From: a virus
Length of the DNA: 64,000 nucleotides
Virus record (IMG/VR): IMGVR_UViG_3300046777_001387
Span: 1-64,000 of that record
Strand: one strand, 5' to 3'
Positions 1 through 64,000 of this stretch are shown here, piece after piece (position 1 is the first letter of the stretch; every line of letters starts with the position of its first letter). A program made the position numbers and the translations under genes. The notes under the pieces were generated by a model. That model saw only the letters and a list, made by a program, of their open reading frames with translations. It searched no databases and was not told where the DNA came from.

Positions 1-43
1 GATCCGCACCGAGCTTCGGAGCAATATCCAAACGCTCCGAGCG

Positions 44-340
44 ATGAGGCTTCAGATTCGCGAGATTGATAATGAAATCAAGCGGGCGAAGCACATCCAG
101 CGTCTTGTTCGTCAAGAGGCTCGTGAAGAAATCCTTTCGGCGCGTGAGGCTCGCCGAAATGAAAGAATCGCGAGAAAGCGGGCTGAGCTCGAAGCTAAGA
201 AGGAACGCTTGGCTAAGATGAAGCAGGCTCGTCAGAAGAAAATGCCGAAGACGGAACCGGTAGAGCCGGTGGAGGAAATCGCGGCGGTGAGGGTGCAGAA
301 GACGCCGAAGAAGGCGACGCTTTCCGCCGCCGCCCACTAA
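44..340 (+). CDS. Hypothetical basic coiled-coil protein; the true start may lie upstream of the window
   Basis: K/R/E-rich ORF followed by an intrinsic terminator. Confidence 0.6.
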   Translation: MRLQIREIDNEIKRAKHIQRLVRQEAREEILSAREARRNERIARKRAELEAKKERLAKMKQARQKKMPKTEPVEPVEEIAAVRVQKTPKKATLSAAAH

Positions 341-361
341 CCGTTTGAAACCGGGGGAACC

Positions 362-401
362 GACGGGACTGGATAAAAACCGCACCAGTCCCGTCTTTTT
401 T
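362..401 (+). terminator. Rho-independent terminator
   Basis: 11-bp stem GACGGGACTGG/CCAGTCCCGTC followed by T6. Confidence 0.85.
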
Positions 402-524
402 GGGAATCCGTCCTCCGCGCCCCGACGGAGCCGTTAGAGGGGCTTTCGGAGTCCGGGAGGGCGCGTAGGAGGGGTCCCGGAGACGCCGCCCGAGGCGGTT
501 TATAGGGCTCTCTCGGCGGTGCTG

Positions 525-589
525 TAAGTTGTTGATTCTATTACAGTTTCTACGGTTTACTTTTTCGCAGTTTCAGCTATAATGGCTGC
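525..589 (+). promoter_or_regulatory. Early promoter (GTTTACT-N16-TATAAT), leaderless, with an upstream IHF-consensus site
   Basis: TTTACT 556-561, TATAAT 578-583, ATG 6 nt later. TAAGTTGTTGATT at 525-537 is the reverse complement of WATCAANNNNTTR. Confidence 0.8.
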
Positions 590-907
590 ATGATGAGTGA
601 AACGGCACGGGCAGCCGCATTAGCCCAATACGACGCGCTTCAGCGCGAACGGGAAGAGGCGCGAGCGAAGGTTAAGGCGCTTCAGGAACGTAACGACGAC
701 ATTCAGGTAGAGCTTTATAAGCTAGAGGACGCGCTCAGGCTTACGGTTACGGAAGGTAAGGTTTACACCTCACCCCGGTCAACGCAGCGGCTCACCGTAA
801 AGAAGAAAGACAACAAGTATTACGTTTACGACGGCGAAACGCTAGAAATGGCGTATACCTCCGAGAGCGCGCTCGGGCTAGACCTCGGACTCTGGGGTGC
901 GTCGTAA
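590..907 (+). CDS. Hypothetical early protein (N-terminal coiled coil)
   Basis: ORF begins directly at the predicted TSS of an early promoter. Confidence 0.75.
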   Translation: MMSETARAAALAQYDALQREREEARAKVKALQERNDDIQVELYKLEDALRLTVTEGKVYTSPRSTQRLTVKKKDNKYYVYDGETLEMAYTSESALGLDLGLWGAS

Positions 908-915
908 GACGCCCC

Positions 916-1008
916 TAAGTTGTTGATTTCCTTACACTTTTCGTAAGTTATTGATTTTACTAAATTTTTCACCCTTTACTTCTTACGCAATACCGGTATA
1001 ATGTAATT
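916..1008 (+). promoter_or_regulatory. Early promoter (TTTACT-N16-TATAAT), leaderless, with two IHF-consensus sites
   Basis: TTTACT 975-980, TATAAT 997-1002, ATG at 1009. TAAGTTRTTGATT at 916-928 and 944-956. Confidence 0.8.
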
Positions 1009-1209
1009 ATGATGAATAACGTCGAAAAGCGACAGGACGCTGAACTCCTGATCAAGTCTTTCGTTAACTTTATCCGCAATACGGCGGAAAGGGATCTCGG
1101 TAAGAGCAATACCTACGTCCTCGGTTATCTCGAGTCGTTTCTCGCCAATAACCTCACGCCGACCATGAAGCGTGAGATGCTCAAGCAGATGAGCCTGAAG
1201 TCGAAGTAA
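1009..1209 (+). CDS. Hypothetical early protein
   Basis: Leaderless ORF. The YVLGYLESFLA segment resembles small phage early proteins (recall). Confidence 0.75.
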   Translation: MMNNVEKRQDAELLIKSFVNFIRNTAERDLGKSNTYVLGYLESFLANNLTPTMKREMLKQMSLKSK

Positions 1210-1218
1210 GGTCATAAT

Positions 1219-1398
1219 ATGAAAAAGACTGCAAAGGCTACGAAGCCGGATCTCTCGCCGGTTCCCTTCAATCTGAAGGAGGTCCTCGTCGAGGTGTATA
1301 ACCTTAAAGACGACGGCACCGAAAAGCTGGATTACATTATCGTCAACGGTAAGGTAATTGACTCGGTGTCGCTCCGTAACGCTCGTCCGAATTCTTAA
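1219..1398 (+). CDS. Hypothetical 59-aa protein (not in the ORF track)
   Basis: Manual translation MKKTAKATKPDLSPVPFNLKEVLVEVY...RNARPNS. Preceded by AAGGT and fills the gap in the operon. Confidence 0.65.
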   Translation: MKKTAKATKPDLSPVPFNLKEVLVEVYNLKDDGTEKLDYIIVNGKVIDSVSLRNARPNS

Positions 1399-1426
1399 TT
1401 TTTTCTTTACAAGGAAGCTTATAAAA

Positions 1427-1927
1427 ATGGCAAGTCGTCCCATTCAGCCGTTCGTTCTTTTCCAGATGCTCAAGTCTGCCGGTGTCGGCAACGTAGTCTC
1501 TCGCGCCGATATCGCGAAGACGCTCGGGGTGAATGAAGGTAGCGTCCCCGTCTACTTCTTCGTTCTTAAGAACAAGTTCAAGGTCAAGTTTGCAGTCGAG
1601 AAGAAGGGTCGAACAGTTATCGGCTACAAGCTTCTCGCAGATGACGTTGATGTGCGCGAGAACTGCCTCCCCCGTGGGCGTAAGGTGAGCGCAGCCGCTA
1701 AGGTCGCCAAGACGACCGTCGCTAAGGTCAAGCCGCCCAAGACGGCGAAGCCTGCAAAGGCTACCGAGCCGGAAGCGATCACCGTCGTCACCCGTGCCTC
1801 CAAGGAAGTCAAGAAGGCGAAGGAAGTCAAGCAGAAGCTGGCTCCGGTTGCCATGGAAGATCTTGAAATCGACGAAATCACGTCGAACGACCTCGAAGAT
1901 ATCAAGAGCCAGCTTGGGCTGGCTTAA
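1427..1927 (+). CDS. Putative HTH DNA-binding protein with a K/A/P-rich linker and acidic tail
   Basis: SRADIAKTLGVNEGSVPVY is HTH-like. AAGGAAG SD precedes the ATG at 1427 (start reassigned from 1358). Confidence 0.6.
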   Translation: MASRPIQPFVLFQMLKSAGVGNVVSRADIAKTLGVNEGSVPVYFFVLKNKFKVKFAVEKKGRTVIGYKLLADDVDVRENCLPRGRKVSAAAKVAKTTVAKVKPPKTAKPAKATEPEAITVVTRASKEVKKAKEVKQKLAPVAMEDLEIDEITSNDLEDIKSQLGLA

Positions 1928-2035
1928 TCTTCGAATTACACGGAAGTAACAGGAGCATCACCAGTCCTGCGCTGGCTTGATTTTGTTGTTTTGGGTTCAG
2001 TTTATCGTGTGCGGAATCCGGGGGAATATGTCGCC

Positions 2036-2509
2036 ATGCGCGACATATTCCTGAAGTTTAATCCTAAGTTGAAATATCTGCCGATTACTAAAAAGAAGTT
2101 GCTTCTGAAGATCGCTCAAGAAGGTAACATGCGAACAGAAACTCTTCTGGAAGAAACTATTTCGCTTGCTAGCAAGAAGCTTTCCCGTTCTGCTAAGTCG
2201 GGCGAGGATCTGAGCGACGGCAGCGAAGTTAAGTGGTGCTCGTTTTATAAGACCAAAAACGGTCAAACATATTCGTACACATCCAAGATCGGTTCCGTCC
2301 AAAATAAAAAAGGAACCCTTCGGGTTGCTGCGTATATCGACCACTGTGAGGAAATTCAGCTATTTGTTATTCCTGCTCGTAAGTGGAAGCTTATGACAAA
2401 CGGTAGTGGCAAAAAGCAGATCAGGCTTTCGTATAACACAAGAACGAATGCCGTGTCTAGAATTTCCGAGTTTAGGGTTGACTGGAAAAGCTTTATTTCT
2501 CTCAAATGA
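2036..2509 (+). CDS. Hypothetical basic protein, possible PD-(D/E)xK nuclease fold
   Basis: E..., D-x(5)-EVK pattern (EDLSDGSEVKW); start uncertain. Confidence 0.4.
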   Translation: MRDIFLKFNPKLKYLPITKKKLLLKIAQEGNMRTETLLEETISLASKKLSRSAKSGEDLSDGSEVKWCSFYKTKNGQTYSYTSKIGSVQNKKGTLRVAAYIDHCEEIQLFVIPARKWKLMTNGSGKKQIRLSYNTRTNAVSRISEFRVDWKSFISLK

Positions 2510-3042
2510 ACATCTTTTATCTAGACAAAGATCCGCAGGTAGCCGCGCAGTTTCATTGCGACAAGCATGTCGTTAAAATGATCCTCGAGTCGGCTCAGCT
2601 GCTTTCTACTGCGCACCGTATTATAGACGGTCAGCTGATTGCTGGTAAAACCAAGACTGGCAGAAACGCCAAAAGGTGGATTCTAAATGACTCTCGCGAA
2701 ACTGTACTTTATCAAGCTGGGCACGTCAATCACCCAAGTGCTGTATGGGTACGTGCCAATGTTGATCACTATCGCTGGCTACACGACCTCCTGTACTTCC
2801 TAATCGGCGAGTACAAGTATCGTTACAATGATAAGGATCATGCCTGCCAGAAACTTCAGAACGAACTTCTGAACTCGCCTATCAATATTCCCAATATTGG
2901 CTGGCAGGAACCGCCGCAGGCTATGCCCGATGAATGCAAGGTTCCGGGTGATAGCGTTCAAGCTTACAAGAATTATTACATGATGCATAAGCGAAGCATG
3001 GCTTCTTGGAAACGCAGGGGGCAGCCAAGCTGGTATAAATAG
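2506..3042 (+). CDS. Pyrimidine-dimer DNA glycosylase / endonuclease V family protein
   Basis: MNIFYLD..P..AA..HCDKHVVKMILESAQLLSTAH and HVNHPSAVW motifs. Confidence 0.85.
   Translation: MNIFYLDKDPQVAAQFHCDKHVVKMILESAQLLSTAHRIIDGQLIAGKTKTGRNAKRWILNDSRETVLYQAGHVNHPSAVWVRANVDHYRWLHDLLYFLIGEYKYRYNDKDHACQKLQNELLNSPINIPNIGWQEPPQAMPDECKVPGDSVQAYKNYYMMHKRSMASWKRRGQPSWYK
3034..3041 (+). promoter_or_regulatory. T4-type late promoter
   Basis: TATAAATA upstream of the 3074 ORF and phoH. Confidence 0.6.
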
Positions 3043-3073
3043 AGGCATACAGTATTTCTCCTTGGAGACTCTA

Positions 3074-3412
3074 GTGCCCACTTATACATTTCGTAATACC
3101 AAGTCCGGTAAGATTGAAGAACACGTGATGTCGATGTCTGTATATGATGCGTTCAAGGCATCTAATCCTCACCTTGAACGCTACATCGACGAGGCTCCAA
3201 TTGTTTCATACATGGGTGTCGGGGATAATATCTCTAAGACCGACGACACCTTCAAAGAAGTAATGTCTAAGATTGCTGAGCAGAATCCTCGCAGTCCACT
3301 GGCTGATCGCTTTCTGAAGAAATCTTCGAAGCGAGTAAAGACTGACGAGGTGCTCAAGAAGCATCAGAAAATTCAGCAGCAGAAGCGAGCCAGTGCTCCT
3401 AAGAGAGGATAA
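3074..3412 (+). CDS. Conserved T4-like protein with an FmdB-like N-terminus (MPTYTF)
   Basis: GTG start after GGAG; commonly adjacent to phoH in T4-like phages. Confidence 0.65.
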   Translation: MPTYTFRNTKSGKIEEHVMSMSVYDAFKASNPHLERYIDEAPIVSYMGVGDNISKTDDTFKEVMSKIAEQNPRSPLADRFLKKSSKRVKTDEVLKKHQKIQQQKRASAPKRG

Positions 3413-4171
3413 GTGTCTAAGAAGAAATACCCTTCAGCCAATACAGAAGCTGAAGTAGAAACAATCAAGCCGACGCCGCCCAGAGTAAAGCCTAGTGAGC
3501 TCAAGACCTTTGAGCCGCTAACCGAAAATCAGAAGTTGTTCTTTGAGGCTTATGGTCGCGGCGACTACTTCATTATGCTTACAGGTTCAGCGGGAACCGG
3601 TAAATCGTTCATTGCCTGCTACAAGGCAATCCAAGAAGTCTACGACAAGAACAGTTCCTTCAAGCGAGTTGTAATTGTTCGTAGCGCAGTACAGTCTCGC
3701 GACATCGGTTTCACTCCGGGTTCTCTGGAAGAAAAGATGTCACTGTACGAGCAGCCTTATATGCAGATCTTCCACACGCTGTTCAATCGCCGTGATGCAT
3801 ATGAAGGGCTGAAAGATGCCGGTCGCATCGAATTCATTTCAACCTCGTTCATTCGTGGTATGAGTTTCGATGACTCGATCATTATCGTAGATGAATGCCA
3901 GAACATGAACTTCGAAGAACTGGCTACGATTATGACTCGTGTCGGCTATCGTTCTAAGATTATTTTCTGCGGTGACTATCGTCAAACTGACTTGTACCGC
4001 CGCACAGGCGACAAGAGTGGACTACTGAAATTTCATCATGTCGCAAGACTGATGTCTTCCTTCACTAGCATCGAGTTCACTCCAGATGATATTGTTCGCT
4101 CAAGCCTAGTGAAAGACTTCTTGCTTGCAGTTGAAAAATATGAGAACCAAAACAATAGTGAAATCTCTTGA
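3413..4171 (+). CDS. phoH: PhoH-like ATPase
   Basis: Walker A GSAGTGKS; FIRGMSFDDSIIIVDECQN; TRVGYRSKIIFCGDYRQTDL; DIVRSSLV. Confidence 0.95.
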   Translation: MSKKKYPSANTEAEVETIKPTPPRVKPSELKTFEPLTENQKLFFEAYGRGDYFIMLTGSAGTGKSFIACYKAIQEVYDKNSSFKRVVIVRSAVQSRDIGFTPGSLEEKMSLYEQPYMQIFHTLFNRRDAYEGLKDAGRIEFISTSFIRGMSFDDSIIIVDECQNMNFEELATIMTRVGYRSKIIFCGDYRQTDLYRRTGDKSGLLKFHHVARLMSSFTSIEFTPDDIVRSSLVKDFLLAVEKYENQNNSEIS

Positions 4172-4196
4172 CAAGTCTCTAGAAACACAGTATAAT
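4168..4196 (+). promoter_or_regulatory. Consensus sigma70 promoter
   Basis: TTGACA-N17-TATAAT. Confidence 0.85.
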
Positions 4197-4202
4197 CACT
4201 GT

Positions 4203-4316
4203 GTGGCTATTGATGATACTCCGGTCATGAGTTCTAAGGGTATCGTGTATGGGTTGTTCTTCTCTAGTATACTATGGGGTATGTTGATACTAACATGGCA
4301 AACATTAATAAACTAG
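4203..4316 (+). CDS. Small membrane protein (37 aa), probably leaderless
   Basis: GTG lies 6 nt after TATAAT; hydrophobic GIVYGLFFSSILWGMLILTW. Confidence 0.5.
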   Translation: MAIDDTPVMSSKGIVYGLFFSSILWGMLILTWQTLIN

Positions 4317-4954
4317 TCATTGACTGTAACAACAGTAGAACTGACCTTTGTAATATCGCTGTAAAGCATAACATTGACAAGTGTGTCTATAGCAATAATC
4401 CTCCTCCGGTGGGTCATCTGCATCCGTACACTATGATCTATGATATGCTTTTCGGTGGTATGCGATACCTTCCGATCACTATCGGTGAGATTGGTATTCT
4501 TAAGAACGGAAGCATGAAGGCATGGCGAGACTACTTTGTCAATGCTACGCTGTACGGTTGGGACTTTGATCTTAACCTCATTAATAATGCTCTGATTGAG
4601 AATATTGATCGGTCTAACTATCACTACATGAACGTACATGATGTGAATAGTATTGATCGTGGGCTGAGTCGCTTCAATGGGAAGTATGACTTTATCATTG
4701 ACGACTCAGATCACCATGCTGAGTGGGCATATAATATCATGTCGGTGGTGCATAAGTATCTACGGACTGGTGGTGTTTTTGTTATTGAAGATGTTCAGGA
4801 TCCAGAGCCTTACGATCGGTTGATTGGTAATCACGCAGCTAAAAAGTATTTCAACTCAATGACGCTGGTTGATTGTCAGCACAACCTTAAGAAGTCTTGG
4901 GATAACGATAAATTTATTGTAATGTATAGGAACGACGTACCCTCCGATGTTTAA
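4295..4954 (+). CDS. Class I SAM-dependent (O-)methyltransferase
   Basis: EIGI..GSMKAWRDYF..ATLYGWD; DFIIDDSDH; LRTGGVFVIEDV. Confidence 0.8.
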   Translation: MANINKLVIDCNNSRTDLCNIAVKHNIDKCVYSNNPPPVGHLHPYTMIYDMLFGGMRYLPITIGEIGILKNGSMKAWRDYFVNATLYGWDFDLNLINNALIENIDRSNYHYMNVHDVNSIDRGLSRFNGKYDFIIDDSDHHAEWAYNIMSVVHKYLRTGGVFVIEDVQDPEPYDRLIGNHAAKKYFNSMTLVDCQHNLKKSWDNDKFIVMYRNDVPSDV

Positions 4955-5618
4955 TCATATTCACCATGACTTTCCCAAGCTTCTTCAGGAAAACGTTGAT
5001 GGCACTCGATGCTATGTGACGCCGGATGGGAAGAAGTATCCGTCAGTCACTACGGTTCTTTCTGACTATGGTAAGGAAGAACTAAATGCTTGGAAGGCGA
5101 GGGTGGGTGAGAAGGAGGCAGCGCGTGTTTCGCGAAAGGCGACCACTCGGGGAACTGCAGTTCACGCTGCCATTGAGCACTATCTCCATAACAAGGATAT
5201 CTCTGAGCTAGAGATGCTTCCTAACGTTAAGGAGATGTTTGTTAAGATGAAGCAGGAACTGGTGAAGCTTAACAATATTCACTGCCTTGAGACTAAGCTG
5301 TTTTCGCACGAACTCCGGTTGGCTGGGACGGTTGACTGTATTGCTGAGCACAATGGAGTTCTATCGGTCATTGACTTCAAGACTTCGCGTCGGCTGAAGA
5401 AGAAGGAATCTATTCAGCACTACTTTATGCAGGGTGCTGCATATGCCCATATGTTCCGGGAAATGACTAACCTAAATATTCAACAGGTTGTCATCCTCAT
5501 CGGAGTAGAGGGAGTTCCTTTCTGCCAGACGATGAAAGTTGATCCGAATGACCATATCGATGAACTTAAGAAGTATATTACACAATACGAAAATCGTCTT
5601 TTCGAAGGAGTTGCATAA
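4947..5618 (+). CDS. PD-(D/E)xK exonuclease of T4-like phages
   Basis: YPSVTTVL, RGTAVH..IE, LAGTVDCIA...IDFKTS, YFMQGAAYA. Confidence 0.9.
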   Translation: MFNHIHHDFPKLLQENVDGTRCYVTPDGKKYPSVTTVLSDYGKEELNAWKARVGEKEAARVSRKATTRGTAVHAAIEHYLHNKDISELEMLPNVKEMFVKMKQELVKLNNIHCLETKLFSHELRLAGTVDCIAEHNGVLSVIDFKTSRRLKKKESIQHYFMQGAAYAHMFREMTNLNIQQVVILIGVEGVPFCQTMKVDPNDHIDELKKYITQYENRLFEGVA

Positions 5619-5935
5619 TGATCGATCTATCAGCTGTTGACCCAGTGCTTGCTGGTGCTGTATTAGTTGGCGGTATGACGCTGGCTGTCGTTGCAAAGGT
5701 TCTGAATTCTTCTGCTCATAATAGCGTGCAGCCAGAGGTTCTTCCGGATCCAGCGCCGGAGGCTGTTGTGCAGGAACCTGTTATTGCAGAAGAAAAGTAT
5801 TCTTCAGGCTATCAAACCTCTTCTGCCGGTGTTGTTGAGGTTCCAGCAGAACCAACTCCTGCACCAAAGAAAGTCGCAAAGAAGAAGTCCCCTGCCAAGA
5901 AGAAGTCTGTAAAGAAGAAGTCGAAGGAGAACTAA
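5618..5935 (+). CDS. Membrane-anchored protein with a Pro/Glu linker and Lys-rich tail
   Basis: N-terminal hydrophobic helix; stop/start overlap with the previous gene. Confidence 0.7.
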   Translation: MIDLSAVDPVLAGAVLVGGMTLAVVAKVLNSSAHNSVQPEVLPDPAPEAVVQEPVIAEEKYSSGYQTSSAGVVEVPAEPTPAPKKVAKKKSPAKKKSVKKKSKEN

Positions 5936-5936
5936 T

Positions 5937-6140
5937 ATGTTAGCCACTATTATGACTCTTGTAGTTGTTTCACTTATTGTAGTATTCCTAGTGCTCCGAG
6001 CGAAGAAAGAACCACGTGGTCCTTCCAAGCTTCCAACTGCACCTCCGGGTGGCACCACTTATCAGGAGCCTGTTGAGAATTATTCTGATGGTGGTTCGGA
6101 TCCTACCAGAGATCCAGTCACGGGTGAACCGAAAGGTTGA
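5937..6140 (+). CDS. Small single-pass membrane protein
   Basis: GGAG SD; N-terminal TM helix. Confidence 0.7.
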   Translation: MLATIMTLVVVSLIVVFLVLRAKKEPRGPSKLPTAPPGGTTYQEPVENYSDGGSDPTRDPVTGEPKG

Positions 6141-6143
6141 TGC

Positions 6144-6362
6144 ATGATATTTGCTATGTTTCTGTTATGGATCAGCAGTATGCTGATGATTGAAAGAATG
6201 AAGCAAAGGGATAATAAGCGAAGGATTGAACTTGAGCGAAGGTATGAAGAGGTTCTCGATCAGAAAAGAAAACAGATCGAAGCTTTCCAGCCAACGCTAG
6301 AGTCTAAGTCTAGATGCGTATTTTCTGCTGACAGAAATGTAGAGTATATCTTTAAGGAATAA
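6144..6362 (+). CDS. Small membrane-anchored coiled-coil protein
   Basis: N-terminal hydrophobic stretch, then a charged helix. Confidence 0.55.
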   Translation: MIFAMFLLWISSMLMIERMKQRDNKRRIELERRYEEVLDQKRKQIEAFQPTLESKSRCVFSADRNVEYIFKE

Positions 6363-6610
6363 TGGTAGTAAACTCTTAGCTAAAGGTGTTTCGGACGCGG
6401 GTGCGATTCCCGCCACCTCCACCACTACGGGGGTGACCAGTTTTGACGGGACAAGTAATAACCTCGGAGCTACCAGTGAGGCGACTGACTTAATCAGCGC
6501 AAACAAAGTAAACGCAAACGATGATGTTTACGACATGGCTCTAGCTGCTTAATAGCAGTCTAGGTTCCTGAGTTTTCGGTGGGTTTTCTTGGAAACAGAA
6601 TAAACCCACC
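6362..6610 (+). ncRNA. ssrA: Circularly permuted (two-piece) tmRNA, tag ANDDVYDMALAA
   Basis: T-arm GCGGG-TGCGATT-CCCGC plus CACCTCC-A-CCA (ends 6424) precedes the 5' strand GGGGGTG (6429). G3:U70 pair. Tag ORF 6514-6552 ends LAA-stop. Confidence 0.93.
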
Positions 6611-6627
6611 TCTACTTAAGGTGCAAA

Positions 6628-6810
6628 ATGACAGAAACACACAAACGCACACTCGTCCGCGCTGCCTGTTGGCGATTAGTTGCTACGCTTATCACTGCTA
6701 TCTGGACTGGTCTTGAGGGTGCTATCGTTATCAATATCTTCATGACACTTGCGCACTATATTCATGAGCGGCTGTGGCTCAAGATTCGTTGGGGCAAAGA
6801 GCAAGTCTGA
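6628..6810 (+). CDS. DUF2061-like small membrane protein
   Basis: ETHKRTLVRA..WRLVAT and YIHERLWLKIRWG motifs. Confidence 0.8.
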   Translation: MTETHKRTLVRAACWRLVATLITAIWTGLEGAIVINIFMTLAHYIHERLWLKIRWGKEQV

Positions 6811-6818
6811 GTCTGAAG

Positions 6819-7580
6819 ATGGATGTTCGTGTTTATCAGGTGTACTTCCGAGAGGATCAGCTGAGTCATCTTGACTCAGCCTTCGTTCCGTTCGCTAATC
6901 TCGAGAATACCAATCCAGAACTCAGAGAGTATCCGCTACTGAAGAGCCTGTACTCTATGCAACAGCCTGAGTATTGGGGTATGGTTAGCTGGCGATGGAA
7001 AGAGAAGACTGCGCTCGAAGGGCGAATGTTCCTTGATTGGATTGCAGATAACGCAGGATACGATGTGTATCACATCAATCCTTTCCCCGAAGTAGCAGCT
7101 AATCATCCAAACATCTTCCACCATGGTGAAGTTGTACACAAGGGAATGATCCCTTGCGTGGAAAGACTTATGCGGCTCATGGGACTAGATCGCATAGATC
7201 TACTGCACTCTAGTTTCCCAGTACGATACAACAGCACGTGCCATTTTTATATCGGCAACTCTAGCTTCTGGCAAGGATGGATGGAGTTTGCTGCTGAGTG
7301 TAATTCTGTTGTGCAGAAAGATGAGCTTCTATATGACTTCATGCACGTGCAGCGTAGTCGCCACAGAAAAGAACACTTGATCAACTATTCGTTTGTGATG
7401 GAACGATTGGTAAACCTGTATATGATCATCAACAAGGTTTCGGTCAAGTATTACCCATACGAAAAGTTAAACAACACTAAAGACACAAAGAAACGCGCTG
7501 AAGAGTTGCAAGTGATTGCTCTCAAAGAGTCTGACGTGTTCTACAAGACTCCAGACCGCAATAAGCCATTATGGTGGTGA
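6819..7580 (+). CDS. Hypothetical protein, possibly glycosyltransferase-like
   Basis: VYQVYF...NTNPELREYP...WGMVSWRW..KT...FVMERL resembles a family near glycan genes in large phages (recall). Confidence 0.45.
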   Translation: MDVRVYQVYFREDQLSHLDSAFVPFANLENTNPELREYPLLKSLYSMQQPEYWGMVSWRWKEKTALEGRMFLDWIADNAGYDVYHINPFPEVAANHPNIFHHGEVVHKGMIPCVERLMRLMGLDRIDLLHSSFPVRYNSTCHFYIGNSSFWQGWMEFAAECNSVVQKDELLYDFMHVQRSRHRKEHLINYSFVMERLVNLYMIINKVSVKYYPYEKLNNTKDTKKRAEELQVIALKESDVFYKTPDRNKPLWW

Positions 7581-7584
7581 TGTC

Positions 7585-16718: not shown

Positions 16719-16721
16719 TAA

Positions 16722-17408
16722 ATGGCTGGTTATTTCAAAAATTTCCCAGGTATTGCATACACCTTTTCGGATAATAATGCAGAAAATGTCCAGATTGTTA
16801 CAAACATTTTGGCGCGGTCTAATTTCTTAAAAGAAATCTCCGAAAACACTGCCATCTATTATACCTATCAGATCAAGGATACCGACACGCCGGAAATCAT
16901 TGCTGACAAGCTTTATAACGATCCACAGAGACACTGGATCGTACTGCTGTTCAATAAAATTCACGATCCGTTCTACCAATTCCCCATGCGCCAATCGGTG
17001 CTGGATAAGTATATTCCGAAGAAGTATAACCAGAGCCTGAGCCAGTCTCAGTCCACCATTCATCACTATGAGATGAGAATTAATAAAGTGACCACGCTGA
17101 ATTCTTCTATCGTAGAAAGAAGCGTGGACTATTACACAGTGAATGAGAATCAGGTTAACTTCCAGACGGGACAGATTATCCCTCGTGCCTCGCTGCCGGG
17201 AACTGCCGACTCGGAAGTGCAACAGTCGGTAGAAACCATTGCGCTGCCCGGAAACCTAGTCTGTAATATCACCACGACTATTCGTGCAGTTTCAAACTAT
17301 ACATACGAAGTCGAACAGAATGAAAAGCGTCGCACAATCAAGCTGCTAGATAAGCAATACATCCCCCAAGTCGAACAAGAATTCAGGTTATTGATGCAAA
17401 ATGGCTAG
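16722..17408 (+). CDS. 53: Baseplate wedge gp53
   Basis: YFKNFP; DTPEIIADKLY...HWIVLLFN; YEVEQNEKRRTIKLL. Confidence 0.9.
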   Translation: MAGYFKNFPGIAYTFSDNNAENVQIVTNILARSNFLKEISENTAIYYTYQIKDTDTPEIIADKLYNDPQRHWIVLLFNKIHDPFYQFPMRQSVLDKYIPKKYNQSLSQSQSTIHHYEMRINKVTTLNSSIVERSVDYYTVNENQVNFQTGQIIPRASLPGTADSEVQQSVETIALPGNLVCNITTTIRAVSNYTYEVEQNEKRRTIKLLDKQYIPQVEQEFRLLMQNG

Positions 17409-18702
17409 TGAATTAACTGATGGCGTATTTGGAACCAAAGACTATGAGATCAATAAACTCATTCTTTTCAGTTCCACCGGAGAATCTATCGACCTGAGAG
17501 CTGTGTTTCTTGAAATGCAGATCTTCCAGGATATATTCTCATCGGTTATGAATGGGAATATCGTTATTTCCGACGGTAATGATCTGTTCAATTCGTTCAG
17601 TATGTGTGGTAACGAATACCTGCAAATCTCCATCGACAAGCCATCGCTTAAACGACCTCTGGAAAAGACTTTCCGAGTCTACAAAGTCACCGATCGCGAG
17701 CCACAAAGAAACTCTGCCCACGCCCAGAACTATATCATTCACTTTTGCTCGGAGGAGATGATTCTCTCCAACTCTACGAGAATCAGCAAAGCCTACCAAA
17801 GTAAGTCGCCCACGGATATTATCACCGACGTATTGCTGAACGATCTAAAGGTGCTTCCAAAGCGAATCGATCGTATCGAGCAGACCAGTGGAACGTATGA
17901 CTTTATTGTTCCGTACTATCGCCCGCTGGAGGTTATTCAGTGGGCAGTGGCGAGAGCGTATGATGTTTCGCCGAAGTTTTGCTACTTCTTCTACGAAAGC
18001 ACCACTGGTTATAACTTCCGCAGTCTGCAGGGACTATACCAGCAAAAGCCTCTGAAGAAGATCAAGTTCGAAGCAAAGAATATCGATGCCCCAGAACCTA
18101 CCAAGAACATCGACTCTATCGACAAATTCCGTATTATTAATGACTTCGACGTTATTACTTCTATCAGTAATGGATCGTATGCGTCGAGTCTTTTGGCAGT
18201 GGATATCTTCTCACAGACCCACAAGAACTATAACTACTCGATGCAAGGCGCAGAAAATAACCTGCTCAACAAGAAGAAGCAACTAAACTCTGCGGTGAAC
18301 GTTCTGGGTAATACCGCATTTAATTCGTTTAATTCCTACGCAACCACCTATCTAGAGATTAACGACACCAAATCAGAGAAGCAAAACTCTGTGGATAAGT
18401 GGATGTTGCCTCGAGCTCTGCATATGGCAGCGATCAATTCTTTCAGAATTGAGATTGTTATTCCGGGTGATATTCTTTACAGAGCCGGGGATATTGTAGA
18501 AATCGAGTTCCCAAAATTCGTTGCTCCAGATGAAACTGGAAAAACAATGGACGAATATAGAACCTGCAAATATCTTGTTTCTGCAGTAAATCACAAATTC
18601 ACACAGGAAGGTTTTGAGTCGGTTATGGAATTGGTGACGGATTCTTTCGGTAAGGATCTGCCTGCTCCAGCTAATCTGACAAGAATCGCATCGGGTAATT
18701 GA
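17401..18702 (+). CDS. Baseplate hub protein (gp27-like)
   Basis: IFQDIFS..MNG.I...D; GNEYL; YFFYE...GYNFRSL; PGD...AGD; YLVSAVNH; lies between 53 and 5. Confidence 0.7.
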   Translation: MASELTDGVFGTKDYEINKLILFSSTGESIDLRAVFLEMQIFQDIFSSVMNGNIVISDGNDLFNSFSMCGNEYLQISIDKPSLKRPLEKTFRVYKVTDREPQRNSAHAQNYIIHFCSEEMILSNSTRISKAYQSKSPTDIITDVLLNDLKVLPKRIDRIEQTSGTYDFIVPYYRPLEVIQWAVARAYDVSPKFCYFFYESTTGYNFRSLQGLYQQKPLKKIKFEAKNIDAPEPTKNIDSIDKFRIINDFDVITSISNGSYASSLLAVDIFSQTHKNYNYSMQGAENNLLNKKKQLNSAVNVLGNTAFNSFNSYATTYLEINDTKSEKQNSVDKWMLPRALHMAAINSFRIEIVIPGDILYRAGDIVEIEFPKFVAPDETGKTMDEYRTCKYLVSAVNHKFTQEGFESVMELVTDSFGKDLPAPANLTRIASGN

Positions 18703-18703
18703 T

Positions 18704-20644
18704 ATGGCAGGAATGAAGAATTTTATTGGTAAAGAGGGATTCGTCTGGTGGATTGGCGTGGTCGAAGACCGCAACGATCCCGAGTTCCTCGGCAGAGTGC
18801 GAGTTCGGTGCTTTGGTTGGCACAATGACGACAAGGCACTCCTGCCCACCGAAGCACTGCCTTGGGCACACCCAGTTCTACCGCCAAATTCCCCAGCCAC
18901 CTATACACCCAAAGAAGGTGACTATGTGCTGGGATTCTTTATGGACTCTGACAATGCTCAGAATCCAGTAATCCTTGGCGTCCTTCCCGGTAAACCTATT
19001 TCCAAGCCTGACTTTGAGAAAGGTTTCTCGGATCCAAGAAAAGACTTCGGCGCTGCGCCACAAAAAGAAACCTATCCGTTGGGCAGTCGCATTAATGAGC
19101 CCACGACCAGTCGTCTGGCTCGTAATAGACCCGACGGCACAGTGATTGAAAAGCGCAAGCGTTCGGTATTAAAGGGAGTGGCAACGGCAGGTGGTGCTAC
19201 GTGGGATGAACCCGATCCTCGCTACAATCCCACCTATCCATATAACTACGCACACGAGTCAGAGTCCGGTCACGCATTTGAACTCGACGATACCTTCGGC
19301 AACGAAAGAGTGCACCTCGCCCACAAAATGGGCACCTTTATGGAGTATGACAATACTGGTAGCAAGGTCGAGAAAGTTATCAAAGATAATTACTCCCTGA
19401 CTATTGGTAATGAATATATCTATGTGGAAGGCACTTGCAATATTACGGTTATTGGAAACTGTAATGTAAAGGTTGGTGGAAAGCTAAACGTAGAAGCTGC
19501 GTCGATTGATATGTCGGCAGCAGGCGACGTAAAGATCAAGGCAGGTGCGTCGCTGAAGCTAGAGTCCGGAAGCACCACAGATATTAAGTCTGGTGGTCCC
19601 GGAAAGTTCAGTTCTGGTGGTCCGATTAATCTAAAGGGCAGCACTGCCACTCTGGCTGGCTCTACGATTAACCTCGCAGGTAACGTCAGCAATAAGGTCA
19701 AGATTCCTCCCAAGACTGATAAACCGGGAGGTATTGGCAAGATTCTACCGAGTGGCTCGGGTTCTGACGCTGCAGCCACGGGTCTGCCAACTCCTTCCGC
19801 ACCAGCCACTGCCAATGGCTTCCGTATGGCACCGAATGGATCGTTGGTGGCTGCAGGGGCACCGGTTGTTTCCAGCTTCCGTTCGGCACTGGCAGCTTCC
19901 CCAGCGTTCAATGGAATCGACTTTGGAACGGTCAGTGGTTCGGTTGCCAGCGCTGCCGGTGGGCTGAATATAAACAGTATTGCTGGAGCAGGTATTGTGG
20001 GTGGCGTGGCTGGTATTGCACAAACTGTAACCACAGCAGCTTCGGATGCTCTAAGTTCGGTAATTCAGGGCAACAACTTCTTGGGTTCGCTGCAGGCATT
20101 GACTTCGCCGGGAGCAATTGCTTCGCTCCCAATTTCGATGTCTTCTGCGGTTTCTACAATTACCAATTCTCTGGGATCGATTTCTGGAAAGGATATTCTG
20201 GGAATCACTCAGTCAATTCCACAAATTTCTGGAATTGCAAAGTCGGCAATTGCAACCGCACAGATGACGCTGCAGAGAACCATTCCGTTCCTAGATTTGC
20301 AGACCTCGATGCTCGAGTTCGAGGATGTTATGAATGGTATTTCTGGATACATCCAGAATCTGGATATCGTGGACCAAGTGCTTATCCAGACCGGTTGCCA
20401 AGAGGTGGTGGATTTGGCACTCGCCAAGGAAGTGGTCGTCAGCCTTGTGGATACGCTACTACCACGCAGCGAAGATCGTCAGGAGTTCACCTACGAAACC
20501 GGCAAGCGTCTATATCCATCGACAGAAACCGTCGCCATTCCGGTTCCAGAAGAACCCGAACCATTCGTCGAACCAGTGCAGTCAACCCCAGTCGTGGAAG
20601 AATTGCCGCCTGAAGAACCACCAACCGATGAGTTGAGCGAATAA
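18704..20644 (+). CDS. 5: Baseplate hub/spike gp5 (no lysozyme domain; long C-terminal extension)
   Basis: FVWWIGVVEDRNDP..LGRVRVRCFGWH OB fold; YPYN...ESESGH..ELDDT..NERV...H; beta-helix repeats. Confidence 0.9.
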   Translation: MAGMKNFIGKEGFVWWIGVVEDRNDPEFLGRVRVRCFGWHNDDKALLPTEALPWAHPVLPPNSPATYTPKEGDYVLGFFMDSDNAQNPVILGVLPGKPISKPDFEKGFSDPRKDFGAAPQKETYPLGSRINEPTTSRLARNRPDGTVIEKRKRSVLKGVATAGGATWDEPDPRYNPTYPYNYAHESESGHAFELDDTFGNERVHLAHKMGTFMEYDNTGSKVEKVIKDNYSLTIGNEYIYVEGTCNITVIGNCNVKVGGKLNVEAASIDMSAAGDVKIKAGASLKLESGSTTDIKSGGPGKFSSGGPINLKGSTATLAGSTINLAGNVSNKVKIPPKTDKPGGIGKILPSGSGSDAAATGLPTPSAPATANGFRMAPNGSLVAAGAPVVSSFRSALAASPAFNGIDFGTVSGSVASAAGGLNINSIAGAGIVGGVAGIAQTVTTAASDALSSVIQGNNFLGSLQALTSPGAIASLPISMSSAVSTITNSLGSISGKDILGITQSIPQISGIAKSAIATAQMTLQRTIPFLDLQTSMLEFEDVMNGISGYIQNLDIVDQVLIQTGCQEVVDLALAKEVVVSLVDTLLPRSEDRQEFTYETGKRLYPSTETVAIPVPEEPEPFVEPVQSTPVVEELPPEEPPTDELSE

Positions 20645-20645
20645 T

Positions 20646-21764
20646 ATGGCTGAAGATAATCTATTAGCAGACAGTCTAGTGACGCTAGCCATGGGCGCTG
20701 CCAATGGCAATACAGGTCTGGAGCAAACTCTTTCCCAGATTTCCACCAATCCTCTGGGCACTGTGATTGCAGACCTAAAGTCGACCATTTCCTATTACAC
20801 GGCGAATAACTTTGCTGGACTAGACGTAGAGCTAGCGAGTATTGCGTCGAATCCTGCGATGAATACTGCCTATAACACTCTCAAGTCTGCACTGGGTGGA
20901 GGCGATGGATTGAGTGGTGCGGTGTCGTATTTGAATCGCTTTCAGGATCACACGGATCGTCTATCGGGAGTGGCACTCGCCAGCGACTCGCCATTCGCCA
21001 ATAACCAGAATGATTCCACCTCAGAGTACTCGACATTCTTTGGATTAGAAGCGAATTCTTTTACAAATATTATCTCCTTCCCTGCTAATAAGTATCGCTC
21101 GGGCAAGTATCTGGTGCAGGCTTCTGCCGACAAAGAACACCAGCTGACTGAGCTATATGTAATGCACGATAATAAAAACGTATTCCTGCGCGAAGTATTA
21201 ATGGTGATGACGCAGGATCCATTCGTGGTCTTTACGGGAACGCTGGTGGATAATACAGTTAGAGTTTTGGCAAACACCGCATACAGCAATACGGATATGG
21301 TGGTGGATGGCACTAGGCTGCAGATTGCCACCAAGGCAAAGTCCTCGGCACAGATTTCCCAGAAGAAGATTCTCGAGCAAGCAGCAGCCATGCGTGCTTA
21401 TGCACCGTCGAATAAAACCGACCACGTGGCAGCGCAGGCTGGGTCTATTCTAAAGGTGAGTCTGGTGGCGGATTTGTCGCAAAAGATTAAGGATATTGTT
21501 CCACTAATGCGCGACCCAAGCTTTGTTTCCTCTCAGGGAGGCGAGGCTGGTGCTCTTACATTTATGGCAAACACGATAAATACGATGTGTCTAGATTTAC
21601 AGAATTCTGTGGACAACGACATTGCCAGCTATGATAATATTGCTAAGCAAATCGAGGCACTAGAAGTTTTGTACATTCTCCAAACCCACTATGCAAACTC
21701 CAAATCTGTCGTAGAACTAACCACGACTTCCTCGGTAAAGGGCGACCTAAAGAAAGATGGCTGA
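20646..21764 (+). CDS. Hypothetical virion protein
   Basis: Contains a YRSGKYLVQA...ELYVMHD segment resembling T4-like structural domains; in the baseplate operon. Confidence 0.55.
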   Translation: MAEDNLLADSLVTLAMGAANGNTGLEQTLSQISTNPLGTVIADLKSTISYYTANNFAGLDVELASIASNPAMNTAYNTLKSALGGGDGLSGAVSYLNRFQDHTDRLSGVALASDSPFANNQNDSTSEYSTFFGLEANSFTNIISFPANKYRSGKYLVQASADKEHQLTELYVMHDNKNVFLREVLMVMTQDPFVVFTGTLVDNTVRVLANTAYSNTDMVVDGTRLQIATKAKSSAQISQKKILEQAAAMRAYAPSNKTDHVAAQAGSILKVSLVADLSQKIKDIVPLMRDPSFVSSQGGEAGALTFMANTINTMCLDLQNSVDNDIASYDNIAKQIEALEVLYILQTHYANSKSVVELTTTSSVKGDLKKDG

Positions 21765-22149
21765 GAGCACCAAAAAATATACCGATCTGGATCTGGAGTT
21801 TTTACCGCATCCAGTCACCGGTGACATCACCAAAAAGAAAGACGTCGCTGCAGTTATGACGTCGGTTCGCAACTTGTTGTTGACTTCGTTCTACGAGCGT
21901 CCATTCCAGCCTGCTATTGGATCGAATCTGAGAAGGATGCTCTTCGAACCAATTGATCGACTGACGTCGCTACAGATTCGCGACGAGATTAAGAATGTGG
22001 TGTCAAACTTCGAGCCTCGTGTAAATCTACAGGGTATTGTCGTAGACCCAGACTATGATCGCCAACGATATGACGTCACGTTGACCTTTTTTATTGTTTC
22101 CAATCCTGATCCAATTACGATCAATCTTTTTCTAGAAAGAGTAAGATAA
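21757..22149 (+). CDS. 25: Baseplate wedge gp25
   Basis: DLDL.F.PHPVTGD; SVRNLLLT..YERPFQP.IGS; FEPRV. Confidence 0.95.
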   Translation: MAESTKKYTDLDLEFLPHPVTGDITKKKDVAAVMTSVRNLLLTSFYERPFQPAIGSNLRRMLFEPIDRLTSLQIRDEIKNVVSNFEPRVNLQGIVVDPDYDRQRYDVTLTFFIVSNPDPITINLFLERVR

Positions 22150-22150
22150 A

Positions 22151-24214
22151 ATGGCAGATTCAGACGCAAAGCTAAAAATCGCTGAGCTCGACTTCGAGCA
22201 AATAAAGAATAACCTCAAGAATTATCTGAGGTCGCAGAACGAATTTAGCGATTACAACTTTGAAGGTTCTGGTATGGCAGTTCTGTTGGATCTGCTTGCC
22301 TACAATACTCACTACATGAGTTTCTACCTGAATATGGTCGCCAACGAGATGTTTATCGACACTGCGTTGACGCGTCCTTCGGTAGTTTCCCATGCCAAGC
22401 TTCTGGGTTATACACCGGGAAGCCGAGTGGCTTCGCAAGCCACAATTAATGTGGCATTCCAAGAAGTCAGTGGTGGCGCAAACTCGGCGATGACTCTGCC
22501 AAGATTCACTCGTTTCGTCACCTCGCCAAAAGACGGAAAGAGCTATGTGTTCGTCAACACGGAAACCCGAGTAGTTTCCAAGAACAATGCTGGATATTTT
22601 AACTTCGAAGGTGTCAAGCTAAAGGAAGGTCAGCCTGTCGGCTATACCTTTACTTACGATTCGACGAATAATCCAAAGCAGATTTTCGAGCTCCCCGATG
22701 CAGGAATCGATCTCGACACGCTAGTGGTTCAGGTGCAGCGATCCAACCAGAATGCCAATCTAGAGACGTTTGTATTGGCAGAGGACGCAACTGAGGTTCT
22801 TACTGATTCACCAGTTTATTACGTCGAGGAAAATAGAAATGGTAAGTACCAGATCTACTTCGGCGATGGAGTTATCGGTAAGCAGCTAGTGCAAGGCAAT
22901 ATTGTTATTGTGTCGTATATTGTAACCTCGGGCGATGCGGCGAATGGAATTCGAGTGTTTAGATTGGCAGATAATGTCAAGCCCGGATCCACACCCACTA
23001 TCACTCTGCTGACGGAATCCTCAGCGGGTCGACTCGAAGAAAGCATCGAGAATATCAAGTTCACTGCACCCAAGAGTTTTATCGCACAGAACCGTGCAGT
23101 TACCAAGAACGATTATATTGCAATGATCAATAAGAACTATCCATACTTCGACTCCGTCACCGTATGGGGTGGAGAAGAGGCAGTGCCTCCGGTTTATGGA
23201 AAGATTTTCTTCTCGGTCAAGCCACGCGGTAACTACGAAATCACAGAAACAGAAGTCGAGTATCTGAAAAACGATGTCATTCGCCCTGTTTCGGTGCTTA
23301 CGGTTACTCCAGAATACGTGCCTGCTGATTACAATTATCTAAACTTTGTTGTGGATGTTATGTACGATCCACGCAAGACAACGCTGACTGCGGGTGCAAT
23401 TCAAACTGCAGTGCGTAGTGCAATTGTTGGATTTGTGGATGAGAATCTAAACACTTTCAATAATACCTTTAAAGCTTCCAAGCTTATTCGTGCAATTGAC
23501 GATGCGGATCCATCGATCGAGAATAACTCTACAAAGATCTATATTGAGAAGCGTTTCCGTCCAGAACTAAACCAGTCCAAGAGCTATCGCCTAGACTTCT
23601 ACGTTCCCCTCAAGAAAGGAACCGCGCTGGACAGAGTTACTTCCTCGCCGTCGTTTGAGATTTACGACGAATTCAATGTTCTGCGTAATGCATTCATTGA
23701 GGAAGTTCCCCAGTCGTTCACCGGTATTGATGAGATCGAAGTGGTTACCACTGGCGATGGATACACTGACCTGCCAGAGATTATGATCGAAGGCGACGGA
23801 ACTGGTGCCAGTGCTGCACCGATTGTTGTCAACGGCAAGCTAAAGTCTATTGTGGTAACGAATCCGGGTGCTAATTATTCGGCAGCAATCGTTAGAATTT
23901 CTGGTGGTAATGGCACCGGAGCTACTGCAAGAGCAATTCTGCAAGGCAAGAAAGGCGCGCTGAGAATCTACTACTATGACTCCAACAATATCAAGCGTGT
24001 CATCAATAATAATGCCGGAACCATCTACTATAATCAGGGATATATCGAACTAAATAATTTCGCACCAGTAAGCGTCAAGGATCCATTCGGAACTATGGTC
24101 TTCAAGGCACAGCCGGAAACAAACGTGTTCTCAACCACTCGCAACGCCATTTTGACGGTTGATATTACGGATCCTGCTGCCATTGACATTCGAGTCGGCG
24201 CGGTAAGTTATTAA
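22151..24214 (+). CDS. 6: Baseplate wedge gp6
   Basis: ELDFEQIKNNLKNYL..Q.EFSDYNFEGSG...LLDLLAYNTHY; QNRAVT..DY; VWGGEE..PP.YGK. Confidence 0.95.
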   Translation: MADSDAKLKIAELDFEQIKNNLKNYLRSQNEFSDYNFEGSGMAVLLDLLAYNTHYMSFYLNMVANEMFIDTALTRPSVVSHAKLLGYTPGSRVASQATINVAFQEVSGGANSAMTLPRFTRFVTSPKDGKSYVFVNTETRVVSKNNAGYFNFEGVKLKEGQPVGYTFTYDSTNNPKQIFELPDAGIDLDTLVVQVQRSNQNANLETFVLAEDATEVLTDSPVYYVEENRNGKYQIYFGDGVIGKQLVQGNIVIVSYIVTSGDAANGIRVFRLADNVKPGSTPTITLLTESSAGRLEESIENIKFTAPKSFIAQNRAVTKNDYIAMINKNYPYFDSVTVWGGEEAVPPVYGKIFFSVKPRGNYEITETEVEYLKNDVIRPVSVLTVTPEYVPADYNYLNFVVDVMYDPRKTTLTAGAIQTAVRSAIVGFVDENLNTFNNTFKASKLIRAIDDADPSIENNSTKIYIEKRFRPELNQSKSYRLDFYVPLKKGTALDRVTSSPSFEIYDEFNVLRNAFIEEVPQSFTGIDEIEVVTTGDGYTDLPEIMIEGDGTGASAAPIVVNGKLKSIVVTNPGANYSAAIVRISGGNGTGATARAILQGKKGALRIYYYDSNNIKRVINNNAGTIYYNQGYIELNNFAPVSVKDPFGTMVFKAQPETNVFSTTRNAILTVDITDPAAIDIRVGAVSY

Positions 24215-24215
24215 T

Positions 24216-27200
24216 ATGTCCAGCGTAGAAAAAACAGTTTCGGCACTGATTGAAACTCAGCTGCCTGAGTTCGTTCGCTCAGGTAGCTCGAAGTTTCAAA
24301 GATTTCTCGAGCTCTACTACACGTGGCTAGAGAATAATGGTTCGTTCCAAGGCGTAGGCAATACCACCTATCAATTTGGCAATACTGTCTTCCATATACA
24401 AAACATCGACAAGTATCGCGATATTGATGAGACGCTAGACCCATTCATTCGCCTGTTCAAGCAGGAACTGCTCCCATACTTCCCCGAAAATACTTCGCTG
24501 GATCTGGTTAAGATTCTCAAAGGCGCAAGAGAGTTCTATGTAAAGAAGGGCAGCGAAGAATCCGTCAAGTGGCTGTTCCGAGTATTATTCGACGAAGACG
24601 TCCAGATCTATTATCCAAAGCGTCAGATTCTAATTGCTTCGGACGGAAAGTGGAAACTGCCACAGGCATTCCAGCTAACGCTAACGGGGCAAAATCTTTC
24701 CATTAACCCAAACCTGCTCGAGAAGCACAAGGGTATTGGATCTATTTCTACTGCTACTTGTATTATCGAGTCGGCAAACAAGACCATTGACAGCGTATTT
24801 GGAAATGAGATTCTAGAAATCTATGTATCGAATGTTAGCAAAGAATTCGAAAACGGCGAAAATCTAGAAATCGAATATACTGACGAATTTGGCATCGAAA
24901 GAAGTTTCTCTGAGAAAATCATCGGTGCAATTTCTGGTATTCGTATTGACTCCAACATCAAGACCGATCCACAGCAAAGACGCAGAGGCTTGACCTATAA
25001 CGTTGGCGATCCAGTGGTGGTGTTTGGCGGTCTCGACAGCACTCCGCTAGCCAACGATGCCGTTGCGGTGGTGGGTAACGTTACGGTTGGATCGATTGAA
25101 GGTCTAAACATTCTATTCCCCGGTTATGGTTATCGCACTTATTGGAATACTGAGTCGATTGTATATCGCTCGGAAACCGATGACCCTAACGCCAACCAGA
25201 GCACGGACATTCGTGCGGTTGCAGCCAATTACTCTGTAAACTCCAACAGCCAATTTAACTTCTCAGAATATATCAGCGTCGATATGATGCCGATTAATTA
25301 TCTGGAAGGCGTGGCGTTGAGTGCTACGGAATATTCCATCTTCACACAGAATAACAGAAACATCGTAATCAACGTCACCGAGACTAACTCGACGTTGAAA
25401 TATAATAACTTCGAAGACGTTTACGCTAACGGTGCGTCGTACGAAACTGCCAATTTCAGAGGAAAAATCCTCACCTCGAATAGCTCAGTTGGCTTTGGTG
25501 CAGGTGGCGTTGCTTGTACTGCGACTATTATTCTGTTTGCGGTTTCGAATACGGTTCCGTTGAACACGACTGGATTCCTCGTAAATCGTCCGTTGATCGG
25601 AGCGAATACGCTAAAGCAATTCACTGTCAACAGCATCACTAACTCGCAGCTGCCTGCTAATATCGATAGCCAGATCCAACAGACACAAAACTATCAATTA
25701 ATCCAGACTGGTGGCGTTTCGCTGTTCAATATTATCAACGGTGGATACGGATTCCGTACTGCTCCGACGGTTGATGTTAGCAGTTACTTCGACACGTATG
25801 AGTCGGAAAACTACGATTATGCTCAGCAAAGAGCACTGTGGACTTCTACTAGACAGCCTATGGGTGCATTTGGATATATTGCACACGTTTATGTCGATAA
25901 TCCCGGAATCGGCTATGCCAACGGCGATAGTATTGTGGTCAGCGACAGAGGCTACGGATTCACTGGTTATGTGAACGTAAACAGTGCTGGCGCTATCATG
26001 ACCACCACTATTACTAATCGTGGTGAGGGTTATTATGGACCCAAGACTGCTCGCGTTGTTTCGGCGACGGGCACCGGTGGAGCAGTTTCAGCTTACGGAT
26101 TCGGCGAAGGTCTCAGAACCGTAACGGTGACGGGTGCAATTGGAAGAATCTCGGACGTCAGAATGAAGTCCAGAGGTTTTGATTATATCTCGGCACCTCT
26201 AGTTTCCTTCAAGGTTGTTGATATTGTTATTGATCCAATCTTGGAAAATGAGACTCTGACCGAAGGCGAAAGAGTCTATCAGGGTGCGTCGCTGGTTAAC
26301 CCAATCTTCACTGGTATTGTGAAGGAATATAACCGCACCACTAACGTGCTTAGATTGTTTAATTACTCGGGTGCGTCGTTCGGTAACTTCAATGCCTCCA
26401 TTCCTTTCACCAGCGAAGGTGGCGTGAGCTTTACTGTTAATCTGACCGCCAGAGTTCCTGCTCCTACCGAATACCCAATCGCCACCCGTGCCAATGGACT
26501 ACCAAATCCATGGTTCTACGGAAACGGCAGAGCCAGAGGTATTGCTGAGTTCTATAACGGTTTGATTAAGTATCCCGGATTCTTTATCAATACCGACGGC
26601 TTCCTGAGTGCAGATAAAAAAACTCAGGACGGCAAGACCTACCACAATTATTCCTATGTGATTGAGTCTGAGAAGTCGTTGGTGGAATATCGAGCTTCGT
26701 TGCGTGATATTGTCCACCCAGCTGGCATGTCGATGCAAGCACGCACCACTTCCCAGTCAAGCATTGTGAATACGCCACAGGCGAATACGGTTATCTACTT
26801 GAACGCGCAGAACCCTGCTTCTTCGTTGATCAATGTGCAAAACTCCTACACGACAAGAGTCAACGGAGTTTCAACCGAGTTCAATACTGCTAACGTAGGT
26901 GACTTGCTGATCATTACAGATACCACTAATCCGCTGCGTAGCCAAGTCAAGACTATTAAGACCATCGAGAGCGCAACCACGCTGAATGTCGATAGCAACT
27001 TTATCTACGTCGGTCAGGGTAGATTGACGCTGACTAACGGCAGTTCGCAGTATAGAATTACTGGAAACTCCAATAATATCTTTGAGTTCCTGCAAATCGG
27101 CGATCAGGTTCTGTATAATATTGCTGTGGCTAATGTGTTCTCTGCACAGACCGGTACCGTTGCAGTTACTTCGGGATCGGCTCTAGTTACTGGAACAGGC

Positions 27201-27503
27201 AGCGCGTTCAATACTCAATTGGCAGCGAATGATATTATTCGCATAAATAATCAAGTCAAGAAGGTTGTCAACATCGCTTCTGCGACAATACTGAACGTCA
27301 ATTCAGCCTTTACCGCAACCAACACCGGAATCCAAATTCAGAAGCTTGCAACCATAATTCGCGCTAATGTGACCGGTGTGATTGCTGATTATATCAACAC
27401 CGACGCTAGCGCAATTGCAAATGCCAATAATCTGGTATATAAAGTGAACCCAGATTATAAGAGCGTAAACTATGATTACGAAATCATCACTGTAACGGAA
27501 TAA
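24216..27503 (+). CDS. 7: Baseplate wedge initiator, gp7-like
   Basis: QLPEFV; EFY.KKGSEES...LFR.LF; YHNYSYVIES; VHPAGM; lies between 6 and 8. Confidence 0.8.
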   Translation: MSSVEKTVSALIETQLPEFVRSGSSKFQRFLELYYTWLENNGSFQGVGNTTYQFGNTVFHIQNIDKYRDIDETLDPFIRLFKQELLPYFPENTSLDLVKILKGAREFYVKKGSEESVKWLFRVLFDEDVQIYYPKRQILIASDGKWKLPQAFQLTLTGQNLSINPNLLEKHKGIGSISTATCIIESANKTIDSVFGNEILEIYVSNVSKEFENGENLEIEYTDEFGIERSFSEKIIGAISGIRIDSNIKTDPQQRRRGLTYNVGDPVVVFGGLDSTPLANDAVAVVGNVTVGSIEGLNILFPGYGYRTYWNTESIVYRSETDDPNANQSTDIRAVAANYSVNSNSQFNFSEYISVDMMPINYLEGVALSATEYSIFTQNNRNIVINVTETNSTLKYNNFEDVYANGASYETANFRGKILTSNSSVGFGAGGVACTATIILFAVSNTVPLNTTGFLVNRPLIGANTLKQFTVNSITNSQLPANIDSQIQQTQNYQLIQTGGVSLFNIINGGYGFRTAPTVDVSSYFDTYESENYDYAQQRALWTSTRQPMGAFGYIAHVYVDNPGIGYANGDSIVVSDRGYGFTGYVNVNSAGAIMTTTITNRGEGYYGPKTARVVSATGTGGAVSAYGFGEGLRTVTVTGAIGRISDVRMKSRGFDYISAPLVSFKVVDIVIDPILENETLTEGERVYQGASLVNPIFTGIVKEYNRTTNVLRLFNYSGASFGNFNASIPFTSEGGVSFTVNLTARVPAPTEYPIATRANGLPNPWFYGNGRARGIAEFYNGLIKYPGFFINTDGFLSADKKTQDGKTYHNYSYVIESEKSLVEYRASLRDIVHPAGMSMQARTTSQSSIVNTPQANTVIYLNAQNPASSLINVQNSYTTRVNGVSTEFNTANVGDLLIITDTTNPLRSQVKTIKTIESATTLNVDSNFIYVGQGRLTLTNGSSQYRITGNSNNIFEFLQIGDQVLYNIAVANVFSAQTGTVAVTSGSALVTGTGSAFNTQLAANDIIRINNQVKKVVNIASATILNVNSAFTATNTGIQIQKLATIIRANVTGVIADYINTDASAIANANNLVYKVNPDYKSVNYDYEIITVTE

Positions 27504-27505
27504 AC

Positions 27506-29113
27506 ATGAAATCAGTCATTACGCCACTTCTGAAGTATCAGATTGCAGAAACTCTAAAGAACGAAATGTTCTCGACGAGCGCCAATACCTATATTGGCAT
27601 CGGTAGACCTATTAGATGGGGCAACGATAATACTGAGGTTGCCGGAGAGATTGAAGAGGTTTCGTATACTACGAATTACATCAATCAAGTATACAGAGAT
27701 ATGGTGGCAGTGAAGAAGATTACTGCCTCGGATATTGCTCTGGTTGTTCCTCGAGTGGACTGGACAACCAGCACTCGCTATGACGAATACCTAGACCATA
27801 GAGAAATCTTCTCACACGACAGCTATACTTCTTTGGGTAATCTGACGGCATCTGCATCCTCGGGTTGCACCGCAATTAATATTGCGAGCTCGTACAATAC
27901 CAGCGTTGAGGTTGGATCGATTATTACAATCGGATCCAGAGAAGATAAAGAAGTCGTCACCGTACAAACTATCGCCACAAACACAATCCTGACACTGAAC
28001 TCGGCGACTTCTACTGCATACACCAATGCAAATACGCTGGCAGTATTGCAGAACACCTATCCAAAGTTCGCCAATAACTTCTATGTGCTGAACTCCAAGG
28101 ATCAGGTTTTCAAGTGCCTGTTCAATAACAGCAATGGTCTTTCGACGGTTGAGCCAACCATTGATATCGACGGTCAGCTTCCAGAGAATCCATACGTTGA
28201 GCCGGGAGACGGATATAAGTGGAAGTATCTCTACACTATTCCGTATGGCTACAAGCAAAAGTTCTTCACTAAGAATTGGATGCCAGTTCTGTCGGACAAT
28301 GCCGTTACTGCTGGTGCACTAGACGGAAGAATCGACATTATCAAGGTTGTCAACGGTGGCACAGGTTATTATCTGTCCGGACAATCTGGAAATAGCAATA
28401 CTCTGCCCATTATCACTGTTGTCGGCGACGGCACCGGCGCTAACGTAACCGCAAAGGTTGCCAGTGGCGTTATTGTGGACCTGAATATTCTGAATGGTGG
28501 TTTTGGTTATACCAAGGGCACAATCGTCGTAAACGATCCTGACCAGCTAGCCAATGGCACTCCAGCTTCCTTCGACGTAAACATCAGCCCCAAGGGTGGA
28601 CATGGATCTAATCCATTGAAGGAATTGGGTTGCTATACTGCGATGGTTTCTGTCGATCTAATTGGAACTGAGTCTGGACAGATTCCTGTCGGCTCACCAA
28701 CCACGGGTCAGTTTGACTTCCGTCAGATTTCTCTGATTCGTGATCCGCAGCTTGCCAATGGCAGATACGCAACCTCCAGCGTCTACAGAACAACCACTGT
28801 TCTTACGGTTTCTGATCCCGGTATCACCAACTTCACCAATGACGAAGTGGTCAGTACCACAGCAGGGTTCACAGCAACTGTTATTGACTGGGATCCGAAT
28901 AATAATCTTTTGTCCATAAATAACAAAGATGGAACTCTGTCTGTTGGCGATCAGGTATTCGGTAACGTCACCGGCGCAGTTTCAACAGTAACCGCTATTC
29001 AAGAACCCACTCTAAGCTTGTTCACCGGCGATCTGCTATATATTGAAAACAAACTAAAAGTGATTCGCGATATTGATCAGTCGGAACAAATCAGAGTAAT
29101 TCTATCATTCTAG
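27506..29113 (+). CDS. 8: Baseplate wedge gp8
   Basis: VVPRVDW; FYVLN...QVFKCLFN; DGYKWKYLYTI; DFRQISLIRDP; GDLLYIEN. Confidence 0.9.
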   Translation: MKSVITPLLKYQIAETLKNEMFSTSANTYIGIGRPIRWGNDNTEVAGEIEEVSYTTNYINQVYRDMVAVKKITASDIALVVPRVDWTTSTRYDEYLDHREIFSHDSYTSLGNLTASASSGCTAINIASSYNTSVEVGSIITIGSREDKEVVTVQTIATNTILTLNSATSTAYTNANTLAVLQNTYPKFANNFYVLNSKDQVFKCLFNNSNGLSTVEPTIDIDGQLPENPYVEPGDGYKWKYLYTIPYGYKQKFFTKNWMPVLSDNAVTAGALDGRIDIIKVVNGGTGYYLSGQSGNSNTLPIITVVGDGTGANVTAKVASGVIVDLNILNGGFGYTKGTIVVNDPDQLANGTPASFDVNISPKGGHGSNPLKELGCYTAMVSVDLIGTESGQIPVGSPTTGQFDFRQISLIRDPQLANGRYATSSVYRTTTVLTVSDPGITNFTNDEVVSTTAGFTATVIDWDPNNNLLSINNKDGTLSVGDQVFGNVTGAVSTVTAIQEPTLSLFTGDLLYIENKLKVIRDIDQSEQIRVILSF

Positions 29114-29126
29114 AGCAGGATAAACA

Positions 29127-32100
29127 ATGGAATTTAACGTAGAACCATATTATGACGACTTTACGCTAAACGCGAAAGACAATAACTATCTCAAGATTCT
29201 ATTCAAACCCGGATATTCTGTTCAGGCTCGCGAACTGACACAGATCCAGTCTATCCTGCAGAATCAGATCAAGCAGCTGGGAGATCATATCTTCCAGAAC
29301 GGTTCCCCAGTTATCGGTGGAAACCTTACGCTTGACAACAAGATCACCTATCTAAAGCTCGACGAAACTTACAACAATGAAGACATCGAGCTAGATTCTT
29401 TCATTGGTCGAATCATTGTGCGTGACTCGGATGGTGTGGTGCAAGCCAAGGTTATGGCTTCGTATTTCCCATCGGGTGGCGTGCCAACCATCATGATCAA
29501 GTACCTCAGCGGCGCTGAGTTCTCGGATGGTGATGTGTTTAAGGTTGCCGGCACTACGCTAAAGGCAAAGGCAGTAGACAGTGCTGCGTCGGGCAAGGGA
29601 ACGATTGTTTCTATTAACGACGGCATTTTCTACGTTGACGGTTATTTTGTAACTGTTGTTCCTCAGACTGCGGTCGTGGGTGCATACACTCAGAACGCTA
29701 ACGTTAAGATTGGTCTAGAAATCAGCGACGACGTTGTTGATTATGTCGTTGACTCGACCCTATTGGATCCAGCGCAGGCTTCGTTCAACTATCAGGCTCC
29801 GGGTGCAGACCGTTATCAATATAATCTAAACCTTTCGACTCGCCCACTAGAAACTGCGGTTGATGAGTCGAAGTTCTTCGAGTTGATGCGCGTAGAAAAT
29901 GGCGCAATCACTAAGCTTGTTCGTTATCCAATCTACTCAGAAATCGAAAAGACTCTGGCGCGTAGAACCTTCGACGAGTCGGGTGATTATACCGTCAGCC
30001 CATTCCGTGCTTCGATTGGAAAGTCCAGCGACGATAACAAGTACATTATTAATATCGAACCAGGAAAAGCCTACGTTAAAGGTTTTGAGTTCGAGACGCT
30101 GGGCACTCTAAAGCTAGAAGCCAACAAGCCAAGAACCACCGGCATCGACACCAGAGATATTGTTGATATTGACCTGAGCACTTCCTACGGTAATTACCTG
30201 AAGTTCAAGAACGTTACCGGATCCAGTTCCTCGTTTGTTGATATCAGCGCACTGGAAGTTGTCGACCTTCACTGCGTACCAGTGAACGTTGTCAATACTT
30301 CGGATCGTTTCATCTATCAAAATACTAAGATCGGTACTGCACGAGTCAGAAATATCCAAAGAGATACCACCGGTGCAACTGAGTTCACCAGTGACTTCCG
30401 TGTATACTTCACAGATATTAGTGTACAGCCTCGTACACTTATTATGAATACCATTAGCACTGGAATCACTGCTAACACGATTAACCTGACTCCATACGCT
30501 AGTGCCACTGAGAACGCTTACCAGAATACCACAATCACTATTCTGCCGGTCACTCTGTCGCCTATTGCTAACGTTAATGTGGCGAACGTTTTCGTTAATT
30601 CTACCAGAGTTAATGCTAACTCTACGGTCGCTAACGTATTCTACGATCCAACCACTGGCTTTGCTAACGTTGGAATTGGTACGATTATTAGAGTCGGCGA
30701 TGAAGTTCGTCAGGTTGTTAATATTGGCGTTGACGGTGCGGGTAACTATCTGCTGGTCAATAGTGCCTTCACTAAGACGGTTGTTGGATCGGACTCGACC
30801 ACCAATCCTCTACAAATCTTCCGTCAGAATGCTTATTCGTCTAACGTAACGAACCAGACTCGCCAGATCGTTCGCTACGACGGCACCACCAGACTTGCAT
30901 ACTTGGATCGTGCGTTTGATGAAAATGCTGTTCCTGTGCAAAATTCTGTCATCCAGCTGAACTTCGCGATCAAGGATCTCGAGTGCTTCATGGATGCCAA
31001 CGGAATCACTGGCGTAGTTAACTGCCACGCTAACGTTTCGCTACAGTCTAAGCTGATCAACGGCGACGTTGAGATGTTCCAGCCTTATGATACTGGATTG
31101 CTCTATAGACTGCCTGCTCCTTATATCAAGCGTGCTAGCTTGACCAATGTGGATCTAAACCACACCAAGTTCATCCAGCGTTCTGCCAGCCCTGCCGGCA
31201 CGTTTGTGATCAATAACGGTAACGGTCTAGAGTCATATGAATCCATTCCTTGGTCAGTAACCAATAGCAATATTGAAGATAATCTAATTGTCTTCGTTCG
31301 TGCTGGTGCTGGAACTGGTGATAATGCAACCGGTAAAATTCTAAACCTAACCACTGCCAACGTTTCTGCATCGGGTAGCGGTATCCAGATTACTGCAAAT
31401 ACTCTGATCACTGATATTGACGTTTATATCAATATCAAGCAGAACGACGTTCAGACCAGCTACCTGCGTCAAAAGACCTACAGAAGCAATGCTTCCTTCT
31501 CGACTTCGCCATTTAATTATCCGCAGTCGACTGGTGCATTCTCTGCTGACTACACAGTCACGGTTCCAAACATCGGTGCAGTTTCTAAGATCAACGTTTC
31601 CAATGGTCTGATCTTTATTACTAACACCCAGTTTACTAGAATTGACTCTGGTGATGCGATTAATCTGTTCGTTCCAGACGTAACCAAGGTTCGCCGTGTT
31701 CTTAAGGGACAGGGAGAATTCGAGGCTAACTCGACCAATTATGTGGATATTACGGACCACTTCATTGTCGACTACGGTCAGAAGGACGAAATCTACGAAC
31801 ACGCCAAGCTTATTCTTAAGCAAGGCTACCCAACGCCAAACGCCAAGCTGCTTGTGCACGTTGACTTCTTCGAGCACACTTATCCTGCGGGCGCTTCGTT
31901 CTTCTCGGTAGATTCGTATTCTGATGCACTGTATCAGTCTGGCGAAATTCCAATCTACACCTCTGCTCGTGGTGGTACATTCTTCCTGCGTGATTGCTTG
32001 GACTTCAGATCAACCCGTAGAATCGGCGTTGCTGACGGATCAATCCAGACCGCAAAGATTCCATCCCCCGATGCATCCACTAGCGTTTCGTACAGATATT

Positions 32101-33368
32101 ACCTACCAAGAATCGATAAGCTAGTTCTGAGCAAGAATAAAGAATTCCGAATCATTGAAGGTATTTCGGCATCTGCGCCAACTCCTCCAGATGATGAAGA
32201 AGGCTCGATGACGCTGTATAACATCTATCTGCCTCCTTATGTTTCGAATATCTCGGATATTCGCTTGAAGTATTTCGATAATAAGAGATACACCATGAAG
32301 GATATCTCTAGAATCGACAAGAGACTAGAGGCAGTTGAGTATTATACTGCGCTGAACAATATCGAAAGCCGCGCTCTTAACGACGTCACTCTATACGAGG
32401 ACGGCACGAATAAAGAGAAGTATGGTATTATCGGCGAAAACTTTAAGAACTATAACATTGCAGACTACAAGAATAAAGACTTCAATGTTCAGCTTAAAGA
32501 AAACAATATGTCGCCATATTCTGTGTCGAGACCACACACCCTTGAGGTTGTGTCGGTTTCTAACGCTATTGAAAATGGTAAGACCGTCAGCTTGAGCTAT
32601 TCGGAAACACCTGCAATTAGTCAGGGTGTGACCAGTAATAAGACTCTATCGGTTCAGCCATTCTTGTTCGCTCAGTTTATTGGAACAATGAAGCTGACGC
32701 CAGAAATTGACTACTGGGCATCGGAAGAACTGAAGCCAGAAGTTATTCGTGGTCCAGAGGTTACAACGATCGTTAAGGAAATTAACAACAGCGTTGTGAT
32801 CCATGAGAAGATTATTGAGAAGCAAATCACTGTCACCGTTCCTGCTCCTGTCAAGAACTGCGATTCGGTGATCATTATTACTCCGGGTGCTGATCTGCCA
32901 AGCGTGGTTCCAGAAGATATCGAGCCTGTGAAGAAGGACGATCCTCCGGTCGTCATTCCTCCGCAGCCAATCGATCCTCCTCCTGCAGCACCTCCTGCAG
33001 ACCCAGTTGCTGTTATTCCTCCAGTGTTTGTTCCTTCGCCAACCTATGCAGAACCTCCAACGTTCCAAGAGGACGTCATGGTGGTCGGTCAGGATTGGGG
33101 TGCTGCTACGAGCACCGATACATATAGTGGACAGAATCAAGGTTGGATTGGATCCACCGAGTGGATTCCAGTTATGGATATGTCGGCGACCATGGGTCAG
33201 ACACTTGTTGAACCTATGCCTTCGACCCCTGTTCAGGTCTACGATGCACCAATCGTCGCTAGCACCTCTACTGCATTCGCTGGATCTGGTCCGATGAATC
33301 TATCGCTAGGCAGCTATGATAACTACTATGCGATGTTGGCATATTATTATTCAGATTGGTATTTCTAA
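29127..33368 (+). CDS. VrlC/DUF4815-like large structural protein, N-terminal part
   Basis: FNVEPYYDDF...ILFKPGYSVQARELTQIQSILQNQI; APGADR; ARRTFDESGDY.V; NKRYTMKDI. Confidence 0.85.
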   Translation: MEFNVEPYYDDFTLNAKDNNYLKILFKPGYSVQARELTQIQSILQNQIKQLGDHIFQNGSPVIGGNLTLDNKITYLKLDETYNNEDIELDSFIGRIIVRDSDGVVQAKVMASYFPSGGVPTIMIKYLSGAEFSDGDVFKVAGTTLKAKAVDSAASGKGTIVSINDGIFYVDGYFVTVVPQTAVVGAYTQNANVKIGLEISDDVVDYVVDSTLLDPAQASFNYQAPGADRYQYNLNLSTRPLETAVDESKFFELMRVENGAITKLVRYPIYSEIEKTLARRTFDESGDYTVSPFRASIGKSSDDNKYIINIEPGKAYVKGFEFETLGTLKLEANKPRTTGIDTRDIVDIDLSTSYGNYLKFKNVTGSSSSFVDISALEVVDLHCVPVNVVNTSDRFIYQNTKIGTARVRNIQRDTTGATEFTSDFRVYFTDISVQPRTLIMNTISTGITANTINLTPYASATENAYQNTTITILPVTLSPIANVNVANVFVNSTRVNANSTVANVFYDPTTGFANVGIGTIIRVGDEVRQVVNIGVDGAGNYLLVNSAFTKTVVGSDSTTNPLQIFRQNAYSSNVTNQTRQIVRYDGTTRLAYLDRAFDENAVPVQNSVIQLNFAIKDLECFMDANGITGVVNCHANVSLQSKLINGDVEMFQPYDTGLLYRLPAPYIKRASLTNVDLNHTKFIQRSASPAGTFVINNGNGLESYESIPWSVTNSNIEDNLIVFVRAGAGTGDNATGKILNLTTANVSASGSGIQITANTLITDIDVYINIKQNDVQTSYLRQKTYRSNASFSTSPFNYPQSTGAFSADYTVTVPNIGAVSKINVSNGLIFITNTQFTRIDSGDAINLFVPDVTKVRRVLKGQGEFEANSTNYVDITDHFIVDYGQKDEIYEHAKLILKQGYPTPNAKLLVHVDFFEHTYPAGASFFSVDSYSDALYQSGEIPIYTSARGGTFFLRDCLDFRSTRRIGVADGSIQTAKIPSPDASTSVSYRYYLPRIDKLVLSKNKEFRIIEGISASAPTPPDDEEGSMTLYNIYLPPYVSNISDIRLKYFDNKRYTMKDISRIDKRLEAVEYYTALNNIESRALNDVTLYEDGTNKEKYGIIGENFKNYNIADYKNKDFNVQLKENNMSPYSVSRPHTLEVVSVSNAIENGKTVSLSYSETPAISQGVTSNKTLSVQPFLFAQFIGTMKLTPEIDYWASEELKPEVIRGPEVTTIVKEINNSVVIHEKIIEKQITVTVPAPVKNCDSVIIITPGADLPSVVPEDIEPVKKDDPPVVIPPQPIDPPPAAPPADPVAVIPPVFVPSPTYAEPPTFQEDVMVVGQDWGAATSTDTYSGQNQGWIGSTEWIPVMDMSATMGQTLVEPMPSTPVQVYDAPIVASTSTAFAGSGPMNLSLGSYDNYYAMLAYYYSDWYF

Positions 33369-33385
33369 TCTTATAAGGCAAAGCA

Positions 33386-36300
33386 ATGTCATCAGAAAAT
33401 ATTTACGTTCAGCGTGGTAAACTAGTCACTGATTCTTCGTTGATTCCGTTCATCAGAAGACAGGACGTTGCCTTTGAGGCAGATAATCTGCGCCCCGGAA
33501 AGATCGCGAAGTTGTTCTTTGATGACATCGCGATGAATGGGTTCTCGCAGAAAGCCAACAGAATTGTTCTCGACTCAAAGAAAGTTATCTCTGTTAACAG
33601 TAATAGCTCGTCTATTTTGGCGGGTTATTACGTTTATCAGGGCAGTTCTCCTGCGGTCACTACGTTTACTGCAAACGTTGCGGCGTATGACTCTTCGTCG
33701 ACCACTCTGACTATCTCGAATATGAGTGGCAACTTTGATACTAGCGCCACTCTGTATATCCAGAACCTGACTTCCGGAATTATCACGGCACAGGCTAACG
33801 TTGTCAGCTTTATCAATGCTAACACTGCTGATATTTTCTACACCGGCGAAGGTGTTTACTCGCCAAACAATAACGTATACTTCGAGGTTCTTGGAACTTC
33901 TGGAGAAAATATTCTCTACGTTAACCAGAACTTCACGGTTCTGAACATTGCCAATGCTGACGTAGTAGACGTTCTGAGCACGATGACTAATGATTACCAG
34001 ATCGGTGATCTGGTTTATCAGACCACTCAGGGAAAGAGAAACCCAAACCTAGCAACTTATCTGGGTCGTGTGGTTTGGTATAATCCTGCTGTCGGTGGAA
34101 CTAAGCTGGTTCTTGAGACTATTCGTGGTACACTGAACACCAATAACCAAAACTTCACCACCAATCTAGACTGCAGAATCTGGAACGCAACTAACACTAG
34201 CTCTAGAACAATTCAGGCGACTCATCCTGTAACAATTGATCTTCAAGCTAACAACATTATTATCTCGGTCGAGGATCCTTCGAAGAAGGTTAATGTCAAG
34301 TCCCATATCCACAACTCTGGTGTTATTTCTAACACGTTTGTGAATGGAACTGACATCTATATTAACTCTGCCAATGCCTCGATTGCTGTTGGTAACTTGC
34401 TATACTTCACTGCCGGAACTGGTATGGGTCAGATCCGTAAGGTTATTGCTGTAAACGGAAATCGCGTTACGCTGAACCTTGCTCCTACTGTGAATGGAAA
34501 GACCTCTACCAAGTATTCTATCGGCAACCATGTCGTTGACGAAAACGGTACGCTGATTGGTATTCTGAATATTCCAGAAGAACCAAACTTCAAGTTCAAG
34601 ACCGGCGAAAGAATCTTCACGATCACAGACGCTTCTACAGTAACTGCGTCTGAGTTCACGATGAAGGCATCTGCCAAGTTTACTGCTGGTGGTATTCTGA
34701 ACAAGACTCAGAATATCGTAACCACTCCAGTCGGTCAGCCTCTGCCAGAATTTAATCTGGATAATCCTGTTGCGCCTCTGAAGCCAACGGAAAGAGCATA
34801 TAACTCTATCTCGAAGCAGCAGCCTTTGACTGATTCAGACTCGAGCAATATTCCTCGCGTTCCTCTGGCGGACGGTCTGTCGCAGACATTCTTCACTCCT
34901 AAGTCAAGAACCAATAAGGTCAATAATGGTATCTTCGTGACCTCGGTTGACCTGTTCTTCAAGAGCAAGCCAAGCGTTGCGAACGGCTCGTTGCAGCTAC
35001 CTATTACTGTCAGAATCGCCCAAGTGGTCAATGGATTCCCAACTAAGAATTACATTGCCTCTTCCACAGTAAAGGCAAAGGACGTAAAGATCTCAGACAG
35101 CCCTAGCGTTACGGACTCTGCTACTGTCACCAAGTTTACGTTTGATGATCCAGTTTATCTGGCACCGGATAGCGAATATGCATTCGTTGTTTCTTCTGAG
35201 TCGCCAGAATATGAACTGTATATCGCCGAGCTAGGTGGTGAGGTACTAGGTGCGGATCCTCCGCGTCGTATCTCGGAGCAGCCATACGCTGGTTCACTAT
35301 TCCGCGCACAGAACTCTTCGACTTGGACTCCGTACCAGAATGAAGACCTGATGTTTGTGATCAATAAGGCAGTGTTCCAGACCACGGGTTCTGTGACTAT
35401 GCGCTTCTCTGATCCTCCACTTGCATACGAAACTGTCGACAAGATTCTGCTGCACGTTAATGATCTGAGCTTCCCATCCGGCACTATTGACTTCAAGGTC
35501 AAGGGTGTTTGGAAGGCTAACCAGCAGCTAGAAAATTCTTGGAGATATATTAAGCCACAGGTTGAGTTCAACTATGGTTATCTACTAGATCAGTCTACTA
35601 ACCCAGCCTCGTCGAGCAACAATAACTCGAGAATGGTTGTTCACGGTAACGCAAACAGCTTTATCGTTATGGCTGAGTTCAATTCTACGGATACTGACGT
35701 TTCGCCAGTGTTTAATATGGAATCTGTGTCGCTAACTACTTCGCAGTTCCTAGTTAATAACGCTGAAATGTCTAATAACATTATCTCTATCACTAATAGA
35801 GGTATTGGTTATCTTGGTAACGCTACTGCGGTTGCTAGCTCGAACGTTCTCTACGGGTCAAGCAGCCCTGATCAGAATAACGCGGCGCAGCTGTTCAGAA
35901 TCAATTATCTGAACAATAACGCCAACGTTGGTCTGTATAACGTGACCATCACCGGTGGAAACGGAAGCGGCGCGCAAGGATTTGCTGTCGCTAATACTGA
36001 TGGATCGAATACGGTTAATTATATCGTTGTTCACCCACGCGGCAGCGGCTATATCGAAAACCCAACCATTTCGATCGCGAATGGTATTGCTACGGTTAAT
36101 GTTAGAGCAGCTGCTGTGGCTTCTGGTGAAACTGGTAAGTCTGGTGGCAATATTACAGCTAAATACTTAACGAGACAGATTACTCTGGATAAGCCTTCGG
36201 GTGACTTGACAGTTTATATGGACGCTATCAGCACTCCGGGAACTGATATTCAAGTTTACTACAAGGTCTTGGGATCTGAGGATCCAGAAGGATTTGCTGA

Positions 36301-36556
36301 TAAGTCTTGGGTTCGTATGCATAAGGAAGTCGACAGAAAGTCGAAGAACCAGCAGAATATTATCGAGCTCAAGTTTAGATCTTACCCAGAAGGCGCAAAT
36401 ACCATCAACAAGCTGCAGTATACTGAGAACGGTAAGCAATACCCGATTGGTGGAACGTTTACCTCGTTCGCTATCAAGGTTGGTCTGCTAACTTCCGATA
36501 CCTCTGTAATCCCTGTCGTTAAGAATCTGAGAATTCTAGCTACTCCAGAGGGATAA
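33386..36556 (+). CDS. VrlC-like structural protein, C-terminal part
   Basis: PFIR; FKTGERIF; LSQTFF...GIFVTSVDLFF; T.FTFDDPVYL; GSLFRAQNSSTWTP.Q.EDLMF. Confidence 0.8.
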   Translation: MSSENIYVQRGKLVTDSSLIPFIRRQDVAFEADNLRPGKIAKLFFDDIAMNGFSQKANRIVLDSKKVISVNSNSSSILAGYYVYQGSSPAVTTFTANVAAYDSSSTTLTISNMSGNFDTSATLYIQNLTSGIITAQANVVSFINANTADIFYTGEGVYSPNNNVYFEVLGTSGENILYVNQNFTVLNIANADVVDVLSTMTNDYQIGDLVYQTTQGKRNPNLATYLGRVVWYNPAVGGTKLVLETIRGTLNTNNQNFTTNLDCRIWNATNTSSRTIQATHPVTIDLQANNIIISVEDPSKKVNVKSHIHNSGVISNTFVNGTDIYINSANASIAVGNLLYFTAGTGMGQIRKVIAVNGNRVTLNLAPTVNGKTSTKYSIGNHVVDENGTLIGILNIPEEPNFKFKTGERIFTITDASTVTASEFTMKASAKFTAGGILNKTQNIVTTPVGQPLPEFNLDNPVAPLKPTERAYNSISKQQPLTDSDSSNIPRVPLADGLSQTFFTPKSRTNKVNNGIFVTSVDLFFKSKPSVANGSLQLPITVRIAQVVNGFPTKNYIASSTVKAKDVKISDSPSVTDSATVTKFTFDDPVYLAPDSEYAFVVSSESPEYELYIAELGGEVLGADPPRRISEQPYAGSLFRAQNSSTWTPYQNEDLMFVINKAVFQTTGSVTMRFSDPPLAYETVDKILLHVNDLSFPSGTIDFKVKGVWKANQQLENSWRYIKPQVEFNYGYLLDQSTNPASSSNNNSRMVVHGNANSFIVMAEFNSTDTDVSPVFNMESVSLTTSQFLVNNAEMSNNIISITNRGIGYLGNATAVASSNVLYGSSSPDQNNAAQLFRINYLNNNANVGLYNVTITGGNGSGAQGFAVANTDGSNTVNYIVVHPRGSGYIENPTISIANGIATVNVRAAAVASGETGKSGGNITAKYLTRQITLDKPSGDLTVYMDAISTPGTDIQVYYKVLGSEDPEGFADKSWVRMHKEVDRKSKNQQNIIELKFRSYPEGANTINKLQYTENGKQYPIGGTFTSFAIKVGLLTSDTSVIPVVKNLRILATPEG

Positions 36557-36559
36557 ACT

Positions 36560-36769
36560 ATGAAACTGAGAGTCAAAGAAAACGAAAAGCTTGTCAGAGA
36601 TTCTACAAACATGGCTATTTTGAACACTGATCCTGACGCTGTGAAGCGTCATGAACAGAAAATGGCTCAGCTGAGAAAGGCAAAGCAGCAGGAAGAAGAA
36701 ATAAATAATCTTCGTCAGGAAATCTCCGACATCAAAAGTATGATGCAAGAACTAATCAAGAGACTCTAA
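36560..36769 (+). CDS. Conserved small coiled-coil protein
   Basis: LVRD..NMAILNTD...EINNLR.EISDIKSM; typically follows VrlC. Confidence 0.75.
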   Translation: MKLRVKENEKLVRDSTNMAILNTDPDAVKRHEQKMAQLRKAKQQEEEINNLRQEISDIKSMMQELIKRL

Positions 36770-36772
36770 TAA

Positions 36773-39268
36773 ATGGCAAGTACAACAAATATTTCGCAAG
36801 TAGTTACCGCCAATACTTTTGGTCAGTGGAGAATCCAAACCAATCTTTTGGTTAATGATCTCAACGAGGTAACTCGCGGTGAGTTTGTGAAGCCTACTGG
36901 TAACACAACATTTACTGTCGGAAGTCTAACTCTTGCAAACGCGACAGGAACCATGCTTACGGTTACTGCGGACGCTCGTATTTCTGGCAAGCTAAGTCTT
37001 AGAAACTACGAGCAGGACGGCGGTAACTCGTATTTGTATTCTCAGAGTCCAGATATTCAGTTCCAGAATGCTAACGTTATCTTTCAGGTTGCTGGAAATA
37101 CTAGAACCAGATTCCTGTACAATAATACTTTCTCAAGCCTAGCCAACGTCAATGCCAATGGTTATATTGAGACCACTGGCACGTTTGCAAACAATGGCTT
37201 GATTATGAACGTCGCCAACGTACTTACGGTGCAAACTGCATCGGGTCAGGCGAACGTTAATGTTTCCACCAACGTAACTGTTTCAAGAAACACCACGACG
37301 GGTAATCTGAGAGTTATTGATAGAGCCGATATTTCTTTGGCAAATATCGGCACTGCCTACGTCGACACTCTGTACGTTACTCAGCCGATTATTGCTCCTT
37401 CGGAAAGCGACACGAACCAGTATCGCCTGCGTGCTACATCGAATGATCGCGGCGACGGTTTCTTTGGTGTGAGACTGGGAACCTCGGCGAATGGTAATGC
37501 TTGGATCAGATTCGACACTACTTCAGGCAACGTTTGGAGAGCAACTTCAAACAGCACCGAAGGAACTTATTACACGCTGCTGACTATGCAGAATGTGATA
37601 ACTTCCACTGCATGCACTAGCACTTCTGATGTGGCTTCAGCTGCTTCTGTTAAGCAGGTGTATGACCTAGCGATCGCTGCCGCAGGATCTAACGACGCTG
37701 CAAATACTGCCGCAAATACCGCAAGAGTTTCTGCTAACGGTGGAAGCTCTTTGGCAGCGCGCCAGCTAAACTTCGTCAATACTTCTACTGTATCGGTTAC
37801 TGTAACTTCAGGCGCTGGTGCTGCTGCTGGTAATGCCAATATTGCTCTGAGTGTTATCGGTGCTATTGGTGCCCAAGGCGCGCAGGGCGCTCAGGGTGCC
37901 CAAGGCGCTACCGGTGCAGGAACTCAAGGTGCTCCCGGACCACAAGGTGCTGTTGGATTGCAAGGTCCACAAGGCGCTCTCGGACCGGGAACTCAAGGCG
38001 CTCCCGGACCACAAGGTGCTCAGGGCGCGCAGGGTGCTCGCGGCGGTGTGCCTTATGCATTCTCCAACTCAACCACCGATAGCGATCCTGGTAACGGAAC
38101 AATTCGTTACAACAACAGCACAATTGGTTCTGTTTCTCAGTTGTTCATTGACTCTCTGGACAGAACAGGCGTAACTCAGACTGCATGGTTTAATTCTTGG
38201 GACGATAGTACGAACTCTGTAAAGGGATTTGTTACTATTAGAAGTGCCGTAGATTCTGGCGTAGTTACAAATGTGTTCAAGATCACTGGCGCTGTTACTG
38301 CAGCAACTGGTTACCATAAGATTCCTGTGACCTATGTCAGCGGCAGTATCCCATCCAACGGATCTGAGTTGGTTATGGAGTTTTCTCCAGCCGGTGATAT
38401 TGGTCCCGGAACTCAAGGCGCTCCCGGACCACAAGGTGCTCAAGGTGCTCAAGGCGCACAAGGCGCAGTTGGTCCCGGAACTCAAGGTGCTCCCGGACCT
38501 CAAGGTGCTGTTGGATCGCAAGGTCCACAAGGCGCTCTTGGAATAGGAGCGCAGGGTGCTGTGGGTGCCCAAGGAGCAGTTGGACAGGTTGGCGCGCAAG
38601 GTACACAAGGGGCTCGCGGCGCACAAGGTGAAAGAGGTGTTCAGGGTGCACAAGGAGCGCCAGGAACTCAAGGTGTACAAGGAGCAACTGGATTTGGTGC
38701 CCAAGGATACCAAGGCGTGCAAGGTGCTGTTGGTCAAACTGGTCCACAAGGTCAAATCGGTCAAACTGGTCCGCAAGGCGTGCAAGGTGCTGTTGGTCAA
38801 ACTGGTCCACAAGGTCCACAAGGACAAACAGGAGCCTCTGGTCCAAGCACTGCAATTAATGCAACTCTAGTTTCCTCTGGAACTTATTACCTTGTTGGCG
38901 TTGGTGGATCTGGTACTAACCACACCCCAGCTGTCCAAGGAAGCATAACCTATAACGGTTCGAACGCCACGATTTATGCATATGACTTCGCTGCAACTTC
39001 GGATGCCACGCTGAAGAACGTTATTGGTTCGATTGAAGATCCTCTGTCCAAACTACACGGCATTAATGGCGTTCGATTCTATTGGAAGTCTGACGTTGAG
39101 CAGATTAAGATGGAAGTCGGTCTGTTGGCGCAAGAAGTCGAAGCAGTTCTACCAAGTGCAGTTGTCCATAATAATGGAAACATGTACGTTCTCTACGATA
39201 AGATTGTTCCGTTGCTAGTTGAAGCAATTAAAGAACTCGAAGCCAGAGTTAAGAAGTTAGAGGGGTAA
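36773..39268 (+). CDS. Tail fibre with collagen-like segments and a C-terminal peptidase S74 chaperone
   Basis: NTF.QWR..TN N-terminus; GXQ repeats; SDATLKNVI...GLLAQEVEAVLP...YDKIVPLLVEAIKEL. Confidence 0.85.
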   Translation: MASTTNISQVVTANTFGQWRIQTNLLVNDLNEVTRGEFVKPTGNTTFTVGSLTLANATGTMLTVTADARISGKLSLRNYEQDGGNSYLYSQSPDIQFQNANVIFQVAGNTRTRFLYNNTFSSLANVNANGYIETTGTFANNGLIMNVANVLTVQTASGQANVNVSTNVTVSRNTTTGNLRVIDRADISLANIGTAYVDTLYVTQPIIAPSESDTNQYRLRATSNDRGDGFFGVRLGTSANGNAWIRFDTTSGNVWRATSNSTEGTYYTLLTMQNVITSTACTSTSDVASAASVKQVYDLAIAAAGSNDAANTAANTARVSANGGSSLAARQLNFVNTSTVSVTVTSGAGAAAGNANIALSVIGAIGAQGAQGAQGAQGATGAGTQGAPGPQGAVGLQGPQGALGPGTQGAPGPQGAQGAQGARGGVPYAFSNSTTDSDPGNGTIRYNNSTIGSVSQLFIDSLDRTGVTQTAWFNSWDDSTNSVKGFVTIRSAVDSGVVTNVFKITGAVTAATGYHKIPVTYVSGSIPSNGSELVMEFSPAGDIGPGTQGAPGPQGAQGAQGAQGAVGPGTQGAPGPQGAVGSQGPQGALGIGAQGAVGAQGAVGQVGAQGTQGARGAQGERGVQGAQGAPGTQGVQGATGFGAQGYQGVQGAVGQTGPQGQIGQTGPQGVQGAVGQTGPQGPQGQTGASGPSTAINATLVSSGTYYLVGVGGSGTNHTPAVQGSITYNGSNATIYAYDFAATSDATLKNVIGSIEDPLSKLHGINGVRFYWKSDVEQIKMEVGLLAQEVEAVLPSAVVHNNGNMYVLYDKIVPLLVEAIKELEARVKKLEG

Positions 39269-39271
39269 CTA

Positions 39272-39889
39272 ATGCCATTGCAAGGTAGCGCAAGTACTGG
39301 CGATCCTCTAACTCTTAGAGAAATCGCCGGAGAATTTGGAAACGATGGCGGGATCAGTCTTCGAGATTATTATCGAGGAGGTCCACTTGTTTCCAGTGGC
39401 TCATCCTCAAGTATATCTACAAATCCTTCTTCTTTAACCATTCTACAGTTTTTAGGTGCTTCTGCTGTAAGTATTAACTTCAATAACTATACTATATCTT
39501 CAGTTTCTGAGGTTTCTGGAAGTGCTACTGCAGCGTATGAAATTCATACTAATGGTAATGCATATCAAACGCTACAATACGACAGTGTAAATAGTACGAC
39601 ATTGCTGCAGAGTGGAGCAATTGTTCCAGGTTCTGCCACGACGTCATATGAAGTTTACGTTATTCCGTCTACTACTGCTCTGTCGACATATGGAACCTTG
39701 TATAGCTGGTTACCATTAACAAGTAATCGTGGATGGGGATTAACATACACTGATCCAACCTTTGGTGCTAGCGGTGGAAATGCGACCATAGTTCTAGATT
39801 TCCAACTCAGAGCAACTGGCGGATCAACAATTATCGACAACTGGCAAATTACTCTACAAGCAGCCGTTATTCCGTATCAAGGTTTTTAA
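39272..39889 (+). CDS. Fibre-associated (adhesin-like) protein
   Basis: MPLQ...LTLREIAGEFG...ISLRDYYRGG N-terminus, typical of genes after S74 fibres. Confidence 0.55.
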   Translation: MPLQGSASTGDPLTLREIAGEFGNDGGISLRDYYRGGPLVSSGSSSSISTNPSSLTILQFLGASAVSINFNNYTISSVSEVSGSATAAYEIHTNGNAYQTLQYDSVNSTTLLQSGAIVPGSATTSYEVYVIPSTTALSTYGTLYSWLPLTSNRGWGLTYTDPTFGASGGNATIVLDFQLRATGGSTIIDNWQITLQAAVIPYQGF

Positions 39890-39901
39890 TAGAGAAGTAA
39901 T

Positions 39902-40234
39902 ATGGCATACGCAGAACTAACAATCGATCAAGGAACAACCTTTGAAACTTCCATTGATCTGACCAACGATGACGGAACCAGCGTTAATGTTGCGGGTTAT
40001 GTCTTCAGCGCACAGGTTAGAAAATCATATTATTCTGTGAATCCTACTGCGAATATTACAGTTACTATCACTAATCCTGCTAGCGGCAATGTTAAGCTTT
40101 CGATTGATGCAGCCAATACGGCAAATATTAGGGCTGGAAGATACCTGTACGACGTAAAGATGACCAACACCACCGGTGTTACCACTAGAGTCATTGAGGG
40201 GATTATCACAGTAACTCCTCAGGTATCTAGATGA
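39902..40234 (+). CDS. Conserved T4-like structural protein
   Basis: ELTIDQGTTF; AQVRKSY.S; GRYLYDV; RVIEGIITVTP. Confidence 0.75.
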   Translation: MAYAELTIDQGTTFETSIDLTNDDGTSVNVAGYVFSAQVRKSYYSVNPTANITVTITNPASGNVKLSIDAANTANIRAGRYLYDVKMTNTTGVTTRVIEGIITVTPQVSR

Positions 40235-41994
40235 AGATCGAGATTAAGAACCAAAATTCAGTTGGTTCTGTAAACGTCAATAACACTCCTGAAGTCGGCA
40301 AGGTCTCGATTAAGACCGGTGCTCCCGGACCCGCAGGCTCACAAGGTTCACAGGGCTTCCAAGGTACGCAAGGCTCTCAGGGTATTCAAGGCGCTCAAGG
40401 CGTCCAAGGCGCGCAGGGTGTCCAAGGTGCTCAAGGTGCACAAGGTGCACAAGGTTCGCAGGGACAGCAAGGTGCACAAGGCTTTCAAGGCGTTCAAGGC
40501 GCACAGGGTGTCCAAGGTGCTCAAGGTGCACAAGGTGCGCAAGGTGTACAAGGAGCTCAAGGCGTCCAAGGCGCGCAGGGTTCGCAAGGATTCCAAGGCG
40601 TTCAAGGAGCACAGGGAGTCCAAGGTGCGCAGGGAGTTCAAGGAGCTCAAGGTGCGCAAGGCGTTCAGGGTGCGCAGGGAGTTCAAGGAGCTCAAGGCGT
40701 TCAAGGTGCTACAGGAATTCAGGGCGCTCAAGGTGCACAGGGAGCACAAGGCGCTCAGGGTGTTCAAGGTGCTCAGGGATCACAGGGTTATCAAGGCGCT
40801 CTCAATAGATGGAAAGTCTTAACTGCAAACTATACGGCAGTAGACGGTGACCGTCTAATTGCAGACACTAGCTCTGGCACGTTTACTGTAACTCTACCAG
40901 CCTCTCCTACTTCTGGTGATTATGTACAGATCTCAGACGGTAATGATTGGAGAACAAATAACCTTCTAGTCAATCCGAATGGATCAACTATTGAGGGTGT
41001 TTCGGATACACTGGCGCTCAATATCAAGGGTGTTACTGTAGAGTGTATCTACGACGGCACGACTTGGGAAGTTACAGCAACTACTGGTGCTCGTGGTGCG
41101 CAGGGTGCAATTGGCGCTCAAGGTGCCCAAGGATTCCAAGGTGTTCAGGGTACTGCCGGTGTTCTGGGTGGAGAAGGTCCGCAAGGTGCACAAGGTGTGC
41201 AGGGCGCCCAAGGATTCCAAGGCGTTCAAGGTACTGCAGGCGCGCAGGGTTCTCAGGGATATCAAGGTTCTCTAGAACGCTGGAAAGTTATAACTTCAAC
41301 ATATACTGCTTCTGATGGTGAAAGAATTCTTGCTGACACATCAGCAGGAAGCTTTACTCTAACTCTGCCAGCTGCTCCCACTGTTGGAACTTATGTGCAG
41401 ATTAGTGATGGCGGCGACTGGTCAATCAACAACCTGACTGTAGGAAGAAACGGATCTTTAATTGAAGGTGTTGCTGATGATGTTCTTCTAGACTTTAAAA
41501 ACGTCACAGTAGAGTTTATCTACGACGGCACGACTTGGGAAATTACTGCGACCACCGGAGCCAAAGGTTCTCAAGGATTCCAAGGCGTGCAGGGTGCAGT
41601 AGGTGCACAGGGCGCACAAGGCTCTCAAGGTCCACAAGGCGCTCAGGGCGCGCAAGGAATAATTGGCGCACAAGGCTCTCAAGGATTCCAAGGCGTACAG
41701 GGTTCTGTCGGAAACCTGATTGAGAACCTATCAGTGGTGCAAACTGCCACTGATTATACCATGACTATCAATGATGATCTGGTTATTGGGACCAGCACCA
41801 GCGAGATTTTTATTACTCTTCCAGACGTTGCAGCCAGAAACAAAGCCTATTATTTTCAAAATTTCGGCACTGGCTTCATGACTATTCAAACAGTTTCATC
41901 TCAGCTTATAAATAGTGATACCAAGCTAACATTACAGTTCAAGAATAGTTCTGTGAAGCTTATTTCGATAGGAACTAAGTTCCTTATCTTCTAG
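40231..41994 (+). CDS. Collagen-like fibre with gp34-type beta repeats
   Basis: GXQ runs alternate with YTA..GDR..ADTS.G.FT.TLP..P..G..V.I.D modules. Confidence 0.8.
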   Translation: MKIEIKNQNSVGSVNVNNTPEVGKVSIKTGAPGPAGSQGSQGFQGTQGSQGIQGAQGVQGAQGVQGAQGAQGAQGSQGQQGAQGFQGVQGAQGVQGAQGAQGAQGVQGAQGVQGAQGSQGFQGVQGAQGVQGAQGVQGAQGAQGVQGAQGVQGAQGVQGATGIQGAQGAQGAQGAQGVQGAQGSQGYQGALNRWKVLTANYTAVDGDRLIADTSSGTFTVTLPASPTSGDYVQISDGNDWRTNNLLVNPNGSTIEGVSDTLALNIKGVTVECIYDGTTWEVTATTGARGAQGAIGAQGAQGFQGVQGTAGVLGGEGPQGAQGVQGAQGFQGVQGTAGAQGSQGYQGSLERWKVITSTYTASDGERILADTSAGSFTLTLPAAPTVGTYVQISDGGDWSINNLTVGRNGSLIEGVADDVLLDFKNVTVEFIYDGTTWEITATTGAKGSQGFQGVQGAVGAQGAQGSQGPQGAQGAQGIIGAQGSQGFQGVQGSVGNLIENLSVVQTATDYTMTINDDLVIGTSTSEIFITLPDVAARNKAYYFQNFGTGFMTIQTVSSQLINSDTKLTLQFKNSSVKLISIGTKFLIF

Positions 41995-42002
41995 AGGTTT
42001 AA

Positions 42003-42353
42003 ATGTATCTGGAACAGACAAAACTAACCGATTCCACCGGCGCAGTAATTAATCCGGCTACAACTGACGTAAGCGATCAGATTATTCTGCTTCGTAGAAT
42101 TATTAAATTGCTCGAGGCGCAGTCGGCTGTCGATCCTCAGCAACGCCAGAGAGTTACGCTTGACGCTATTTCAGCTTCACTAACTCTTGGTGCTGTCACG
42201 ACAGTCGGTACTGTCACAACTGTCACAACTGTTACGACAGTTTCTTCAGTAACCAACATCGCAGCACTAAATGGTTGGAACCAGCAGATGTTTGCTGATC
42301 CAGCCAGAAACGCATACAACACTGGCATCAGAGCGCAGTTAACATTCTCTTAA
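42003..42353 (+). CDS. Hypothetical protein with (VTT)n repeat
   Basis: GAGG SD; TATAAATA at 41907-41914. Confidence 0.65.
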   Translation: MYLEQTKLTDSTGAVINPATTDVSDQIILLRRIIKLLEAQSAVDPQQRQRVTLDAISASLTLGAVTTVGTVTTVTTVTTVSSVTNIAALNGWNQQMFADPARNAYNTGIRAQLTFS

Positions 42354-42368
42354 TCGGAGTTTATATCA

Positions 42369-45300
42369 ATGTCACTATCGGCAAATAAGCTAATCAAACA
42401 AGTCGATCTACCAGTATGGGAGTGGACGCGCCCTCTTCCTGTTGCTCCGACAGCAGGTTTATCTTCTTCTTGCGTAGCTGATGCACCAGACTTTAATCCG
42501 ATCTCTGGTCGTTACATCTATATGCTTCTGAACGCTACCAACTTCTGGCGTTATGACACGGTTTCAGACACATACATGCAGATGGCTTCTCCCGGCATTA
42601 CGCCACTGTCTGCTACGAATATGCGTTTTGCCGGCGCTGCTGGGTATTATGGTCGCACGATTGCAGCAACATCGACTACGATGGACACTGGTCTTCCGTT
42701 CGGAAAACAGGCTATTGGATACAGAATTCGTATTATCTCGGGCAAGGGTGCAGGTCAGGAGCGCATTATCACTAATGTGAGCGACCCTATTGTTGCTGAT
42801 TTTGGCGGCGCAACTTCTACTACGACATTCAGCTTGACTGATACCAATAAAAACTGGGGTGTAGTTGGAGCTACAAACAACGTTAATAACTGGATCGGTT
42901 ATGTTATCAGAGTTATTGGCGGTACAGGCTTCACACAGGTTCGTAAGATTCTCCATAACAGTGCTACAGTAATTTCGGTGGCTGATACTAACATCTATTC
43001 GCACGATACTTGGTCGTTACCAATGTCGCCAACAGCAGGTACTCCAGGATGGACCTCTCCTGGTACTGGCGCGATTTACAATATTGAATACTCAACGATC
43101 ACTGTAGATACTGCTTGGGACGTAACACCTGATAACACCTCTAGATACGTTATTCAGTCAGGTGGTATTTGGTTGGCTTCTGGCGCAACTGTTGGTAACG
43201 GTACTGTGACTCTGCAGTACTACAGCGTTCTAGAGGATATTTGGTACGCCAAGACATCTGTTAACAACATTATCCCAACTAACTTGACTGATCTGTGTAT
43301 TGAGAGATTAACAGAAAACTCTACTCTCTGGTACACCGGATTAGCAACATCCGGAAGTACAACTACTCTAGTTGACGCTAACGCCAGCTGGACTGCAAAT
43401 CAGTGGAGTGGTTATGAGACCACTATTTGGTCGGGAACTGGAAGAGGTCAAATAGCTGTAGTTGCCAATAATACAGGCAACACACTAACATTCACCACTA
43501 CACTAGATACTGCTCTAGACGCAACCAGTAGATATAACATTACTGGTTATGATGGTGGAATCTTCACATCCACTGCTGGTAGAATTGTATCAGATTCTTC
43601 AAAGAACTGGGCAGTGAACCGTTGGACAAACTATGCTGTGCGAATTGTCTCCGGCACCGGCGTCGGACAAACTAGACAAATCCTTTCCAATGGATCCGAC
43701 AGCCTAGTTGTTTACGACTGCTGGAATGTTCAGCCAGATAACACTTCCAAGTACATTATCCAAAGCAACTCACAGGATATGTTCTTGGCTATCGGTGGTG
43801 GACAGCATACATATATGTATCGTGTCGGTGACACGGATATGCTCAGCCCAGCTAGAATCCTCGATGAGGGTATCAATGCTATAGCTTGTGCGATGCTGAC
43901 TGATGGCACAAGTACCGCAACTCATGAAATCTATGAGCAAAAGCCTATTGCTATCAGTGCAATCTCTGGCACTACAACTATCACAGCTACTACTGTACAC
44001 CCCCATCAGCTAAAGGTTGGGCAGTGGGTTTCTATTCGTGGCGTCACTTCGGCAGCGGCTGACGTATACAACGTAACTGGTAAGGTTCAGATCACTTCTG
44101 TTCCTTCGCTGACAACGTTCACATATACTCCATTTGCTGCTGGTACTGGCACATATCAATATTCCAACAATATTGCGCTTGGTACAACTACTCTTATTGA
44201 TGCTGCCAAGTATTTCGCTGATCTGGCTACTGGCGGTTCTACGACTACTGTAACGTTCAGCAGAGCAACTCCGTCGAATATCAACGGATGGTATGTGTAC
44301 GGTACCAATATTGCTGATGGTGCACAGATTGTAAGTGGTGCTGGAACAACAACTCTGACGCTAAACTTGACCGGTGCAGGCACTCCTTCGGGAACTATTA
44401 TCATCACTAAATGGCCAAGACCTGTGACAGCAACTTATGCTTCTGGTGGTGGTGCTGGTGTGTTCTCGGTTACACTTTCTGCGCCAATTCCAACCTATGT
44501 TAAAGGATGGTTGGCTACAGGAACTAACATCGGTCTGAGTGCAACAGTTACTGGCGGCGAAGGCACTGCCACTCCGTTATTCTCAATTCAGTGCTCGGGC
44601 ACTCCTTCTGGAACAATTACCTTTAGCTGCCCAACAAATAACTTGTTGCCAGTTACAGCGACATATAGCTCCGGATCGGGAACTTCGATTACTCTGAGCG
44701 GTAATGTGCCAAGCTATATTCGTGGTTGGCTAGTTTGCTGCTCGAACATTGCTAACGGAACTACTGTTACTGGTGGAGAGGGTACTTCTACAGTCACGCT
44801 ATCAACGCCAACAGCAGGAACTCCTTCTGGTACGGTAATATTCTATCCACCACCAATAGCGCCTGTTTTGCATTATGGAACAACTGGTATTCCAGCTTTA
44901 TCTGCTACAGGCATGGTTTCTACGGGTCAAGTTTTCCAAATGGTTGCTCAGAATGCAACTAATCCGACCATCATGACTTCTATTACAGCGTCAACAACCC
45001 CAACTGCTGGCGTCTCGAAGTATGTGCTCACCAGAAGATATGCGTTTGGACACGCATATGAAGGGCATAATATCAATTATCTTGATGGAATTGCGTTTGG
45101 TACACAGTCGACAACGACTCTAGTTGATACAAATGCTTTCTGGGCAACTGCTACAGGGTCTGGTGGATCTGCTGGTGCAACATCGTTCACTCTGTCTGCT
45201 CCAGGATCACCAATCCATAATGGATGGTACGTTTCAGGAACAGGTATCCCACTAGGCGCAAGAGTGGTGAGTGGTGCTGGCACCACTTCGATCACCATTG

Positions 45301-45932
45301 ACTTGCCGTTAACTGGTGTTGTTTCTGGTACGATTACGTTTACTGCTTGGTCTCAGTCTCTAGTTAACAGACGTCTTCGTATTTTCTCTGGAACTGGCTT
45401 CAACCAAGATCTGGTCATTACTGGCGTAACACCTGCAACAGGAACTATTACGTTTGGTGCGGCAACTGCTCCGGGTTCTGGTGTTTCTACCTACAGTATT
45501 CTACCGTTTGGTGCAACGTCAACTGGTCTTTCTCTGCAGTGGGTGTCGGACTCATCAACTATGACGAACAAGGGAAGATACCTGTTCAGATTCTACGGTG
45601 GTGGTAATACTCTAATTGATAGATACGATATCACTACCGATAGAGTCATGCAGGTAAGAACAACCCCATCAACGGAAACCTTGAGCTCTGGTTCGATGTA
45701 TGCATACGACCAGCTAGACAGAATCTATTTCACCAAGGACGTCACGAACCGCATCTACTATCTAGATGTAAATACTATGACATTGTATGGTTCTGGTATG
45801 TTCCCATACGTTGCTGGTACTGCAGGTATCGGTAATATGATGGAAATTTTCAAGACTGCTGATGGATTGAAGTATCTGTGGGTCAATCGTAAGGCTCAGG
45901 TTGAAACGTTCAGACAGCTGCTGTTCTATTAA
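42369..45932 (+). CDS. Large repeat-containing structural protein
   Basis: Two internal repeat families plus propeller-like blades; T/G/S-rich. Confidence 0.7.
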   Translation: MSLSANKLIKQVDLPVWEWTRPLPVAPTAGLSSSCVADAPDFNPISGRYIYMLLNATNFWRYDTVSDTYMQMASPGITPLSATNMRFAGAAGYYGRTIAATSTTMDTGLPFGKQAIGYRIRIISGKGAGQERIITNVSDPIVADFGGATSTTTFSLTDTNKNWGVVGATNNVNNWIGYVIRVIGGTGFTQVRKILHNSATVISVADTNIYSHDTWSLPMSPTAGTPGWTSPGTGAIYNIEYSTITVDTAWDVTPDNTSRYVIQSGGIWLASGATVGNGTVTLQYYSVLEDIWYAKTSVNNIIPTNLTDLCIERLTENSTLWYTGLATSGSTTTLVDANASWTANQWSGYETTIWSGTGRGQIAVVANNTGNTLTFTTTLDTALDATSRYNITGYDGGIFTSTAGRIVSDSSKNWAVNRWTNYAVRIVSGTGVGQTRQILSNGSDSLVVYDCWNVQPDNTSKYIIQSNSQDMFLAIGGGQHTYMYRVGDTDMLSPARILDEGINAIACAMLTDGTSTATHEIYEQKPIAISAISGTTTITATTVHPHQLKVGQWVSIRGVTSAAADVYNVTGKVQITSVPSLTTFTYTPFAAGTGTYQYSNNIALGTTTLIDAAKYFADLATGGSTTTVTFSRATPSNINGWYVYGTNIADGAQIVSGAGTTTLTLNLTGAGTPSGTIIITKWPRPVTATYASGGGAGVFSVTLSAPIPTYVKGWLATGTNIGLSATVTGGEGTATPLFSIQCSGTPSGTITFSCPTNNLLPVTATYSSGSGTSITLSGNVPSYIRGWLVCCSNIANGTTVTGGEGTSTVTLSTPTAGTPSGTVIFYPPPIAPVLHYGTTGIPALSATGMVSTGQVFQMVAQNATNPTIMTSITASTTPTAGVSKYVLTRRYAFGHAYEGHNINYLDGIAFGTQSTTTLVDTNAFWATATGSGGSAGATSFTLSAPGSPIHNGWYVSGTGIPLGARVVSGAGTTSITIDLPLTGVVSGTITFTAWSQSLVNRRLRIFSGTGFNQDLVITGVTPATGTITFGAATAPGSGVSTYSILPFGATSTGLSLQWVSDSSTMTNKGRYLFRFYGGGNTLIDRYDITTDRVMQVRTTPSTETLSSGSMYAYDQLDRIYFTKDVTNRIYYLDVNTMTLYGSGMFPYVAGTAGIGNMMEIFKTADGLKYLWVNRKAQVETFRQLLFY

Positions 45933-45943
45933 GGAGTTATGAG

Positions 45944-46120
45944 ATGACGCTCAATGAGATTCTAGTTATTCTTCAAAATAGAATGGTTGCTCTGACCGAA
46001 GCCAGAAAGGGTGCTGTGGCATCCGGAGACCTTGAGAGTGTCGTTCGTATTGACGGCGACATTCTCACCACTCTAACAAGCATCGAAAGAATCGCAACTA
46101 CCATTAACGAAACCCAGTAA
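45944..46120 (+). CDS. 58-aa helical protein (not in the ORF track)
   Basis: AAGGAG SD; MTLNEILVILQNRMVALTEARKGAV...INETQ. Confidence 0.7.
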   Translation: MTLNEILVILQNRMVALTEARKGAVASGDLESVVRIDGDILTTLTSIERIATTINETQ

Positions 46121-46122
46121 TT

Positions 46123-47667
46123 ATGCCGACTAGTATTCAGGATTATTTGTCGAGCAGCCTTCCTTTAGGTCCGCAAGGATCTCAAGGAGTGCAAGGTGCT
46201 GTCGGTCTGCAAGGACCACAGGGTGCACAGGGAGTACAGGGAGAGATTGGCGCTCAGGGCGCTATTGGAGCACAAGGTGCAGTAGGAGCTCAGGGTGCAG
46301 CGGCAGCTGTAGGTGGTTCCACAACACAACTGCAGTATAACAACGCTGGAGTTTTTGCTGGCGCTGCTGGTCTGACAACTACTGGAACAGAACTGAATAT
46401 TGTCAGTGGCGCAAAGACTACTGATACACCTGCGCTGGATGTCAGTCAGACTTGGAGCAATGCTTCTGCGACATTTGCAGGATTTAGATTAAACGTCGCA
46501 GACTCTGCAAGCTCTTCTGGTTCATCGCTAACTGACTTACAAATTGGCGGAGCTAGCAAATTCAGAGTATATAAGTCAGGAACAATTGAACTTGGTGATA
46601 TGAGCTCAACTGGCACATATTTACAGCTGACATCAACAGCTATTTCTACCGGCAGAGGAGCAAGTGCTGGTTATCCTCAATTAGATATTAATGTGCCAAC
46701 AAACACCAATGGTTTGGGGCTTAATGGTCGCCTCAGAGTTTCTTCCAGTGCTATTAATGCCATGGGTCCGTTTTATCTTGCCATCAGTAATAATTATGGG
46801 ACCGAAGTTGCACTGCAGGCTGATGCTTCTAATATTTTCGCTCAGCGTAACGCGACCAATGCACAAACATTTAGAGTTTACAACACATTTACAGATACAG
46901 GTAATTATGAAAGGATTTCTTTTGGATGGGGGTCGAATGAATTTGTTATTGCTGCTGAATCTGCTGGTAGTGGAGTTACAAGACCATTTAAGCTTGTAAA
47001 CAATAATGCCCAACAGTGGTTATCTATAGGTCAGGGGTGCATTAATGGTGGATATTCAAATGAAACTTCTGCTAGAAATGGTATAACCTTAAATGGTCCT
47101 GGATTTATAGGATATGCTTCAGGAGGTGAACATTGGTTTAGTGCTGGATCTGGTAGTGGTAGTATAAGTAGTCCACCATCAGCTGGTAATGCGGTTATAA
47201 TCTCTCCCTTTGCTGTAACTAATAATACATTGACGCACAGATTTATGCCATCTAAAAAGGATCGTGGTGGTGCATATACTGGTAATGGTCATAATCTTGA
47301 AGTTGCTGGTGGTGAAGCGTCTTCTTCAGGAACAAACAGCTATGATGGTGGGCATTTATACTTGGATGGTGGAAGAAAAACTGGCGCCAATGCCAATGGT
47401 TCTGTTTTTATTGGAACTATTAGCACCGCTAACGTTAATATCAGTAGCGTAATAACTGTCACCGAATCTAGCCTAAGAGTTGGAACTTCGTCTTCTTCAC
47501 TAGTGGGCTTCTGGAATGCAACTCCTATTGTACAGCCAACCACTGGAGTTGCAGCTGCCACGATTGTGACTAATAGCGGAACAGGCGTAAATAATGCAAC
47601 AACCTTTGATGGCTACACATTAGCGCAGGTTGTCAAAGCTCTCAGAAATGCTGGACTATTGGCATAA
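46123..47667 (+). CDS. Fibre/decoration protein (short collagen, head-fibre-like C-terminus)
   Basis: GGSTTQLQYNNAG; C-terminal DGYTLAQVVKALRNAGLLA. Confidence 0.65.
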   Translation: MPTSIQDYLSSSLPLGPQGSQGVQGAVGLQGPQGAQGVQGEIGAQGAIGAQGAVGAQGAAAAVGGSTTQLQYNNAGVFAGAAGLTTTGTELNIVSGAKTTDTPALDVSQTWSNASATFAGFRLNVADSASSSGSSLTDLQIGGASKFRVYKSGTIELGDMSSTGTYLQLTSTAISTGRGASAGYPQLDINVPTNTNGLGLNGRLRVSSSAINAMGPFYLAISNNYGTEVALQADASNIFAQRNATNAQTFRVYNTFTDTGNYERISFGWGSNEFVIAAESAGSGVTRPFKLVNNNAQQWLSIGQGCINGGYSNETSARNGITLNGPGFIGYASGGEHWFSAGSGSGSISSPPSAGNAVIISPFAVTNNTLTHRFMPSKKDRGGAYTGNGHNLEVAGGEASSSGTNSYDGGHLYLDGGRKTGANANGSVFIGTISTANVNISSVITVTESSLRVGTSSSSLVGFWNATPIVQPTTGVAAATIVTNSGTGVNNATTFDGYTLAQVVKALRNAGLLA

Positions 47668-47676
47668 GGTAATTAA

Positions 47677-50600
47677 ATGGCTGTAAGCATTCAAACAATC
47701 ACACAAAGCAGTTTGCCTGCAGGACCACAAGGTGTGCAGGGTCCTCAAGGACCAGCGGGAGCATCTTCTACCCCCGGTGGTAATAACACAGAACTACAGT
47801 ACAATAATAACGGTGTATTTGCCGGCGCTTCTGGTCTGACCACTACAGGGACAGAACTGAACATTGCTTCTGGCATCAAGACGCTGAATACTTCTCCGGC
47901 AATAAACGTTTCTCAAACTTGGGATAATTCTGGAAACACATTCACTGCAATCAGATTAAATGTCACTGACACTGCAAGCGCCACTGGTTCTTTGCTATTT
48001 GATGGTAGGGTGGATAATGCCAGCGTGTTTACCGTCGACAAATCTGGTGGCGTTTATTCTTTGCTTGGAGCAATTTTAGGCAATAACAAATGGTCATTAG
48101 CACAAGCTAGATTTGCTGGAAATGCTTCTTATTATATTGGTTGGGCAAGCACGAGCACAGTCAGTAACTCCACCACACCAGATACTCGATTGTATCGCGA
48201 TGAAGCGTATACCATAGCCCAGCGAAATGCCACAAATCCTCAGAGTTTTCGAGTTTATAAAACCTTCACAGATGCAGATAATTATGAAAGAGGTTTCCTG
48301 CGTTGGAACGGTAATATTTTTGAAGTTGGTGACGAGGGAGCCGGCTCAGGTGTTTCTAGACAGCTGCGCCTAGTTGCAGCAAATGTCAGTTTCTCTACCA
48401 ATATCGAGGGCGGAAATTCCAGAACAAATCCAAACCTAATCAATTCGGCGTTCGCAATCACAAATACTGGTGCGTTTAACGCTAGCAATATGATCGGGTT
48501 GGTTAGTCGAGGTGAAAGTGCATATAATGCAGTTGGAGTTATTGGGTATGCTGCTAACTCCAGTACTTGGACATATAATACAACTGGATTAATGGGAGTC
48601 GCTGTTCGAAACTCTACAAGATCAGCGGTTGGCGTTTATGGTGCGATACAAAGCACCAATATTTTACCTGATTATGAGCACTATTCCCTATCTGCTGCTA
48701 TTTTTGATAATGGTGGTATAACAGGCGCAAATATTATTGAAGGCAGAAGTTCGGGGACATCTAGATTTTTGGTTAGTGGAGTTGGTGCAGTTACTGCAAA
48801 TAATGGCGCGATTACTGCTTCTACACCAGCATTAAACTTATTACAAGAATGGAATAATTCCGGCGTTGCGTTCACTGGATTAAAATTTAATGCTATAGAT
48901 ACAGCAAGCGCAAGTGGTTCACTTTTATTAGACGTGCAGCTTGGTGGTACTAGCAGATTTAAGGTTTCTCGCACTGGCGGAATTGCTACTGGTAATCCTT
49001 CTGGTTATAATCTAGATCTTGGTTTTACAAACAATAACTACATAACTGGTTTTTATCAAACTTCTAATCGTGGATCAATTGAGTTCGGTGCGGGTGCTGG
49101 TACAGATCTTGTTTGTAGAGCAGGAGCCTCAGGAGGAGGCACTGGAACATTTAAGATAACTGCTTATGGTGGAGTTACAGAAGTTGTCAATGATGGTAAC
49201 CCCCAAATATTTCGCATCTATAACACTTGGACAAACTCATCAGACCAATTCGAACGTGGACATATTCGATGGAACTCTAACGTTCTGCAAATTGGAACTG
49301 AGAAGGGTTCGGTCTCTGGAACGGCTCGACCACTAGAACTTCAAACTGATGGGATCACCAGAGCTACTATAGAAGCTGCAGGCACATTCAGAACTAACAC
49401 ACAACCAGTATATGTCAACGCCACGTATAACACTGGAATTTCTTCTAGTGCTGATGGATATGTTCTCTCAATTTCTACCAGATACGGTACTCATATCGAC
49501 ACTTCGCTTGGGCGTATCAATCTTTATTCCATTGTAAAATTTGGTGCTGCCAATTATTCACCCGGAATAACTGTTGCTCCATATGCGACTGGTCTATCTA
49601 CAGGCGATCCGATTTATGGTGGTCTATTAAACGCTTCTTCATCTACCTCTAGTCTATGGCTTTATGGTAAATATGGTGGAACTTATGCAGCTTCTACTGG
49701 ATACCATAATGGAACAGGAATTTCCATTTGGTGTGGTTTTGGTGCACAACCAACGGATGCTAATGCCAATGGCGGAAATGCTGGCAACTTCGATGTTTGG
49801 CTAAATGCTGGTGGAGCTGGTACAGGAACAGGTGTTTCTGGAAATCGTGGAAAGCTGCGTGTACTTAATGATTCTACTGACCTTGAAGTGTTCTCTGTTA
49901 ACCAGCTCGGTAATGTTGTAATTACATCGGCTATTACTGGCGATAACGGAACTCTGACTTCTTCTTCACCAATTTTAGATTTATCACAAACATGGAATGA
50001 TGCAGGAACCGCATTCGTTGGTTTGCGATTTAATGTTGTTCGTACTGCTTATGGCGCGAGCAGCAGATTACTGTCTCTTACGGCTGATTCGGGCGATCGC
50101 TTTTTTGTAACCAGCACAGGAGAAGCCACACTTCTTGGAACTCTGACCGCAGGAGCGTTTACAACCACAGGAACAGTTACTGCCGGAACAGTACTCGTAA
50201 CTGGAAGCTCAAATTATGTTGCATTAAACGGCAGTTCATTTTTGCAGCTTTCTGATGGAACTTATCCTGCTCGAATGCAGGCTGATGGAAACGGGTATAA
50301 TGTCTCTTTGCGAAATGGAACGAATCCACACAGTTTCTTAGTATACAACACATTTGTCAACTCTACCAACTATGAGCGCGGATTCCTTAAGTGGGACAGC
50401 AACACCTTCAAGATCGGCACTGAGAAAGGCAGCGGCGGAGGGACATCGCGTGCGCTGGAGCTGCAGACAGATGGTGTGACGCGAGCAGTGTTTTCTACCG
50501 CACCTTCAGGCACAATTCCCATTGCTCGCTTTACTGGCAATTCTGGGGCGCATATTTCTATCGAAAATACTAGCGCCACAAGCTCTGGTAATGGTGCGTT

Positions 50601-51078
50601 TTGTTTTCTTGTCTCAAATCCCCCAAGCGGCGCAATGGCAAACGGCGATCGTATTGGTGGGTTTGTTTTCGCTGGCAATTCTGCCACCGGCGTCTCTAGA
50701 AACAGCGCGCTGATTGCTGCCTTTGCCACGCAGGCATGGAACGACACCACGCCGCAGGCGGGAGCCGAGCTTCGGTTTGAGACCACTAATAACGGTACTA
50801 TAACTAGAACGGTGAAGCTAACGTTGGGCAGCGCCGCAACCTTTGCTGACGCGGTCAACATCGCAGTCGGCACCTCTACCGGCACAAAGATTGCTACAGC
50901 AACCTCCCAGAAGCTGGGCTTCTGGAATGCAACTCCAGTAGTTCAACCAACAACAGCAGTAACAGGAGCAGAACGTGTTGCCGGTGGTGGCGCAACAGTA
51001 ACTGCCACTGATACATTCGATGGATACACAATCGCACAAGTAGTCGCAGCACTGCGTAGTGCTGGACTATTAGCTTAA
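47677..51078 (+). CDS. Fibre/decoration protein, paralogue of the 46123 gene with three module repeats
   Basis: Same N- and C-terminal motifs; repeated SQTW..F..LN and FR.YNT...ERG blocks. Confidence 0.7.
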   Translation: MAVSIQTITQSSLPAGPQGVQGPQGPAGASSTPGGNNTELQYNNNGVFAGASGLTTTGTELNIASGIKTLNTSPAINVSQTWDNSGNTFTAIRLNVTDTASATGSLLFDGRVDNASVFTVDKSGGVYSLLGAILGNNKWSLAQARFAGNASYYIGWASTSTVSNSTTPDTRLYRDEAYTIAQRNATNPQSFRVYKTFTDADNYERGFLRWNGNIFEVGDEGAGSGVSRQLRLVAANVSFSTNIEGGNSRTNPNLINSAFAITNTGAFNASNMIGLVSRGESAYNAVGVIGYAANSSTWTYNTTGLMGVAVRNSTRSAVGVYGAIQSTNILPDYEHYSLSAAIFDNGGITGANIIEGRSSGTSRFLVSGVGAVTANNGAITASTPALNLLQEWNNSGVAFTGLKFNAIDTASASGSLLLDVQLGGTSRFKVSRTGGIATGNPSGYNLDLGFTNNNYITGFYQTSNRGSIEFGAGAGTDLVCRAGASGGGTGTFKITAYGGVTEVVNDGNPQIFRIYNTWTNSSDQFERGHIRWNSNVLQIGTEKGSVSGTARPLELQTDGITRATIEAAGTFRTNTQPVYVNATYNTGISSSADGYVLSISTRYGTHIDTSLGRINLYSIVKFGAANYSPGITVAPYATGLSTGDPIYGGLLNASSSTSSLWLYGKYGGTYAASTGYHNGTGISIWCGFGAQPTDANANGGNAGNFDVWLNAGGAGTGTGVSGNRGKLRVLNDSTDLEVFSVNQLGNVVITSAITGDNGTLTSSSPILDLSQTWNDAGTAFVGLRFNVVRTAYGASSRLLSLTADSGDRFFVTSTGEATLLGTLTAGAFTTTGTVTAGTVLVTGSSNYVALNGSSFLQLSDGTYPARMQADGNGYNVSLRNGTNPHSFLVYNTFVNSTNYERGFLKWDSNTFKIGTEKGSGGGTSRALELQTDGVTRAVFSTAPSGTIPIARFTGNSGAHISIENTSATSSGNGAFCFLVSNPPSGAMANGDRIGGFVFAGNSATGVSRNSALIAAFATQAWNDTTPQAGAELRFETTNNGTITRTVKLTLGSAATFADAVNIAVGTSTGTKIATATSQKLGFWNATPVVQPTTAVTGAERVAGGGATVTATDTFDGYTIAQVVAALRSAGLLA

Positions 51079-51088
51079 GGAGATTTTA

Positions 51089-51424
51089 ATGGCTACGTTT
51101 AATCTAAGAATCACTGGCGTCTCGGCTTATCCAACAGTGGATAATCTAGAGAATGTTGTATTTGATATTCACTGGGCATATGAAGGAACAGACGGCACCT
51201 TCTCAACTGCAATGTCTGGCACTACTATGGTTCCAGCCCCAAGTGCAGAAAATTTTGTTCCCTTCGATCAGCTGACAGAACAGATGGTCAAAGACTGGGT
51301 TATTGCCTTCACAGACGCCCAGACTTTCACCAATTTTGAGAATCTAATGACTGATTGGCTTGCTGCCCAGCATAATCCTCCCGTCGTGTATCCTCCACTC
51401 CCTTGGGCGACGGCAAACACTTAA
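51089..51424 (+). CDS. Small fibre-associated protein
   Basis: LENVV..IHW...GTDG...FVPFDQLTE..V..WV...LPW. Confidence 0.65.
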   Translation: MATFNLRITGVSAYPTVDNLENVVFDIHWAYEGTDGTFSTAMSGTTMVPAPSAENFVPFDQLTEQMVKDWVIAFTDAQTFTNFENLMTDWLAAQHNPPVVYPPLPWATANT

Positions 51425-51444
51425 TTGATCGATCGCATAAATAA

Positions 51445-51466
51445 AGGGGGTCTGATCAGACCCCCT
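51445..51466. repeat. Perfect 22-bp palindrome
   Basis: AGGGGGTCTGATCAGACCCCCT immediately after ATAAATA. Confidence 0.85.
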
Positions 51467-51490
51467 AGATCTTTTAAGAGTTAAAAAAGA

Positions 51491-54400
51491 ATGTCTATTA
51501 CCCTCGAAGATATCCTCCAAAGTAGCCTTCCCGTCGGTCCACAGGGCATTCAGGGAGCTCAAGGCAATCAAGGCGTTCAAGGTTCTCAAGGCAATCAAGG
51601 AGTTCAAGGTTCTCAAGGTCCCCAAGGCGCACAAGGTGTGCAAGGAGCCCAAGGCGTTCAGGGATCGCAGGGTGTACAAGGTTCGCAAGGAGTTCAAGGC
51701 GCACAAGGTGTGCAAGGAGCCCAAGGCTACCAAGGATTTGATGGTCTTAAGGGATGGACTTTAAAGACTTCTAATTATAACGCTTCTAGTAATGATCGCA
51801 TTATTGCGGATTCTAGCGGCGGCTCTTTTGTAATCTATCTTCCTACTACTCCTCCTGTTGGCTCATATGTTCAAATTACTGATGGAGCTAACTGGAATCT
51901 CAATAGTGTCACGGTAAATTCTAGCGGAACAATTATCGAATCTGGTTTCGATGAGGTTATTCTAGATGCTGCCGGCATAACCACTGAGTTCATTTATACT
52001 GGAACAAATTGGCAAGTCACCTCTACGCTAGGTGCAATGGGTTCCCAAGGATTTCAAGGCACTCAAGGAGCAACTGGTGCACAAGGCTCTCCCGGTCCTC
52101 AAGGTGCGCAAGGTCTCACGGGCGATAGATATGCCACTACCAGTTCTAGCACAAATACTATCGGAACTGGTTCTAAGACATTCACAGTAGAAACTGGACT
52201 TTCTTACACTCCTGGTCAAGCTGTAAAAGTTTATTATGATATTTCTAATTATATGGACGGCACAGTCGTCTCATATAATTCTGGGACTGGAAGTCTGGTA
52301 TTAAGTATTTCGGCAGTGACCGGAACAGGAACATATAGTTCTTGGGTTGTTAATCTTTCCGCTATTACCGGCGCACAAGGTTCACAAGGTATTCAAGGCG
52401 TCACTGGTGCACAAGGCGTTCAAGGTTCTATCGGAGCACAGGGCGCACAGGGTTCTCAAGGAACACAAGGTCCCCAAGGTGCAGCAGGTGTGCAAGGCGC
52501 TCAGGGTGCATCGGGTGCACAAGGTGCTCAGGGTGCTGCTGGTACTCAAGGTGCCCAAGGTTCTGTGGGCGCACAAGGTGCTCAAGGATCAGTGGGTGCT
52601 CAGGGTGCTCAGGGTGCTGCTGGGACTCAAGGCGCACAGGGGACGACAGGAGCACAAGGAGCGCAAGGTTCTGCTGGAGTTCAGGGTGCACAAGGTGCTC
52701 AGGGTATTCAAGGCGATCAAGGCGCAGTTGGTCCACAAGGTTCTGCTGGTCCACAAGGTGTGCAAGGTTCAACTGGAGCGCAAGGTGTACAGGGATCTGT
52801 AGGAGCTCAAGGCGCGCAAGGTTCAGAAGGTGCCCAAGGATCTGTTGGTGCGCAAGGTGTGCAAGGAACACAAGGTCCTCAAGGTGCAACAGGAGCGCAA
52901 GGTTCCGTTGGTGCTACCGGCAGTGAGGGTGCTGTCGGCGCTCAGGGTGCACAAGGTTCTGTTGGAGCACAGGGTTCTGTCGGAGCTCAAGGTGTTCAGG
53001 GATCTGTTGGAGCTCAAGGTGCGCAAGGTTCTGTTGGTGCACAGGGTGAACAAGGTGTCACCGGTGCGCAAGGTTCTGTTGGTGCACAAGGATCAGTCGG
53101 AACTCAAGGAGCACAAGGTGCTGCTGGAGCTCAAGGTTCTGTTGGTGCACAAGGATCTGTTGGAGCGCAAGGCGCACAGGGTGCTCAAGGTGCTGCTGGA
53201 GTGCAAGGCGCTCAAGGTGCAGTAGGTGCGCAAGGTACAGTTGGAACCCAAGGCGCACAGGGTGCTGTAGGTACTCAAGGATCTGCTGGAGCACAGGGTG
53301 CTCAAGGATCAGTTGGTCCACAAGGAGCGCAAGGCGCTACAGGAGCCACGGGCACTCAAGGTGCACAGGGCGCTTCTGGTGTACAAGGTGCTCAAGGATC
53401 TGTCGGAGCACAAGGTTCTGTCGGAGCACAAGGTGCAATTGGTCCGCAAGGCGCACAAGGTTCCACTGGAACAACTGGTTCTCAGGGTCCACAAGGAGCC
53501 CAAGGTGCCGCAGGTGTGCAAGGCGCTCAAGGTTCTGCCGGCGCACAGGGATCAGTAGGTGCTCAAGGCTCAGTTGGTCCGCAAGGTGCACAAGGTGCTA
53601 CTGGAACAACTGGAGCACAGGGATCAGTTGGCGCGCAAGGTGCCCAAGGTGCTAATGGAGTTCAGGGCGCGCAAGGTGCTGTCGGAGTTCAGGGTGCACA
53701 GGGTGCTACTGGAACAACTGGAGCGCAGGGATCAGTTGGTCCACAAGGTGCACAGGGTTCTGTTGGAGCTTCTGGCGCACAGGGATCAGTTGGTGCTCAA
53801 GGTGCAGTAGGTGCACAAGGAGCACAAGGCGCACAAGGCGCTACCGGTGTACAAGGTGCACAGGGTTCTGTTGGAACACAAGGATCAGTCGGAGCACAAG
53901 GATCAGTTGGTCCGCAAGGCGCTCAAGGATCTATCGGTGTACAGGGAGCACAAGGTGCTCAAGGCGCAGCTGGTGTTCAAGGCGCACAAGGCGCTACTGG
54001 AGTTCAAGGTGCTCAAGGTGCAGTTGGTCCGCAAGGTGCACAGGGTGCTAATGGAGTTCAAGGTGCTCAAGGCTCAGTTGGTCCACAAGGCGCACAGGGC
54101 GCTGCTGGTGTTCAGGGTGCAGTAGGCACTCAAGGTGCGCAAGGTGCTTCTGGAGTTCAAGGCTCAGTCGGTCCACAAGGAGCACAGGGTGCTGCTGGAG
54201 TTCAGGGTGCTCAAGGTGCGGTGGGCGTACAAGGTGCAATTGGTCCACAAGGCGCACAAGGTGCTGCCGGAGTTCAAGGTGCACAGGGTGCTGCTGGTGT
54301 GCAGGGAGCACAAGGTGCTGCCGGTGTTCAGGGTGCTAATGGAGTTCAAGGTGCACAGGGTGCCATAGGCGTTCAAGGTGCACAAGGTGCTAATGGAGTG

Positions 54401-55579
54401 CAAGGCGCTCAAGGTGCCATAGGCGTTCAAGGTGCACAAGGTGCTGCTGGATTCCAAGGTGCCCAAGGCTCAGTCGGTCCACAAGGCGCACAAGGCGCAC
54501 AAGGTGCTGGTGGAGTTCAAGGTGCGCAAGGAGCACAAGGTGCTGCTGGAGTCCAAGGTGCTCAGGGAGCACAAGGCGCTAATGGAGTTCAAGGTGCACA
54601 AGGTGCTGCTGGGATACAGGGAGCACAAGGTGCTGCTGGGGTACAAGGCGCTCAAGGAGCACAAGGTGCTGCTGGCGTACAAGGCTCAGTAGGCGCGCAA
54701 GGTGCAATTGGTCCACAAGGCGCACAAGGTGCTGGTGGAGTTCAAGGTGCGCAAGGAGCACAAGGTGCTGCTGGAGTTCAAGGTGCCCAAGGTGCTCAGG
54801 GAGCAGTAGGAGTCCAAGGCGCTCAGGGTGCTGCTGGTATACAAGGTGCTCAAGGAGCACAAGGCGCTAATGGAGTTCAAGGTGCTCAGGGAGCACAAGG
54901 TGCTGTGGGCGTTCAAGGCGCGCAAGGTGCTGCTGGAGTCCAAGGCGCTCAGGGAGCACAGGGTGCAGTAGGTGTTCAAGGCGCGCAGGGTGCGCAAGGT
55001 GCCGCAGGTGTTCAGGGCGCTCAAGGTGCTCAAGGTGCAGTAGGTGTGCAAGGTGCTCAAGGAGCGCAGGGCGCACAAGGAGCACAGGGTGCAGTAGGTG
55101 TTCAAGGCGCTCAAGGTGCTCAAGGTGCTGCTGGCGCACAAGGACAATCTTTTGTGGGGGCTCAAGGAGCGCAGGGCGCACAAGGAGCACAAGGAGCGCA
55201 GGGTTCTGTCGGAGCACAAGGTGCCCAAGGATCTCAGGGTCCTGCAACTTTCCGAGTTAGCTCCACAACCTCTATCGCATCTCCTCTAGCATGGAATAGT
55301 GACAACTTTGAAATGTATGCAGCAACTGCCCAAGCAGTTGCTCTGACCATTAGTGCTGATGCTGGAACGCCAACTAATGGTCGCAGAATTATCTTCAGAT
55401 TCAAGGACAATGGAACTGCAAGATCTCTAAACTGGACAACTGGAACGTCCAAATCATTCAGAGCAGTTGGTGCAACTCTCCCAACCACAACTGTAGTCAA
55501 TAAGACCGTATACATTGGTTGCATATATAACGCTGCAGACGACAGATGGGATGCTATTGCAGTATCGCAAGAAGCTTAA
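51491..55579 (+). CDS. Giant collagen-like fibre protein
   Basis: About 320 near-uninterrupted Gly-X-Y triplets (mostly G-X-Q) at ~52370-55243; globular C-terminal domain. Confidence 0.88.
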
Positions 55580-55588
55580 TGACATAAT

Positions 55589-64000: not shown

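Follow-up and report, generated by a model that had tools for sequence, protein, structure and literature searches.

Two-piece tmRNAs of phages and bacteria

The tmRNA releases ribosomes that have stalled, and genes for its two-piece form have been described in phages: the OM43 phage Melnitz carries one, and ARAGORN made 53 unique two-piece calls among 18,146 phage genomes (PMC9004378), so that the find of such a gene is not in itself new, contrary to what an earlier reading of our locus from its letters alone (the sequence-only reading) had suggested. A tmRNA database paper of 2025, which is the source of the Rfam family tmRNA_permuted (RF04321), reports 79 phage tmRNAs (PMC11915505). The same paper records beta-type permuted tmRNAs at low counts in genomes binned to phyla that otherwise have standard tmRNAs, with 23 in Bacteroidota, 7 in Bacillota and some in archaeal bins (PMC11915505), and scattered beta-type genes in such bins could be phage or prophage contigs.

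The gene analysed here lies in a 64,000-nucleotide stretch of DNA (the window) that covers the opening 64 kb of an IMG/VR virus record of 83,696 bp, for which CheckV estimates a completeness of 47%. A distant BLAST search led to two further beta-type permuted tmRNAs, both absent from the annotated features of their records, in Stenotrophomonas phage DLP_6 (locus L002, 2982-3203; KU682439.2; tag ANDDSFAPMAIAA) and Xanthomonas phage XacN1 (locus L003, 3003-3302; AP018399.1; tag ANANTFDYALAA). Together with Melnitz, these phages resemble that of the window in that a permuted tmRNA is encoded by a large lytic myovirus with no phage smpB nearby, and DLP_6 and XacN1 further share with it the beta type and AND...AA tags, whereas the tmRNA of Melnitz is reported to be of the alpha type and to lie under a glutamine riboswitch (PMC9004378). 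The spacer between the two pieces measures 31 nt in DLP_6, ~120 nt in XacN1 and 4 nt in the window, and the tmRNA genes of DLP_6 and XacN1 stand beside tRNA arrays, whereas the window contig is without tRNA genes. The hosts of these two phages belong to the Xanthomonadales and have tmRNAs of the one-piece kind, and as both phages nevertheless carry the beta type, a beta-type tmRNA alone cannot name the host of a phage. We also observed a full-length GOLLD RNA (RF02032, 227 bits) in the jumbo phage XacN1 (locus L003, 4342-4755; AP018399.1, ~38570-38983), which lies among the tRNA genes ~1 kb downstream of the tmRNA and is unannotated in the record.

Among bacteria, the beta-type tmRNAs of Rhodocyclaceae, such as those of Accumulibacter (L050) and Dechloromonas (L087), match the window gene in gene order, in overall length and in a spacer of 3-4 nt, and have in common with it the T-arm and acceptor sequence, the inter-piece helices, the hairpin of the pseudoknot-1 region, the context of the resume codon and, after the tag, a pseudoknot candidate with an AACAGAA loop. 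Accumulibacter-type tmRNAs share an identity of ~75-79% with the window gene over ~134 nt. The Rhodocyclaceae genes differ from it in being equipped with a promoter and a GC-rich terminator hairpin of their own, neither of which the phage gene has, and in their tags, which are ANDERFALAA or ANDEQFAIAA versus ANDDVYDMALAA in the window. Their T-loop UUCGAUU goes with UGG in the D-loop analogue, whereas the window has UGCGAUU and CAG, and the hairpin UCCGG/CCGGA of their acceptor piece is degenerate in the phage.

A permuted tmRNA gene in an uncultured freshwater phage

Analysis with ARAGORN called a permuted tmRNA with the tag ANDDVYDMALAA, and two Rfam covariance models placed the gene far above threshold. 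The model tmRNA_permuted (RF04321) matched over its full length (1-213) with 142.8 bits and an E-value of 4.5e-28 at a gathering cut-off of 47 bits, and beta_tmRNA (RF01850), the best among the tmRNA models of the clan, with 110.5 bits and an E-value of 9.5e-33 at a cut-off of 84 bits. These results uphold the proposal that the locus encodes a circularly permuted tmRNA. Bacterial members of RF01850 score far higher than the window gene (222-244 bits versus 110.5), and the promoter and GC-rich terminal hairpin of RF01850-type genes are both absent from it. Read along the + strand, the gene follows the two-piece order, with the T-arm and the acceptor 3' strand with its CCA (ending at 6424), the intervening segment CTAC (6425-6428), the acceptor 5' strand GGGGGTG (from 6429) and the tag frame, and every feature listed in the sequence-only reading was found in its proposed place. 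Taken together with the conservation described below, the locus is best explained, in our view with good confidence, as a genuine and selected two-piece tmRNA gene of betaproteobacterial type that belongs, as a fixed and syntenic element, to the genomes of an uncultured group of related freshwater T4-like phages.

The source of the gene is an uncultured freshwater T4-like phage. Its T4-type neighbours are phoH, an exonuclease gene and the genes for the gp59 helicase loader, the gp32 single-stranded DNA-binding protein (SSB), the baseplate hub, gp5 and gp6, and the presence of gp32, gp59, gp5, gp6 and baseplate hub genes of T4 type on an IMG/VR virus record bears out the description of the tmRNA as phage-encoded. 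The nearest relatives of the contig's gp32 are found in pelagimyophages and cyanomyophages. The sequencing runs matching positions 5600-7600 of the window were two freshwater DNA metagenomes, possibly the source sample, and zero RNA runs were listed. A search of the whole 83.7-kb contig for smpB (PF01668) returned no match, an absence that holds at the level of the fragment since the contig is only ~47% complete, and this agrees with the dependence on host SmpB that had been proposed; the absence of tRNA genes from the whole contig in ARAGORN likewise applies to a fragment of ~47% completeness.

Within the contig, the tmRNA gene occupies a 265-nt gap between two + strand ORFs, and the TAA stop codon of the upstream ORF (6360-6362) abuts or overlaps the start of the acceptor piece, the first helix of the RNA setting in one base past this codon. 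A scan of the + strand near the gene revealed neither a sigma-70-type promoter nor a terminator. The DNA upstream of the tmRNA is coding and unrelated in all phage relatives, and the start of the RNA is marked by the conserved TAATGGTWGTAAAC. The tmRNA gene seems to be without a promoter of its own and to abut or overlap a coding gene. The same-tag phage contigs, which came from a search for the tag, keep the synteny of phoH, exonuclease, tmRNA, gp59 and gp32. As a separate observation, the TAA within the conserved TAATGGTWGTAAAC start (6360-6376 in the window, and in relatives) often serves as the stop codon for the ORF that lies before the gene.

Structure and covariation

The features below all lie on the + strand. 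The acceptor piece (6363..6424), recognised by direct reading, ARAGORN, Rfam and covariation, contains a T-stem of GCGGG with CCCGC (6397-6401 with 6409-6413) and the T-loop TGCGATT (6402-6408), both read directly, followed by the acceptor 3' strand CACCTCC (6414-6420), the discriminator A73 (6421) and the encoded CCA (6422-6424). The intervening segment CTAC (6425-6428) would be at once the 4-nt leader that RNase P removes from the coding piece and a 3' trailer on the acceptor piece. The start of the coding piece (6429..6475) comprises the acceptor 5' strand GGGGGTG (6429-6435), the D-loop analogue ACCAGTTTTGAC and, for each inter-piece helix, the 3' strand, whose 5' partner lies in the acceptor piece. 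The two acceptor strands form 7/7 pairs, and the acceptor stem of 7 bp that had been proposed, with G3:U70 as the identity pair for alanine, could be read directly.

Pairs were counted for a structure that we specified, in an alignment of 36 short-spacer genes (9 viral, 27 bacterial). This revealed that 94.4% of cells were paired, versus 40-52% when the partners were slid by one to three columns, and that 14 pairs had changed on both sides, which was matched in 0/500 shuffles. G3:U70 was invariant, with the G:U in 36/36 genes. In the inter-piece helices, TGGTAG pairs with CTACCA (6363-6368 with 6470-6475) and TGTTTCG with CGGGACA (6387-6393 with 6447-6453), and both covary (window 6364-6368/6470-6474 and 6387-6393/6447-6453): in alignment A3, pairing reaches 93% for helix 5-9/117-121 and 98% for helix 30-36/93-99, with 4 two-sided changes in each. 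The pairings TGGTAG/CTACCA and GTTTC/GGGAC that had been assigned to helix 2 therefore stand on covariation, but AGGT/ACCT does not stand as a conserved helix; it can form in the window and is missing, by eye, from several close relatives.

Further downstream, a second alignment comprising 16 close phage relatives was used. In the pseudoknot-1 region, a hairpin with the strands GCG-A-CUGA and UCAG-CGC and the loop CUUAA (6481..6500) has 100% of its cells paired in this alignment, with 3 compensatory pairs, and is homologous to Accumulibacter sequence. An alternative pairing of CAG 6475-6477 with CUG 6485-6487 would make a pseudoknot and uses the same nucleotides as the hairpin. The tag frame (6514..6555) opens with the alanine resume codon GCA at 6514 and encodes ANDDVYDMALAA, which ends in the ..LAA degron and is followed by the double stop TAA and TAG (6550-6555). 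The reading of a tag ORF with its stop inside a hairpin holds, with the frame at 6514-6549 and ARAGORN in agreement, and a search for the tag found the same or a near-identical one in 21 further viral contigs, with the frame intact. The hairpin itself, of helix-5 type and with the stop codon in its loop (6541..6563), is supported by the fold and by alignment; its core CUGC/GCAG (pairs 116-119/126-129) is kept wherever the sequences have letters, and the outer pairs, CUAG/CUAG, occur in the window only.

Alignments with bacteria and with phage relatives define an H-type pseudoknot candidate downstream of the tag (6568..6610). Its stem 1 joins CUGAG with CUUGG (6568-6572 with 6588-6592), and its stem 2 joins GGUGGGUUU with AAACCCACC (6578-6586 with 6602-6610), the latter enclosing the conserved loop AAACAGAAU (6593-6601), in which the AACAGAA motif is the same as in the Accumulibacter and Dechloromonas genes. 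Stem 2 is 98% paired, and 3/4 of the pairs shared with relatives, in which the helix is a shorter GACC/GGUC, are compensatory, while stem 1 is 81% paired and without covariation. The terminal hairpin placed at 6578-6610 by the sequence-only reading thus exists as a helix, although it is better regarded as stem 2 of this candidate, and the accompanying view that the gene leaves no room for pseudoknots 2-4 is only partly right: the RNA is reduced, but the helix at 6578-6610 has its homologue in stem 2 of a pseudoknot candidate that is conserved. One pseudoknot is probably retained downstream of the tag. As a separate terminator is absent after it, 6568..6610 probably forms the 3' end region as well. 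In the Rfam alignment, 6578-6610 was matched with the terminator hairpin of bacteria; we rejected this assignment, and our own alignments place these positions with the AACAGAA-loop helix. Considered as a whole, the tmRNA of the window is real, conserved and probably functional.

An altered T-loop and D-loop analogue

The T-loop TGCGATT, confirmed at 6402-6408, reads UGCGAUU in the window RNA versus UUCRANY in the canonical form. A scan for GTGCGA-type T-loops adjoining ..TCCACCA (viral loci L168-L283) revealed that YAG replaces the YGG of UUC-type genes in the D-loop analogue of 74/74 unique viral tRNA-like domains with a UGCGAnn T-loop, in which G occupies the Psi55-equivalent position. The D-loop analogue of the window (6436-6447) has CAG, and its sequence CAGUUUUGAC shows two departures from the UGGUUUCGAC consensus. 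In tRNAs, G18 and Psi55 form a tertiary contact, and by analogy the combination of UGCGAUU with YAG looks like a compensated version of such a contact. UGCGAUU is a common variant rather than a sequence error. One alphaproteobacterial gene (L027) also pairs a UGCGAnn T-loop with YAG.

Short spacers in bacteria and in other phages

The sequence-only reading had drawn attention to the 4-nt spacer. We scanned IMG/VR, and one genome per prokaryote species, for a T-arm and acceptor motif with GGGGRYG no more than 30 nt downstream. In IMG/VR, spacers of 4-6 nt were present in at least 9 other phage contigs from several lineages, and the short phage spacers read CTAC, CAAC, ATAC, ATGG, ACTAC, GCATGC and GCTTAG. 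Among the 120 prokaryote matches listed, 58 had a 4-nt spacer and 3 had a 3-nt spacer, and the short-spacer bacterial loci, where their titles name an organism, belong to Accumulibacter, Dechloromonas, Azonexus, Sterolibacterium and Rhodocyclaceae or betaproteobacterial MAGs. ANDERFALAA-type tags (ANDERFALAA or ANDEQFAIAA) were found in 54/54 of the short-spacer bacterial loci listed that ARAGORN could call, in the same gene frame as in the window, and some Accumulibacter MAGs have the identical CTAC spacer. As the gene of Ca. Accumulibacter phosphatis (NC_013194.1), which has a 4-nt spacer, scores 222.4 bits for beta_tmRNA and that of a Dechloromonas MAG 243.6 bits, the short spacer is found among core members of the curated family. 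A 4-nt spacer is the normal state of the cellular beta-type tmRNAs of Rhodocyclaceae, and with its occurrence in several phage lineages the impression that it is exceptional is corrected. The phage origin, the 4-nt spacer and the small size of the window gene are all already common in public data, which makes it one more clean example in a large recognised set of phage two-piece tmRNAs.

Proposed processing and action

The tmRNA would be transcribed within an early or replication-gene transcript. In this precursor, the acceptor stem would close an 8-nt loop made of ACCA and CUAC, and, by the simplest route, host RNase P would be expected to cut between C6428 and G6429. A single cut would then give the coding piece its 5' end and yield an acceptor piece with a trailer of 4 nt, which host 3' exonucleases may trim to the encoded CCA. 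A near-precedent for this arrangement is the E. coli valV-valW transcript, in which a 4-nt spacer is processed by RNase P alone, independently of RNase E (PMC2190699). There, as proposed here, 4 nt lie between a CCA end and the RNase P site that follows, and the 3' end is completed by exonucleases (PMC2190699), but in valV-valW the CCA and the cleavage site are on two different tRNAs, whereas in the window the CCA and the cleavage site share one acceptor stem in the 8-nt closed loop. The CCA that RNase P normally reads is here tethered 4 nt from the cleavage site, and the valV-valW geometry is not exactly alike. The question that had been raised about how RNase P and 3' trimming deal with such a spacer thus has a near-precedent in valV-valW. 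As the closed loop is the same in Rhodocyclaceae cells, it is not a puzzle specific to the phage.

After cleavage, the two pieces would be held together by the inter-piece helices 6364-6368/6470-6474 and 6387-6393/6447-6453, for which covariation was found above. By the established tmRNA mechanism, the RNA would be charged with alanine through G3:U70 and bound by host SmpB, and ANDDVYDMALAA would be added to stalled nascent chains and lead to their degradation by a ClpXP-type protease. That a phage tmRNA of this kind might act against mRNA- or tRNA-cleaving defences is speculation.

A different role would be that of a decoy or modulator, in which the RNA soaks up host SmpB or alanyl-tRNA synthetase, or re-labels stalled host proteins, and thereby redirects host trans-translation. 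Such an effect has been described for mycobacteriophage DS6A, whose tmRNA consists of the tRNA-like domain only and is reported to inhibit the endogenous tmRNA (PMC4131195, PMC11915505), and it would suit both the lack of an encoded SmpB on the contig fragment and a tag, ANDDVYDMALAA, that is unlike the host-type ANDERFALAA. The window gene, however, has a complete and conserved tag frame with a canonical ALAA end and a resume-codon context like that of bacteria, which point to real tagging, and a decoy would have no need of an mRNA-like domain and pseudoknots; we therefore consider this role unlikely.

We give still less weight to the idea that the gene was recently captured from a host and, as a neutral passenger or a pseudogene in decay, plays no part in infection. 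Its identity of ~75-79% over ~134 nt to Accumulibacter-type tmRNAs, its 4-nt spacer, which it shares with them, in some cases down to the exact CTAC, and the lack of the bacterial promoter and GC-rich terminator hairpin could all be read in this way. However, many diverged phage contigs have the gene at one conserved, syntenic place, compensatory changes keep its helices and 21 contigs have an intact tag frame, and as the identity to any bacterial copy found is only 75-79%, a capture would not have been recent. An origin as an integration-site remnant, in which a tmRNA fragment is the attP-type sequence of a temperate element, would draw on the frequency with which tmRNA genes serve as integration sites and prophages carry fragments of them (PMC9004378, PMC4131195), but we rejected it as highly improbable because both halves and the full tag frame are intact, the 3' structures are also present and T4-type replication and baseplate genes surround the tmRNA.

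A polymorphic spacer in the same-tag phage clade

The spacer of the window gene varies among close relatives. In the same-tag contigs the spacer measures either 4 nt or 44-90 nt, so that a bare tetranucleotide and hairpin-bearing forms exist side by side in one phage clade. Four contigs (L147, L154, L157 and L160) have the 4-nt spacer CTAT, and L147 and L153 share the same T-arm and acceptor stem with spacers of 4 (CTAT) versus 82 nt. In five contigs (among them L149, L148 and L153) a long inverted repeat, for example AAAGCACACTG...CAGTGTGCTTT, closes the long spacer into a hairpin, after which comes a short tail of CTAT, CTGAT or CCTGAT, and further long spacers likewise end in CTAC or CTAT. 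The 4-nt form resembles this tail standing by itself, and tmRNAs that are nearly identical differ in whether the hairpin is present.

One tentative reading of this pattern, which we regard as possible without favouring it, is that the 4-nt spacer is a bare RNase P leader and represents the "empty site" of a modular spacer, from which sister genes differ only by an inserted hairpin cassette. If so, the clade would provide natural before-and-after pairs for cargo entering or leaving tmRNA spacers, and the precursor with the 8-nt closed loop would be a minimal natural substrate of RNase P that has its own CCA tethered to the leader. We also observed that the hairpin cassette stands directly after the CCA in contigs L148, L149, L153, L163 and L164.
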